This document shows, one piece after another, positions 1 through 64,000 of a stretch of 64,000 bases of DNA. Below the pieces are notes generated by a model. That model searched no databases and had not been told where the DNA came from. It saw nothing but the letters and a program-made list of their open reading frames with translations. Location: NCBI GenBank assembly GCA_026936335.1, contig JAPMXV010000038.1, positions 198,975-262,974 of the forward strand, written 5' to 3'. Position 1 is the first letter of the stretch, and every line of letters starts with the position of its first letter. The DNA is from Mantamonas sphyraenae STR306 (taxonomy: Eukaryota > Protista > CRuMs). The position numbers and the translations under genes are program-made.

Positions 1-151
1 GGACTTCTTTGTCGTGCTCCAGCGCCAGGGAGGCTTCCGCGTGCCCCGCCGCCGCCGCGCTGTCGGCCGCATTGGCGCTCCGCACCGCATCACCAAGGAG
101 GAGTCTATCCGCTGGTTCCAGAAGAAGTTCGACGGTCTCGTGCTGGGCTAA
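1..151 (+). CDS. RPL11: 60S ribosomal protein L11 (uL5), 3' end only
   Basis: Frame from nt 2 reads DFFVVLQRQGGFRVPRRRRAVGRIGAPHRITKEESIRWFQKKFDGLVLG*, matching the uL5 C-terminus. Not in the ORF track because the start lies outside the window. Confidence 0.93.
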   Translation, partial: DFFVVLQRQGGFRVPRRRRAVGRIGAPHRITKEESIRWFQKKFDGLVLG

Positions 152-358
152 ATCCTCACATTTGCGCGGAAGACGTTGTTTCGAACAAAAACAGAATCCC
201 AATCCATTCCCCTTTCTGTCCATTGCGTACCGAGTGGACACTGGGCAAATCCACGTGCGTCTGTGCTTGTGAACACCCCGTCTTGCCTGTGTTTTGGGCT
301 GCGGGGGACGAGCTCGCGCCGGAGCCACCCACACCCCCCCCGCGCACACTCGTCACAG

Positions 359-1051
359 ATGGACCCGGCATCCGTGGTGATCACACATGCAAACACACCG
401 CAGGCAGAACAGATTGCAGTGCTGTACAGGCGTCTGTTGCCCGTGGTGTTGCCCGGGGCCAGGCTGAGAGTGAGCGACACCCGACTTGCTCGCCCCAATC
501 CGGTGTTCAACACCCTCACCATCGTGGCCCTCTGCATCATGGTCATGGTTGGTGTGCAGCACAAAGCCGTGTCCGCCGCGGCTGCATACTACAAGCTCGA
601 GGCGTACGCCGCGCTTGTGCTGGATAACCGCAAGCTCGTGCTGTGGACGCTCGGTCTGCTCGCCTTGCTCACCTGGTACCTGGCCAGGGCCTCGCTGGTG
701 GCCTTTGTCATCCATGACGAGGCTTCGGGGGCCATTGTGTTTGACAACGGCTCTGCAAAGCAGCTGCCGGAGCCCGAAGCGCTGTTTTCCGCCACCGCTG
801 CCTACTACCAGATTGAGAGCCTGATGGACGACGAGCTGATCGGTAGCGAGGGAGAGGAAGACGGCGACGACAACGACAGTGTGTCCGTGAGCAGCAGTGG
901 GGACGACGACGAGGCACCCGAACTCGACGAGGAAGACATGAAGCGCGTGGCTGCCCTGGTCAAGCAGCTGCAGAAGAGCAAGAAGAAGGAAGGAAAGGGC
1001 AAACCCAAGCCCAAACCATCAAAGAGCAAGCGTGCAAAGAAAGAGGATTGA
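359..1051 (+). CDS. Hypothetical membrane protein (two hydrophobic segments, acidic then Lys-rich tail)
   Basis: ORF MDPASVV... with good GC3 bias. The start is uncertain: the ATG follows CACAG, so an upstream exon is possible. Confidence 0.55.
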   Translation: MDPASVVITHANTPQAEQIAVLYRRLLPVVLPGARLRVSDTRLARPNPVFNTLTIVALCIMVMVGVQHKAVSAAAAYYKLEAYAALVLDNRKLVLWTLGLLALLTWYLARASLVAFVIHDEASGAIVFDNGSAKQLPEPEALFSATAAYYQIESLMDDELIGSEGEEDGDDNDSVSVSSSGDDDEAPELDEEDMKRVAALVKQLQKSKKKEGKGKPKPKPSKSKRAKKED

Positions 1052-1089
1052 TGTTCGTTCAGTGTGTTGAGTGCGTGGTTGGTGAATGA

Positions 1090-2546
1090 TCACACCTTCT
1101 GGTACGACAGGTTGCCCTCCAACTTCTTGGCCTCGGCAACCTTGCGTACGGCCTTCATAAAGTCGTCCTCGACGACAAAGTCCTTGCCGGCTGTGATGGC
1201 AAGGAGGCCTGCCTCGGTGCAGACGTTGCGCAGATCGGCGCCATTGAAGTTCTCCGCCAGCTTGACGACGGCGTCAAAGTCGACGTCGCCGTGAGTGGTG
1301 ATGGTCGACGCGTGAATCTTGAGGATTTCCGCACGTGCGCTCTCGTTGGGCAGAGGGATTTCAATCTTGCGGTCGAGACGGCCCGGACGCAGCAGGGCAG
1401 GGTCCAGCACGTCTGGACGGTTGGTGGCCATGATCATTTTGACCTTGCCCAGTGTGTCAAAGCCGTCCATTTGGTTGAGCAGCTCCATGAGGGTGCGTTG
1501 GATCTCACGGTCGGCCGAGGAGCCTTCGGAGAAACGGCGTCCGCCAATGGCATCGATTTCGTCCATAAAGATGATGCAGGGCTCGTGGTCACGCGCATAC
1601 CCAAACATCTCGCGGATCACGCGCGCCGACTCGCCAATGTACTTGTCCACAATGGCCGACGAGACGACCTTGAGGAAGGAGCACTCCATGTTGCTCGCAA
1701 TGGCCCTGGCCAACAGGGTCTTGCCTGTGCCCGGCGGGCCGTACAGAAGCACACCCTTGGGCGGTTTGATGCCCTACACGCAGAAACAGCTCCGGATTGG
1801 TGAGAGGCAGCTCAATCACCTCGCGGATCTCTCGTGTTTGTTCACTCAGACCTCCAATGTCGTTGTAGTCCACCTTGCCCGGGTCCTCGTCCAGCATCTT
1901 GAACACCAGCGGGTCCACCTCACGCGGCAGAATGCGCATGATGGTCAGAGTGGTGATGTCCAGCGTCACACGCGTGCCACCCGTCAGTTTGCTGCGGTCC
2001 ACCTTGCGGCGGCAGCCCACCACGTAGCGCGGCCCAGACGACGCCTTGACAATGACTGTGGTGTGCATGTGTGTGTGTATGCATGGCAGGGTGTGTGTGC
2101 GTGTGTTAGTCGCCGTGTGTGGACATGTGATCAACCACGCGTGTGTATGTGGGCGAGAACGGAAAACGTCGCGCCAATTCCAATTCCGCTCTGCTGCTGG
2201 AAACGCACACTTCTCCTCGCTCAGCTGGCGCAGCACCTCGCCAATGATCTGGCCCACACTCTGCAGGGCCTTGAGGTCACGCTCGCTCTTGTCCACCAGT
2301 GTCTGCATCTCCTGCACCTTGTCGCGCTTGGTGCGCATCCGCGCGTCCCATTCCTTGTGCTGCCGCAGCTTCTTCTTGTACTCCAGCAGAGCTCGCGAGC
2401 GGTCGTCCTGTGCACATCCACGTGTGTCAGCACCATACAAGGTCCCACTCACATGGGAGGCAACCAGTCTTGAGGGTAGGCTGCCCTCGTCAGGCAGGAA
2501 GCCGGCGGCGGAAGTGGAACGACGGGAGGGCAAAGGAACTGACCAT
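1090..2546 (-). CDS. PSMC6: 26S proteasome AAA-ATPase Rpt4 (S10B)
   Basis: Motifs [44 protein letters not shown]. Inferred ATG-only exon 2546-2544, introns 2543-2408 and 2208-2056. One extra G at about 1772 shifts the frame. Confidence 0.95.
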
Positions 2547-2608
2547 GGTTTTGACTGCGTTTGCCGACGCAGAAAAAGCCGCCGCCGCCGCAACTGACAC
2601 AACACACC

Positions 2609-3281
2609 ATGATCCGGTTCATCTTGGTGCAGAACAGGCAGGGCAAAACCCGTCTGGCCAAGTACTACATGCCGTTTGTGGAAGATGAGAAACGCCAGCT
2701 GCAGGGAGAGATCAGCAAGATTCTCAAGGCCCGCAGTTCGCGTTGGAGCAACTTTGTCGAGGTATGGATAAGCTGGTGGGCAGGACACAGCAGGTGGCAT
2801 TCGCCCATCTGCCATACGCCCCCGTCGATGGTTGTCCGATGCCGTCGGCGTCCGTGCTGAAGGCAGGCGGACGCTTGAAGGCGGACGGAGGGCTTTTTCC
2901 CAGGGGCGTCGCTGCAACTCGAAGAGCAAAACGGCAAGTACTGACACAGGAGAGGGACGCGCGGACACCCCCTCATACACCGTCACACAGTATCGCAATT
3001 ACAAGATTATCTATCGCCGCTACGCTGGCCTGTACTTCTGCTGCTGCGTGGACAGCAGCGACAACGAGCTGGTGATTTACGAAATCATTCACTTCCTGGT
3101 GGAGGTGCTGGACCAGTACTTTGGCAACGTGTGCGAACTGGACCTGGTGTTCAACTTTTTCAAGGTGTATCAAATCCTGGACGAGATCATCCTCACGGGC
3201 GAGGTGCAGGAGACCTCGCAAGTCAAGATTCTCCAGCGCATGGAGTGGCTGGACAAGCAGGAGAACGGCAAGGGCAAGTGA
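2609..3281 (+). CDS. AP2S1: AP-2 complex subunit sigma
   Basis: [20 protein letters not shown]...NFVE|[16 protein letters not shown]...[11 protein letters not shown]. Intron 2762-2990. Confidence 0.9.
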
Positions 3282-3418
3282 GCTCACCATGCGCTCGGCC
3301 TGCAAGCGACAGCATCCCACGCACACAGACACAGATACAGACACACAGACACACAGACACATGCACAAAGAGGAGTCGCAAAATGAAAACGTTCATGGTT
3401 TCCGCCGCCGCCGCAGGT

Positions 3419-4626
3419 TCACAGGGCACACTGACGCATCGTTTGCACCTCATGGTGGACCAGCAGACGCAGATGGGTGCTGGGTATCCTTGGCCTGCGA
3501 GCCCATGCCACACACAGCATCAGGTGGCCCGTGTGCAACACGTCCACCTGTACACCGTCCATACATACACGCAACGTGTCCACCGTGTCTCCAAACAACT
3601 GTGCCACTGCATTGGCCTTGTGGATGACCGTGTGCAAATGCAACAGCAGCACATCTTGCTCCGTGCCATCCTCCAAGGACGGGACGAGGACACTGGTGTC
3701 GGCTGCCTCTATCATGCCCTGCACCCTCTCTTGCTCTGCATTGTACCCATCCTGGGCTTTGAATTGCCACCATTTGCGCTGTGGTTTCCTCCATGCCACA
3801 CGGCGGCCAGTGTTGCTGCTACTGCTGCTGTTGCTCTGCGGTCCTTCTAGACCTGCCTCCTGCACCTCGCCTGATCGTGCCCCGGGGGTTTGGGGTGTGC
3901 TGGGTGTGCTGGGTGTGACTGGCACCACAGACATGCCCATTCCTGGACGTGGACTTGCCGGAGCAGCGCTGTGGACGACCTGAGGCACTTGCCGAGCTCC
4001 ATCCTGCAGCTGCTTGGCTGCGTGTTCGCCATGGCGGAACGCATGGATCCACAGCACGTCACCATGCTCACTTAAGATACTATGTACACGTGAGCAGGCG
4101 CGTTCCATGCTGCTGCGCTGAAGCTGTGGCATCACACGCGCAAATTTGCGGAACCGTTTTGTGGCGTTGAACTGAGCCGCTCGCAACCTCGTCTCAAACT
4201 TGGCCACAAAGAGACGCGCCAGCTCATCGGCCAGTGCACATGCAAAATGGCTCTGCTTCACGTCGCCAATCACAATTGCAGTGATGTTCAACTCGTGGGC
4301 CTCGGAAAAGGCCACGCAACACGACTCGCCCGCCTTCACCAGCCGCAACTCACCGTCAGCCACGGATTCCCGTGCCATGGCCGACATGGCGAGCAGAGGC
4401 ATCACCAAATGCATCCCCTGTGTAAAAGCGTCCCGAGCTGTTGCATGGGGTGCACTTTGTGTCAACGTGGGAAGCCCCACCCACGAGAGGCATCAGCAAC
4501 CCCAATACACTTACTCCCTTGCCCAGCACTGTTGGATCCCATCGGAATGCCATAGTTGGCACTGTATCGTGCTGCATACAATAGGGCGCCGTGTTTGGCT
4601 GCCACCACCAGGACGCCGTGAACCAT
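3419..4626 (-). CDS. Longin-domain-like protein
   Basis: Exon 1 MVHGVLVVAAKHGALLYAARY joins via intron 4514-4438 (GTAAGT..CAG) in frame to ORF 3419-4480. The pattern of strands and helices is longin-like (inference). Confidence 0.55.
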
Positions 4627-4674
4627 TGCTGGGGCCATCGCGCCGTCGCGCCAAAACCAAACGGCCAACGGAGA

Positions 4675-5005
4675 ATGGACAGCGACAAGACCACGGCCTA
4701 CTTTACGCTCAACAACAAGCTTGAGAAACTGAGCCAGTCCATGAACACCCTGCAGGGAAACATGGACATGGTTGACGAGATCAACTACAACATGACGTCC
4801 CTTGGACTGATCCTGGGCTCGATGTGGGTTTGGCGCCGGATTTTGCTGCGTTCGAACCAAACACCGCCGCTGCACACAGAACGGCCAACTGACACACGCC
4901 ATTCACTGCACACGCCTCCTCCCACATGCACACAGGTCGACCGCATCTCAAGGTCTGAGCATGTGGAACGACGCATCTGGCGCCATCGCACCCGTCAGCA
5001 AATGA
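4675..5005 (+). CDS. Small coiled-coil protein, possibly DASH/Dam1 subunit Hsk3/Dad2-like
   Basis: About 72 aa MDSDKTTAYFTLNNKLEKLSQSMNTLQGN...LGLILGSM|STASQGL. Intron 4824-4935. Resembles the Hsk3 pattern by eye only. Confidence 0.4.
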
Positions 5006-5168
5006 ACAGAATCCCCCCCCTTGCGCACACGTCAGCCCCGTTGTGCTCTCACACCGGAGAAACATGAGCCGAAAGCCGTCTTGCACTGTGTCTTGGGCTC
5101 CTGGGAGGTCATAGGACTCGTTGGAAACGTGTGTGCCGTGGCCCTATGCGCATGCAGGGGCAAAGGAA

Positions 5169-7980
5169 ATGGGTTTGGAGATCGTCGCCGCCGATCTGTT
5201 TACAGATCACACCATTCGGGCGGAGTTTTCCGACGGGTTGATTATGGAACTGTCTGCGCGAGCGACAGAGTTCCTTCTGGTGGGCCAGGGCAAGATCCAG
5301 CACTTTCGGACGCAGTTTGTGCTGAGCGAACACCGCGAGCGTCTGCAGATGTTGCTGCAGTTTCGCAACACACACACAGAACCCATATTTATTCACCGTC
5401 CATTGCTTCTGGACGCCCAGTCACGCATCGACGAGGAGCGTGTGTTTGTGGTGCGTTGATGCTGCTGCGTGGTAGCGTGGCGTAGGCTATGCGAGGCGGG
5501 AGATCCGTTTGAGCGCGCGCTCACCTTGTTGGTCGGTACCACACACACACACCCACAGATGCGACGTCATGTGCGCACCGCACGCTTTCCCAGCTCATTG
5601 GACGCTGCAGAGCGCTACCATCTGGGAGTGGACATCCAGGTGCACGATGACGAGTCCATCGAGCTGACCTGCCTGGACGGCTTGACGACCCTCGTCCTCA
5701 GCGCACATTCGCACTTTGTACACATCCGCTTCCCTTTGTGTGTCGGCGCCACTGTGTGTCGATACGACCAGCATGCACTGGGAGGCTTGTCATTCCGAGG
5801 CAAACATGCCCAGAGCAGCGAGGAGGAGCTGCTGGGACGGACGCCTCTTGCGCCGAAGCAGGTGCAGTATGCACCAAAGCACAGCTCCAGCTCCTCCAGC
5901 TCCTCTTCATCCCATGCTGCGTCCTCTTCCACGCGTGTGCTGTTTGACGACCTGACCCAGGACCAGGAGAACTTTGAGGAGGTTCCGTCGCCGCTGTTTG
6001 ACTTTCAACGCGTTCCACAAACCTACAGCCGTGGCCGCAGCAACCGCATGCTGGACACCACCTACGACTATGTGTGGATGACCCAGTTCTTTCCCGTGGA
6101 CATGGTGCCTGCACGGTGGCAGACGCCGTTGGGCATTTTGCTGCAGATGAAGCAACGCGTTCAGCAGCAGACACACGAGCGCGGGGTACAGAAGGACATG
6201 GAGGCTCAGAAGGAAGCAGAAAAGGAACAGCAAGGGTTGATTGAGGGGGAGGAGGATGAGGAGGATGAGGAGGATGAGGAGGCGGAGCACAGTGTCGTGG
6301 AATCCCCGGAGGAGGAAAGCGAATCGAAAGCATGGTGGCGACGAACTGTTGGGATTGATCGGCAGCCTGGGTGAAGCCATGATGAGGCCACACACGAAGC
6401 AACAACAAGATCGCAAAGAGAGCGATGAGGGAGCACAGATGGAGCGGACAGAGGAGCAGCAGGAGAGACACTCAGGAGGGGTGGAATTGGATTGGATGCC
6501 AGATCTGGTCAAAGACGAGCTGGTGGTGCACGTGCGACTGCCCGAGGTGGCCAACGATCCGTACGGGGGACCCGAGGCGCCGGAATACCTGGCACGGCAG
6601 CAGAAACTGAAGCACTACACGTTGAGCACGTGGAAGAGTGTGTACCTGACTCACGCGGACGACCGCGTGATCAAGCTGCGCTGGACGGCCGAGGCCATGC
6701 TGTACTGGCGCCAGGACATGGATGCCATCGGCGTGGTGGTGTCTCAGGATCACTCGTACATGGAGCTGTACACGCTGACAAGTGAGCATGCGGGCCGCAG
6801 CGATTCGTTTGCACGGCACTACAAGCTGGAGGACCGCGGCGAGTACACACTGCATCATATCGACTCGATGCACCTTGACGACATTGGACTGCACCGTCCG
6901 TCCTTTCAAACCTACTTTGTGATGTTTGGTCGCACGATACGCGCCGCACAGCTGTTCCGCGAGACTGTCGGCGAACAGGTGCGCTACGAAGGCCTTTGTC
7001 GACTCGTGAAGCGGCAGCAGCGACACGAACGCAAGATGAAAATGCTGGACGAGGTGGTGCCAGGTATGTCGGCGATGGTGGATGACACGTCCGACGACAG
7101 CGACGACGACGATGGCGTGTGGGCGGATGAAGAGGATTGGCTGATGGGCACGGTGCACCTGGAGGACATGTTTGAAACGGACCCGGAAACTGGCGAACGA
7201 AGGGTGAGACGGCCACACAGGGCACGAGGAGGAAGCAGCAGTGGTAGCAGCATCGGCGGCAGCAGTGGCAGCAGTGGCAGCAGCAACGGCAAGGGAAAGA
7301 CAGCACAGCGGGCAATGGCACACGGGCACGCCGGACAGGCGGCGCAAGGCAAGCGTGCAGTTAGGGCTGGCAAGCACAAGCTGTACAGTGCAGAAGTAGT
7401 GGATCGGGAGACGCTGGAAGACGGGAGCGAAGCACGTGCGATGGCAGACGGACGGATCGCCATCCGCTTTGCCGACCGCACGCTGTTGCGGATGGACGCG
7501 AAACGGGCCACGGTGGAAGTCACGCTGCCAAACGGACAGACGGTGGTGCGCAGTACGAATGACCCGAGGGGTGTGGAGGGCTACGTGGTGGCAGCGCTGG
7601 AGTACGCACGGTGGGCGTTCTACAGCGACGACGAGAAGGAGCAGGAGCAGGCGCAGATCCTGCAGTATCTGGACGAACAGGCAGAGATCGAATACCTTTT
7701 GGCGCGTCTGCGTGTGTATGTGGGCATGCAGCGTGTGGCCGTCAAGGGCATCGACATGCATTGGCGTGAGGTGCACCAGATGGCTGAACGCGGCCCAGAC
7801 GACGTATACCACGACACGCAGTGGGAGTATCTCAAGACGGAACGGCATCTGGCCAGTTCGCAGCGGGTCATTGAACGCGCGCGGCGCTGGCTGGACAAGG
7901 ACAACGAGGAGCCAAGCGACAACAGCACATCCACCACGATCGCCGCGTTTGGCAACCGAGATTCCCATGTCGAGCAGTAG
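5169..7980 (+). CDS. C5orf34-like protein
   Basis: N-terminus LFTDHTIRAEFSDG..LSARATEFL..RTQFVLSEHRERLQMLLQFRN and C-terminus ADGRIAIRFADRTLL..TLPNGQ..YV resemble C5orf34. Intron 5451-5558; apparent extra A at about 6327. Confidence 0.7.
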
Positions 7981-8491
7981 CGTCAGCACAAATGAATCCA
8001 GTGAGCAGGAGCAAAGCAACCTCACTCAGGAGGAGCAATGGGCCCAAGAAGATGCTGCAGAGATGGCAAAGGAGCTGGATCGCCAGTTCAAGGAGATGTT
8101 TGGCGACGCGGTAAGCGTTGAGTTTGTCGACGGCCTGCAACCGCTGCACATCCCTGCAGTGGCCACCAGTACAAGCACGCCTCGCATGAGCAGTGCTGCC
8201 ATCGTCACTCTCGCCGAAACCTATGCCCAGGTGTACACGCATGCCCAGGTGGCCCAGTTTGAGGGCTGGGCACCGGTGGACGACGGAGGCGAGCCCCTGG
8301 CCGACGATGACTTGGTGGCTGTCAGCCACGAGCTCAAAGCCTACCGTGGTTCCATCCTCGATTCGTCCAAGCTGTTGTTTGAACCCAGCCAGCAGCAGCA
8401 GGCCGCATGGCAGGAGTTTCTCACAACCACTCTCAACTTTGAGGTACCTTCGGATCTCGTGGAGGAGGGCAATCTAGTGCCCGTCAAGTAG
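7967..8491 (+). CDS. Acidic hypothetical protein (or frameshifted continuation of the upstream gene)
   Basis: Coding-like ORF MSSSSVSTNESSEQEQ... Its ATG overlaps the last 14 nt of the upstream CDS. Confidence 0.45.
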   Translation: MSSSSVSTNESSEQEQSNLTQEEQWAQEDAAEMAKELDRQFKEMFGDAVSVEFVDGLQPLHIPAVATSTSTPRMSSAAIVTLAETYAQVYTHAQVAQFEGWAPVDDGGEPLADDDLVAVSHELKAYRGSILDSSKLLFEPSQQQQAAWQEFLTTTLNFEVPSDLVEEGNLVPVK

Positions 8492-8518
8492 TGAATTTTC
8501 ATGTAGACGTCATGTGCC

Positions 8519-11298
8519 TCACAAAATCTCTTCCTCTTCCGATGCTCTGCTGCTTGTGCTTTCACGTCGACCCTGACGCTGAAGACGGCGTTGGCGACGT
8601 CTCTCCTGCACTCTGTCTGCCAGCACCTTTTGCTCCTCATCCATGCTCAAGCGACGCGAGTTGCGTGCCTCTTGCGCCTGCAGCATCTGTTGCTCGATGA
8701 GCATGCGCGCTCGATCGTCGTGATCCTGTGGCGTGGTTGGATCCATGTCTGCACCCATGGTGGACACGCTGAATACCTTTCGTGGTGTCGATGTCGATGT
8801 GCCAGCCGCGCCGACCCCACCTCCGTGGAAAAATACGTCTGTAGATGCGTTGCGGGGCGAGTTGAGCACGGTCGGATGTTGGGATACAGGCAACCCCTTG
8901 GTTGCCTGACGCATCTGCCTGCGTTCCTTGAGACGCTGCTGCAGTCGAGTTTGGTACTTGATGCGTGCCTTTTGCAGCTGTGCCTGCCGATTGGCCTCCT
9001 CCTGGCGCAGCAGGTGGAGCATGTCCGCCACCTCGAGATCAAACTGCTGCTCGTCCATTCGCTGCCGTGCACCCTCCAACAGCCGTTTCAACTTGGCTTG
9101 TGTGCGCATCTGGCTGTGCAACGAGTACAGACTCTGCTCGCTCTCGTATTCCCTGCGTTCAGATTCATGGTTCTCGCGCAGCTGTTGAAGAAATTCGGCG
9201 CGGTGCTGGGGATCCTCGCGTCCCCCCGCACCATGGCGTTCAGACACACCCGCCAACGAATTGTCCCGAATCCTCTGTGCTGCCTGGATGCCACGCACAA
9301 ACTTGCGCAACACGCCCGCGTGCATCGTGTTGACCTCCTCCGACGCGTCCAGATCATCCACCACCGAACCCACCACTTCGGTGTTGCCATTCTGGTGGAC
9401 CCCCGACGACGCAAATACGTGTGGCTGCACTTTGTGCTTGCCACGTCGGCCTTGCGCGAGCACACGGCCATGGATGGCTCGACGTGATCGCAGTTTGGCG
9501 TTGTTCTTTCGAAGCTTGGGCGAGTTCAAATGCACCTGGCGTGGCTCCTCACCTTGTTCCACGTCCCATGCATCGTCGCCCTCGCTTTCTTGACCACCGC
9601 TGCTGTCGTCTGGTTGCAGTCTGCGCTGCCAAGGTGTGGTGCCTCCGCCTCCCAAGCCCGTTTCCGGCTCGCCTGCCTTGCGGACCGGCCCCACGGGCTT
9701 GATGCTGTGTTTGCCTCTGTTCTTGATTGTTCTGGCCTTGGACCGGGAAAAGTGCATGCCCAACCGCTCTGCCGGGTCGTCGTGCAGACGGATCTGCTGC
9801 ATGCGCGAGTAGCCGCTGGAGTGTTGCGAGCGCCACAGAAACACGCTCAACAGCACCGCGGCGGTGCTGGAAAGCACAATCGCCACAATGATGGGCACAC
9901 TGAGTGTATCTGAAGCCACGGCAGCCGGTGTGTGCACCTGGCAGGCCACCCCAGAGTACTGTGCCTCACACGTGCAAAAAAACTCGTTTCGCGCAAAAAC
10001 ATTCACGCGCTTGCCGCATGTTCCGTGGCCCGAGCAGTCGTCTGGACACACGGTCCATGTGAAATGTGCCAGTTTCTGTGAGGTGTCCAGATCCAGCACG
10101 CCCTTTGTCGTCCTGCGCGTGTACCGGTCGCCGTTTTCTTCCGGCGCCGTTCCGTTGAACCGGCCCATGTCCACGTACGACGCAGCAGGACGAGGTCGTA
10201 GCGGATGCGTGTTGTCTGATGCTGCAAATTCGAATTCTATGAGGTGCGTGTGTGTGTGTGTGTGTGTGTGTCAGTGCGGCCGCTCTTTGTACGGAAAACG
10301 AAGAATCTCGTGTAACTTCTCGCGCCTCAATCACCACCGCGCAAGCGATGGAGCCAACGCGGGACAGCCTGTGGGCATCAACGAAGCATATAGCACACCC
10401 TCTTTGCACCATCGACATCGCTGCATGGCCCGGTGGCTTGCCACGGCCGCATTCTGCGGTGTGGAAACGACTCCAAACGAGGAAGTTCTGCACAGCGGAA
10501 TGGAAAGCACTTACCTCCCCAGCCAGCGCTTTCAAAGCCCCACAGGAAAGTGGCAAACCAGGCGTAGTGCCAACGAGCGTCATCGTAGTCGCCAACGCTG
10601 CCGGCTGTGGTCACAGTGGCCACCTTGATGCCTGTGCCGAGGGTCCGGTTGTACGCCTTGAAGGCCTTTTCCCGCCAGGCTACAGGCGAGCGGTAGTTGC
10701 CCAGGGACACTGTATAGGACTCGAGCAGTAGCCAATCGCCACTGCGCAGTCTGTGTGCGGCTGCTGTGGGGTTTGCATTCGGGTAAAGCGAGTCCGGGTC
10801 GGGCGAAAGGACGTCGTCTGGGTCCCAAGGGTTCCAGAACGCCGCCAGACCCTGGCTGTGCACGTAATCGGCGACGTCGTTCTGATGCAGTCGCGTGACA
10901 CCAAAGTCGTACCCTGCATTGTCGAGAAAAATGCCGGACACGCCCATGGCCTTCCACAAGTCTGTGTGGTCGCGGAGATACGTGATGCCGTCGGGGTGAT
11001 CCAAAGCAATGTAGCCGAATAGCAGCACGTCTGCATTGTTCCCCTTTAATTGTGCAATCATTGTTTTTGTGTTGTCGTGATCTGCATGGCTGGACGTCTC
11101 CAGCAGAGCCGCAAACACAATAACGTCGTACTGGCTGTATCGGGCAAACGCCGCCGTCAGGTTGCCCGCACTGCCATCAATGAGCGACGGGTAGCCGTAA
11201 TACACGGCCAGCTTAGACGGACGTGCATCCGTGCTGCTGGGGCCCAGCACTGCTGCACATGCAGCCGCTAGGGTGAGCAGCACCAGGAGCCTCCACAT
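8519..11298 (-). CDS. Type I membrane protein: signal peptide, TIM-barrel glycoside-hydrolase-like domain (spherulin-4/GH135/GH114-like), EGF, TM, coiled-coil tail
   Basis: Motifs YYGYPS and GVSGIFLDNAGYDFG. Intron 10514-10237 joins GWG|EFEFAAS in frame. EGF CPDDCSGHGTC..CTC..YSGVAC; TM VPIIVAIVLSSTAAVLLSVFLW. Confidence 0.75.
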
Positions 11299-11431
11299 CG
11301 GAAGGTCCGTTTCAGCTTTTTTGCGAGAAAAGGTTTGGCTTCATCCGAGCTGGGCTGAGCAGCCGAATGCGATTGCGAAAGAGCAACAAGGGTGTTTGTT
11401 CGGATGCATTCTCCGTTTCGTCGACGCACCT

Positions 11432-12570
11432 TTACACGGCCTTGCTCGAGGCACCCTTTCCATGGATTGGCTCGCAGTTCACGTTTGTTTCGCCACGCCA
11501 GAAGGGCATAAACTTTTCCCGCAGAAAGTTGCCGAAGCCCATGGCGAGGCCACACAGGCTCCAGAACTCCATGAACGTGATGAATGCAAAGATGGTGGGC
11601 AGCTTCGGTGTGCGCGGGCTGTCCCCGTACAGCCACGTCGCCGTTGCGTACACGGCCTCGCGCGCAAAGATGTTGATGCCGTACAGAGTATAGGCCATGA
11701 GTTGGTACCACACGTGTTTCTGTTGGCGCAAAGGCGAGGCGGGGCATGAGCAAGTGGGAACTGGGGGGGAAGGGGAAGGCAAGTACGTCGCGAGTCACGT
11801 ACACGCACACATGCACACACTCAGGATACCACACGCTCACTTTCTCACTCTCACACACTTACTTTGCCGATGCCGAAGCAGTGGGAGAGAAAAATCATCC
11901 ACTGGTGCACGAGAAAGGTGCCGGTGACGGAGAAGTGGCCGCGATTGTGCGGTTCGATATAGACGACGTAGGCCATCATTAGGATTCGGATGAGATGATG
12001 GACAGAGTAGAACATGAGAGTGCGCACAGCACGACGTACGTATACGTACATGTCGGCCAAAGAAAACACAAAGTAGACCAGCAGCACTTTGTTGATCACC
12101 GAAAACAGGTGTACTGTGAGCATGCCATCGGCCCCAATGTCATGTCAATGAGCAAGTGAGTGTGTGTGTGTCAGTATTCTAGCCACATGCCACGACGGCA
12201 CGGCACCACACTGCCTTGTGTGCGTCCCAGCTGCGCTCCCGTCCGGAAAGCGCCCTCGCGGAGAGAAACAACGTGTGTGACAATTCGTGCATGACGTACC
12301 CCTATGGAATCCGTAGAACCAGGGAATGTCGTCACGATAAAAGTCACCCCGTGCACATGCGTACACCCAGATGAGCGATGCCAGCGCCACAAAGGCGAGG
12401 TTGCAGCAGTTGATGGCGTGAATCATCTGCTTCTCCGTCGTGTGCCACCAAAGAAGTTGGATGGCCGGGCTGGAAACGATCGACGAGTCGGTCATTGAGC
12501 TGTGTTTGCTGTCTCCGCCTTTGTCGTCACTGCTGAGCAGCACATCGTTGGGGAGAGACTTGGTGCCCAT
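11432..12570 (-). CDS. Multi-pass membrane protein, TLC-domain-like
   Basis: Three hydrophobic exons joined by introns (about 12299-12114 and 11862-11720). HHL motif; family is tentative. Confidence 0.55.
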
Positions 12571-12615
12571 CAAGCGGTTGTGTTGGCTAGCCCGGGGGCC
12601 GCCAATCAACCCCAA

Positions 12616-14683
12616 ATGGCCATGAGACGGACAGGTACAGTGACAACTGCGTCACGGGCCTCCTTGTTACCGGCCTTTGTGTTGCTGGTGGCTGTGCATG
12701 TGGCGTTGGCGCAGCAGTGGCAATGGAACACGGACATGGATTTGGACGTGTGGCCTCTGCCTACTCAATACGCAAACGGGACCGGACGGCTGGCCGTGCA
12801 GCCCTCGCTGGCCATCAGCATCAAGGACGCATCATCACTGGACACCAAGCAACAACAACTGCTGAATGCAGCCATTGCACGCGTAACCAAGCGTGTTTTC
12901 TCGGCCAACGAAAAGTGGACGGCTTGGCGCTGGAGCATCTACGAGCCCAACAGTGTGGCAGCCGCTCCAGCCACTCTTTCCGGCGTTTCCGTGCAGGTCA
13001 CACCACCACACACACGCCCCTGGACATGGACCTTGTCGACGAGAGCTACACGCTGGAAATCCAGGCCAGTGGGGCAAGCATCCGCGCGCCGCAAGAGTGG
13101 GGTGCCTTGCGTGCCCTTGAGACCCTGGCCCAGCTCATTGTCTGGCAGGGCGCTGCACAGGGATACCAGATTCTGCGTACGCCTCTCCTTATCAACGACA
13201 ACCCGCGTTTCCGCTGGCGAGGAGTGTCGTTGGATACGGCTCGCCACTACATCACCCCCGAGGGCTTGCTGCGTACTCTGGACATGATGGAACGCACAAA
13301 GATGAATGTGCTGCACGTAAGTTGAGCATCTTGCCTTGTCACGCACGGGCATATGTGTGGCTGACCGAACCCCAACCCCCCCTCCTCCCCTCTCGCTGTC
13401 TGCAGTGGCACATCATCGACGCGGACAGCTTCCCGCTGGAGACCACAGTGTACGAAAAACTGTCGCAGGAGGGTGCGTGGGCACCGGGAGCTGTGTACAA
13501 CCGCTCATTTGTGCAGCAGCTTCTGGCGTATGCTCACGAGCGTGGAGTGCACGTGGTTCCCGAATTTGATGTGCCGGGTCACTCGGGAGCCATCGGAAGG
13601 GCCTACCCGGATCTGGTGGCCCAGTGCAGCGATTGGTTGCACAATGTCTACCGCGGCTACGACCCCAACCAGGCCATTTCGTTGAACCCGACGCGCGAGA
13701 GCACGTACACCTTTCTGCAGAGCCTGTTCAACGAGGCGGCGGGCGTGTTCGGCTCGCGGTACATGCACATCGGTGGTGACGAGGTGCAGATTGGCTGCTG
13801 GGAGTCCATGCCCGAGGTTGCCACGTTTATGCAGAAGCACCAGTTCACCACGTACAATCAAGTGTGGGAATACTTTGAGCAGCGTGCCATCAACCTGGCC
13901 CTGTATGCGGGCAAGAAGCCCATCCTGTGGAACGAACCGTTCAGCAACGGCTTCAACCTCGGCCCCAACGTAACCATCAACGTGTGGAAGGACAAGAACA
14001 CCCTGGGCGATGTGGTGCGTGCAGGTCTCCAGGGCATCTACTCGTTTGGCAACTACTTGGACAGGCAGACACCCGCATGTGTGGGCACAAAGTGCAACCA
14101 GAGTGCCATCCACTGGCTGTGGATCTGGACCTGGCACGATTTTTACGCAAATGATCCCTACACCGGCCTCGGTCTCACAGCGGCCGAACAGGCCCGCATC
14201 CTCGGCGGCGAAATGGCTGCCTGGGCCGAAAACATGAACGACCTCAACCTTGACGTCCGCCTGTGGGCACGCGGTCCTGCTGTGGCCGAACGCCTGTGGA
14301 GCCCTGCCTCGGTCACCAACGTGCGCAAGGCCGAGCGACGCATGACCTCGTTCCAGTGCAAGATGGCTCGGCTGGGCGTGCGTGTCAGTCCGGCTCACAT
14401 GGACCATTGCGACTCCTTTGGTGCCGCTCAGGGGGGCGGTAGCAACAGCGGAGGCGACAACTCGGGAAAGCATCCCGGCGACGGTGGCAATCCCAACGGC
14501 CTCGTCAGCCCAGCCTATGTCTCTTGGACCATTGCTCTCGCCGTGCTCCTTCTTGCGGAGAATGTCATTCTCGCAGGCATGCTCTACTGGCGGCGTGTGG
14601 CTCGCAAGGGTTGGATGTTTGCCGACCAAGGCAACTCCCAATCCAGCCCAGGTGGACGTGGGTACCTCGAACTGGACCGATGA
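12616..14683 (+). CDS. Beta-hexosaminidase (GH20) with C-terminal TM anchor
   Basis: Motifs DESYTL, PRFRWRG.SLDTARHY, MNVLH|WHI, PEFDVPGH, catalytic HIGGDEV, GGEMAAWAE. Intron 13317-13405; frameshift in the AC repeat at about 13000-13015. Confidence 0.93.
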
Positions 14684-14772
14684 TCAACGGAAGTGTGTCA
14701 GCACCCGCGAGTCATGACGATGGTGGATGCTGAAAGTGAGTGAGTGAGACAAAGAGCAATTCATCAACCTTG

Positions 14773-15744
14773 TCACCCACGTCGTCCAAACTGCTGCCGC
14801 TTCGCCACCTCTGCGCTCACATTCTGCAAGGCCATGGACACCATGTTGTGCAGCTGCACAAGCTGTGCGTTGTCAATCTCGTGCAAGTCGATGCCCAGCG
14901 CGTATTTGAGCTGTTTCTGCACGTTGTCGAGCTCGCTGCTCTTTTCTGCAAGCTGCTGCTCCTGCACACTCACTTGCCGCTGCAGCTGCAGCAGTCGATT
15001 GTCCTTACGATTTTGCAGCTTTTTCGTGTTTTTGAAGCGTTCGTTGAACTTGTCCAGGGCAGACGTGCCTCCGGAGCTGCTGCCGGAAATTTCGTCCTCC
15101 AGCTCTTCCTCCTCCTCTTCTTCCTCCTCCCCGTACTCATCCTCGCTCCCCGACCCGTTTCCATTGCCTGCGTCCCTGTGCAAAGACCCCTGCCCGCCTT
15201 TTCCTGCCACCTCCCGCGCCACTGCAGCTTTGTCGAAACGCGCATTGCTGCTCGCAAAGTCAAATTCTTCCGAGTACGCCGCCGTCTCCTGTGTGCCCAG
15301 CGACGAGCGCGTGTTGTCGAACCGAGCCTGCACAAAGCCTCCCTGGCCAGGTCTGGGCCCTGCCTGGGGTTGTCCTTGTGTTGACTGGCCCTGCTGGCCC
15401 ACTCCTGATCCTGCGGCACTCACCGACCTCCCTGTGCTTCCCGCTGCCCCTCCCACGCTTGTGGACGACGACGTCATCAGCGTGTGGTCCTGCACCAACG
15501 AAGAAGACACCTCTTTCAACACATGAATGTCCTGGATGTCCGCTACGTGGAACTCCACAGGCTGTGGCGTCAGCTGCGTTTGCGGAGCCACTGGATTCGG
15601 CACAGGCCGGTCTTCTGTGCCCAGAAGCTGCACCAGATCCAGCACCAACATCCCATTCTGCGGGTCCAGCTTCGCCAGCAGGCCTTCCCATCGGCACTGC
15701 GTCGACTTTTGGATGAGACTCACTCGCTTCCCTTCAAAGTCCAT
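14773..15744 (-). CDS. LSM14/Scd6-like protein (Lsm and FDF domains) with coiled-coil C-terminus
   Basis: GKRVSLIQKS..RWEG.L..LD...LLGTEDRP and YSEEFDFASSNARFDK. Confidence 0.75.
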   Translation of the reverse strand: MDFEGKRVSLIQKSTQCRWEGLLAKLDPQNGMLVLDLVQLLGTEDRPVPNPVAPQTQLTPQPVEFHVADIQDIHVLKEVSSSLVQDHTLMTSSSTSVGGAAGSTGRSVSAAGSGVGQQGQSTQGQPQAGPRPGQGGFVQARFDNTRSSLGTQETAAYSEEFDFASSNARFDKAAVAREVAGKGGQGSLHRDAGNGNGSGSEDEYGEEEEEEEEELEDEISGSSSGGTSALDKFNERFKNTKKLQNRKDNRLLQLQRQVSVQEQQLAEKSSELDNVQKQLKYALGIDLHEIDNAQLVQLHNMVSMALQNVSAEVAKRQQFGRRG

Positions 15745-15974
15745 CTGCTCGCGGTTCCTTGCGTTTGGTTCTGCGGGCGCATGCACGGACTTTGATGCTG
15801 ACCTGTTGTAGCGATGAAGTGTCACGAATGCAAGCAACTGTTGAAGCATCCAATCCAATCATGGTGTGGTGGAGACAACAATGGACGTTCCGTCAAGGTC
15901 GCTCTGCACACGCACATTCGTGTGTTTGAACCTTTCTTTCTTGTTCCCCCCTCTCTCCCAAACCACAATGCACC

Positions 15975-16628
15975 TCAGTTCCACTCCTGGGCCATGTACA
16001 GGCCGTATGCGATGCAGTAGAGCGCGCTGTCGACTGCGTACCCCTGCTTCTCGTCGTAGTCCTTCAGAATGGCCATCAGCGCATTCACAGGCACAAGCAC
16101 TGTGGTGATAAACTCGGTGTCTTCCAGTTCCGTTTGTGGATTCTGGTTCTCTTCCTTCTCCATGTCCACAATCAGGGTCACCAGTCGCGCGCGGCTCCCT
16201 CCGCTCCCCACGCTGGAAAACACATCGTGCGACACGTGCGAAACCTCACCGACGTAGCCCGTCTCCTCCTTCAACTCTCGCACAGCTGCCTCTTCGGCCG
16301 TCTCTCCCGTGTCCACCAGTCCGGCCGGCAGCTCGATGCACGTGCGGCCCACCGGAACGCGGAACTGCTTCGTCAACACCAGCTTGTCGGGCTTGCCCTC
16401 ACTCCGCACCAGTGCCACCACAGAGATGCTGTCCAAGTCTTTCACCTTTTCCCGCGTCGTACGCTGCACCACTTCCCACGACCGCTCCACGCCGTCCGGC
16501 GTCGTATAGGGCATCTCCAACAACCGGATCCACTTTCCCTCTCCCAGCACACGAGCCCCCACTGCCTCATTGAAATCCTTCACCGTCATGTCTGTCTCTT
16601 CAGCCACTTTGATCGACACGCTCGTCAT
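15975..16628 (-). CDS. NUDT5: ADP-ribose pyrophosphatase (Nudix, NUDT5-like)
   Basis: KQFRVPVG..CIELPAG followed by the Nudix box GLVDTGETAEEAAVRELKEETGY. Confidence 0.85.
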   Translation of the reverse strand: MTSVSIKVAEETDMTVKDFNEAVGARVLGEGKWIRLLEMPYTTPDGVERSWEVVQRTTREKVKDLDSISVVALVRSEGKPDKLVLTKQFRVPVGRTCIELPAGLVDTGETAEEAAVRELKEETGYVGEVSHVSHDVFSSVGSGGSRARLVTLIVDMEKEENQNPQTELEDTEFITTVLVPVNALMAILKDYDEKQGYAVDSALYCIAYGLYMAQEWN

Positions 16629-16744
16629 TGTGGCGTTGCGCTGGATGCGAATTTGGTGGCGACATTGGAGCTGAGGAAACGCACCCGTCCCGAGACCCAA
16701 TCGTCAATCGTCAATTGGCATGCTTGTCTTCTGGGTTTCATTCA

Positions 16745-17635
16745 TCACTCGCTTCCACCAGCCTCGGCCTTGACCTCCACCACCTTGGCACCTTTGCCTC
16801 GCTTGTTGAGCAGATCGTACACCGACGCACGGATGGCGTCTTCGGCCAGCATGCTGCAGTGCAGCTTCACAGGTGGCAACGACAGCTCCGCTGCAATCTC
16901 TTTGTTCGTCAGCTTCAGCGCCTCTTCCAGGGTCTTGCCCTTGACCCACTCGGTCGCCAAAGAAGACGACGCAATCGCACTGCCGCATCCAAACGTCTTG
17001 AACTTGGCGTCCTTGATCACATCACCTGTTGGATTCCCATCTCCTGTGTCAGTAAAACGTCCTCCAGACCGTTGCTGGACCCCTTCCAACCCTGTGTCGT
17101 TCCCTAGTCCCTAGTCCAGGTTGAAATCAGCACAGCCATTTTCCACCCAGCTGAAATCTGATAATCTTCCGTCCCTCTCCTTACCGTCTACTTCGATCTG
17201 CAGCTTCATCACGTCACCACATGCGGGTGCCCCCACCACGCCTGTGTCCATTTGCGCGGGTGTGTGCGTCCATGTTAGCCTCGTTGCCCCGTGCACTCCC
17301 TCCACAAACCGTCGCATCCAGCCTTCCGATCGGCGCGGCTCTTTCCCACCCTCTCTTCGCTTTGCGCACGCACTCCATCAACCGGCGCTGTGTTCTTGGG
17401 CTACCAACCCACGCGCTGACTCTCACATACCTGTGCCCACACTGTCACTGTTCTTGTCCAGGCTGCCCACGTTGCGCGGACGCTCGTAGTGGTCAATCAC
17501 CTTTTCGTGGTACAGCCGTGTGACGATCCCTGCTCCACTGCTGCTCGACGTCTCCACGCTGCTCACGCTCTCCAACGTTAGCAACGACAGACCACGCGCG
17601 CTCTGAACACCTTTCTTCACGCTTTTGGCAAACAT
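16745..17635 (-). CDS. ISCU: Mitochondrial Fe-S cluster scaffold IscU/Isu
   Basis: [60 protein letters not shown]. Two introns; N-terminal presequence-like leader. Confidence 0.95.
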
Positions 17636-17743
17636 CGACGATTTCTGGCTTGCCGCACACGGCGCACTGACGCTGGGGCACACCTTTGTCTTTCAAAACA
17701 CGATTGCGCGTGACAGAGCATACATTCCTTCCCTCCCCACTGC

Positions 17744-20700
17744 TCAGTAGTTCAACGAGCACACCATCGCCACGCCGCGCTTGATAAAGTACCGTTCGGG
17801 CTTGTCGCCACAGGGGAGCTCGATGTTCAGCACAAAGTTGGTCGAGTGTCCCGTCGTGCTCAGCTGGCCCGCACGTGCCAGCGTCTTGTACACAGGGCAC
17901 TGGTACACGCCTTCGCTCGCCTCCTCCTTGTTGTCCGTCGGCCGCAGCCAGATGATCGGCATTTCCGTGTACAGCTCCTTTGCCCGACTGTCCACAATCA
18001 TGCCCTCGTCTGCGTCCCAACGTGCTCCCTCCATGATCAGTCCCCGAATGTACACGCCATCCTTCGGCCGCTCGTGGATCTCCTCCTCCGTTTCGCGCAG
18101 CACCTGAAACTCGAACGACACGTCGTCGATCGGCACCAGGTACTTGCGCGCATAGTTCTGTTTCGTGCCCGTCAGGAAGCCCTGAGGGAAGTAGAACCCA
18201 GAGATCCAAAACACCTTGGGCTTGTCCTCGTCGATCCACTTTTGGATAAACTGCAGGCGCGCCGACAGATCGACCACCCACGCGGCCAGCGGCTTCAGCG
18301 ACGGGTACGCCTTGTCTGCCCACGCCTTGGGCACCTGATTGTTGTACAGACTGTCTGCCATCGCTTCCAGGCTCTCGCTCATCACCACCTCGCCTCGCAG
18401 CGCCTTCAGCAGCTGCTCCAGAGTGTCCTTGATCTCTCGCAGCAGGGTGTCGTACAGCACCACCTCCTGGTTGATCACTGTGTTCAGCGACTCCTCATAC
18501 TGCATCGTGTACTCCTTCTGCACGTGCTCCACGTCCATCCCGCCAGGCAGCCTGCTCAGGATATCCACGCTCACCTCCCGCACAAACTCGTTCTGCGACT
18601 GGCTCGCCGCTCCGCCGTGCGATCCACGCGGCTGCAGTGACAGGATGTTTTCAAAGATCTCAAACGCCGTGTTCTGCGAAAACACAATGTCTGCGTTGCT
18701 GTGCAGGCCAAACACGTCTGGTGTGTCGTTCAACGGCAGCGACTTGATGTAGCCCATGAAATCAGTCATGTTGTCCGCGTCCGGCACGTAGTACCGTCCC
18801 AGCGAGTCAAACGTGTACGAAGCATCAAGAATCTCGGGCGAGTACACATCGCCCAGGATGTTCATCAGCGTGCGCCTGTCCAGGTCGTCCGTCACACGCC
18901 CTCCGTAGTTGATCTCGCCTGCCAGGAACATCAAGATCTTGTACGGCACCTCTTCGTACGAGTCCAGCAGCGTCTGAAGCTGGCGTGTGCAGATCTTCAG
19001 GTCGTCGGCCGTAAACTCGTACTGGATGTTCCAACCCAGCGATCCGAAGCGGCGCCTCTCCTGCACCACTGCGTGGAAGAATGTCAGCCCAAACAGCATC
19101 CTCTTCCACACCTCGGGCTTGCTGCTTGCGTTCAGGAACTGGTCGTCGTAGCGGTTGAACGACCGCTGCAGGTTCGCCTTGATGCCCTTGGGTGGCTCCG
19201 TCGTCATCTTGACGCTCATCTGCAGCACGTTGGCCGGAAAATCTTTCGTAGGCATGCTTGTCAGCCACAAACGGAAGCCCTTGTCCACCGTGTCCACGCT
19301 GATGTTCGACACAATGTGATCCAGCTTCGGCATCCAGCTCGCCGCAAGATGGCAGTTCTGCAAACACACCCACGCGCCGCGGTCCATTGCGTCCAGAATC
19401 ATCTCCTGCGCATGCTGGCCCTGGCCCTTGCCAAGCGACAGCCGATGGAACTTCTTTGTGTACCGCATGTCATCCACAAACTGCAGGATGTCACCCATCG
19501 GGTCTGCGCCGGGCGACAGCACAAAGATAAGCGGCGTGTTCGGGGCGCTGTCTCGGTAACAGCTCTCCAGATCAAACTGCGGCGACTCGATAAACTCGTG
19601 GCCCAGGTGTTCCGCCACAAACTCCTGGATAGCCTCGAGCAGTTTGTCCGGACGCAGGCAGCGCAGCAACAGCATGCGCTGGAACATGTCCAAACGACCC
19701 TCCAAACCCTCTGGCAGCGTCTCGTTTTGCGGCGATGCGCTGTCAAACAGCCTGCGGAAGTCGCTCACATGCTTCAACACCGTCATGTCCAGGCCCTTGA
19801 AGTTGGGCAGCGCACTGAGATTGAGAACCTCGTTCCACGCCTTGTTCGTCAACCACTCGGGCGCAGGGTTCTCCAGATGGTCGCCCGTGTCCAGGTTGGT
19901 GCCGCCCGTCAGCAGGAAGCGCCACTCCTGGCCGTCGATCTTGCCTTCTCCCTGCAAAATCTTTACGCACAGCTGCAACGAAAACAGCAGCTTGTGCTTC
20001 TCAAACAGCGAGCGGCACACGTTCTGGTACAGCGAGTACGTAAAGTATTCGTTCAGCATGCGCAGACGCTCCTCCAGCTGCTCCTCTTCAGACAGCTCCT
20101 CGCTTGGCTTGGGCGCGTTTGTGATGCCCATTGCAAACAGGTGCAGGAACCAGTCCAGCGAGTACTGGTACATCGGATCCACACCCAACAGGTCTGTGAT
20201 GCAGAAGAAGAGGATCGAGCCACGCATGGCCACCTTGCGGTACATGCTTCGCGTATGGTCGATCTCCGCCTCCGTCTGCTTCGACTCGGCCACCTTGGCT
20301 TCGATGTCGCGCGACTTTTCCTTCGACGCGCTCAGATTGTTGATGAGCGACTCGTCTTCCAGCAGACGTTTGTTCACCGTCAGCGTGTGAAGAATTTGGT
20401 CTTCGATGTCCTCAAGCTCCTTTTGCATGCGGTCGTTCGCCGCCACCAGCTGCTTCTTGGCCTCCTCCAGGTCCGGTCGCTCGTTCTCCACAACCAACGC
20501 CAGCAACTGGTCCTCCAGTCCCTCCAGCGACAGCGTAAAGTTCAGCAGCGCCACCTTGGTGCTCACCTCGGGCTTGAAGTGCGGGTTGCGCTCGCGCGTC
20601 GTCAAATACAGCCGGAAGTCACTGTTGTACGGAATCACGTCATCGCCAATCTTGATCACAAGCGATCCCGCCTGCTTGAACGTCTCCCGCTTCAGGATTG

Positions 20701-23700
20701 GGTCCAGCAGCGGGTCCAGCTCCTCGTTCACGTGCTCCACCAGGCAAGGCTTGCCAAACTGGATGCTCGACTCCAGCCGCTTGCTAAAGTTCTCGTCCAG
20801 GGGCGTCAGCACCTCCAGGTCAAACTCTTCCTCCATGTTGCGCACCCAGATGTTGGCCTGGCCCTGCGGGTCGATCATCAGCGGCCAACGGCGAGACTTT
20901 TGTACAATGATGGCGTTCTCCTGCGACAGCTGATCCTTCGGCAGCTTGCACTGTGTCCAGTGGGCAATCTTCAACGGGTTGCCCATTGTGCTCAGCAGCG
21001 ACGAGTTGGGCGTGAACGGGATGCTCAGCTCCTCCAGCTTCAGCTGCCACTCGCTCACAAACTGCGCTCGGTAGGCGGCCGTAAACGCGCCACTGTATGC
21101 AATCATGCCTGCAGAGATAATCACGTCGCCCAGAATGTTGTCCTCACTCTGCTGCAACGTCTCGATCGTCGACTCCCATCGCTGCTTCTCGCCTCCCAGG
21201 CCGCCAATCAGCTTGTTGGCCCTGTCCAGGCCTCGCTTGCAGTCGTCCACCTGTCGCGACAGATCTTCTTTGTGTGCCAGCGACGCGTCGTACTCTCTCT
21301 CCAACGCCGCAATGTTGTCTTCCACAGCCGACAGCCTTGCGCGCGCCTCTTCCAGCACAGCCACCGTTTTCTCCAGCGCCTCCTTGGCCTGCGCCAGACG
21401 CTCGCGCTTCGGGGCAACGCTACGCGAAACGTGGTAGTAGTGCTCGATGGCACGCACCCACAGACACAGCGATGTGCATGCACGCGACACGTTGGCCACC
21501 TTTTCCACCGTAAACTCTTCGCTCTGGATGTACGGTTGGATCTTTTGGATCACCTGCGGCGAGATGCTGTCCTTGTCAAAGTTCAGCAGCGAGTTGAGGA
21601 AACCCGGGTCGCCCAGCATGGCCTTGGCCGTATCCCAGTAGTCGTCCACCTTGGTGCCCGGCTTGTCGCCGTCCACGCGCTTGGGTTTCTTGCCCTTCAT
21701 GATGCACACGGCCTCCATCACAATGCGCACACCCAGTGGCGGTGACTTGAACGCCTTGACCTCGTAGATGTGTGCGCGGTCGAGCTTGGCCAGCGAATCT
21801 GTGGCCTTGATCAGCGCAGGCATGGCGCGGTCCAATTCCTCCTGTGCATCGTCTGCAATGGCCTTTGTGATTTCTGCCTGCTCGTTTGCCTGCTCCTCTT
21901 CCTTTTGCACCACGCTGCGCGTCTCCTCCGCAAGCACCTTGTCGCGTGCGATCTTTTCCATCATCTCTTCGTTCTGCTTCGTCGTGGCCGCAAGCACGGG
22001 CTCCAGCGCCTTCAGCTTCTCCTTCAGGCCCTCTACCTCCTGTGTTGCAGACAGCAGCGTGCTCAGACCGCGCTCCAGGCGGTTGCGCTGGCCCGTCAGC
22101 TCGCTGCGCTTTTCGCCCAGCAGTTGCTTGAATGTCACCAGCAGCTCCAGGTAGCTGGTGGGCGTCACGTAGTTGTATCGCCCCAATTCGTTCAGGTAGT
22201 CCTTGGAGCGACGCTCCACATTGCTGTGCATGTGCACGCACGCTTTGATGATGTTCTCGTGCAGGCGGTCTACGGTTGCTGCCGACGCTGAGCTTTCGCT
22301 GGACGTCAGATCGACGTCAGCCAGCGAGTTGCGCGCCACACTCTCCAGCGCATCGCTGGGCCACACCGAGAACCAATCGATGGTGCAGCAGTTGACAAGC
22401 GACGGGAACATGCGCAGCCGGTTGCGGAACTTGGCGCCAATCGGGCTCATGCACAGCACGATATGCACGTTCTGGCGCACACGCGACACAAAGTGTTGGT
22501 ACACGCTCGTCTTGCTCACCTCGATGCCGAGTTTCTGCACGTGTGGCGTCACATTGGTGATGATGTTTTCCATCTCGTCGGCCGCAAAGATGTTGGGCAC
22601 TTCACCGCTGTTGAGGATGCTGTTGATGTCCTCCACAAAGTTTTCGTCCAGGATCTGCGAGTCGTTGAACAAAAACACCACCTGCTTGCCTTCCACGCCG
22701 GTCGGAAGCAGCAGCTTGTTCTTCAGGTCCTCGTGCCACGCCTCCATGCCGTAGCTCTTGCTGATTTCGATTTCAAACAGCTCATAGTCGGCCATGAAAG
22801 TGGCCAAGCGCGTCAGCGACTGCCGTCCGCTGCCTCCCATGCCCAGCAGCAATGCATTGCCACGCGGCTGGCGCAGCACACGCGTGATACGACACAGGTG
22901 TTCAATGGCATGCTCAAACATCACCAGCTTCATCGGCGTGTTGATCTGCATGTTGTAGTCCTGCAGGTACTCCTCCACAATGCGCACCAGCTTGCCGTAG
23001 TCCGTCACCTCTTCGTACACGCGCGGGTAGGCACCTGGCACCATGAAATCGCCATAGAAGAGCTTGGGCGTCTGCACAACCTCTTCCCAGCTCTGGCCGT
23101 AGTGCTTGTACGTGCGCGACTGCAGTAGGGTCATGAACCAGTCACGGTCCTCGTCGTTGATCAAACGGTCGTGGAACACACGCGTGCACTCGTGTGCCCA
23201 CATGCGGATCAGCGCAGACGGCTCCACCACACGGTTGGCATCGGCGCTGAGAACGCCCTGGAACACCTTGCTCAGATCGCGAAGGTTGAACGTGTAGTGT
23301 ACCTTGGCAGGCGTCGGCAGCAATTCGCTTGCAATGGTGTTGTAGATGTCCAGCGTCGCCTCCACCATTGGCCACGTCAGCGTGCGCACGCTCGGCTGGA
23401 ACTGCACCAGGAACGCACCCAGAATCGTGGAGAAAATGTGTTTCACGCTGTCGTCCTCCAATTCCGCAAACGTGACCACGTTGAAATGCCTGGTGAACCG
23501 CGCCGTCATTTCGTGCCTGCCTCCGCCCGGCGGGCCCATGGCAGCCACCACCTGCGTGTCCACAATGCGCATAAAGTCGGCCGATTTGCGGTCGTACCAG
23601 CCACCGTGGTCCAGCCACTGGCGCAGCAGCTCGATTGGCGGCTGTGCGTGGTACTTTTCCGGTTTGGGCATGTTGACATCGTCGATAAACACGAGCACAC

Positions 23701-26700
23701 GCTTGCCCAGAGGCGGGCCGTAGATACCCTTGCGGCGCCTGTCCACGCGCGAGTCCAACATGTCCTGCAGCTGGTTCACATCGGTCTGGGCCGAGAAGTT
23801 GACCACGTTGGGCACAAAGAAGCTCGGCAGGCCGTTCATCATCAGTTCCGTGATGGTCACGCTCTTGCTTGTGCCTGTCTGACCCACTGCCAGCACCGGG
23901 TGGTTGTTCAGGATCAGCATGCGCATCAGATGTGTGTAGCGCACCGTGTCCACCGTCGGCACAATGATGTCTTCGTAGTTCTGGCCGCCCTCCACCTTGT
24001 ACTCGGGCACCGTGTCCATCCAGCCCTTCCACACACATTCGCCGTCATCAAAGCACACGTCGTACACTGTGCCCTGTGCCGGCAGCGTCTGTGCGGCCGC
24101 CAGCTCCAGCGCGTCCACCTTGCTGCGCAGGAACGCGTCAAACTTGGCGCGGCCCTCTCGGTTGCAGCTTGCGCCGATGGACCACACCAGCGCAAACAGA
24201 AACATGTTCTCCAAACCAGCTTGCAGCAATTCCATCTGGCCCGTGTGGTCTCGCTTGCGGATGTGGATCATTGCCTCGTCAGGCGGCACGTAGTGGAACA
24301 GGAACGCGTCCATGATGTTCACCAGCGAGCGTGTCATGTTGCTGTGCGTCAGCGACACAAGCATGTGCAGGTTGCGCGACACAAACTCCAGCGACTCGCT
24401 GAGCAGTCCGTTGAACAGCTCCTCCAGCTTCGGTTTCACAGGTTCCAGCCATTTGTCCAGGCCGCCCAGCCACGACTGCACCAACGCGTCCACACCAATG
24501 GCCGCAGGGTCCAGGTACACCATACCGCAACGGCTCACGGTGGCCGGTGACGCCACCTTGAGGTCCTCCACCTCGAACATCATCACCTGCGACTTGGTCA
24601 GGCGGATGATCTCGCCACTGGGCAGGCACAGCTTCTTGTTGTCGTCCAGCACAGTGTTCATGTTCTCGATCCACAAAGCGTCCACGGGGCCATCCAACAC
24701 AATCCAGCGGAACTCGTTGCCGTCGCGCTCCAGGTCTCGCTTGACCGTGATGGCCAGCAGGCCATCCTCCCACTCTTTGGTCTGCTTGTCCTGCTCGCAG
24801 TACAGCTGGTCCATGGTCACGCTCTTTGGGTTGATCACCGTCTTGGTCACGCCGCGGTACTGGGACACCACGACGGCGTCCTCGTGCTTTGCCAGCGCGT
24901 TCAGCGCCGTCTCCAGCACCTTGTAGCACGACGTCTTTCCTGCACCCGTGGGACCCACAAGCATCAGGCCATGGCGCACCACAGTCGTGTCGTACAGCTG
25001 GATGCACTTTTGCACAAACGAGGGCAGCGGCTGCAGGCCGTGGTGTGCACACGCGGCTTCCAGTGCCTCTTGCAACACGCCGTAGTCCACTTCTTGCTCC
25101 TTGACGCGCGGGAACAGATCGTAGATGATGCCGTTGAAGAGCGCCAAATCGTCGGCGAGGAACTTGGGCACGTTGACGTCGCGCAGCGCACGCAGAAGCA
25201 GAATGTCTTCGCGCAGCTCCGGATGGGCGCGCTTGAGGTTGCCCGCAGCCGAGATGACCGTCTTGACGGCGCGCATGCCAAAGTCGTAGTGATCCTGCGA
25301 CGACAGCTGCTCAGACGAAAGCTTGAAAGTGGCAACCATCTTATTGGCCAGCGAGTTGGCCGTGTTGAAGCCGTACGAGTACAGCTCGATTTCTGCAATC
25401 ATGGCATAGTCCGGCACCATCATGGCCACGGGGCGGAACAGAGCCTTCAGGTTGTCCGGCAGTTCCGTACGGCCCTCGTATCCCGGGTTCATCGTCACAA
25501 ACACGGCGCATGTCTTGTCCAGCGCCAAGTCGACGTGTTCAAAGTAGAACCGCTTGGCGCCGCCCTGAATGGCCTTTTGGATCTTCATGATCATTTCTGC
25601 CACCACCGACAGCACCTCGAGCTCGATACGGTTGAACTCGTCGAAGCATGCCCACGCGCCCGTGCTGGCCAGGCCCTTGAAGAACTTGGCCATCGAGTCG
25701 ACGTCGAGACCCTCGGAGCAGTTGAAGACAACGCACTTCTTGGCCAGGGCTTTGGCCAAATCCTTGGTGGTTTCCGTTTTGCCCGTGCCTGCGGGACCTT
25801 GCGGAGCGCCTCCCAGCTGCAGCTGCAGTGCAGACGTAAGTGTCAGGTAGCAGCGGTCGGTCAGTGGCGTGATGACCAGGCGTGTGGTGTTGCCCAGGTA
25901 CTCGTAACCGTAGTCAAAGCTGGCCGTCATCATCTCGACGCGGCAGTCCTCGGCCCAGTAGAAGCGCATCTGCGAGATCCACTCAAAGTCCATGGTGTTG
26001 GTGACGCCCGAGTCGACGAGGTGCTTGGTCACGTCACGTGCGTGCACGTCCATGGTGATCAGGGCCTTCAGCAGGTCCTGCGTGAGTTGGTCCAGGTCTG
26101 TGCGCATGAGGTCGGTCAGGTCGTCCAGCTGGGCCACAAGCTTCTGGTGTAGCGTGGCCAGGGCCCCCTCCTCTCCACTCTCGATGGCCTTGGTGACCAT
26201 CTTGGTCCAGAAAATGGCAGAGGCGCACAGTACCGTCTGTGCGGGCCACTTTTTCACCCACTCTGTGCGCGCGGTCTGCGTGTAGTCCTCCAGTGCAAAC
26301 TGCAGCTGCTGGCGCACGCTGAGTTTCATGACGCGCTCGACGTCCAGCAGCCAGTTCTCCACCGCGCCCTTCGGGTAGAATGTCTCGACAAAGGGCACCA
26401 CCTCGTGTTCGGAGCTCTCCATACCCGTGATCATGTGGTCCTCGGAAAACTGGAGCAGTGCAATGTTCTCGAAGCACTTGTGCAGGTTCTTGAGCTCGCT
26501 GGGATCCTTGGCCTCGGAGAGGAACTCGAGCATCTCGTCGTTGGTGAGGAAGTAGAAACGCGGGAAGATGGAGCGCTTGTTCTCCAAGTACTGAGAGAGT
26601 CCCTTGTGGACGAGGTCGAGCAGCTTGTTGCTGTCCTCCAGGTCCTCGAGCAACTTGTCGGTGTCGCAGTAGCTCATGACGTTGTTGTCCTCGACAACGC

Positions 26701-29700
26701 CGTCCATGATGCGCATCCAAGTGCGCTCCATGGTCTGGTAGCGCTTGTACTCCTGGGGCATCTGCGAGGAGATGTCTTCGCTGGTAAAGATGGGCTCGAG
26801 GTACAGCCACTTGCCCTGGCAGACAAGCCACGTTTCGAGGATCTGCTGCACACTGAGCAGCTTGCGTTCCCAGGTGGCAATGTCGTTCTCAAAGGGCTTG
26901 CAGTACACGCTCATCTTCATGGTCTGTGTGGTCATGATCTGGTCGTCCAGGGTCTGCACAATCTCGTCGGTTGCGCGGATCTTGTACTTCTTCTTGTCTG
27001 CGTTGGGTTTGCCATGGGGCACCACCACAAACTGCATGTCCTCCCACACAGCCTGCATCTTGTGCAGGGTGCTCTCGATGTGATACTCCTTCATGGCCTG
27101 GTCGCTCCACTTGTTGATGACGTCGAGGTGGTCGTAGAGACCAAGAGCGAGGATCTTGACGAGGGTCATGTTGTCGTCCATGTTGATCTCGATGCCCAGC
27201 TCTTGCGACAGAGAGAACCAATGGCGGTCGCGCATGCCCGGGTTGCGCAAGGCAGTGATGAGTTTGACGTTTGGAGCAAACTCGTCCAGCTCATTCTTGA
27301 TGTTGGACGCGATGTCGTACAGGGGGGTGCCTCGGAATTGCTTCTGGACCTTGTAGATGGTGCGCGTGGAGGAGGTCATCTGCTGCTCGATCTCCTCGCC
27401 GTTGAGCGAGACAAACGGATCGTTGAACCACTTGTCCTGCCACGTGCGCCAGTTGCGCGCCGTGAGCCACAGGTTCTTGTACGGTTCAAAGTCGCTGGTC
27501 ATCTGCTTGAGGGCACGGTACTCTGTCTGTTGCTCGCCAAACAGGGTTTCGCGCTTGTTGTACAGGCGTGCCTTTGCGTTGCAGTTCTCCAGCAACTTGG
27601 CAATCTTGTCGACTTCTTCCGCGACCTGCTCGACAAGAGAAATGTCGGTGTGGATGCTGAAGCCAGCAATGACGCCGAGGAGCTCTTGCAACTCCTCGTC
27701 AAACGCCTCTTGGTCCTCCTCCATCTGCTTGCGGAAGCGGTTCATGTCAAACTCGATCAGCTTCTGGGTTTCCTCGATCTGGTCGGCAATCTTCTTGGGA
27801 CCGGAGAAGGCAATCCAGCGGATCTGAAAGTCCTCTGGGGACAGAGTATGACGGAATTCTTCGAGGACGTTGTAGTACTCGCCAACGTCGCGAATGTTCA
27901 TCTCAAGCTCGTGCAGAGTGTGCGGCAAAGTGTCGATGTAGTGCTTGAGCTCAAGCAGGTCCTCGATGGAGTGCGGGCGCTCGATGAGGCGTTTGAGGAC
28001 GTTGCCAAAGGTGCGGCAGATGTCGTCGGAGCGGTTGCGAGCACGACGTGCAATGAGACGGAGGACGAGGCCGGCGAGCTCGGAGCACTTGTCCGAGAGG
28101 AGGTGGCGCACGTTTTCGCAGTTGACAGAGTAGAGGCCGACGCTCTGTGTGATGGGGATCTGCTCCTCGACGAGACGCTTCATGTTGAGGTGGTTCTCGA
28201 CCTCGATCTTCAATGTGGTGATGTCGTGGTTCGCATCCTCGACCTCGGCCATGTGGGACTGGATGTCGAGCTGGATGAGCGGCACGTACTCCTCATACAT
28301 GGTGAGGTACTTGCCGAGGGGCCGGAGGGAGCGGCGCATGATGTGGACGATGCGCTTGCGCAGAGCTTCGACCTTGGGGTCGCCGCGACGTGTGCTGGGC
28401 AGGTAGCGAGTGTGCGTCCACAGCAGGTTGTTCTCCATGACGAGCTTTTCGAGCTGCTGGACGTTCTGGACACTCTCGAGCCCCTTGTCAAACAGGTCGA
28501 CGACAATGGTTTCGAAGGAGTCGAGGTTGTTGCTGAACGCAAAGGCGCGGTCGTCTTGGATGATGAGGTCAGTGACAAAGAGAGGCTGCTTGCGGGCAAT
28601 GCCTGTCTCGACGTTGCACTCCTGCAGAAAGTGCGAGTCTGCAAAGAGGGCGTACTCTCGCTGGCTGTAGCGGAGGACGACGTCCTTGGAAGAGGTGACT
28701 GCGACGGTGCCTGCGGCGGCGCTCTCGAGGAAGGCTGTGTAGCGCTCGAGGGAGGACTCGACCAGGAAACGCAGAGTGTCCTCCATGATGAGTTTGACCA
28801 TGACCATGAGTTTCTTGAGCTTGGAGACCTCGTAGACCTCCTTGTTTGTTTCGGAGAGGTTGAACCAGCCTTTGCCGACGTCCTTGAGCTTGCCACGGAT
28901 GGACGTCTTGAGAGTGAGGAGCCAGGACTCACGCAGATGGGTGGCGACGTTGGTGTACATCTGGGTCTGCAGCTGAGCAAACTCTTCGAGGCGGACGCTC
29001 TTTGTGATGGAATCGTTGAAGAGGGAGAAGCGCTCGAGGACGGTGTTGCAGTCTTCGCGGATCTTTTGGAGGGCGAGGACAACAGCTTTTGTGGTGAGGA
29101 AGCTCTGGAAGGCAAAACGACGAAAGTTGTCCTCGTAGTTGAAGCCGTCAATGAAGACGGTGGCGCGGTCTGGGATGGCCATGTGTGTCGCAAGAGACTC
29201 TGGCAGAGTCATGTTCTTGAGGAGCTTGCGCTTGCGCGAGTCCTGGAGCATGGAGGCCAGAGTGATCTTGTTGATGGTGCGGCTGTAGTCGATGTTGACC
29301 TCGTGGAGGAGGGAGGAGGTGTCAAACGTTTTGTCCTTGAACTGACGGACAGAAAAGGCGCGTTTGTACATGCGCGTGACAATGTCCTTGTCCAACGGGT
29401 CGAGGTCTTCCACGGGCATGCTGTCAATGTACAGGTTTGTGCGCATGTCGATCTCTGCCTGACTGCGAGCCTCGTGGGCTTTTCGCACACGTTTTGCAAA
29501 GAGGAACGGGTCCTCTGCGGTGAACATGAGGTTGATTCTGGGTGGAGTGGAGTGCAATGGAGGGAGAAAGGAAGGAGGGAGGGTGTGAGAGGGCGGTGTG
29601 GGATGGGGAATGCTGCGTCAAGCGAGCGGAGCCTGGCCGCGGTTTCGGGATGCGGTTGGGAGAAGAACGCAGGCAAGGCAAGAGGAAACTCACTTGGGCA

Positions 29701-31279
29701 CCCAGAACTCGCTGGCGTGACGGTCATACTCGACCTCGACGAGAAAGAGATCCTGGAATTGGTCGTAGTCGTACATCTTGCAGCGCTTCCAGACGTAGTT
29801 GCCGTTGAGGTCTTGAACGAGACACTTTGCCGGGACGTAGGAGTAGGAGCCATCGTCCATGAGGCGAAGGTCGAGCCACTCGCGAGGAGTGCGTGTGTCG
29901 AGGTCTGCGTCGTCAAAGTACTCGAGCGGGAGCATGGTGACGTACTCGTTGTGCTCGAGCTGGTTTGTGCCGTCGTAGGTGATGTGTTCGAGAGAAGCAA
30001 GGAGCTGCTGGATGTCCTCGCTTGCAAAGAGACGTTTCTTGCGCTCGATCTCGATCTTGCGAGGGGTCTGGCCGGCACGTGCGACAAAGGGAATCATGAC
30101 CTTGGGCTCGATTGCTTTGGGGTTAAAACGCTTGGCAGCACGCTGCTCGGCCTTGAGCTGTGCGATGCGCTGGGCCTGGTAGAACTCGTCCTGGTCTGTT
30201 TCGTAGGCAGAGCTTGTGGTGGAGGAGGTGGCGGCGCGGTAAAGGTCGACGTGGGGCGCGCCGAGATCGTCGCTGCCGGCTTCGCTGTACGAGTCGTAGT
30301 CGTCGTCGGTGACGTCTTCGTCGTCGGTGACGTCTTCTTCGTCGTCATCGACAGGCACCTCTTGCACCGGTTGTGCGGTTGTGCCGTCCGAGCTGGCAGG
30401 CTGGCCGGCAGAGGCGGCTGCGTTGGCGGAGGAAGAGGAGGAAGAGGACGGGGCGGCAGGTTCAACGGCTTCCTGCGTTTTGGGGCCCTCCTGCGTGCGC
30501 GGAGGCGATGATGACGAGGGCTGGTCGGCATCATCGTCTGCAGTGGAGTCTTGGTCATCGTTGCGAGAGCTACGCTGGGCAGCAAGGTCGACAATGGAGG
30601 CCTTGGAGCTGCCGGAGTAGGGCTTTGAGCGGATGCGTGTGTCGAAACTGTGGCCGAGGTTGAGACGCAGGGAGGAGACGGACGGGGCACGTTGGACCTG
30701 CTGGGAACCAGCCTCACGGCGTGCGGTCTTGAGCAAGCGGATGCCCTTGGGCCCGACGATGTCCTTGACCTCGTAGGCGTCGAGGATGTCGCTCATGGTG
30801 TCTGTGTACACGCCCTTGGTGGTCGGAGACTGCGTGCCGGGCTGAGGAGACACGCTGGGACTCTTGGGCGGAGCAATAGAGGAGCGTCTGCGGCGCGGAC
30901 TGCTCGGGCTCGCTGCAGGAAAGGCGGCAAACGGGGTGTGAGCGTCCAACGGAATTTGAGGGGTGCGAGCACAACGGCCGGGAGCCCTGCGATGGGCATG
31001 GGTGGGGCGAACATGGCAAGGCCCAGTGGATGTCGAGGCAACCAGCGTGGAGTTGCGCGATGTAACGGGGCCTCAGGGTAAGGTGTGGAGATGGAACGGG
31101 ATGGTGAAAGAAGCATGGCGCGAAAACGCACATCGTTGAAGAATTTCAGAGGCGAACCGGGAGGGAGCCTGGCCAGAGGCAAGTTTGCTGTTCCACTCCT
31201 TGGCATAGTCCTTGGAGGGAGTGGATGGGGACAAAGAGTTTGTGTCCGTGTCGACGCTAAGGACCTTGCGCGAAGACAT
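17744..31279 (-). CDS. DNAH1: Axonemal inner-arm dynein heavy chain, DNAH1-type
   Basis: P-loops GPAGTGKT, GPTGAGKT, GQTGTSKS, GMGGSGRQS. DNAH1-type N-terminus PKV.IPF....GQTPRKIEIERKK. Inferred introns 31131-30913 and 29693-29538. Confidence 0.93.
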
Positions 31280-31509
31280 TGTTGGGTTGTGCGGGTGAGC
31301 GAGGTCGGTGGACAGCGCATGTGGAGGTGGAAGAGGGTTTTGAAAATGGCAAGACGACGACACGGAGTATGTGTGGCACGTTGGAGATGGACACTTGGGA
31401 AATGGCCGCTCGAGGAGGAGTGACGGGGGCGAAGGGGGTGTGGTTGGGGCTGTGCAGGCGAAGTTGGCGCCAGCAAAAGCAGCACTGGCACGCAGAGGCA
31501 ATCCACAGC

Positions 31510-34231
31510 ATGAGCAACGGCAACACAGTGCAGTCGCTGCAGTCTGGCTCCGGCACAGGAAACGGAGGTGGAGAGAGCGGCGAGAGCGGGAGCGGGAGAG
31601 GATGGGGCTTCGGCGCGTCGTGGGCGGCAGGCGACAAAACGTCGACGACGTGGGCACAAGCAATGGAGAGCGAGTCAAGCGGGGAAGGTGAGAGTGGGCA
31701 GGGTGGCGGAAAGGCGGGAGGGGCAAGCAACAAGAAGCAAAGCGGAGGACGAGGTGGGTTTGCGTGCAAGGGTGGCGCGCGCATTTTTGGCAAAGAGGGA
31801 AGGGCCAGGCAGTGGGGTCGAAGGGGCGGCGGAGGCAGGCGCGCAGATGGTGTGCACATGCACAAACGGATGAGAGAGGCACACGGGTGTGAGGGGAGAA
31901 GGGTTTGCAGGTGACTGACATGGATTCGGGGCATGCACAGGGCAAGAGGCGAAGCAGGGGGGCAAAGGCGGGAATGGGTACGGCGGGTTCAGCGGCGGAA
32001 GCTGGGCAGAGATGGTAGACGAAGAGGATGTGCCTGTGGTGCGCACGACGTCGAGCAACCGCAGTGGCTCTGGTGGAGGGCGCAGCACAAGCACCGTGAG
32101 CAGTGGAGGAAACCGTGAGGGCGGCGGGAAGGTGGCGGTGGGGAGCTGGGGTGGGCGAGGAACAGGAGCAGGTGGACGGCACGGGGGAGGTGGAGGCGGA
32201 GGCGGAGGCGGAGGCGGGGGCAGCAACAAGACCAGTGCGGGAGGCGGAAACACGTATGTGCCGCCGAATAAGCGTCCCAACGCAAGCGGGAGCACGAAGA
32301 AGAGCGGCCAACCGGTGATTGGCTCGTGGGGCGACTTGGAAAGGGGTTCGTCGTGGCGCAACAAGGGACAAACAGGAGGTGGATACATGAGCAAGTCGCA
32401 CCATAACCACCACCATCATCTTGTGAAAGGGGCAAAGCCGCCGGAAGAAGCGGAAGCCGCGGTGAGGAAGCGACAGGAGGCTGAGAGGAAGAGGAAGGAA
32501 GCAGAGGATGCAGCACGTAAGGCACAGGCAGAAGAGGAAGAAAGGAAGAGGTTGGCGGCAGAGGAAGAGGAGAAGAAGAGGAAGGAGGCGGAAGAGGAGG
32601 AGGCAAAGAAGAAGCAACAGCAGCAGGTGAACCAGCTGATGGAAGAGATGAACGAGCGGTGGAAGGTGCTACAACAGGAGCAAAACACACTGCAGGAACA
32701 ACGACAGCAGCTGTATGTGCTGCAGAATCAGGTGCACCAGACTCTGCACCAAGCGCAACTTGTGCTGAACAGCCCAATGAGCACCGCAGAGATGCAGATG
32801 CAGGCGACTCAAACGCTGAACTGGTGTATCATGCAGCAACAGCAAGCGGCAGGCAAGAAGCAGTTTGTGGAGATGGCGCTCGGGCGAGCGCAGCAGGAGG
32901 CGGAGATGCTGCGTGGACACGCACACATGTTGACGCAAACGGGAGACGTACAGGCAGTGCTGAAAGCACAAGCTCAGGCAACACAGCAGCTGCAGGCACA
33001 GGTGGCGCAACAGCAAGCGGCAGCGGCGCAGAACCACATGGGAGGTGGGACGACGAACAGCAACGGCAATGGGAAGGGCGGAGGATGGGGAGAACAGCAG
33101 GTGCAAGGCGGTGTTCAGCAGGGGAACCAAGGGCAGGGTGGGATGCAGGCGCAGGCGCAGGCGGCGCAGGTGGGATTTGGCTCGTCGGGGGTGTCGTCTG
33201 GTGGGGGCCAGCAGCGCATGGGCAGCTACAAGGAGGATGAGGAACGATTCATTTCGGGTGTGCTTGCAAGCGAGGGATCTGAGGACACGACGGGGCCGAT
33301 TGGAGTTGGAGGGGCGTTTGGAGGGAGCGGTGTGATGGGTGGTGGGTGGAACAGCAACCAAGTGCTGGGCGGCAGCACGTTTACGGTGTTGAACACAATG
33401 GGGGGAGGCGGAGGAGGGGGCACGGTGTCGAGCACATCGACGTCTGGGTCGTCGTCGGGCCAGTTTGGGATGAACATCAACTCGCCGGCGTACATCCCGC
33501 GTGCGATGCGTCTGAAGCTGGCGGCTGAGAAGAAGGCAAAGGAGGAAGCCAGTGCGAAGGAGGAGGTCAAGGTAGAGGAGAGCAAGGTGGAGGAGAACAA
33601 GGTGGTGGTGGAGCCGAAGAAACCCGCGTGGTCGACGGGCAACTTTGCAGCGCAGCTGGGAGGCGGCGGTGGACAAGTTGTTGAGGAAGCACAGGAGGAA
33701 GAGGAGGCGCAAGTTGAGGAGGGGGTACATGTGGAGGAGGAGGAACAGAGCAAGAGCAGCCATGGGCGGCAGATCAAGGGTGGGAAGCGTGGCAACACGT
33801 ACCACAAAAAGGGCGGACAAGGGGTGGGCCCTCGCAAGAGCGGTGGACGTGGAGGAGGAGGCGGCGGCGGGGCGGGCGGCAACACGGACAACGCCAACGG
33901 CAACAAGACGAAGAAGCCGTTGCGGGAGCACTCGCTGGAGTCGTTTGGGACGAGCAGGGTGTACAACGGGCGTGGGGGTAGCAGCGGAGGAGGAGGAGGT
34001 GGTGGTGGTGGTGGTGGTGGTGGTGGTGGCAATGCGTCCGGTGGTGCTCGTGGACAGCACCACCAGAGCGGTCGTGGAGGCCATGGTGGTCGACGCGGAG
34101 GTGGACGCGGAGGAGGTGGTGCTGGTGGTGGACGACAGTACGGTCGCCAGCAGAGCTCAGGCGGACGTCGAGGAGGTGGGGGACAGCAGCGTGGAGGAGG
34201 GGACAAGCATGCGAGCCATTTCGGCAAGTGA
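31510..34231 (+). CDS. Low-complexity RNA-granule-type protein (W-motifs, Q-rich coiled coil, PAM2-like motif, RGG tail)
   Basis: ORF 32012-34231 extends upstream in frame to the acceptor at 31940. Inferred exon 1 from ATG 31510. Contains YVPP, MNINSPAYIP and many RGG. Confidence 0.65.
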
Positions 34232-34274
34232 AGAATGAAGGCAAAGATCCAGGGCAATCATTTTGTTGATTTCA

Positions 34275-35221
34275 TCAGAAGAACAGGGCAGAAGGAGCAC
34301 CAGTGTATGCGTAGAGAGAGTCGAATGCAGAAGGAAAGACCCACTTTGGCTGCTCGAATGTGTCTTGCTGCTGCTCCTGCTTTTCGTCTTTCGTCACAAA
34401 GACGGGTTCGGCAAGGTGGAGGAGTTGGGCAAGGACGACAGACTCGGAGAGATTGTCGCCCTCCGTGGTCATGGCAATGAGTTCAAGAAGGGGAACCTCC
34501 TGCACGGCGCACAACTCAAGGAGTTGGCGGGTGATGGTGCGCTGGCCAAGAATATGGCCGTACTCGAGGTCGTCGTCCATGAGCTCGGCCTCCATCTCGG
34601 CAATGCCAGCTGCAGAAAGAGTGGAGACGTCATACTGGGCTGTGGCCACGTAGCGCAGTTGTTTGCCTCGGACATTGCCCAGGGTGAGGTTGTTCGTGAT
34701 GGCCACGCTGGACAGGAGGACAATGCGGTCGATGCCCTTGTCGTGCACGAGAGCCATGATATCTTCGATAAACTCGTCGAGTTTTCCCTGTGGGGTGCGG
34801 GGTTTGGACGTGTGGTTGCAGTGAGCGGCAGGCGGAAGAGGGGGAGCCTGGGCAAGTCGGAATGGGCGGGGGGACAAGCAGCATGGAGAAGGCGAGCACA
34901 TACAGCAGTGACAGGCGTGCGCTGCTGGAGGATGTACATGTCCAGAGGTTGGCTGTAGAACAGCTCGAGGGCTGTGGAGAGGGTGCTGGAGGACTGCTTG
35001 CTGGTGAGGAGGTTTGTGTAGGCGTTGTTGCCCACCATGGGTTGGACCCAGAGCGAGTCGACAGGGCCCTGCGCCTCGAGGGTGTCGTTTGCAGTCATGG
35101 TGGCGAGGAGGATATCCACGGCCAGCTGGCCGACGTTTCCTGTGGAGACGGCGGGGAGAACAAGGACGGGCATCCGGGGATCAAGCGGTTTGTGGTGGTT
35201 CTGATGGGGACATGCAAGCAT
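34275..35221 (-). CDS. PSMG2: Proteasome assembly chaperone 2 (PAC2)
   Basis: LVLPAVSTGNVGQLAVDILL, PMVGNN, TALELF, QQRTP, EGDN. Intron 34903-34788; start could be 35221 or 35173. Confidence 0.88.
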
Positions 35222-35327
35222 TAACGGGAAACGAAGTACGGGAAACGCTTGATGATGACGTGAGCTGGTGCAAAGGTGGCTACGTGGGATGTGAAGCCCG
35301 CGGGAGGGCAAAACATCGCTACAGAGC

Positions 35328-38300
35328 ATGGCACACTCACAAGCAGATAAGCTGTCGGTGTGCATCAATCTACACTCGAACCATGAGGAGATCGAGTCAC
35401 TGTTGAGGTCTCTGTTTCAGGCGTTGGAGTCGGAAACGGTGGAGGAGAAGGAGGTGCTGGAGGCGCTGAACTGGTGCGAGTGGATCATGTTTGGCAGCAA
35501 CCCAGAAGAGGCCAAAAAGGAACACAAGCAGGTATGTTTGTCGCCGGGGCAAAGGGGGGCAGAGAGCGCGTCTGTGTGAGCGCAGGGCTGAAAGTGGGCT
35601 GGCGGTGCCAGATTCCGGCGAGGCGGCCGCTGACACATAGATGGGGTGCCGTGGGATGGCCGGGGTGCACACAGGCTGCAGAGGAGCGCATGACGTGCTG
35701 CACGGTGGTGTGGAAACAACTGCAGGTGGCGTACAGGTGCCTGACGTGCCAAAAGTCAAACAGCTCGTGCATCTGCATCGACTGCTTCAACGCAGGCGAC
35801 CACAAGGGCCATGACTTTCGCATGTACAAATCAGACTGTGGCGGATCGTGCGACTGTGGTGACGTGACGGCGTGGAAAGAGTCTGGGTAAGGGGGTGGGG
35901 GTGGAAGGCTTTTGTGAGCGTGTGTGTGTGTGTGAGAGAAGGCGAGAGTGCGGAGGAGGCGGCGTTTCCCCTCTGCCGCAGCTGCCGGATCATGCTCACA
36001 CCATGCGTGCACACGCCGACACACTGGTAGGTTCTGCTCGAGACACGCAGGGCCGAATCTGGACAGTGACCCGGCAGAGTATCTGGACAGCACGACGCGT
36101 GGGGCGAGCTCGGAGGTGCTGGCGTTCACGCTGCGGTGGGCGGTCCAGGCGGCGGCAAAGTGCACGGTGTGGCACGAGCGGGCCAATCTCTACCCGTCGA
36201 CTCTGGCAAAGACGGTACGCAGGGTTTTCCTGTGGATGGAGGAGATTGGGTACCTCTCGGACTCGTTCCGATCGCTGTTTGGCGAGGCGCTTCAGCAAGA
36301 GGCGGAGTTGATGCAGGCGCCGTATGCGGCTGAGTGCCTGAAACTGGAGGAAGAACTGCACGAGGAGGACATCCAAATTGCACTGTGGGACAACTACACA
36401 CTGTTGCTTACGCTGCTGCCTCGCGAGCTGCTGGAAGAGGTGACGGCGTTGCTGTTGCAGTTGCTTTGTGATCTTCGCTTCAAACGCAAGTATGCGCATG
36501 TGTTCTTCCGGTGGTACTACGTGCTGAACCACGCCGTCATGCAGGGCAAGCGGCATCCTGAAACACGACGTGGCACATCTGCATCTGGCAGATGAGCTGG
36601 TTGAGTACTACGAAGCGCATCCGCAGCACGTGCCGCCCACAGACATCCGCTACGCCACGGACCGTATTACGTGCCAGATCCTGTCCATTTCAGACCTTGT
36701 GCTGACGCTGGTGCACGAGCACTATTTAATGGATCAGGTGCTGGGCGCGTGTGAAATGTTCTTTTCCCTGTCGACAATGTTGGTGAGTCTGGAAACAGGC
36801 GCACGAGTGGAAGAGGACGAAGGCGACGACAATGAGGAAGAAGAACCGGCGGGGACGCTGCGGATCATCGACAGCGACCACACGCTGATTGAGAATCGGC
36901 TGTTTTCGCGAGCGGTGGACGACCTGGAACTGGTGATGGAGCATCCGCTGGTGGTGCACTATCTTCTGACGCAGCGTACAGACTTGCTGTTGCGGTGGCT
37001 GAGGGCGGTTTCGATGAGCCACCAGATGAATGGGAATGTGAGGCGTCGGCCGTCGCAGGGCCATGTAGGCTACGACACAAACTCGTGGAACTGGGCGTTC
37101 TCGGTCGAGTTTGAGTCGATGATCTCTGTTGACCGCGTGATCAAAGGACTCAAGTGCATCCTGAGCGGATCGGTGGACGACCTGACGCTGAGTGAGGAGG
37201 ACGTTGGGCAGCTGCTGAACAAGACGCTTGATGTGGCGGTGCAGCATCTGCAGTACCTGGAGGAGCGTGCTGGCAAGCAGGTGCAGTTCATCGCGCAAGT
37301 GCGCAAGGGCTTTGGGTTGGGCGGCGGAAAGGCGAACCATGTCGAGTTGGCGTCACTGGAGCCAGACACGCTCCCGCGGGCCGTGAGTTTCCACCTGCCT
37401 CTGCATCGCGTGCTGGCGTCGCTTTTGTATCCATGCGCAAGTGCACAGCCGCAAGCGACCCTGGATGCGCTGCGGGAGCATCTCTCGACAAACGCAGCGT
37501 TGCTGGTGCTGGAGTATCCGCTGCGGCTGCACAGGACTTTGGCGGAGATTGCGGCAGGAATGTGGCGGCTGAACGGAACCGGGATCGAGAGGCAGTTTGT
37601 GTTGTACAATAGCGCTCTGTGCGTGGACTATGCGAGGGACAACGACATGTTTGCTATGCAGGTGGCGGCGCTGCGGCTGGGGCACGCAACAACGCTTGCA
37701 CAGGTCGTGGAGAGGTTCCAGCTTCTGACGTGGATGCGCACACGCATGGTGGGAAGCAAGACGGACGACGAGGAAGAAGATGAGGACTGGAAGCGGATCC
37801 GGGTGTCGATGATTGAGAACTGCCTGCGTTTCGTTGGCATGCTTGTGTTTGAGCGGGCGCGGATTGGGTTGAGCGAGTACCAAGAGGTACGGCGTGAACT
37901 TGTGCACGCGCTGGCGGCACGTGACAGCACACACTCGCAGCTGCTGGATGCGTGCTGCTCGCGCATTGCACAGTCGTTCCATTTTGATCAGGCGCTTGAA
38001 GACGTGGCAAGCACCAACGAGGCGGCGGTGGGGATGGACGGAAGCTACGGCCCTCGGCGATACCAGCTGAAGGCCGAGTGCTGGACAGAATTTGATCCCT
38101 TCTTTGCGCACTACTGGGAGCGAGACCGTCAGCACGCGCAGGAGCGGTTTGAGGTTGCGCGGAAGCGATCCAAAGCGAAGCGCAGGCGTGGAGAGGACGT
38201 GGAGGGCGAAGCGGGTAGCTCGGAGGGTACGGGCGAGCTGCCGCCGTTCCGTGTGCCACATGCAGCGTTCGAGGCGTTTGCACCGATCACAGACATGTTG

Positions 38301-41300
38301 CACACGCCAGGGATGCACCGCATCTTTTATCTCACGCTGCATGCCGCGCTGTACGACAACCAGGTGTGGAGCGAAACGCAGCTGTACTATGTGTTGTACC
38401 TGATGAATGTGGCGCTGGAGCTGCCGCCGCACGAGAGCAGTGGCGAGGCGGAGAATGAGGCGGTAAATGGGTCCGAGGCAGGAGTATGCGCCTCGTTTGA
38501 CAGGATTCCGCTGTACAGCAACTCGCTTGCAGAAAACATGTGCGCAGAGGTGGAATTTGCCAAGCGGGAGCTGGAGGAGGAAGATGCGAGCAACGAGGAG
38601 GAGGAGGAGGAGAAGGAGGTGGAGACAGTGCGACATTCGATGGTGAGCATGTTGGTGAAGATGGTGGACCCGAAGAGTGCGTTGGAGCTGAGCGAAGAAC
38701 AGAGAGATCTCGTGCAGGCGTTGCTGAACAGCCTGAAGAAAAAGAACGGGCGGGCGCGCAAGCTGATCAACAAGCTGACGGGGACCAAGAGCAAGAAGGA
38801 AAGCGAACGGGAAAAGAGGAAGCGCCTGGCGAAGCAGCGACAACAAGCGATGCTAGCCAAGTTCACGGCGATGCAAAACTCGTTCATGGACAGTGTGGGT
38901 GACGCAGACGGAGATGTGGGCAGCAGCAGCAAGGAGGAGGAGGAGGACGGGATGGAGGTGGCTGGGGTGCATGACGAGTCGTCGACATCCTCGTCGACGT
39001 CGTCATCGATGTCGTCGTCGTCGTTGTTGTCGCACAAGCGAAAGCACAGGCTGGTGAGCACGGATTCGGATCTGGGGGGCGAGGAGTCCGGGAGTGTGTC
39101 TGTTCACAGCCACGTGCTGCGTAGTCTGGATAGCATCCAGGAAGCAGTGTCTGTGACGGACCAGGAGTGTGCACTGTGTCGCGGAGAGGCTGAAGGGTCT
39201 GGGGTACTGTGCCTGGTGTCGTGGGTGCAGCAGTCGTCGCTGCTTGCGCAGGTGCATCGGAACACACGCGGTTTAGGATCTCGTTTGCTGCAACCTGTAA
39301 CGGGGTTGGAGACAGAGAGCACTTCTGAGGCAGCAACAGGTGATCCCATGGATGTGCAAGAGACAGGAAACACGGGGGAGGCGAGGGCGGAGGAAGAGGA
39401 GGTGGAGGAGGTTGAGGAGGTTGAGGAGCAGGCAGAAAGCCAGGGAGAGAGCCTCAACTCGCCGTTGCGTACAATGTGGCTGTTAAGCAGGCAGAGGGAC
39501 AACGACGCTCAGGAGGTGGGGGAAACGCCTGTGCCGAACGGGAAGCCGACGGTGGACGTACTGTCGTGTGGGCACTACATCCACAACGTGTGCTACGAGC
39601 GGTACTACACGTCGTTGCTACGCCGGCGACTGCGAGGGCAAAGCTACGAAGGCGACAACTGCATTTCGCTCGAGTTTGGGCAGTTTCTGTGTCCTGTGTG
39701 CCGGCGACTGTCGAACGCCGTGATGCCTGTGCAGCAGGTGCGGCCCCGCACGCAGCTGTATGGTCATCCTCGGCAAGATGAGGAGGGGCAGATGAAGCCA
39801 GAGGAGCCAACAGGGCAAGAAGAAGACGTGCAAAAGGGGCTGCGGATGTACAATGCGTGGGAGGCGTTGTTGAACAGGATCGGGTCGGAATGGTGGAGGC
39901 GGTGGCACTGGAGCGCGTTTGCTGACGCAGACGTACACACGCCGCTGTTTCTCGCATCCACCAGCCTCGCTTCGTGCGTGGCACATCTGGAGGTGGCGTT
40001 GCGGGAGCGTCTGCAGGTGGATCCGGTGGCCGGCAACTGCAAGTCACTGGTTGAAGGTGGAACGACGAGCAGCAGTAGCAGCAGTGGTAGTAGGAGTAGT
40101 AGCAGCAGTGGCAGCAACAGCAGTAGCAGTAGCAGTAGCAGTAGCAGTAGCAGTAGCAGTAGCAGTAGCAGTAGCAGTAGCAGCAGCAGCAGCAGCAGTG
40201 ATGAGAGTGGAAGTGAGATTGCTGTGCAGAGCGTGCTGCTGTGCTTGACGAACCACCAAGTGTCGATGCTGCTTGCAATGGCGCGCAACTGCCTGGCGTG
40301 GCCTGTGCAGGGGTCGAGGGCAGATCTGGTGGGTGGAACAAAGGAAACTCACGGCATTCTGGTGGAGGCGCTGCAGAGTGGAGGCGTTCTGCGGTTTGGG
40401 TCGCGCGTGCATTCCTTGCTGGGTATCGATGCGTTGGAGCTTCTCGTGCGGTTGGTGGTGCTGCATCCGTCGCATGCAATGGCATACAGCGAGCTGACAG
40501 AGTATATCCGGCTGTGTTTCAGGCTGACGGTGGTTCAGGCTGGAGTGTACATGGGTAGGCATGGCAAGGTGACACGGTCGCAAGTGGGCGAGTGGATGGA
40601 GGAGGTGAGGAACGCAGCGAGCTTGGGTGAGGTTGGGCAGGCGCTTGCTGGCATGCGTGCTGGGGAGGGCAGAGAGGAGCGGACGTCGGCAGAGGCGCAG
40701 CGAGAGATGGTCTCGCTGTGTCTGCCGTTTTTGAGGCGTGCAAGACTGTTGCTGTTTGCCATCCTTGCACTGCAGGGTGTTGAGGACACGGGCCTGTGGG
40801 AGCAGGTGGAAGCGGGGATGGATGTGGACCAGGCTACGTGTGCAGACGCTGCGGCACGTGAAATGGAGCAGTTGCAGCGTGAGATGAGCTTGGAGACGCC
40901 GCAGGGAGGGTACTTGGGAGAAGGAGCAGATGAGTTTGTGGCAAATGCCCTGATGGGTGCTTACGGGGCGTCGGACAGCGCAGGCGAATTGCAACCGAGC
41001 ATTGAGCCTGCAGTGCGCCCGTCGCTGATCGAACTTCCAGAAACGTTTCAAGAACTGTTTCTGATGTACAACGAGCGACAGTGCGCACGGTGCAAACGGG
41101 TGCCGAAAGTGCCGGCGGTTTGTCTGGTGTGCGGAACGCTGTGCTGCCGCAACGAGACGTGCTGCAACGTGGGACCTCTGGATGAGTGCAACATGCATGC
41201 ATTCAACTGTGGGTCGGGCAGAGGGCTGTTCCTGCTGATGCGCAGTTCGCAGGTGATCATGTTGCGGGACGACCGGCGCGCCATTTGGCCGTCCCCGTTT

Positions 41301-41474
41301 CTGGACTCGCATGGAGAGGACGACCCGGGCCTGCGACGTGGCAAGCCTTTGTACCTAGATCGCGGGCGGTACGAGCAGCTGAAGCTTATGTGGCTGCAGC
41401 AAAGTTTCGACCAGCATTCGCGTGTGCTCAGCGCAACGCACGTGGAAGAGCACCAGGCAGTGGCGAGGCAGTGA
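35328..41474 (+). CDS. UBR-box/RING E3 ubiquitin ligase (UBR3/PRT6-like, UBR1 family)
   Basis: UBR box AYRCLTC..CICIDCF..DHKGHDF..GGSCDCGD; SFHLPLHR; split RING CALC...SCGHYIH..C..FLCPVCRR; C-terminal FLDSHGEDDPGLRRGKPLYL. Introns near 35532-35674 and 35887-36029; extra A at about 36562. Confidence 0.9.
40068..40199 (+). repeat. (AGY)n microsatellite encoding poly-Ser in the UBR ligase
   Basis: AGC/AGT codon run with a pure (AGTAGC)n core. Confidence 0.9.
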
Positions 41475-41538
41475 TGGAAGAAGTGAGCGATGGGGGTGGG
41501 AAAGAGGGTTGGAGCTGAGCAATGGATCTGTGTTGGTT

Positions 41539-42618
41539 TCACTCGTCGTCGCAGGGCCAGATGCTCTCAAAAACGGGGCCAAGCTCGTCAATGATGTCTG
41601 TGGTGATGGTGGAGCGCTTGTTCTTGGCAAAAGCGGCCTTGGCCGACTGGCGGACGAGGTGGCATGCACCAAAGACGGCAAGCGGGAAGGAGGGTGAGAC
41701 GGTTTCGCTGGCTTCGACAGATAAGGACGGACTGCTGCTGGAGCTCTGGAGCTGGTCCTCGTGCCAGGTGGAGGATGAAGAGGACTGGTCACCATTGTTT
41801 GTGTGGGATGTCTTGGAGGTCAGGTCGCCATTCTGGACCTTGAGGAACCAGTTGGCAAAGACGGCGGTGGCGCCGCTGATGACGTCGCCCTGGCCGCCGC
41901 TACGGCTGCGGGAGCTGTTGTTGTCTGCACAGATGTAAACGGAGCGACCGTCGCTGACGAGGTCGTAGAACTTTTTGCGGACAATGGTGACGTTGCCGAG
42001 CTCGTTGCAGAGCTGCATGATGCGCTTGACGTCCTGCTGGAGGTGTTTGGCATCGGTGGAGCTGTTGAGCTCTTCCTCTTCCATACCGGTGGCCTTGAGG
42101 AGACGGCGGTACTCGTTGATGTTTGGGCAGAGGATGCACTTGTCCCAGCCGTGGATAAGCTCTGGTTTTGCGGTGACAAGACCGAGGCCATCGCCATCGA
42201 TGACAACTGGCATGTCTGCGTCACGTGCCTTGATGAGGACCTGTTCTGCGACGGCGAGGACCTGTTCGTCACGGCCAAGACCCGGGCCGACGACGAGGGC
42301 ATCGAGGCGGCCGAGGTTCTTTTCAACGGCAGCGAGGCCATTTGTGTCGTCGGAACCGTCGGCGACGACGCCGTGAACGATGAGGTCGGGGGAGTAGGAC
42401 TTGATTGCGGTGGCCGCACTCGGGGTGCAGAAGACGTGAACAAGGTCGGCGCCTGTGCGGAGGGCAGCCATGGCACTGTAGAACGGAGCCCCGGTGTACT
42501 CTTCGCAGCCTCCCACAATTCCAATCTTGCCCATTTGTCCCTTGTACAGCTCGTGGGACATCTGGGGCACGATGGAGGCACGGACGGTGTTGACAAGCTT
42601 GGCCGTGGTGGAGGACAT
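41539..42618 (-). CDS. NAXD: ATP-dependent NAD(P)HX dehydratase
   Basis: KGQMGKIGIVGGCEEYTGAPF, IKSYSPDLIVH, VVGPGLGR, VIDGDGL, RSGGQGDVISG. Confidence 0.93.
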   Translation of the reverse strand: MSSTTAKLVNTVRASIVPQMSHELYKGQMGKIGIVGGCEEYTGAPFYSAMAALRTGADLVHVFCTPSAATAIKSYSPDLIVHGVVADGSDDTNGLAAVEKNLGRLDALVVGPGLGRDEQVLAVAEQVLIKARDADMPVVIDGDGLGLVTAKPELIHGWDKCILCPNINEYRRLLKATGMEEEELNSSTDAKHLQQDVKRIMQLCNELGNVTIVRKKFYDLVSDGRSVYICADNNSSRSRSGGQGDVISGATAVFANWFLKVQNGDLTSKTSHTNNGDQSSSSSTWHEDQLQSSSSSPSLSVEASETVSPSFPLAVFGACHLVRQSAKAAFAKNKRSTITTDIIDELGPVFESIWPCDDE

Positions 42619-42703
42619 GGCGGTGATGAAGGGTTTGGCCTGTTGTTTGTGTTGTTGTTTGTGTTGTGGCGCGTGTTTGGCCAAAACGAGGTGTTCTGGT
42701 GTC

Positions 42704-43562
42704 ATGGTGCGTGTGTGGTGCGGGAAGGGCCCCGGCGGGTGCAAACGGGAGGGTGGGGGAGAAGGATGAAGAGGGAGAGAGGGTTGTTGGCAAGTAGGAG
42801 GGAGGGAGGTTGCGCGGACGAGAGGGGGAGCTGACGCCTTTTTGGGGCTTGACTTTGCGACTTTAGTTGCGTTTTCTGTTGATGCTGGTGAGTGGAGAGA
42901 GATGGGACGGGTGCACATGCGCGGGGTTGGTCTATCGGGGCCGCTCGTGGCGAGACGGGCCGTGGGGAGGGCATGTTACGGAAAGACTGACAAGAGAGAG
43001 GTTGGCCGGGACGCAGAACAAGCAAGGGGTGACGCGACTGGCGAAGTGGTACTGTGCGTACGAGCTGGAGGAACGCAAGGAGATCGAAGCACAGATCTGC
43101 AAGGCTGTGCTGGAGCGCACAAAGAAGTTTACCAACTTTGTAGAAGTAAGGACGGGGAGACGAGGAAGGCTGGGTGCGCAGGAAATCCCTCTTGGCGTTG
43201 GGCTCAGGCGAAGGAGAAGTGTGTTGGCGTGGAGGGAAGGGAGACACTGACATAGAGTGGGGGGCAATGGCGCATGGATGTAGTATGATAGCTTTACGAT
43301 TGTGTTTCGCAAGTACGGGTCTGTGTACTTTGCCGGAGCGATCGACTCGGACGACAACGAGCTGGCGTACCTGGAGAGCCTGCACGCATTTACAGACGTG
43401 CTGGACTTGTACTTTGGCAACCAGACAAGCGAGCTGGATCTGCTGTTCAACTACTTTTCCGTGTACGCGCTGTTGGACGAGTTTTACCTGGCTGGGGAGA
43501 TTATGGAGACGAACGCCGAAACGATTGTGAAACGGATGACAAGCAACGACGCGCTGCATTAA
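42704..43562 (+). CDS. Second, divergent AP-complex sigma subunit (sigma2-like)
   Basis: Exons ATG 42704-42706, 42867-42887, 43017-43145 and 43284-43562 give MLRFLLMLNKQGVTRLAKWY...TNFVE|Y...DNELAYLE...ELDLLFN...LAGEIMET. Confidence 0.85.
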
Positions 43563-43693
43563 GGACATGTGTGAGGGAGCCGGGGAATACCTGCGGGGGG
43601 TTGGGGGGAAGTGGGGAGTGGGAGAACCGCGGGTGTTTGAGCAAGGCAACTAATTGATTGAGTTTTGGGGAGTAGAGTAGTGGATTTAGGGAG

Positions 43694-44255
43694 ATGGTAT
43701 GTTGTTGTGGGAAGGGAAAGGGGTTTGGAGGAGGATGGGTGGGCAGTGGGCGCGGCGAATGGCTTTTCGGCGAGCTAGCGGGGCTGCTGCGAGGTCAGAA
43801 GGGATTGAGAAGGACTGACCAGGTCGCAAACTCGTCATGGGGTGGACACATGCGGACGGGAACATGGCTGTGTTGTGTGGGCGTGGCGTGGGGCAGGGGG
43901 CAAACTCGGACCGGCTACGAGGGACGGTGTTGCTTGCGGTGTCGGCGGCCGTGTTTGTGTATTATTCGTTCTGGGTGCTGGTGATGGTAAGAAGAGAGAG
44001 AGAGGTGGTGGGTGGTGCGCGGTGTGGCAGGCAGGGGCTGACGTGAGCTTTCGCGGCTGGTGCGTGGCCGCTTTTGCGCAGCCGTACGTGGATCAAGACC
44101 AGTCGTTGCACAATTTCTTCCCAGACAGGCACCTGGCCATCCTGTTGCCGACTGTGCTGGGCTTGTTGCTGATCACAGTGATTTCCACGTTCCTTTCGGT
44201 GGTGATGATACATTCGCGGACGAGTGGCGCTGGTAGTGCATACGGGATCAGGTGA
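43694..44255 (+). CDS. DPM2: Dolichol-phosphate mannosyltransferase regulatory subunit DPM2
   Basis: M|GANSDRLRG..VFVYYSFWVLVM|PYVD.D..LHNFFPDR..AILLP. Introns 43697-43896 and 43987-44081. Confidence 0.85.
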
Positions 44256-44495
44256 AGGACACGTGATGATGTATGGAATGTATGGAATGCTAAAGGGACA
44301 CGGGCGTGGGAAGAGAGGAGAGGAGCATGGCGGTTTGCACAGGGAGGATCGCTTCAAGGGGCGAAATGAACACAGGTTGCAAGAAGCGCGTGTGTGTGTA
44401 CATAGAGAAATGGGGTTTTGAGTTCGGTTGCCAAATGTGGCGTGGGGTTTCCATTGGGGATGTGATCGCACAGCTCCGGGAAGAACCGCAACAAT

Positions 44496-45652
44496 TTAGC
44501 GGTAGCGGCGCATCTGGACTCGCTGGCGGCGCTTCCAGTTGGCAGAGATGGAGGGACCGTTCTTGTGGAAGCGGTGACCCTTGCCACGCAGACCACGGGA
44601 CTTGACACCGGCGCTGGTAAGACCACGGGCCTCACGACGCTTATGCTTGGCAGAGACGATCCAGTTGATGCGCGGGTCGCGGCGGATAGCCTTGTGCTGG
44701 GGGTCGACAAGGATGACCTCGAACCACTTGAAGGTGGAGTCCTGGTTGACCCAGTAGGAGTTGAGGACACGCAGGTTGCCACAGGCACGGCCGATCTTCT
44801 GCTCGGCGCGCACACGCAGGGACTGGGCCTGCTTCAGGTGGTTGATACCCTGGTGCTTGGGCTTGCCATGGACAATACCACGGTGGTTGGGGCGCTTGCG
44901 ACCACCACGGCGCACGCGGATGCGGTACACCACGTAGCCCTGCTTGGCCTTGTAGCCGAGGCGGCGGGCCTTGTCCGGGCGAGTCGGGTGCTGCACGCGC
45001 GTCATGTTCTTCTCCTGGCGGTACTGCCAGGCACGCACACGCGTCAGGAATCGCAGCACATCGCTCTGCTTGCGCTTCTGCAGCTCAGCAAGATACTTGT
45101 AGGCTCCTGTGGTGGCGAAGAGTGCGTTCAGGGTCAGCATTTGTGCAGAGCTTGTTTTTTCGGCTCGCATGCGCACGAGCCACGAAACACAAAAACGCCC
45201 TGCTTCGGCTCAAGGACAGACTGCACACGGCCAACATGCATGGCTGTGGTATGTACAGTCCACCGGACGTCGCTTGAACCCATGGATGACATTGGATGAC
45301 CACATGTTTGGCCAGTGGCGGGAACGGCGTGCTGCACATGCGTGCTTCCCGCGTCCCGACCCCTCGCCATGCACCGTGGTCCTCTGCACTGTGTTGCACG
45401 TGCGCACCAGCTGCACACACGACCCACACGTCGGTTTGTGGCCGTCCGGTTTGTCGTGTGTGCTTCTACGTGCGCCCGGCGTCTGGTTTCTCCATGCACA
45501 AATTTCGCCTTTCGGCCTCGAGAGGACTTTTTCGACTGGCGACAGGATTCGGGTGCACTGCACACCACACTGTGTCGTGCGTCTCCTCTGCAGGTGGGCT
45601 TGGCCATGCGCAGCCATGCATGTGCATACGTTTCGTCTCTCAACATACCCAT
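44496..45652 (-). CDS. RPL15: 60S ribosomal protein L15 (eL15)
   Basis: [30 protein letters not shown]. First exon is ATGG (45652-45649), followed by intron 45648-45107 (GTATGT..CAG). Confidence 0.96.
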
Positions 45653-45718
45653 GGTTTTTGGTTTGGCTGGCTGTGACGGGGCGGCGCGACAACACGTCTA
45701 TTGGCAGGTCGACACAGC

Positions 45719-48700
45719 TCACTTCTCCTCCTTCTTCTTCTCCTCCTCACCCTCATCCTCCTCCTCCTCAACCTCTGCCTCCTCTTCGGCCTTCTTGGCT
45801 TCCTCCTTGGCCTTCTTTGCCTCCTCCTTCTTCTTCTTGGCCTCCTCCCGCGCCTTCTTCTCCTCGTCCAGCAACACATCCTCCATCCTGTTGCTTGCAT
45901 CGCCCTGCTCCAACTCCTTCATCTTCTCCTCCTCCTTCTCCGCCTCCTTCCTCTCCTTCTCCTGCTCCTTCTTGGCAGCCTCCTCCTCCTTCTCGTCGTG
46001 CTCATGCTCCTCGTCATCCTCATCCTCGTCATCATCATCGTCATCATGATGACCATGACCCTTCTTCTTCTTCTTCTTGCCCTTCAAGCCGGCCTCATCC
46101 TCCTCGTCCTCCTCCTCGCGATCCACAGCGTCCTCCTCCTCCTCCTCCTCATCCTCGTCCTCCTCCTTCTGCGTGATCTTCAGCTCGCCGAGCTCGATGC
46201 TCTTGCCCTTCTTCTCGCCCTCCTCACCACCGTCCTCCTCCTCCTCGTCCTCCATGCCGTCGGCCGCCGTCTGCGTCAGCGCAACCATCAGGTTCGCCCA
46301 CAGCTTGCCCTTGTCCTTCATGCTGGGGTTCTGCTCCAGCATCTTGTCGTACTTCTTCTTGAACTGAAGCACAACCTGCACCATTGCCATAAACACCACA
46401 AAGCAGTTCAGGAACACCAGCAGGAAGCCAAACAGCGCAATGTCCGCCGGTTCCTTGCTGATCTGCACCTTGAGCAGCAGACCCGCAAACAGTGTCATAA
46501 ACAGCTGCAGCAGCGCGTTGTACTGCAGATCGTGGTTGCTCTTGGCCTCATACGGCTGGAAGCGTTCGTGCAGCAGCAGCGCAAACAGGTTCACAATCAT
46601 GCCCACCACAAGCTGCGACGGCAGACCGCGCGCCACAAACACAAGCACAGAGGCAATGATCAGCTTGCGTGTCATTTCCACAAGCTCCCAGTAGTAGCGC
46701 ACAGGGCTGTAGCCGATGTACAGGAAGCCGTAGCGCTCGCGGATCTTGGGGGCGTCCAGCTGGTGCGAGTTCTTCTTCAGCAGCAGGGCAAACGCAATCG
46801 GGATGCCGATGATGTATGCAAGGATACCCACCACGGCCAGGCCCACGTAGCCCAAATGGCGTTCGTTCCAGCACTCTTCGCGGTAGTCGAAATCCAGCAG
46901 GATCCTTCCTTCCACTTCGGAGCACTTGAACGTCTGCAGCATCTTCTGGCTGATGCCCGGGTACAGGAACAGCAGCACCACACTTGCGTTCTTGATGCAC
47001 ATGCTGTCCCACTCGGAGATCTCCTCGGGCGTGGAGCCCTTGGCCTTCTTTTGGCCACGAACCAAAAGCCACACAACCACCATGGTCACCAGGAACACAG
47101 GCGGCAGCGCCATGTAAAACTCCAGACCTGCGTAGAAGGTGAGGGGCTTGCCGTTGGTGCAGTCGAACGAGCTGATGCTCACAATGTTAAAGTTGACGAA
47201 GCTCATGGCGTTGCTCAGTCGCTTGAAGCTCTCGGGCCACGCCACGTCGTACGTCTCTGTAAACTGGTTCAGCATCTGCAGGAAACCAATCAGAATCTTC
47301 ACCTTGAGGATCGAGCCCTTGCCGCCCTTCTGGCGGAAGAGGAGGAACAGACCCACCAGCAGCAGGATGATCAGGGCAGCAATCGTCACCTCGGAGCTGC
47401 CTCCTTCGGGGCACTTTGTGCAACGCACACCCTCCTTCTGGTAACCAGGCGAGCACACGGAGCACTTGGGTCCTTCGTAGCCATCCTCGGAGCACTTGGA
47501 GCCGATGGCGCCCTGCGTGCCGTCGCAGCCCACGACGCCTGCGCAATCGTAGATCGTCGTCGAGCCTGCAAAGGCACTCCAGAAGCCTGCGCGCGGCACG
47601 ATGTCGTTGCCACCGCGGCAGATGGCGTTGGGCAGCTCCGTCTCGCAGCTCTTGCAGTCGCGATCTCCAGGCTTCTGCTCAAAGAACAGCGGCCTGCAGA
47701 TGCACGAGGTGCGTGCGGGATCGTTGGTCTTGCTCGTCACGCACGGAGAGCACTGGCTCAGACCCTTGGCGGTGGCAATCTGGCCCTCGGGGCACGGGTT
47801 GCACTGCAGCGAGCGACGTGCGTTCTGGAAGAAACCCACCTCGCAATCCTGGCATGTGGTCTGTGCCGAACCGTTGTTGAACTTGCCCAGCTCGCATTCG
47901 GTGCATGCCGTGGCGCCGCCTGTGGCGTACGTGCCGGGCACGCAGTTGTCGCACACAGTGAGGCCCTGGAAGGCTCCAAAGGTGCCCGCCAGGCAAGGGA
48001 CGCACGCGCCCTGGCTGTTGACGTAGCGGCCGGCAGCGCAGGCCACACACGTGTTCTCGTTCACGTTGGGCTTGTAGTTGCCGGCTGTGCATGTCTCGCA
48101 CGTGGCGCCGGTGTACAGCGTGTCGGGCGAGCACTTGCAGCCGCCTGTGCCTGTGCGTCCATCGTCGCACGAGCCACGGCCGCCACACGTCGTGTCACGG
48201 CACGGCCTGCATTCGGCGCCGTAAAAGTTGGTGTTGCACGGCAGCGCGAGCTTGAACAGGGTGCGCGTCTTGAACGTCGACGGCGTCGTGTTGTCCACAA
48301 AGAAAAACGCTTCCTTGCGCGTCTCGCTGTAGGTCATGGGCAGGCGGCGCACACCGGTCACAGTGTCTGCGCTCGTCGTAAACTTGCGCTGGTTCTGCCA
48401 CTCGCCCGTGGTCATGTTGAGCATCTGCACACGTGAGTTGCCCTTGTCCATGACCAGCAGCTGGCCGGCCATCGTCGTCACCAGGCCACTCGGGTTCACA
48501 TACTCTGCCGATCCCTCACCGAAGCCACGGTTGGCCACGGAAAGGGGCTTGAGGGTGGCGTAGTTGTCCGACGCGGTGTACATGTCCAAGCGCGTCTGCG
48601 CAAGGGAATCGTAGATGACGTACAGGTCCGAGTTGAGCGGGTTAAAGGCAATTGCAGAGGCGTTCAGCGGCAGGTTCAGCTGCATGGTGGCAGCGCCGGT

Positions 48701-51312
48701 GTTCAGGTTGTACATGTTGACCTTCTTGTGGGCACCAATCACAGCAGCCACAGGGAAACCCGTGTTGATGTTCACCACAGGTGCATCGTAGCACAGCGCG
48801 CCGATGCGGTTGGCACGTTCGTCCAGCTCAAACGAGTGGATGCCAAAGCCAGCGCAAGCCGGGATGGTGCGCTTCACAGTGCCCATCAGGTCCATCACAA
48901 TGATGACGTTGTCGCGCTCGTAGTCGCTGCCGCCGTAGGGGAAGCCCACGACGTAGATGTCACCTGTGGTGCGGTGCACACGCAGGCGATCAGCCATAAA
49001 CACGCTGGTCTGGGGCAGGAAGGGCTGGAAGCCGGCACCGGAGGCCAGGTAGTGGTTCTGTGGCTTGACCATCTTGACATACTGACCCGCAGGAGTCAGC
49101 TCGACAAGGGTCACGTTCTGCTTGCAGGAGAACGACGCAGGCGGGTTGGTGGTTCCACTGCTGCCAAACGGGTCCGTGGAAGCACCAGGAGAGCCGCCTG
49201 GAGAACCGCTAGGGGAGCCGGAAGGATCGCCGCCAGGGGAGCCAGGAGAACCGCTTGCAAACGGGTCGCCCGAGGCAAACGGGTTGAAGTTGGCCGTGGG
49301 GTCCACCACGCATGCCTTGTCCAACGTCTGCATCAGCAGATTGCCCGAAGGAAGCGCAGCAATGCCGTTGGCATAGATTTCGTACGGGGCAAGGGAAGGC
49401 TGAGACGGCCAGTTGTCAAACGTGGCCAGGCCCGAGATGGTGACGGGAGCCAAGGTCATGGCTGTGTTGGCCACCTTGGAGCAATCGGTGCCGTAGAAGC
49501 CAGCGTTGCATGCGCACTGGCCCGAGATGGCGCTGCAGGTACCACGACCGCTGCAGGGGTTTGCTGCGCCGCCGGGGCATTCGCTCTGGCAGGTCTGGCC
49601 GTAGTAACCATTGGCACAGGCGGTGGAAAAGCGCTTGAGCATGGTGAGGCCAGTGTCGGCGACATAGAGGGTGCCCTCATTGTCGGCAGTCAGTCCGCGC
49701 GGGTTGAGCAGATTGGCAAAGCCTGCACCGAGGCCACCGATGGGTGTGCCGATGGTGGTGAAGTTGACAGAGGAGGAGTCGACGCGCTGGATGTTGGAGC
49801 GCGCGTAGTCCATGACCATGAGGTTGGAGACTCGGGAGTTCTCGACGACAAGGAGGGCGTTGACGCTTGTGGGGAAGGCGTTTGCGGGACTGATCCATGC
49901 AAAGTTGCCGTTGTCGTTCATGTTGAACTTGAGCAAGTACGTTGTGCCCACGCGGGGAGCCTTTGTGGCGCTGCCCGAGAGGAGACGGGTGACGTCGACC
50001 ACCTGCATCATGGTGAAGGTGGTGTTGGATGCCCATGAGTGAGCAAACGCCAGCAAGTCGACCTGTGCCTTTTCGCGGAAGTAGGGGAAGGGCTTCTGGC
50101 CCGTGATGGTTCCGTTGCGAGCGAGGTTGAGCCAGTCGTGGGACTGGGTGTGGTTGGAGGCAGCGGTTGCGAGGCGCAGGCCCACAAAGCCCTGAGCACC
50201 TGGCTTGGGGTCAGTGGGGCTTTTGAGGCCACCGGTGGCATCCATGTAGAGGATGTCCTTGGTGGACGGGTTGAGCTGCCACCAGTGGTAGCCTCCGAAG
50301 CGCTCGCCCGAGGTGAGGACACCGTTGGGGGAGTAGGCGATGAGGGCGTTTGTGGTGTCAAACTTGGGCATCTGGAAGCGAGTCGGCGTGGAGTCGAGGG
50401 TGGCCATGCGTGTGATGAACGGCGTGCCTCCAGAAATCTGGTCAAAGATGGATTTCTCCTGGAACACATTGAAGTAGCCCAAGTACCCGTCGGCAAAGAA
50501 GATCTCACCGTCGTTGGCCACCTGGATGCTTGCAAAGGGCGATCCGTAGTGGGTGCCGTTGAAGAGGTTCTTCTTGTTGAAGTCCTGGCGGGAGGGGTCG
50601 TTCTTGCCGATGTAGGGAAAGTACTTTGTCTGCTTCACCGACGCGGAGCCGCATTGGTACACCACGACGCGCTGCAGGAGCGGAGTGGACTGGGACGACG
50701 GCTGGTAGGAGAAGCTGTCGGTGGCGGTCTCCTCGATGGCGTTGTTGATAGACTGGCGCTCCAGGACGTAGACGAGGTCCTGTCCGCCCGAGTCGATCTG
50801 GGCGACGTCCACAGGCGCGTAAATGGGCGTGGAGCCACTGACCTGAGGGCTTCCACCGCCATAGAAGATGAGGTCAAAGTTAAAGTCGACCTTGGGGTTT
50901 GCTTGAGCTGTGTTGTGCAGAAGGAGGGGGGGGGGTCAGACACGAGACGTTGGAAATCCCGGAAAAAACAGAAAAACGCGGGAGAATGGATAGGTGGACA
51001 GGCGGGGCGGATGTGTGGTGTGTGGAGACGTTGGACCGCTTGTGGACGGCCATGAGTGACCGTCGAAGGATGGTGTGGGCGGTGGAGGGTGTGCAATACG
51101 AGGCACAGGGGCTAAGGAGCCGGGGGAAAAGGTAGGATTGCATGTTGTGTTTGTGCTGCGGGCATGTCTGGGATACTGCGCGGGTGCGTTGTGGTCGGTG
51201 ACAGGAGTGTCGGGGATGGGGATGGGAGATTACCATTGCAAGTGACTGTGAGAGCCGCTATGCAGAGCAGGATGGATGCAACTACGTATACAGAGTGTTG
51301 ACGTCGCAGCAT
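45719..51312 (-). CDS. Large receptor-like membrane protein: signal peptide, NHL/beta-propeller regions, EGF, Cys-rich (GCC2/3-type) repeats, multi-TM domain, acidic tail
   Basis: Signal exon MLRRQHSVYVVASILLCIAAL joins via intron 51233-50908. LLNPRGLTAD..LYVADT; CPGGAANPCSGRGTC; repeated CxxC.xG.[FY]; KILIGFLQ and YYWELVEMTRK in the TM region. Confidence 0.85.
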
Positions 51313-51500
51313 GTTGGGTTCGGTTGGGGCGACGAGCGCGTTTGTGTTTTGGGGAGAGAAACGGCGGGAGGGATGGGAAAGGGAAGGGTGGGAAGGGAAG
51401 GAATGCACTGTGGGAGAGGGTGTGGGAGTGTGTGGGAGTGTGTGGGGGAGTGTGTGGGGATGCGGGGGCGTGGGCAGCAGGACCGCACGAGACACGGGGA

Positions 51501-52031
51501 ATGGACGAGGCAGAGGTGCTTGTGGAACGGGTGGAACAGCTAGCGGGCGAGGTGTTTGCGTGTGTGGGGGCGGTGGCAAAGGCAAAGGATGTGCGCGGGG
51601 CTCAGGAGACGGCGTCGGGGATGCAGCAGCAGTACGCAAAGGCGGCTCAGGAGCTACAGCAGTTGCTGGGGGAGATGGAACAAGGAGAGGAGGAACGTGA
51701 ACAGGAAGGAGGGATGGAACTGGTGTTGGAGGAGCAGCCGCTGGAGTTGGGCAGTGGGCGAGTGGAAGAGTTGCAGGCGCAGCGGGATGCGCTGCGCGAA
51801 CTTGTGGCGGCTCGGGACGGGCAGCTGAAGCAGGTGATGGGAAAGTACCGTGCGCTGTGGACAGACTTGGTGGCAGTTAGCAGCGGGAACGTGCTGGAGG
51901 AGCGGCTGTCGTCGGATTCGGTGGGTGTGGAGCGGTTGCAAGGGTCGAAATTGGGCAGCAAGGAAGTGCGTGCGAACGAGGGCGTGGTGCAGTTGGAGGT
52001 TGTGGCCAGGGGAGCAGGGGATGGTGTATGA
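51501..52031 (+). CDS. Coiled-coil protein, possibly Mediator subunit MED30-like
   Basis: C-terminal ELQAQRDALRELVAARDGQLKQVMGKYRALWTDL resembles the MED30 C-terminal helix (by eye). Confidence 0.45.
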   Translation: MDEAEVLVERVEQLAGEVFACVGAVAKAKDVRGAQETASGMQQQYAKAAQELQQLLGEMEQGEEEREQEGGMELVLEEQPLELGSGRVEELQAQRDALRELVAARDGQLKQVMGKYRALWTDLVAVSSGNVLEERLSSDSVGVERLQGSKLGSKEVRANEGVVQLEVVARGAGDGV

Positions 52032-52065
52032 ACTTTGGGTAAGTTTGTGTATTGCTGTACAGGAA

Positions 52066-55000
52066 TCAGGCGACGATTTCCATGATGTCCGCAGAAGAAG
52101 AGGAGGAGGAGGAGGAGGATGCAGAGGAGGAGGAGGAGGAGGAGGAGGAGGAGGAGTCTGCGAGGAGGCGTTGCTGCTGGAGGTAGGCGAGAGTAAACCT
52201 GTTTTCGTTGCAGACCTTGGCCATTTGGTCGACGCGTCCGCGCATGGCCTTTTGCAGCTGGCGGAGGACGGAAACAAAGGCGGTGGCGTGGCTCTTGACA
52301 AAGCGGCCGTGAGAGTTGAGGAGGTGGAGGGCCCAGGTGAGGTGGAACTCGAGGTGAGGCGAGTCGTCGACGCTGTGGGCGATAAACTCGACGAGGCGCT
52401 GGACGTAGGCAGTGGGGAGGTCCTCGCAGGTTTGCTTGATGTGGTCGTGGGGAATGGCAACAAAGACAGAGTGGATGAGGTCAATGTCGTTGAGACGCAG
52501 GCTCATGAGGAGGGCCTTGAGGTAGGCCCCGTCAGCGAGGACGGCAAGGGTGGAGTCTGGGGTGATTTCGAGGTCGAGATCAAAGGGGTCGAAAACAGGG
52601 CGTCGTCGAGCGAGTAGACGAGGAGGCCCTGTGTGGAGGCGAGAGCAAAGGAGCGGCCTGTGGGGGAAAACACGGCGTCCTTGACGCGTATTTCGAGCTT
52701 GACGTTGCGTGCGCTGTGGTCGCCCTTTTTAACGCCGGGGAGGGATTCGTCGATGCGTTCGCGGACATCCCAGTGCTCGCGGTCGTCGACGTCGATGAGG
52801 TCTTTGGGGCCGGCTTCCGTGTCGTACTTGGAGTTGAGGTAGTCGAGGATGCCGTCGAGGGAGCGGTTTGCGCTGATCTGGAACTTTTTCAGGAGGATGT
52901 TTTGGGAGATCTCGTAGAGGCAGACGTACTTTGAGCGACCTGCGGCTAGGACGCATGTGCCGTCAGCGGTGTATGCGACGCGCGTGAAGCACTTTGATGC
53001 GGAGGAGGTTTTGGAGGTGACCTTGTCCGTGGAGAGGCGGCCGCCCATGATGTCCTTGCGGCCCTCGATGGTTGCGGTGAGCTTTGCGTTTTCGACGTCC
53101 CAGAAGTGGAGGTTTCCGTCGAGGGTGGAGGTGCAGAGCTGCTTGCCGTCTGGGCGGAAGGTGAGGCTGAGGATGTCGCTGGTGTGGTCGAGGGTCTCGA
53201 GGAGGCTCTTGCTCTTGAAGACGTCCCAGATGCGGACGTTGCGGTCCCAAGAGGCGGATGCGAGAGAGGTGCCCATGGGGTTGAAGGCGACAGAGACGAC
53301 GGGGCCCTCGTGTGCGGAGAGGACGTCGAGGAGCTGGCCGGTCTGCATGGACCAGACGTAGAGCTGATAGTCTGAGAAGGAGCCAGCACAGAGGACTTCG
53401 CCACTGGGATCGATGGCAAGGGAGGAGAATTGGACCGGGGACGGGGTGGTGAAGGTGCGAAAGTTGCGGTAGCGGACGAGGTCAAAGGCGCGCACGGTGC
53501 CGTCCATGGAGGCGGAGAGGACGGCGTTGCCGTTTGGATGAAAGAGGACGGTTGTGATGGGAGCGGTGTGTTCTGAAAAGGTGACGAAGCAAAAGCTGGT
53601 GGTTGTGTTCCAGATCTTGAGTTTTCCGTCGTCGCCTCCTGTGGCAATGAATTGGCCGTCGGGAGAGTAGGCGATGGAGTTCATGTCAAAATAGTGCCCC
53701 TGTTGTTTGATGACGTAGGTTTCGCTTTGCCACTCCCAGACGAGGAGCTGGCCGAGCTGAGAGCAGCCAAAGGCGAGCCAGTCGCCAGAGGCATTTATGG
53801 CGACGGTGTCGATACGGTGGTTGCTCATGGAAGAGAGAATGGACGTGTGTAAAGTCTGGCAGTTCGTAGAGAGCAAAGACGCCGTTGGAGAAGCCAGCGA
53901 CGAGGAGGCCACTGGGGCCGTGAAGGGTTGCAGAGACGGTCTTTGCGCCAGTCTGGTTGAAAAAGTGCTTGTCCTGGAGGCGCCAGGCGCCAACGAGAGG
54001 GTGGATGATGTCGTCGGGGTTGTCGAGGTCGTCGTCGGAGAGGTCGTCGTCGGAAAAGTCAGCCTCGTCGAAGCGGCGCTTTCGGGAGGCCTGGAGGCGG
54101 AGGGCGCTTCGGGAGCCTGTGAGTTTGGGAGTGCGGGAGGAAGAGGAGGAGGAGGTGGTGGTGGAGGAGGTGGTGGTGGTCGGGTGTTCGTTGCGCCAGA
54201 CAAAGAGGGCGCCGTCGCGCGAGATGGTGTACAAGATGGCCGAGTCCTTTGCGTCAAAGGCGACGGAGATGACGGCGTCACGGTGGCCAGCAAAGGTGAC
54301 GGGTTCGAAGGAGTCGACGGTGTAGAGGGAGTAGAGGCGGGCAGAGTTGTCAAGGGCGCCGGTGAGGAAGAAGAGAGAGTCTGCAGACCAGGTGATGGTG
54401 GTGACGTCGTCGTAGTGGCCCGTGTAGGTCCGGTGGAGTTCAAACGGGGAGAACTCACGAGAGCGGGGCGGGGTGCGCCACACTTGGATGTGTTTGGAGA
54501 GAGCGACGGCGAAGAATCTGGTGGGATGGGTTGGGGGGGGTGGTGGTTAGGGGGAGTTAGGGGAGAGGAGGTGGGGAGGGGGGGAGGTGGGGAGGGGGGG
54601 AATCTAGCTTTGCATACTGTCCGCAGCGGCATATCTGGCCAATCTGGGCGCCAGGACGGGCTCGAGATGGGAGGCGAGCGTTTCGCGCGGGTAATTAAGG
54701 GCAAAGCGTTTGCATGCAGAGGTGAGAAGGAATGGAGCGGGAAAGGGGGGAGGCCAATGCGTACTTTCCGTCGGGGGAGAACTTGATGTCGCCTACGGTC
54801 TGCTTGAAGTTGAAGTGATGGAGGACGACGTTGTTGGCGGCGTTGATGGCGAGGACACGGCCGTCTGAGGAGGTGGCAAAAGGGCGTGAGCAGTGAGATG
54901 GGTGCTGGGAAGGGTGGAGATGGGAGCGGGTGGGTGGAGAAAGGCGTGGGAAGGCGGAAGGGGTGGCAGCGCGGACGGCGAGGAAATTGCATTTGTGCAG

Positions 55001-55408
55001 GCGGATTTTGCAGCAGCAGGTCGGGGCGGGGTTGTGGAGGGGGGAAAGGGATGGGGAAGGGGAGGGGGGAAGGGGTGGTCGTGGATGGGGACGCGTACCT
55101 GTGTCCACAGAGAGGATCATGCTGGAGTCTGGGGACAAGGCGACGCGGTGGATGTCCTTGTCGTTCTCGACAGGGATGGTGCGTGCGGTATTTCTTTTGA
55201 GGGGATGGCAAGGGGTTAGTTTGAAGGGAGGGTAGGTGGTGGTTAAGCGGTTAAAGGGAGGATGTTGGGCGTACCGGACGAGATCGAACACGGAGAGGCG
55301 ATTGCCCACGGGGGAGTAGAGGGACTTGCCATCGGCGCTGAAGACGAGGTTGCCCTGCGAGTAGACTGTGCCAAGGAGGTTTGTGAACTGGAATGCAGTC
55401 TTGACCAT
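52066..55408 (-). CDS. PWP2: SSU processome WD40 protein Pwp2/Utp1
   Basis: FQFTNLLGTVY.QGNLVF, SPVGNR, LGQLLVWEWQSETY..KQQGH, DGTVRAFDL.RYRNFRTF. Three 5' introns; single-base indels at about 53831 and 52594. Confidence 0.95.
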
Positions 55409-56064
55409 GGGGTTGAAAAAGGGCTGGGCGGGGTGGCGGGGAGCGTGCGGAGGGAGGTGCGGAGCAGCAGGAGAGAGGACACAGGTGCTCGCGCGTAGAA
55501 CACGTGTGGGCACAGAGGAGCTGTGGGTAGCCAGTGGGATGGATTTGTGGGCAGGGCTGGTTCGGATGGGTTCAAAAGTGGATGGCGGCAATGCGCGAGA
55601 CGAGACAAACCAACCTCGATATCCGCGTGAGAGCTGGACGCACGGCCAAGCGAAAGGCGTTTTCGGACTGGTCCGGACAGCCAGCGGAACGAGGAAGGGT
55701 GTTCAAGCATGCACCCGTGTGGACACACCTGCAGGTGCATGCGTACGTGCCGGGCGGGCTACGTGTGGGCGGGAGGGTTTTTTGGCGCGCATGCGAAAAA
55801 ATCGCAAAGGCGCCCAAAAGCCCTCTTTGGCCGCGTGACGCTCGCCGGCAGGATGTGGACGGTGTTGAAGGCGCGCAAAAGCCTGCACTCCGCTGCAGCC
55901 ACACAGGCACACAGCTTGACACAGTGTTTACTGCACATGCTGGAGCTGTGGCTGCTGCGTGGAGTGGAGCGGGAGGGAAAAAAAGGCGGGAACTTTTTCA
56001 AGGCCCAGCCCTCTTTTTCAGCTTCCGCACAGGTGAGGCGTGGACTGTGGACCGTCTGTTGATG

Positions 56065-56254
56065 GTGAGTTTTTGTTTCTCACTCGGCGTGACGCGCATC
56101 GCGATGTCAAAGCGGGGCGTGTAGTCCACATGGAGGCCGATGTGAATCCGGGTTGGGAGGCCCGCTCCGTCGGTGTGGCACACGTTTTGGGCTTGGAGGG
56201 CCCTACGGCAATTTCGCGGCGCATGCTGACTCTCCTTTATGTGTTCTTCTGTAG
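56065..56254 (+). ncRNA. Intron 1 carrying the conserved structured RNA element (copy 1)
   Basis: GTGAGT donor, conserved core, CTGAC branch at 56226, pyrimidine tract, TAG. Confidence 0.65.
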
Positions 56255-56374
56255 GCATGCGGACTCAACTGGGGTCGCGATCGAGCAGCGTGGAGCGAAG
56301 CAGATGTCGACGTGTTGGACCGTCGGTCGACTCTTGTCGTTCGGCTGGAGACTGTGACGGGAGTTACACGTATG

Positions 56375-56565
56375 GTGAGTTTTTGTTTCTCACTCAGCGT
56401 GACGCGCATCGCGATGTCAAAGCGGGGCGTGTAGTCCACATGGAGGCCGATGTGAATCCGGGTTGGGAGGCCCGCTCCGTCGGTGTGGCACACGTTTTGG
56501 GCTTGGAGGGCCCTACGGCAATTTCACGGCGCATGCTGACTCTCCTCTATTTGTTCTTCTGTTAG
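56375..56565 (+). ncRNA. Intron 2 carrying the conserved structured RNA element (copy 2)
   Basis: Near-identical to copy 1; GTGAGT..CTGAC..TAG. Confidence 0.65.
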
Positions 56566-56705
56566 GCAAGGCCTGCGGACTCAACCGGGAGTCAGTCGGG
56601 AGCGAGCAACTTGAGGCGGATTTCGAAGTGCTCGGCCGTCGGCTCGTGTCGTTCGGCTGCTTCTGCTGCTTACTGGTGGAGACTGTGACGGGAGTTACAC
56701 GTATG

Positions 56706-56891
56706 GTGAGTTTTATTTCTCACTCAGCGTGACGCAAAACACGAGGTCAAAGCGGGGCGTGTAGTCCACATGGAGGCCGATGTGAATCCGGGTTGGGAGG
56801 CCCGCTCCGTCGGTGTGGCACACGTTTTGGGCAAGGAGGGCCCTACGGCAATATCGTGGCGCATGCTGACTCTCCTCTATCTCATTCTCAG
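56706..56891 (+). ncRNA. Intron 3 carrying the conserved structured RNA element (copy 3)
   Basis: Same core. The loop of the first hairpin is replaced while the TGAC/GTCA stem is kept. Confidence 0.65.
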
Positions 56892-56958
56892 ACTTGTCAG
56901 CGTATGTGTGGACGCGCGCTTTTTGGCCGCGGAGTTTGTGACGGGTCATCGGACACAG

Positions 56959-57141
56959 GTGAGTTTACACTCTCACTCAGCGTGACGCGCATCGCGATGT
57001 CAAAGCGGGGCGTGTTGTCCACATGGAGGTCGATGTGAATCCGGGTTGGGAGGCCCGCTCCGTCGGCGTGGCGCACGTTTTTGGGCAAGGAGGGCCCTAC
57101 GGCAATTTCGCGGCGCATGCTGACTCTCCATCTTTCTATAG
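56959..57141 (+). ncRNA. Intron 4 carrying the conserved structured RNA element (copy 4)
   Basis: Same core with pairing-compatible changes GTCGAT/GTCGGC. Confidence 0.65.
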
Positions 57142-57206
57142 CCAACCGCACAGTGTGTTGATGTTCTCAACAAGCACAAGAAGCACGACCAAAGCGTGCA
57201 TCGGTG

Positions 57207-57412
57207 GTGAGTTTTCTTTCTCATTCAGTCGCGTGACAAACTCGCTTGCACAGCGGGGGCGTGTTGTCCACATGGAGGCCGATGAGAATCCGGGTTGGGA
57301 GGCCCGCTCCGTCGGTGTGGCTCACGCTTGGGCAAGGAGGGCCCTTTCGGCAATTCGCGAGTGCACAATTTTGGCTGACCTCCTTTTTCTCTCCTTCTTT
57401 CTTTCTCTCCAG
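57207..57412 (+). ncRNA. Intron 5 carrying the conserved structured RNA element (copy 5, most diverged)
   Basis: Core retained, flanks diverged; GTGAGT..CTGAC..long pyrimidine tract..CAG. Confidence 0.65.
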
Positions 57413-57547
57413 GGATGAGCACGATGGGGGAGCAATTAATGAACACAATGTGCTGACGATCATTCGTTTAGTGGTTTGTGGTGGGGAGCGGCGATTGTGG
57501 TTTTTGTGTTTTTTGGCGCCAATTTGTCTGCGGAAAATCGACCGCTG

Positions 57548-57787
57548 CTATTGGCTTGGTGCTCGTTCACGTGCAGGGAGGGTCATGTGCACGGCAGATT
57601 CGTTCATGACGTTGTAGTCGTCGAGGGTCTTGTCGTCTTCCAGTTGCGTGCCGGCAAAGATGAATTGGTACGGATGAACGACGTCCGTGCTGCTCTCCAC
57701 AAGCTCCCGAAGCTCAGCGACAGTCGTGGATGACTCGACGTCGACTGTGGATGTGCCGCCGGTCTGCAGTTTGATGAAGACCTGCAT
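57548..57787 (-). CDS. Stand-alone ubiquitin-like protein without C-terminal diglycine
   Basis: MQVFIKLQTGGTSTVDVESSTTVAELR...FIFAGTQLEDDKTLDDYNV..ESAVHM. Confidence 0.8.
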   Translation of the reverse strand: MQVFIKLQTGGTSTVDVESSTTVAELRELVESSTDVVHPYQFIFAGTQLEDDKTLDDYNVMNESAVHMTLPARERAPSQ

Positions 57788-57832
57788 GGTGTGTTTGTGG
57801 GTTGCTTTGCGTGCGCTTGCGAAACAAGAACG

Positions 57833-59883
57833 ATGTTGGCAAAGGTGAGAGGGAGAGGTCGCGCATCTTGACGGAGGGAGAGGGGGAAGGGGTGGGGCTG
57901 TACATTGCGCTAACGCGTTGGTGTGCACGGAAGGAGGGAAACTTGGCGCAGCACGCAAACGCGTTTGTGGCGGCCGCTGCATGGGGCAATACGCAAACAT
58001 TGATGCAGACGCTGAATGCAGGCATAGTTGAGGTGGATGTGCGTGACGATGACGGTTTTACGGCTATGGTGAAAGCGGCGCGGGCAGGACACACAGCAAC
58101 GGTGGTTGCGCTGCTTGAGAGGGGCGCGTCGCTTGAGGCAAAGGACGCCGCTGGATGGACAGCTTTGACAAATGCGGTGCGTTTAGGGAGGGTAGAGACC
58201 GTGGCAGCGTTGCTGGAGAGAGGAGCTGAGGCAGAAGCAAGGGACAAAACCGGGATGACGCCCTTGATGCAAGCAGCGTTTTGCGGGAAGCGAGCCACAG
58301 CGGTGGCTCTGATGGACTCTGGTGTTGATGTGGATGCAAGAGATGATCACGGGAGGACTGCGTTGATGTGGGCGGCACTGCAGGGCAAGACTGAGGCTGC
58401 GCTGGCGCTGTTGGAGAGGGGTGCGTTGTTGGATGCCAAGGATCAGGCCGGGGAAACGGCGTTGGCTATGGCAGAGCGAAAATGGCATGAAGGAACAGCA
58501 AAGGCGCTGCGTGATGCAGGTGCTGGGGATGATGTGGTTGTGGAAGGGGGTGAGGAGGAGGAGGAGGTGGTGGTGAAGGAGGTGGTGAAGGAGGAGGAGG
58601 AAAAGGAGGAGGAGGAGGAGGAGGTGGTGGTGAAGGAGGAGGAGGAAGAGGAGGAGGAGGTGGAGGTGGTGGCGGTGGAGGAGGAGATCCACGATGATGA
58701 TGCCACAGGCGGTCTGGCGGATCTGATTGAGCGGAAGGATCTCCTGGTGGAGCGTAGCAGGTTTCAGGTGGAAGATACAATGCTGGGCCAGGGCGGCTTC
58801 GCCTTTGTGTACCCGGGTACCATGTATGGAACACCGGTGGCCGTCAAGATGATGAAAATGCAGCCAGCAGGCGCAGACGAGGCGTATGCACAGGATGTTG
58901 CGCACGAGGTCAACATGCTCGCTGGACTGCACCACTCCAACATACTGACGCTGCAGGGCGTATGCGTGGATCGTGGAAGCGTGTGTCTGATCACAGAGCT
59001 CTGTGAGATGGGCTCGCTCAGCAGGATGCTGCACAAACGGCCCAATGGCATCGGCGCGCTGTCGGAAGCAGCCAAGCTGGAGATTGCACGCGACGTGGCC
59101 GCTGGTATGGTGTATCTGCACGCACAGGATCCGCCAGTCATGCACAGGGACCTGAAACCGGAGAATGTGCTGCTCGATAGGAAAGGAAATGCCAAGCTCA
59201 GCGATTTTGGGCTGAGCAGGAGCAAAGAGCACACGCTGACGGCGACAAAGGGCGGCGTGGGCTCATGGCAGTATATGGCTCCCGAGTTGCTGGTTGGCGG
59301 TGTCGATGATGGGGATGAGGAGGAGGAGGAGGATGAGGATGAAGGGGAAGACGTCGTGGCCGGAACATCGTCGGTGGCAGCGGGCTCCATGGTGCAGTTT
59401 GACGAAAAAGTCGATGTATTTGCGTTTGGCATGCTGCTGTGGGAGATGATGCACGAGCGCGTGCCGTACAGCAAGAAGAAGAAGGCGTACGGTTTGAAGA
59501 GTCATATGGCAAGGTGGATGAGGCATCCGGACTCGAGGGAAAAGATCAAGAAGGAGGAGTGTCCCACATGGGCTGCCGAGCTTATTGGAGAATGCTGGGC
59601 AACAGAGGCGTCGGCCAGGCCGAGCTTTGCGGATGTGGCGGCAAGGCTGAACGACGTGGAGGTGGAGAGCGGTGGGGCAAGCAGCAGCGAGCATGTGGGG
59701 GGTAGTGGGGATGGGAAGGATGACGTCGTGGCGTTGTTGATGGAGATGAGGGAGGAGATGAAGCAGGGGCACCAGAAGCTCCAGCTGGGGCAGGTGGATG
59801 TCATGGTTGCGGTGAACGTGCAAGGAAATCGTAGCAGCGGGGACGTAGGCGTGGATGATGATAATGATGATGGTGACGTATGA
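57833..59883 (+). CDS. Ankyrin-repeat tyrosine-kinase-like (TKL) protein kinase
   Basis: About 6 ankyrin repeats (G.TAL..AA..G); GQGGFAFV, VAVK, HRDLKPEN, DFG, YMAPE. Inferred exon 1 MLAK and intron 57845-57933. Confidence 0.9.
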
Positions 59884-59914
59884 AGATGGATCCATGGATT
59901 GGCAATGAACGGTT

Positions 59915-62900
59915 TCATTCGAGGCGTTGGCGTTTGGAGGAGGAGGAGGAGGAGGAATGGTCTTTGCGCTTGGGCAGGGTGAAGGAGGGGATGGGGTAGG
60001 CGTTGACGAGTGCGGTGGTGGTAGGGCGGGTGGTGATGTGGGGTGTGATGCGGTCGATGAGGGTGTGGAGGAGGGTGTGCAGTGTGGCGTCGCTGGGTTG
60101 GGGTTTGTCGAGCCAGGCGATCTTGAGGGAGAGGGAGGTGACGCCGCGGGTGATGGTGTTGCTGATCGCCTTGGATATCAGCTGGTAGGTGAGGTGTGGC
60201 CTGAGGAGGCGGACAAAGAAGGCCAGGTCGACCGGCGGTACGCCAACGTTGCCCAGCGCCAGGATGATGTGACGCACCAGGGACTGATTGCTGCCGTTGT
60301 TGATCAGCTCACGCAGTGCCTGGTGCTCGTGTGCGTGCTGATGGCGAGGGTACTTGGCTGCGCGTGCCTTCATGTGTGCCAGCAGCGTCTGGAACTCCCG
60401 CGCCGTGCAGCTGCCTCGCTCGTCGCCGGTCTTGCTCCAGCCACTGCGCACAGACTCTGGTTCCCACTTTTCCACCTTGGTTGTGGTGAGGTGATGGTCG
60501 TAGTCGCATTGTGTCCAGTGTGGGTCGCTGTCGTCGTCAGCAGGGCGTCGTGCTATCTGCAGCCACAGATGGGTCTGCTCGTGCTCCTTCCAGGTGGTGG
60601 GATGGGGCCTGTCGCCAAGAGTGTCCATCTCTGTCATGAGCAGGTGGAGGAGGGCGTAGTTGGGGTCGCCGTGGTCGTGTGGCTCCTCCAGCCAGCACAC
60701 CTTCAACCCAGCCTTTGTCACACCCGTGGCCAGACCAGCGTCATTGATGGCACTACTGCACGCATGTTGATCCATATCACGGCCGAGAAGGGCGAGGCAG
60801 AGTGCCATGTCGCCCTGGGAGAGGGGAATGTTGCCCAGTGCGAGCTGAATCTGTCGGACGAGCGTCAACAGAGTGCCATGGCAGACCACAACACGCGCCT
60901 GCAGGGTCATGATGTCGGGGATGTTGTCGATGGGATGCTCGTTGGCCAGGGTGTGCATGTGGTTCAGCAGTGCCGTGTGCTCCTTCTTGTTGCTGTGCAT
61001 GCGCTCGCTCTTGCGCCAGTGCGTCCAACCACTGCGCACAACGGCATCTGGCAGTCCATCCTCCACGGCCAGCTTCTCCTCCTCTGTGGGGTCGGGCAGA
61101 GGAAGCTCGGGGATGTCGAGGGTGTTGACGGCGGCGGTGGTGGTGGGGCGTGTGGTGATGTGGGGTGTGATGCGGTCGATGAGGGTGTGGAGGAGGGTGT
61201 GCAATGTGGCGTCGCTGGGTTTGGGGTTGTCGAGCCAGGTGATCTTGAGGGAGAGGGAGGTGACGCCACGGGTGAGGGTGTGGTTGATGGCAGGTTGCAC
61301 CTGCTTGTAGGTGAGTTGGGGCCTGAGGAGGCGGACAAAGAAGGCCAGGTCGACAGGCGCCACGCCAACGTTGCCCAGCGCCAGGATGATGTGTCGCAGC
61401 AGGGAACTCGTGCTGCCGTTGTTGATCAGCTCACGCAGTGCCTGGTGCTCGTTTGCGTGCTGATGGCGAGGGTACTTGGCTGCGCGTGCCTTCATGTGTG
61501 CCAGCAGCGTCTGGAACTCCAGCGCCGTGCAGCTGCCACGCTCGTCGCTGGGACCATTGCTCCAGCCACTGCGCACAGACTCTGGTTCCCACTTTTCCAC
61601 CTTGGTTGTGGTGAGGTGGTGGTCGTAGTCGCATTGTGTCCAGTGTGGGTCGCTGTCGTTGTCAGCAGGGCGTCGTGCCTCCTGCAGCCACAGCTGGGTC
61701 TGCTTGTGCTCCTCCCAGGTGGTGGGATGGGCTGTGTCGCCAAGAGTGTCCATCTCTGTCATGAGCAGGTGGAGGAGGGCGTAGTTGGGGTCGTCGTGGT
61801 CGTGTGGCTCCTCCAGCCAGCACACCTTCAACCCAGCCTTTGTCACACCCATGGCCAGACCAGCGTTCTGGACGGCATGGCCACACGCGTGTTGATCCAT
61901 GTCACGGCCGAGAAGGGTGAGGCAGAGGGCCATGTCCCCCTGGGAGAGAGGAATGTTGCCAAGAGCGAGCAGGATATGTCGGACGAGCGTGTTCAGTGTG
62001 CCATGGCAGACCACGACACGTGCCTGCAGGGTCATGAGGTCGGGGATGTTGTCGATGGGATGCTCGTTGGCCAGAGTGTGCATGTGCTTCAGCAGTGCCG
62101 TGTGCTCCTTCTTGTTGCCGTGGCTGCGGTCGTCACTGTACCCCCATGTCCACCCTTTGCGCACAACACCATCTGGCAACTTATTCGTCTTGTTCACGCT
62201 TGCTTTCTTCCCAGCGCCGGTGTCTCCGTTCTTGGCCCTCCTTGCCCGTGTGCTCGACGTTCCTGTCTCTGTGCCACTGCCAGCCGTGACCCTGTGCCTG
62301 CGCTGTCCGCTGCCTTTCATCGAGTGTGAACCAGTATGACGGCTAATGTAGCCTCTGCGTCGTCTGTGGCCTCTACTTGTGCGTCTCGGCTGCCATTCAT
62401 CCGTGTCCCCCTGCTCCGTGTCGTCCGCGTCGTCGTCGCTGTCGTCTTGCGGCATGTACTCCTCATCCATGGCATCACCAGTATCTGCAATGAAGAGTGG
62501 GCCCTGAGTTTCCACCTCGTCGTCCACGTGCTGCTGGGTTGCGTCGTCTGCCTCGCCGTCTTCTTCGTACGCCTCCATCCCTGAGCTGGTCATCCCCTCT
62601 GAGTTGCTGGACAAGGACCGTGGTTCACGGTGGCCAAAGTTCAGGAAAATGAGGTCCTCCACGTCGACAGTGTCATGTGTGGGTGTGTCCTGGTCTGCGT
62701 CGTCGTCGTCGCTGTCTCCAGTCTGCCGTGTGGCCTGGTGGGAGGAGGACGACGATGTGGTGGTGGATGTGGTCCGTGTGATGCCGACAAAAGCAGGGCT
62801 GATGCGTTTGGGGACGCGGTTGTGGTTGATGGTGGGTTGAGCAGGCGGAGGGTGCGACGGAGGCTGAGCGAAGTGCATCTGGGCAGTTTGTCGCGGCTGA

Positions 62901-63474
62901 GGAGGCGGCGGAGGAGGGTAGGGGTAGTATGGATGGCCCTGATGAGGGTATGCGTGGTACAGCTGGGAGTGGGTGTTGACGGGGACCCATATGATGGGTG
63001 GTTGTGGGTGCTGGTACGGGTTTTGAACGCCAGAGACGGGCATCATGTTCGGAAACGGCTGGGCAGCCATGGGAGGGACCATGTAACCGTAGCTGTGGGA
63101 AGCCGGGGAGGGGCATGGTGGGGCAGGAATGGTGAGCGGAAGGCGGAATGGACGCCGTCAGCGCAGAAGCGGGGACAAGGTAGGCTGGAACGAGCAAAGA
63201 GGGGAAAACGGAGGAGATTGGCAGACCGGGAAACTGGCAACAGGGAGGGCAGTGACAGGGGGGAGGGGATCGGACAAGAGCGGAGAACGCAGCAGCGGTG
63301 ATGATGGGGAAGTGGAGATGCAGGGGAGGAGTGCAGGGAAGCGACGGAGGCATGGAGGAGGCAAGGAGGCGGGAGAAGCGGGCAGTCAGAAAACGGAGTG
63401 GAAGGCAGAACGCACGCTGGGTAGGTGTTGGGTGTGTGTTGTTGCTTCGGAGTGCTTGAGTAGTCTTTGTCCAT
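59915..63474 (-). CDS. Telomere-adjacent protein with four repeated ~140-aa domains (A-B-A-B), putative nuclear protein
   Basis: 1055-aa ORF plus an inferred first exon (63474-63416) joined in frame by intron 63415-63093. Pro-rich and acidic N-terminus; bipartite NLS-like end KRK..KRQR. Confidence 0.8.
60010..62179 (-). repeat. Direct tandem duplication of about 1125 nt within the terminal gene
   Basis: Units start at 62179 (LPDGVVRKGW) and 61054 (LPDAVVRSGW); long identical DNA stretches. Confidence 0.92.
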
Positions 63475-63749
63475 GATGGAGGCGGTGGTACTGGACTGTA
63501 TGTGGATTGTGTTGGCCTGGTGGAGGGTGTTGTGGGTGTTGGTGGTACTTTGGTTGAAGGCGGACGGGCAGTGCTGACTGCGCGGCGTTGCAGGACGACG
63601 GCCGCTCACCAGCAACATTTCCACTCCCACCCATTGCCCACTGCCCCATGTCACCACTCACTCAATCACCCCGCCAGCAAACACAAGCACAACTCACCTA
63701 ACATAGACCGGACTCATATATTTCCAAAACACCATCTAACAACCAAGAT

Positions 63750-64000
63750 TTAGGGTTAAGGTTAGGGTCAGGGTTAGGATCAGGGTTAGGATTAGGGCTA
63801 GGGTTAAGGGTTAGGGTTAGGGTTAGGGTTAGGGTTAGGGTTAGGGTTAGGGTTAGGGTTAGGGTTAGGGTTAGGGTTAGGGTTAGGGTTAGGGTTAGGG
63901 TTAGGGTTAGGGTTAGGGTTAGGGTTAGGGTTAGGGTTAGGGTTAGGGTTAGGGTAGGGTTAGGGTTAGGGTTAGGGTTAGGGTTAGGGTTAGGGTTAGG
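63750..64000 (+). repeat. Telomere (TTAGGG)n with proximal variant repeats
   Basis: Largely pure TTAGGG to the window end. The first ~60 nt contain TTAAGG, TCAGGG, TTAGGA and CTAGGG variants. Confidence 0.99.

Follow-up and report, generated by a model that had tools for sequence, protein, structure and literature searches.

Five tandem intron units in one gene of Mantamonas sphyraenae share an RNA family that fits no described class and that resides in a known kind of host gene. The host locus is transcribed, and introns 1-4 are removed by the major spliceosome. The explanation we favor, tentatively and with a little less than even confidence, is a new intron-encoded RNA from a host of the snoRNA type that may be kept as a debranching-resistant lariat or circle of about 165 nt.

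The intron units and their host gene

All positions refer to the window, i.e., the whole 64,000-nt stretch of DNA that was analyzed, and all five units lie on its (+) strand. Intron 1 spans 56065-56254 (190 nt), with the predicted branch A at 56229, a stretch complementary to the lariat junction (the splint, discussed below) at 56079-56091, and a conserved core at 56111-56212. Intron 2 is found at 56375-56565 (191 nt; predicted branch A 56539, splint 56389-56401, core 56421-56522), intron 3 at 56706-56891 (186 nt; predicted branch A 56869, splint 56719-56731, core 56751-56852), and intron 4 at 56959-57141 (183 nt; predicted branch A 57123, splint 56972-56984, core 57004-57106). Unit 5, the most diverged of the five copies, spans 57207-57412 (206 nt; predicted branch A 57378, splint 57220-57231, core 57252-57354). 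Each unit begins with GTGAGT, contains one GCTGAC, and ends in a pyrimidine tract followed by YAG. The original prediction had described five intron units of 183-206 nt marked by GTGAGT, CTGAC and YAG, and all of them are present where it placed them. CTCC occurs 2-3 nt after the branch A in all five copies (56230-56236 in copy 1), though the tails otherwise diverge, and unit 5 has the longest distance from branch to acceptor, 34 nt.

The core of about 102 nt is 92-100% identical between copies, whereas the intron flanks are 67-98% identical and pairs of exons only 48-63%, with the exception of exons 2 and 3 (81%). Copy 5 departs from the other copies less in its core than across the flanking intron sequence (Fisher p 4e-4 to 1.4e-3), and introns 1 and 2 differ less from each other than do the neighboring paralogous exons 2 and 3 (p 6e-5). 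These figures bear out the earlier claim that the introns are conserved over the exons. At the sequence level, the core is more conserved than both flanks and exons, and the family is apparently under selection; the core has been kept either by selection or by biased homogenization. The gradient of conservation from intron core to flank to exon, together with the paralogy of exons 2 and 3, shows that the array arose through tandem duplication of units consisting of an intron plus an exon.

The RNA data are the assembled contigs of one run, X4. This run is publicly labeled as DNA and is evidently RNA-seq of M. sphyraenae, because its contigs lack two PWP2 introns and show exact GT..AG skips in the host gene. 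The contigs omit exactly 190, 191, 186, and 183 nt at the predicted GT..AG sites, i.e., introns 1-4 are spliced; a minor unspliced contig is present for intron 2. Four of the five splice junctions in the original prediction are thus seen in X4, but the fifth is not: the contigs pass unspliced from exon 5 into unit 5 and stop at 57413, one base past the 3' splice site. The missing joint may reflect retention of intron 5, or a last exon too short for assembly. Contig depth at the joints of introns 1-4 is 283-805 versus 70 at PWP2, depth being a poor measure of expression. No splice joints are found in runs X1-X3, and the four runs do not constitute independent support because all come from one study, probably the source study.

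The host gene is arranged head-to-head with PWP2/UTP1, as had been noted from the sequence. PWP2 lies on the (-) strand at 52503-55408 (lower bound approximate), its homologs are named periodic tryptophan protein 2 or U3 snoRNP protein, and the two genes probably share a bidirectional promoter. Host exon 1 is placed at 55610-56064 on the (+) strand (start approximate), following the X4 contig coverage of about 55610-56064; no X4 contig covers 55500-55609. This exon is single copy in the genome and is predicted to fold better than shuffles (z -5.9), with several long hairpins. It includes a 117-aa ORF (55709-56062) that has no protein homologs at E<=1. Exon 1 also carries GCGTGACGC, the word that follows the splint in introns 1-4.

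The remaining exons on the (+) strand look like non-coding spacers: exon 2 (56255-56374, 120 nt), which is paralogous to exon 3 (56566-56705, 140 nt), exon 4 (56892-56958, 67 nt), and exon 5 (57142-57206, 65 nt). The reading frame is not kept between exons 2 and 3, because their alignment contains indels of 5, 5, 5, 4, and 19 nt. The longest Met ORF across the internal exons has 114 aa; in exon 2 the read contigs carry an A>G change at 56257, which removes its ATG, and an added T at 56314, which shifts its frame. Coding potential was assessed exon by exon, and none of the resulting peptides has a Pfam match. In agreement with its initial description as seemingly non-coding, the host gene looks non-coding and lacks a credible reading frame: it yields a spliced transcript without a conserved ORF, and its introns are more conserved than its exons.

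The array lies between PWP2 (-) and a small ubiquitin-like ORF at 57548-57790 (-) (PF00240, E 6e-16), which is convergent on the host gene and falls outside the RNA contig coverage. Farther along the window are a gene encoding ankyrin repeats and a protein kinase with an acidic linker (57982-59883), and a 1055-aa ORF on the (-) strand (59915-63082) in which a long internal stretch is duplicated and no domain matches Pfam at E<=0.01. The first intron of RPL15 (45107-45648 (-), about 540 nt) includes a structured stretch at 45401-45520 (z about -4.9) without an Rfam match.

Comparison with described RNA classes and search for homologs

Rfam searches of the region, the whole window, and the single introns returned only noise at E<=10, and a scan for the boxes of snoRNAs and snRNAs came up empty, which upholds the original prediction on both counts. 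Even when one mismatch is allowed, the 5' parts of the copies have no C box (RUGAUGA). The sole near-match to a C box overlaps the branch site, and the one CUGA (D-box motif) in each copy coincides with the branch-site motif, in a part with predicted pairing. An H box (ANANNA) is not common to the copies; it occurs in copy 3 only, in a variable part, and the motif that the copies share is ANAGCG. A terminal ACA box is absent, the only shared ACA sits inside the long arm of the predicted fold, and the 3' motif is CGGCAAU. An Sm site (RAU3-6GR) is found in copy 5 only, in a variable insertion.

The copies contain neither a hammerhead core nor a telomere template, ARAGORN reports nothing, and riboswitch and small ribozyme families give no Rfam matches. 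Likewise, models for SRP RNA and RNase P RNA have no matches at the locus. Their canonical genes are on other contigs: the nuclear RNase P RNA gene (L009, G000:C45:403577-403951) scores 41 bits and the SRP RNA gene (L010, G000:C25:256103-256396) 96 bits. Likenesses to cobalamin, FMN, SAM, and c-di-AMP riboswitches, the HDV ribozyme, 5S rRNA, the SRP Alu domain, MRP P4, and U11 were rejected; the order of elements or the key residues do not fit, and Rfam assigns no score.

Complementarity to the organism's own rRNA, for which the original prediction had suggested a search, found no support: the best antisense match to mature rRNA was equaled in 146 of 200 shuffles. A 12-bp match to 18S rRNA (L008 2760-2771) is at chance level and self-paired, and was discarded. 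No complementarity over 10 bp exists to U6atac, SRP RNA, or RNase P RNA, and no invariant block of the introns forms at least 7 Watson-Crick pairs with the U6atac of the genome.

The minor spliceosome seems to have been kept in Mantamonas. A credible U6atac gene (L258 1501-1601 (-), G000:C58:259739-259839) has the AAAGGAGAGA box, AGC, the ISL, and a U-tail; its score of 29.7 bits (E 1e-4) is just under the Rfam cut-off. The U11 model has no matches in the genome at E<=1. Since U6atac was found in the genome and U11 was not found at any other locus, we considered a diverged U11 as the identity of the intron RNA. The likeness lies in the GUGGCACACG word followed by a GGGC hairpin. However, unlike U11, the introns have no AAGGG 5' splice-site-binding end (its 5' recognition sequence), no third stem-loop, no shared Sm site, and no Rfam score.

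The genome searched for further copies comprised 25,061,354 bases in 78 contigs, corresponding to the assembly described for M. sphyraenae, a protist of the CRuMs (25.06 Mb, 78 contigs; PMC10492846). Both BLAST and a covariance model built from the copies recovered the same five tandem copies and no sixth, and a dispersed introner is excluded because only five copies exist in the genome. Pattern scans of two metagenome collections, three viral collections, and one collection of prokaryote genomes found no exact core, and blastn against phages returned nothing either. Among loci from these collections that matched a loose pattern, the best covariance model E-value was 0.79; the model search and all comparisons excluded one human-gut metagenome locus (L228) as a precaution. 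The blank in the collections is weak evidence because relatives of Mantamonas are probably poorly represented there. Synteny based on PWP2 gave no comparison locus either, as the nearest relative is a transcriptome protein (76% identity) without a contig. The RNA family is known from one species, in which it has five paralogs. Since homologs were not found in the collections searched, it may be a one-species family rather than a class.

Predicted fold and the helix across the lariat junction

Taken by itself, a core of about 130 nt is predicted to be no more stable than its shuffles (z about 0). The whole loop from the 5' splice site to the branch, folded as a circle, is more stable than shuffles (z -1.7 to -3.6); its length is 164-165 nt in copies 1-4 and 172 nt in copy 5. 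In the consensus fold the first five intron bases pair with nucleotides 14-19, the bases that follow these pair with the branch site, and the two helices abut. A bulged closing stem is predicted to continue from this junction helix and to end in a three-way junction, from which a 75-nt arm and a 15-nt hairpin extend. In copy 1, the long arm (56114-56188, (+)) would consist of four helices, interrupted by a 6-nt AUGGAG bulge and an internal loop and capped by a GGGA apical loop. The short arm (56189-56203, (+)) would have a GGGC/GCCC stem and an NNGGAGG loop, and is followed by the invariant CGGCAAU. The CTCC after the branch is complementary to the three GGAG(G) elements; in copy 5, its match to the short-arm loop extends to 7 bp. 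The alternative GGAG/CUCC pairing has a predicted probability of about 0.

According to the original prediction, changes between the copies preserve pairing. This holds for the helices it named, in that long-arm pairs are kept despite one-sided changes in copies 4 and 5, but not for the proposed GNRA hairpin formed by GTGA or GAGA, which has a predicted probability of about 0. In the closing stem, copy 3 shows a two-sided compensatory change from G-C to A-U, and copy 5 has a stem rebuilt in sequence, with a CUCGC/GCGAG helix; one closing-stem pair is broken in each of copies 2 and 3. Counted by hand, pairing is kept in about 7 of 9 stem substitutions (p 0.008-0.025), the structure having been derived from the same five sequences that were used to assess covariation. 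When 50 nt of exon are attached, the branch helix is not favored in the predicted fold. This would fit a helix that forms after excision, but it also means that the model depends on context.

The lariat junction, i.e., CAUGCUGA joined to GUGAG, has its reverse complement at nucleotides 14-27 of the intron (CUCACUCAGCGUG in copies 2-4); the branch point is predicted from the GCTGAC motif as an A in all five copies. The junction helix reaches 13 bp in every copy except copy 5, where it has 12 bp. Of 5000 shuffles of the intron interior, 0-1 gave an equivalent splint for copies 1-4, and 25 did so for copy 5; because the five copies are paralogs, the splint counts as one event. All three substitutions between copies within the splint give G.U pairs, and a read allele at 56728 likewise yields a G.U pair. 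Motif-predicted introns with other branch sites, taken from 134 kb of the genome and forming a small set of partly false introns, have best splints of 8-10 bp, those of 10 bp including 3-5 G.U pairs. Genome-wide, the GTGAG-type splint pattern is at background (25 matches versus 22 for the control). The junction helix is the most distinctive feature of the RNA and is absent from the original prediction; as modeled, it argues for a product in lariat or circular form, not for a trimmed linear snoRNA-like RNA. We did not find a duplex across the branch that blocks DBR1, or a junction clamp of this kind, described in the literature.

Fate of the excised introns and related systems

Under the explanation we favor, the non-coding host gene, probably sharing its bidirectional promoter with PWP2, would exist to make its introns. 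In the excised intron, nucleotides 14-27 would pair both with the 7-8 nt that end at the branch A and with the first 5 nt of the intron, so that one helix of 12-13 bp would span the 2'-5' bond and close the bulged stem with its three-way junction. Covering this bond, the clamp would hinder DBR1 as well as nucleases that attack ends, and a lariat or circle of about 165 nt would therefore be expected to accumulate. Through tandem duplication of intron plus exon, each transcript would yield five such molecules. A protein-binding scaffold, rather than an antisense guide, is the most likely role of the conserved arms with their three GGAG(G) elements and CGGCAAU. We infer that the intron product is stable and has a function; a role in ribosome biogenesis would be a guess drawn solely from the PWP2 neighborhood. 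Several points count against a lariat product: the contigs of the one RNA run show no lariat, circle, or small RNA, known stable lariats are mostly C-branched (PMC6112733), whereas an A is predicted here, and homologs outside this genome were not found. We consider it doubtful that the family represents a new functional RNA class that exists only as a spliceosome-made lariat of about 165 nt with an antisense clamp, made five per transcript and acting as an RNP scaffold.

A rather unlikely alternative is that the introns are debranched normally and trimmed to a linear RNA of about 130-150 nt closed by the terminal stem, an atypical orphan snoRNA whose helices aid processing or folding. This would be in keeping with the snoRNA host-gene architecture, the head-to-head arrangement with PWP2, the A-type branch point, and the presence of DBR1 in the genome. 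The closing stem forms equally well in a linear intron, and an A-N-A triplet before the long arm varies between AAA, ACA, and AUA in the manner of H and ACA boxes. However, no ANANNA or Sm site is common to the copies, which also lack a terminal ACA, a 5' C box, and an Rfam match, and their antisense potential toward rRNA does not exceed chance. A linear product also leaves unexplained the exact register in which the two helices meet at the lariat junction. The duplication itself could instead have occurred without any RNA function, through recent tandem copying of an intron plus exon, or from an introner-like or MITE-derived intron, followed by homogenization through gene conversion. Exons 2 and 3 are paralogous, so duplication did occur, and read variants at 57016 and 57030 turn one copy into the state of another; the core alone is not unusually stable, and homologs were not found. 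This explanation is improbable, given that conservation peaks in the core and is lower in the adjacent flanks and exons (p 1e-3 to 6e-5), that changes in the closing stem are compensatory, and that just five copies exist at an expressed and spliced locus, unlike the dispersed copies of introners.

The least probable explanation places the function in cis: the structure would hide the 5' splice site and the branch point, so that a protein or ligand could determine whether introns of the host, itself a highly structured lncRNA, are removed or retained. The product would then be the host transcript, either spliced or still holding intron 5. Both splice signals are sequestered in the predicted fold, X4 shows apparent retention of intron 5 and partial retention of intron 2, exon 1 is strongly structured, and the GGAG/CUCC pairing exists on paper. 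On the other hand, the alternative fold has next to no predicted probability and riboswitch families are unmatched. The internal exons are diverged and polymorphic, introns 1-4 are spliced, and further non-coding stretches in the window are likewise structured.

Were the lariat explanation true, a lineage close to the root of the eukaryotes would have a non-coding gene dedicated to making a lariat as a selected end product. A working clamp would constitute a simple, sequence-encoded block to the debranching of an ordinary A-branched lariat. The question of how some lariats escape DBR1 would then become directly testable with a 13-nt mutation, and lariats more generally might be selected end products with genes of their own. 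The splint rule, i.e., an intron-internal reverse complement of the branch site plus the 5' splice site, can be scanned for in any eukaryotic genome.

Although the RNA has none of the boxes that characterize the known intron-encoded classes, it is found in a gene architecture that is used for essential small RNAs. Some snoRNAs, such as U17/snR30 and U14, are repeated in several introns of one host. Like snoRNA host genes, the gene described here has short, disposable exons and a conserved cargo in its introns, each of which carries one RNA, with several copies per transcript and a ribosome-biogenesis gene as neighbor. It differs in that the introns have neither C/D nor H/ACA boxes nor rRNA antisense elements, and in that the conserved structure takes in the 5' splice site and the branch point. 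Introners are structured, self-similar spliceosomal introns dispersed over many unrelated genes. The Mantamonas introns share with them near-identical sequences and ends brought together by base pairing, but form five tandem copies with duplicated exons and a conservation gradient that peaks in the core. A further comparison is with the stable lariat RNAs known as ciRNAs or circular sisRNAs and slb-snoRNAs, which are mostly stabilized by a C branch point or by short GU-rich and C-rich motifs and derive mainly from protein-coding hosts (PMC6112733, PMC8609340, PMC7565381). As in these systems, a short spliced intron (introns 1-4) is suggested to survive as a 2'-5' lariat or circle. In contrast to them, the predicted branch is a canonical A rather than a C, the proposed protection is a self-complementary junction helix, and the host gene is seemingly dedicated to its introns.
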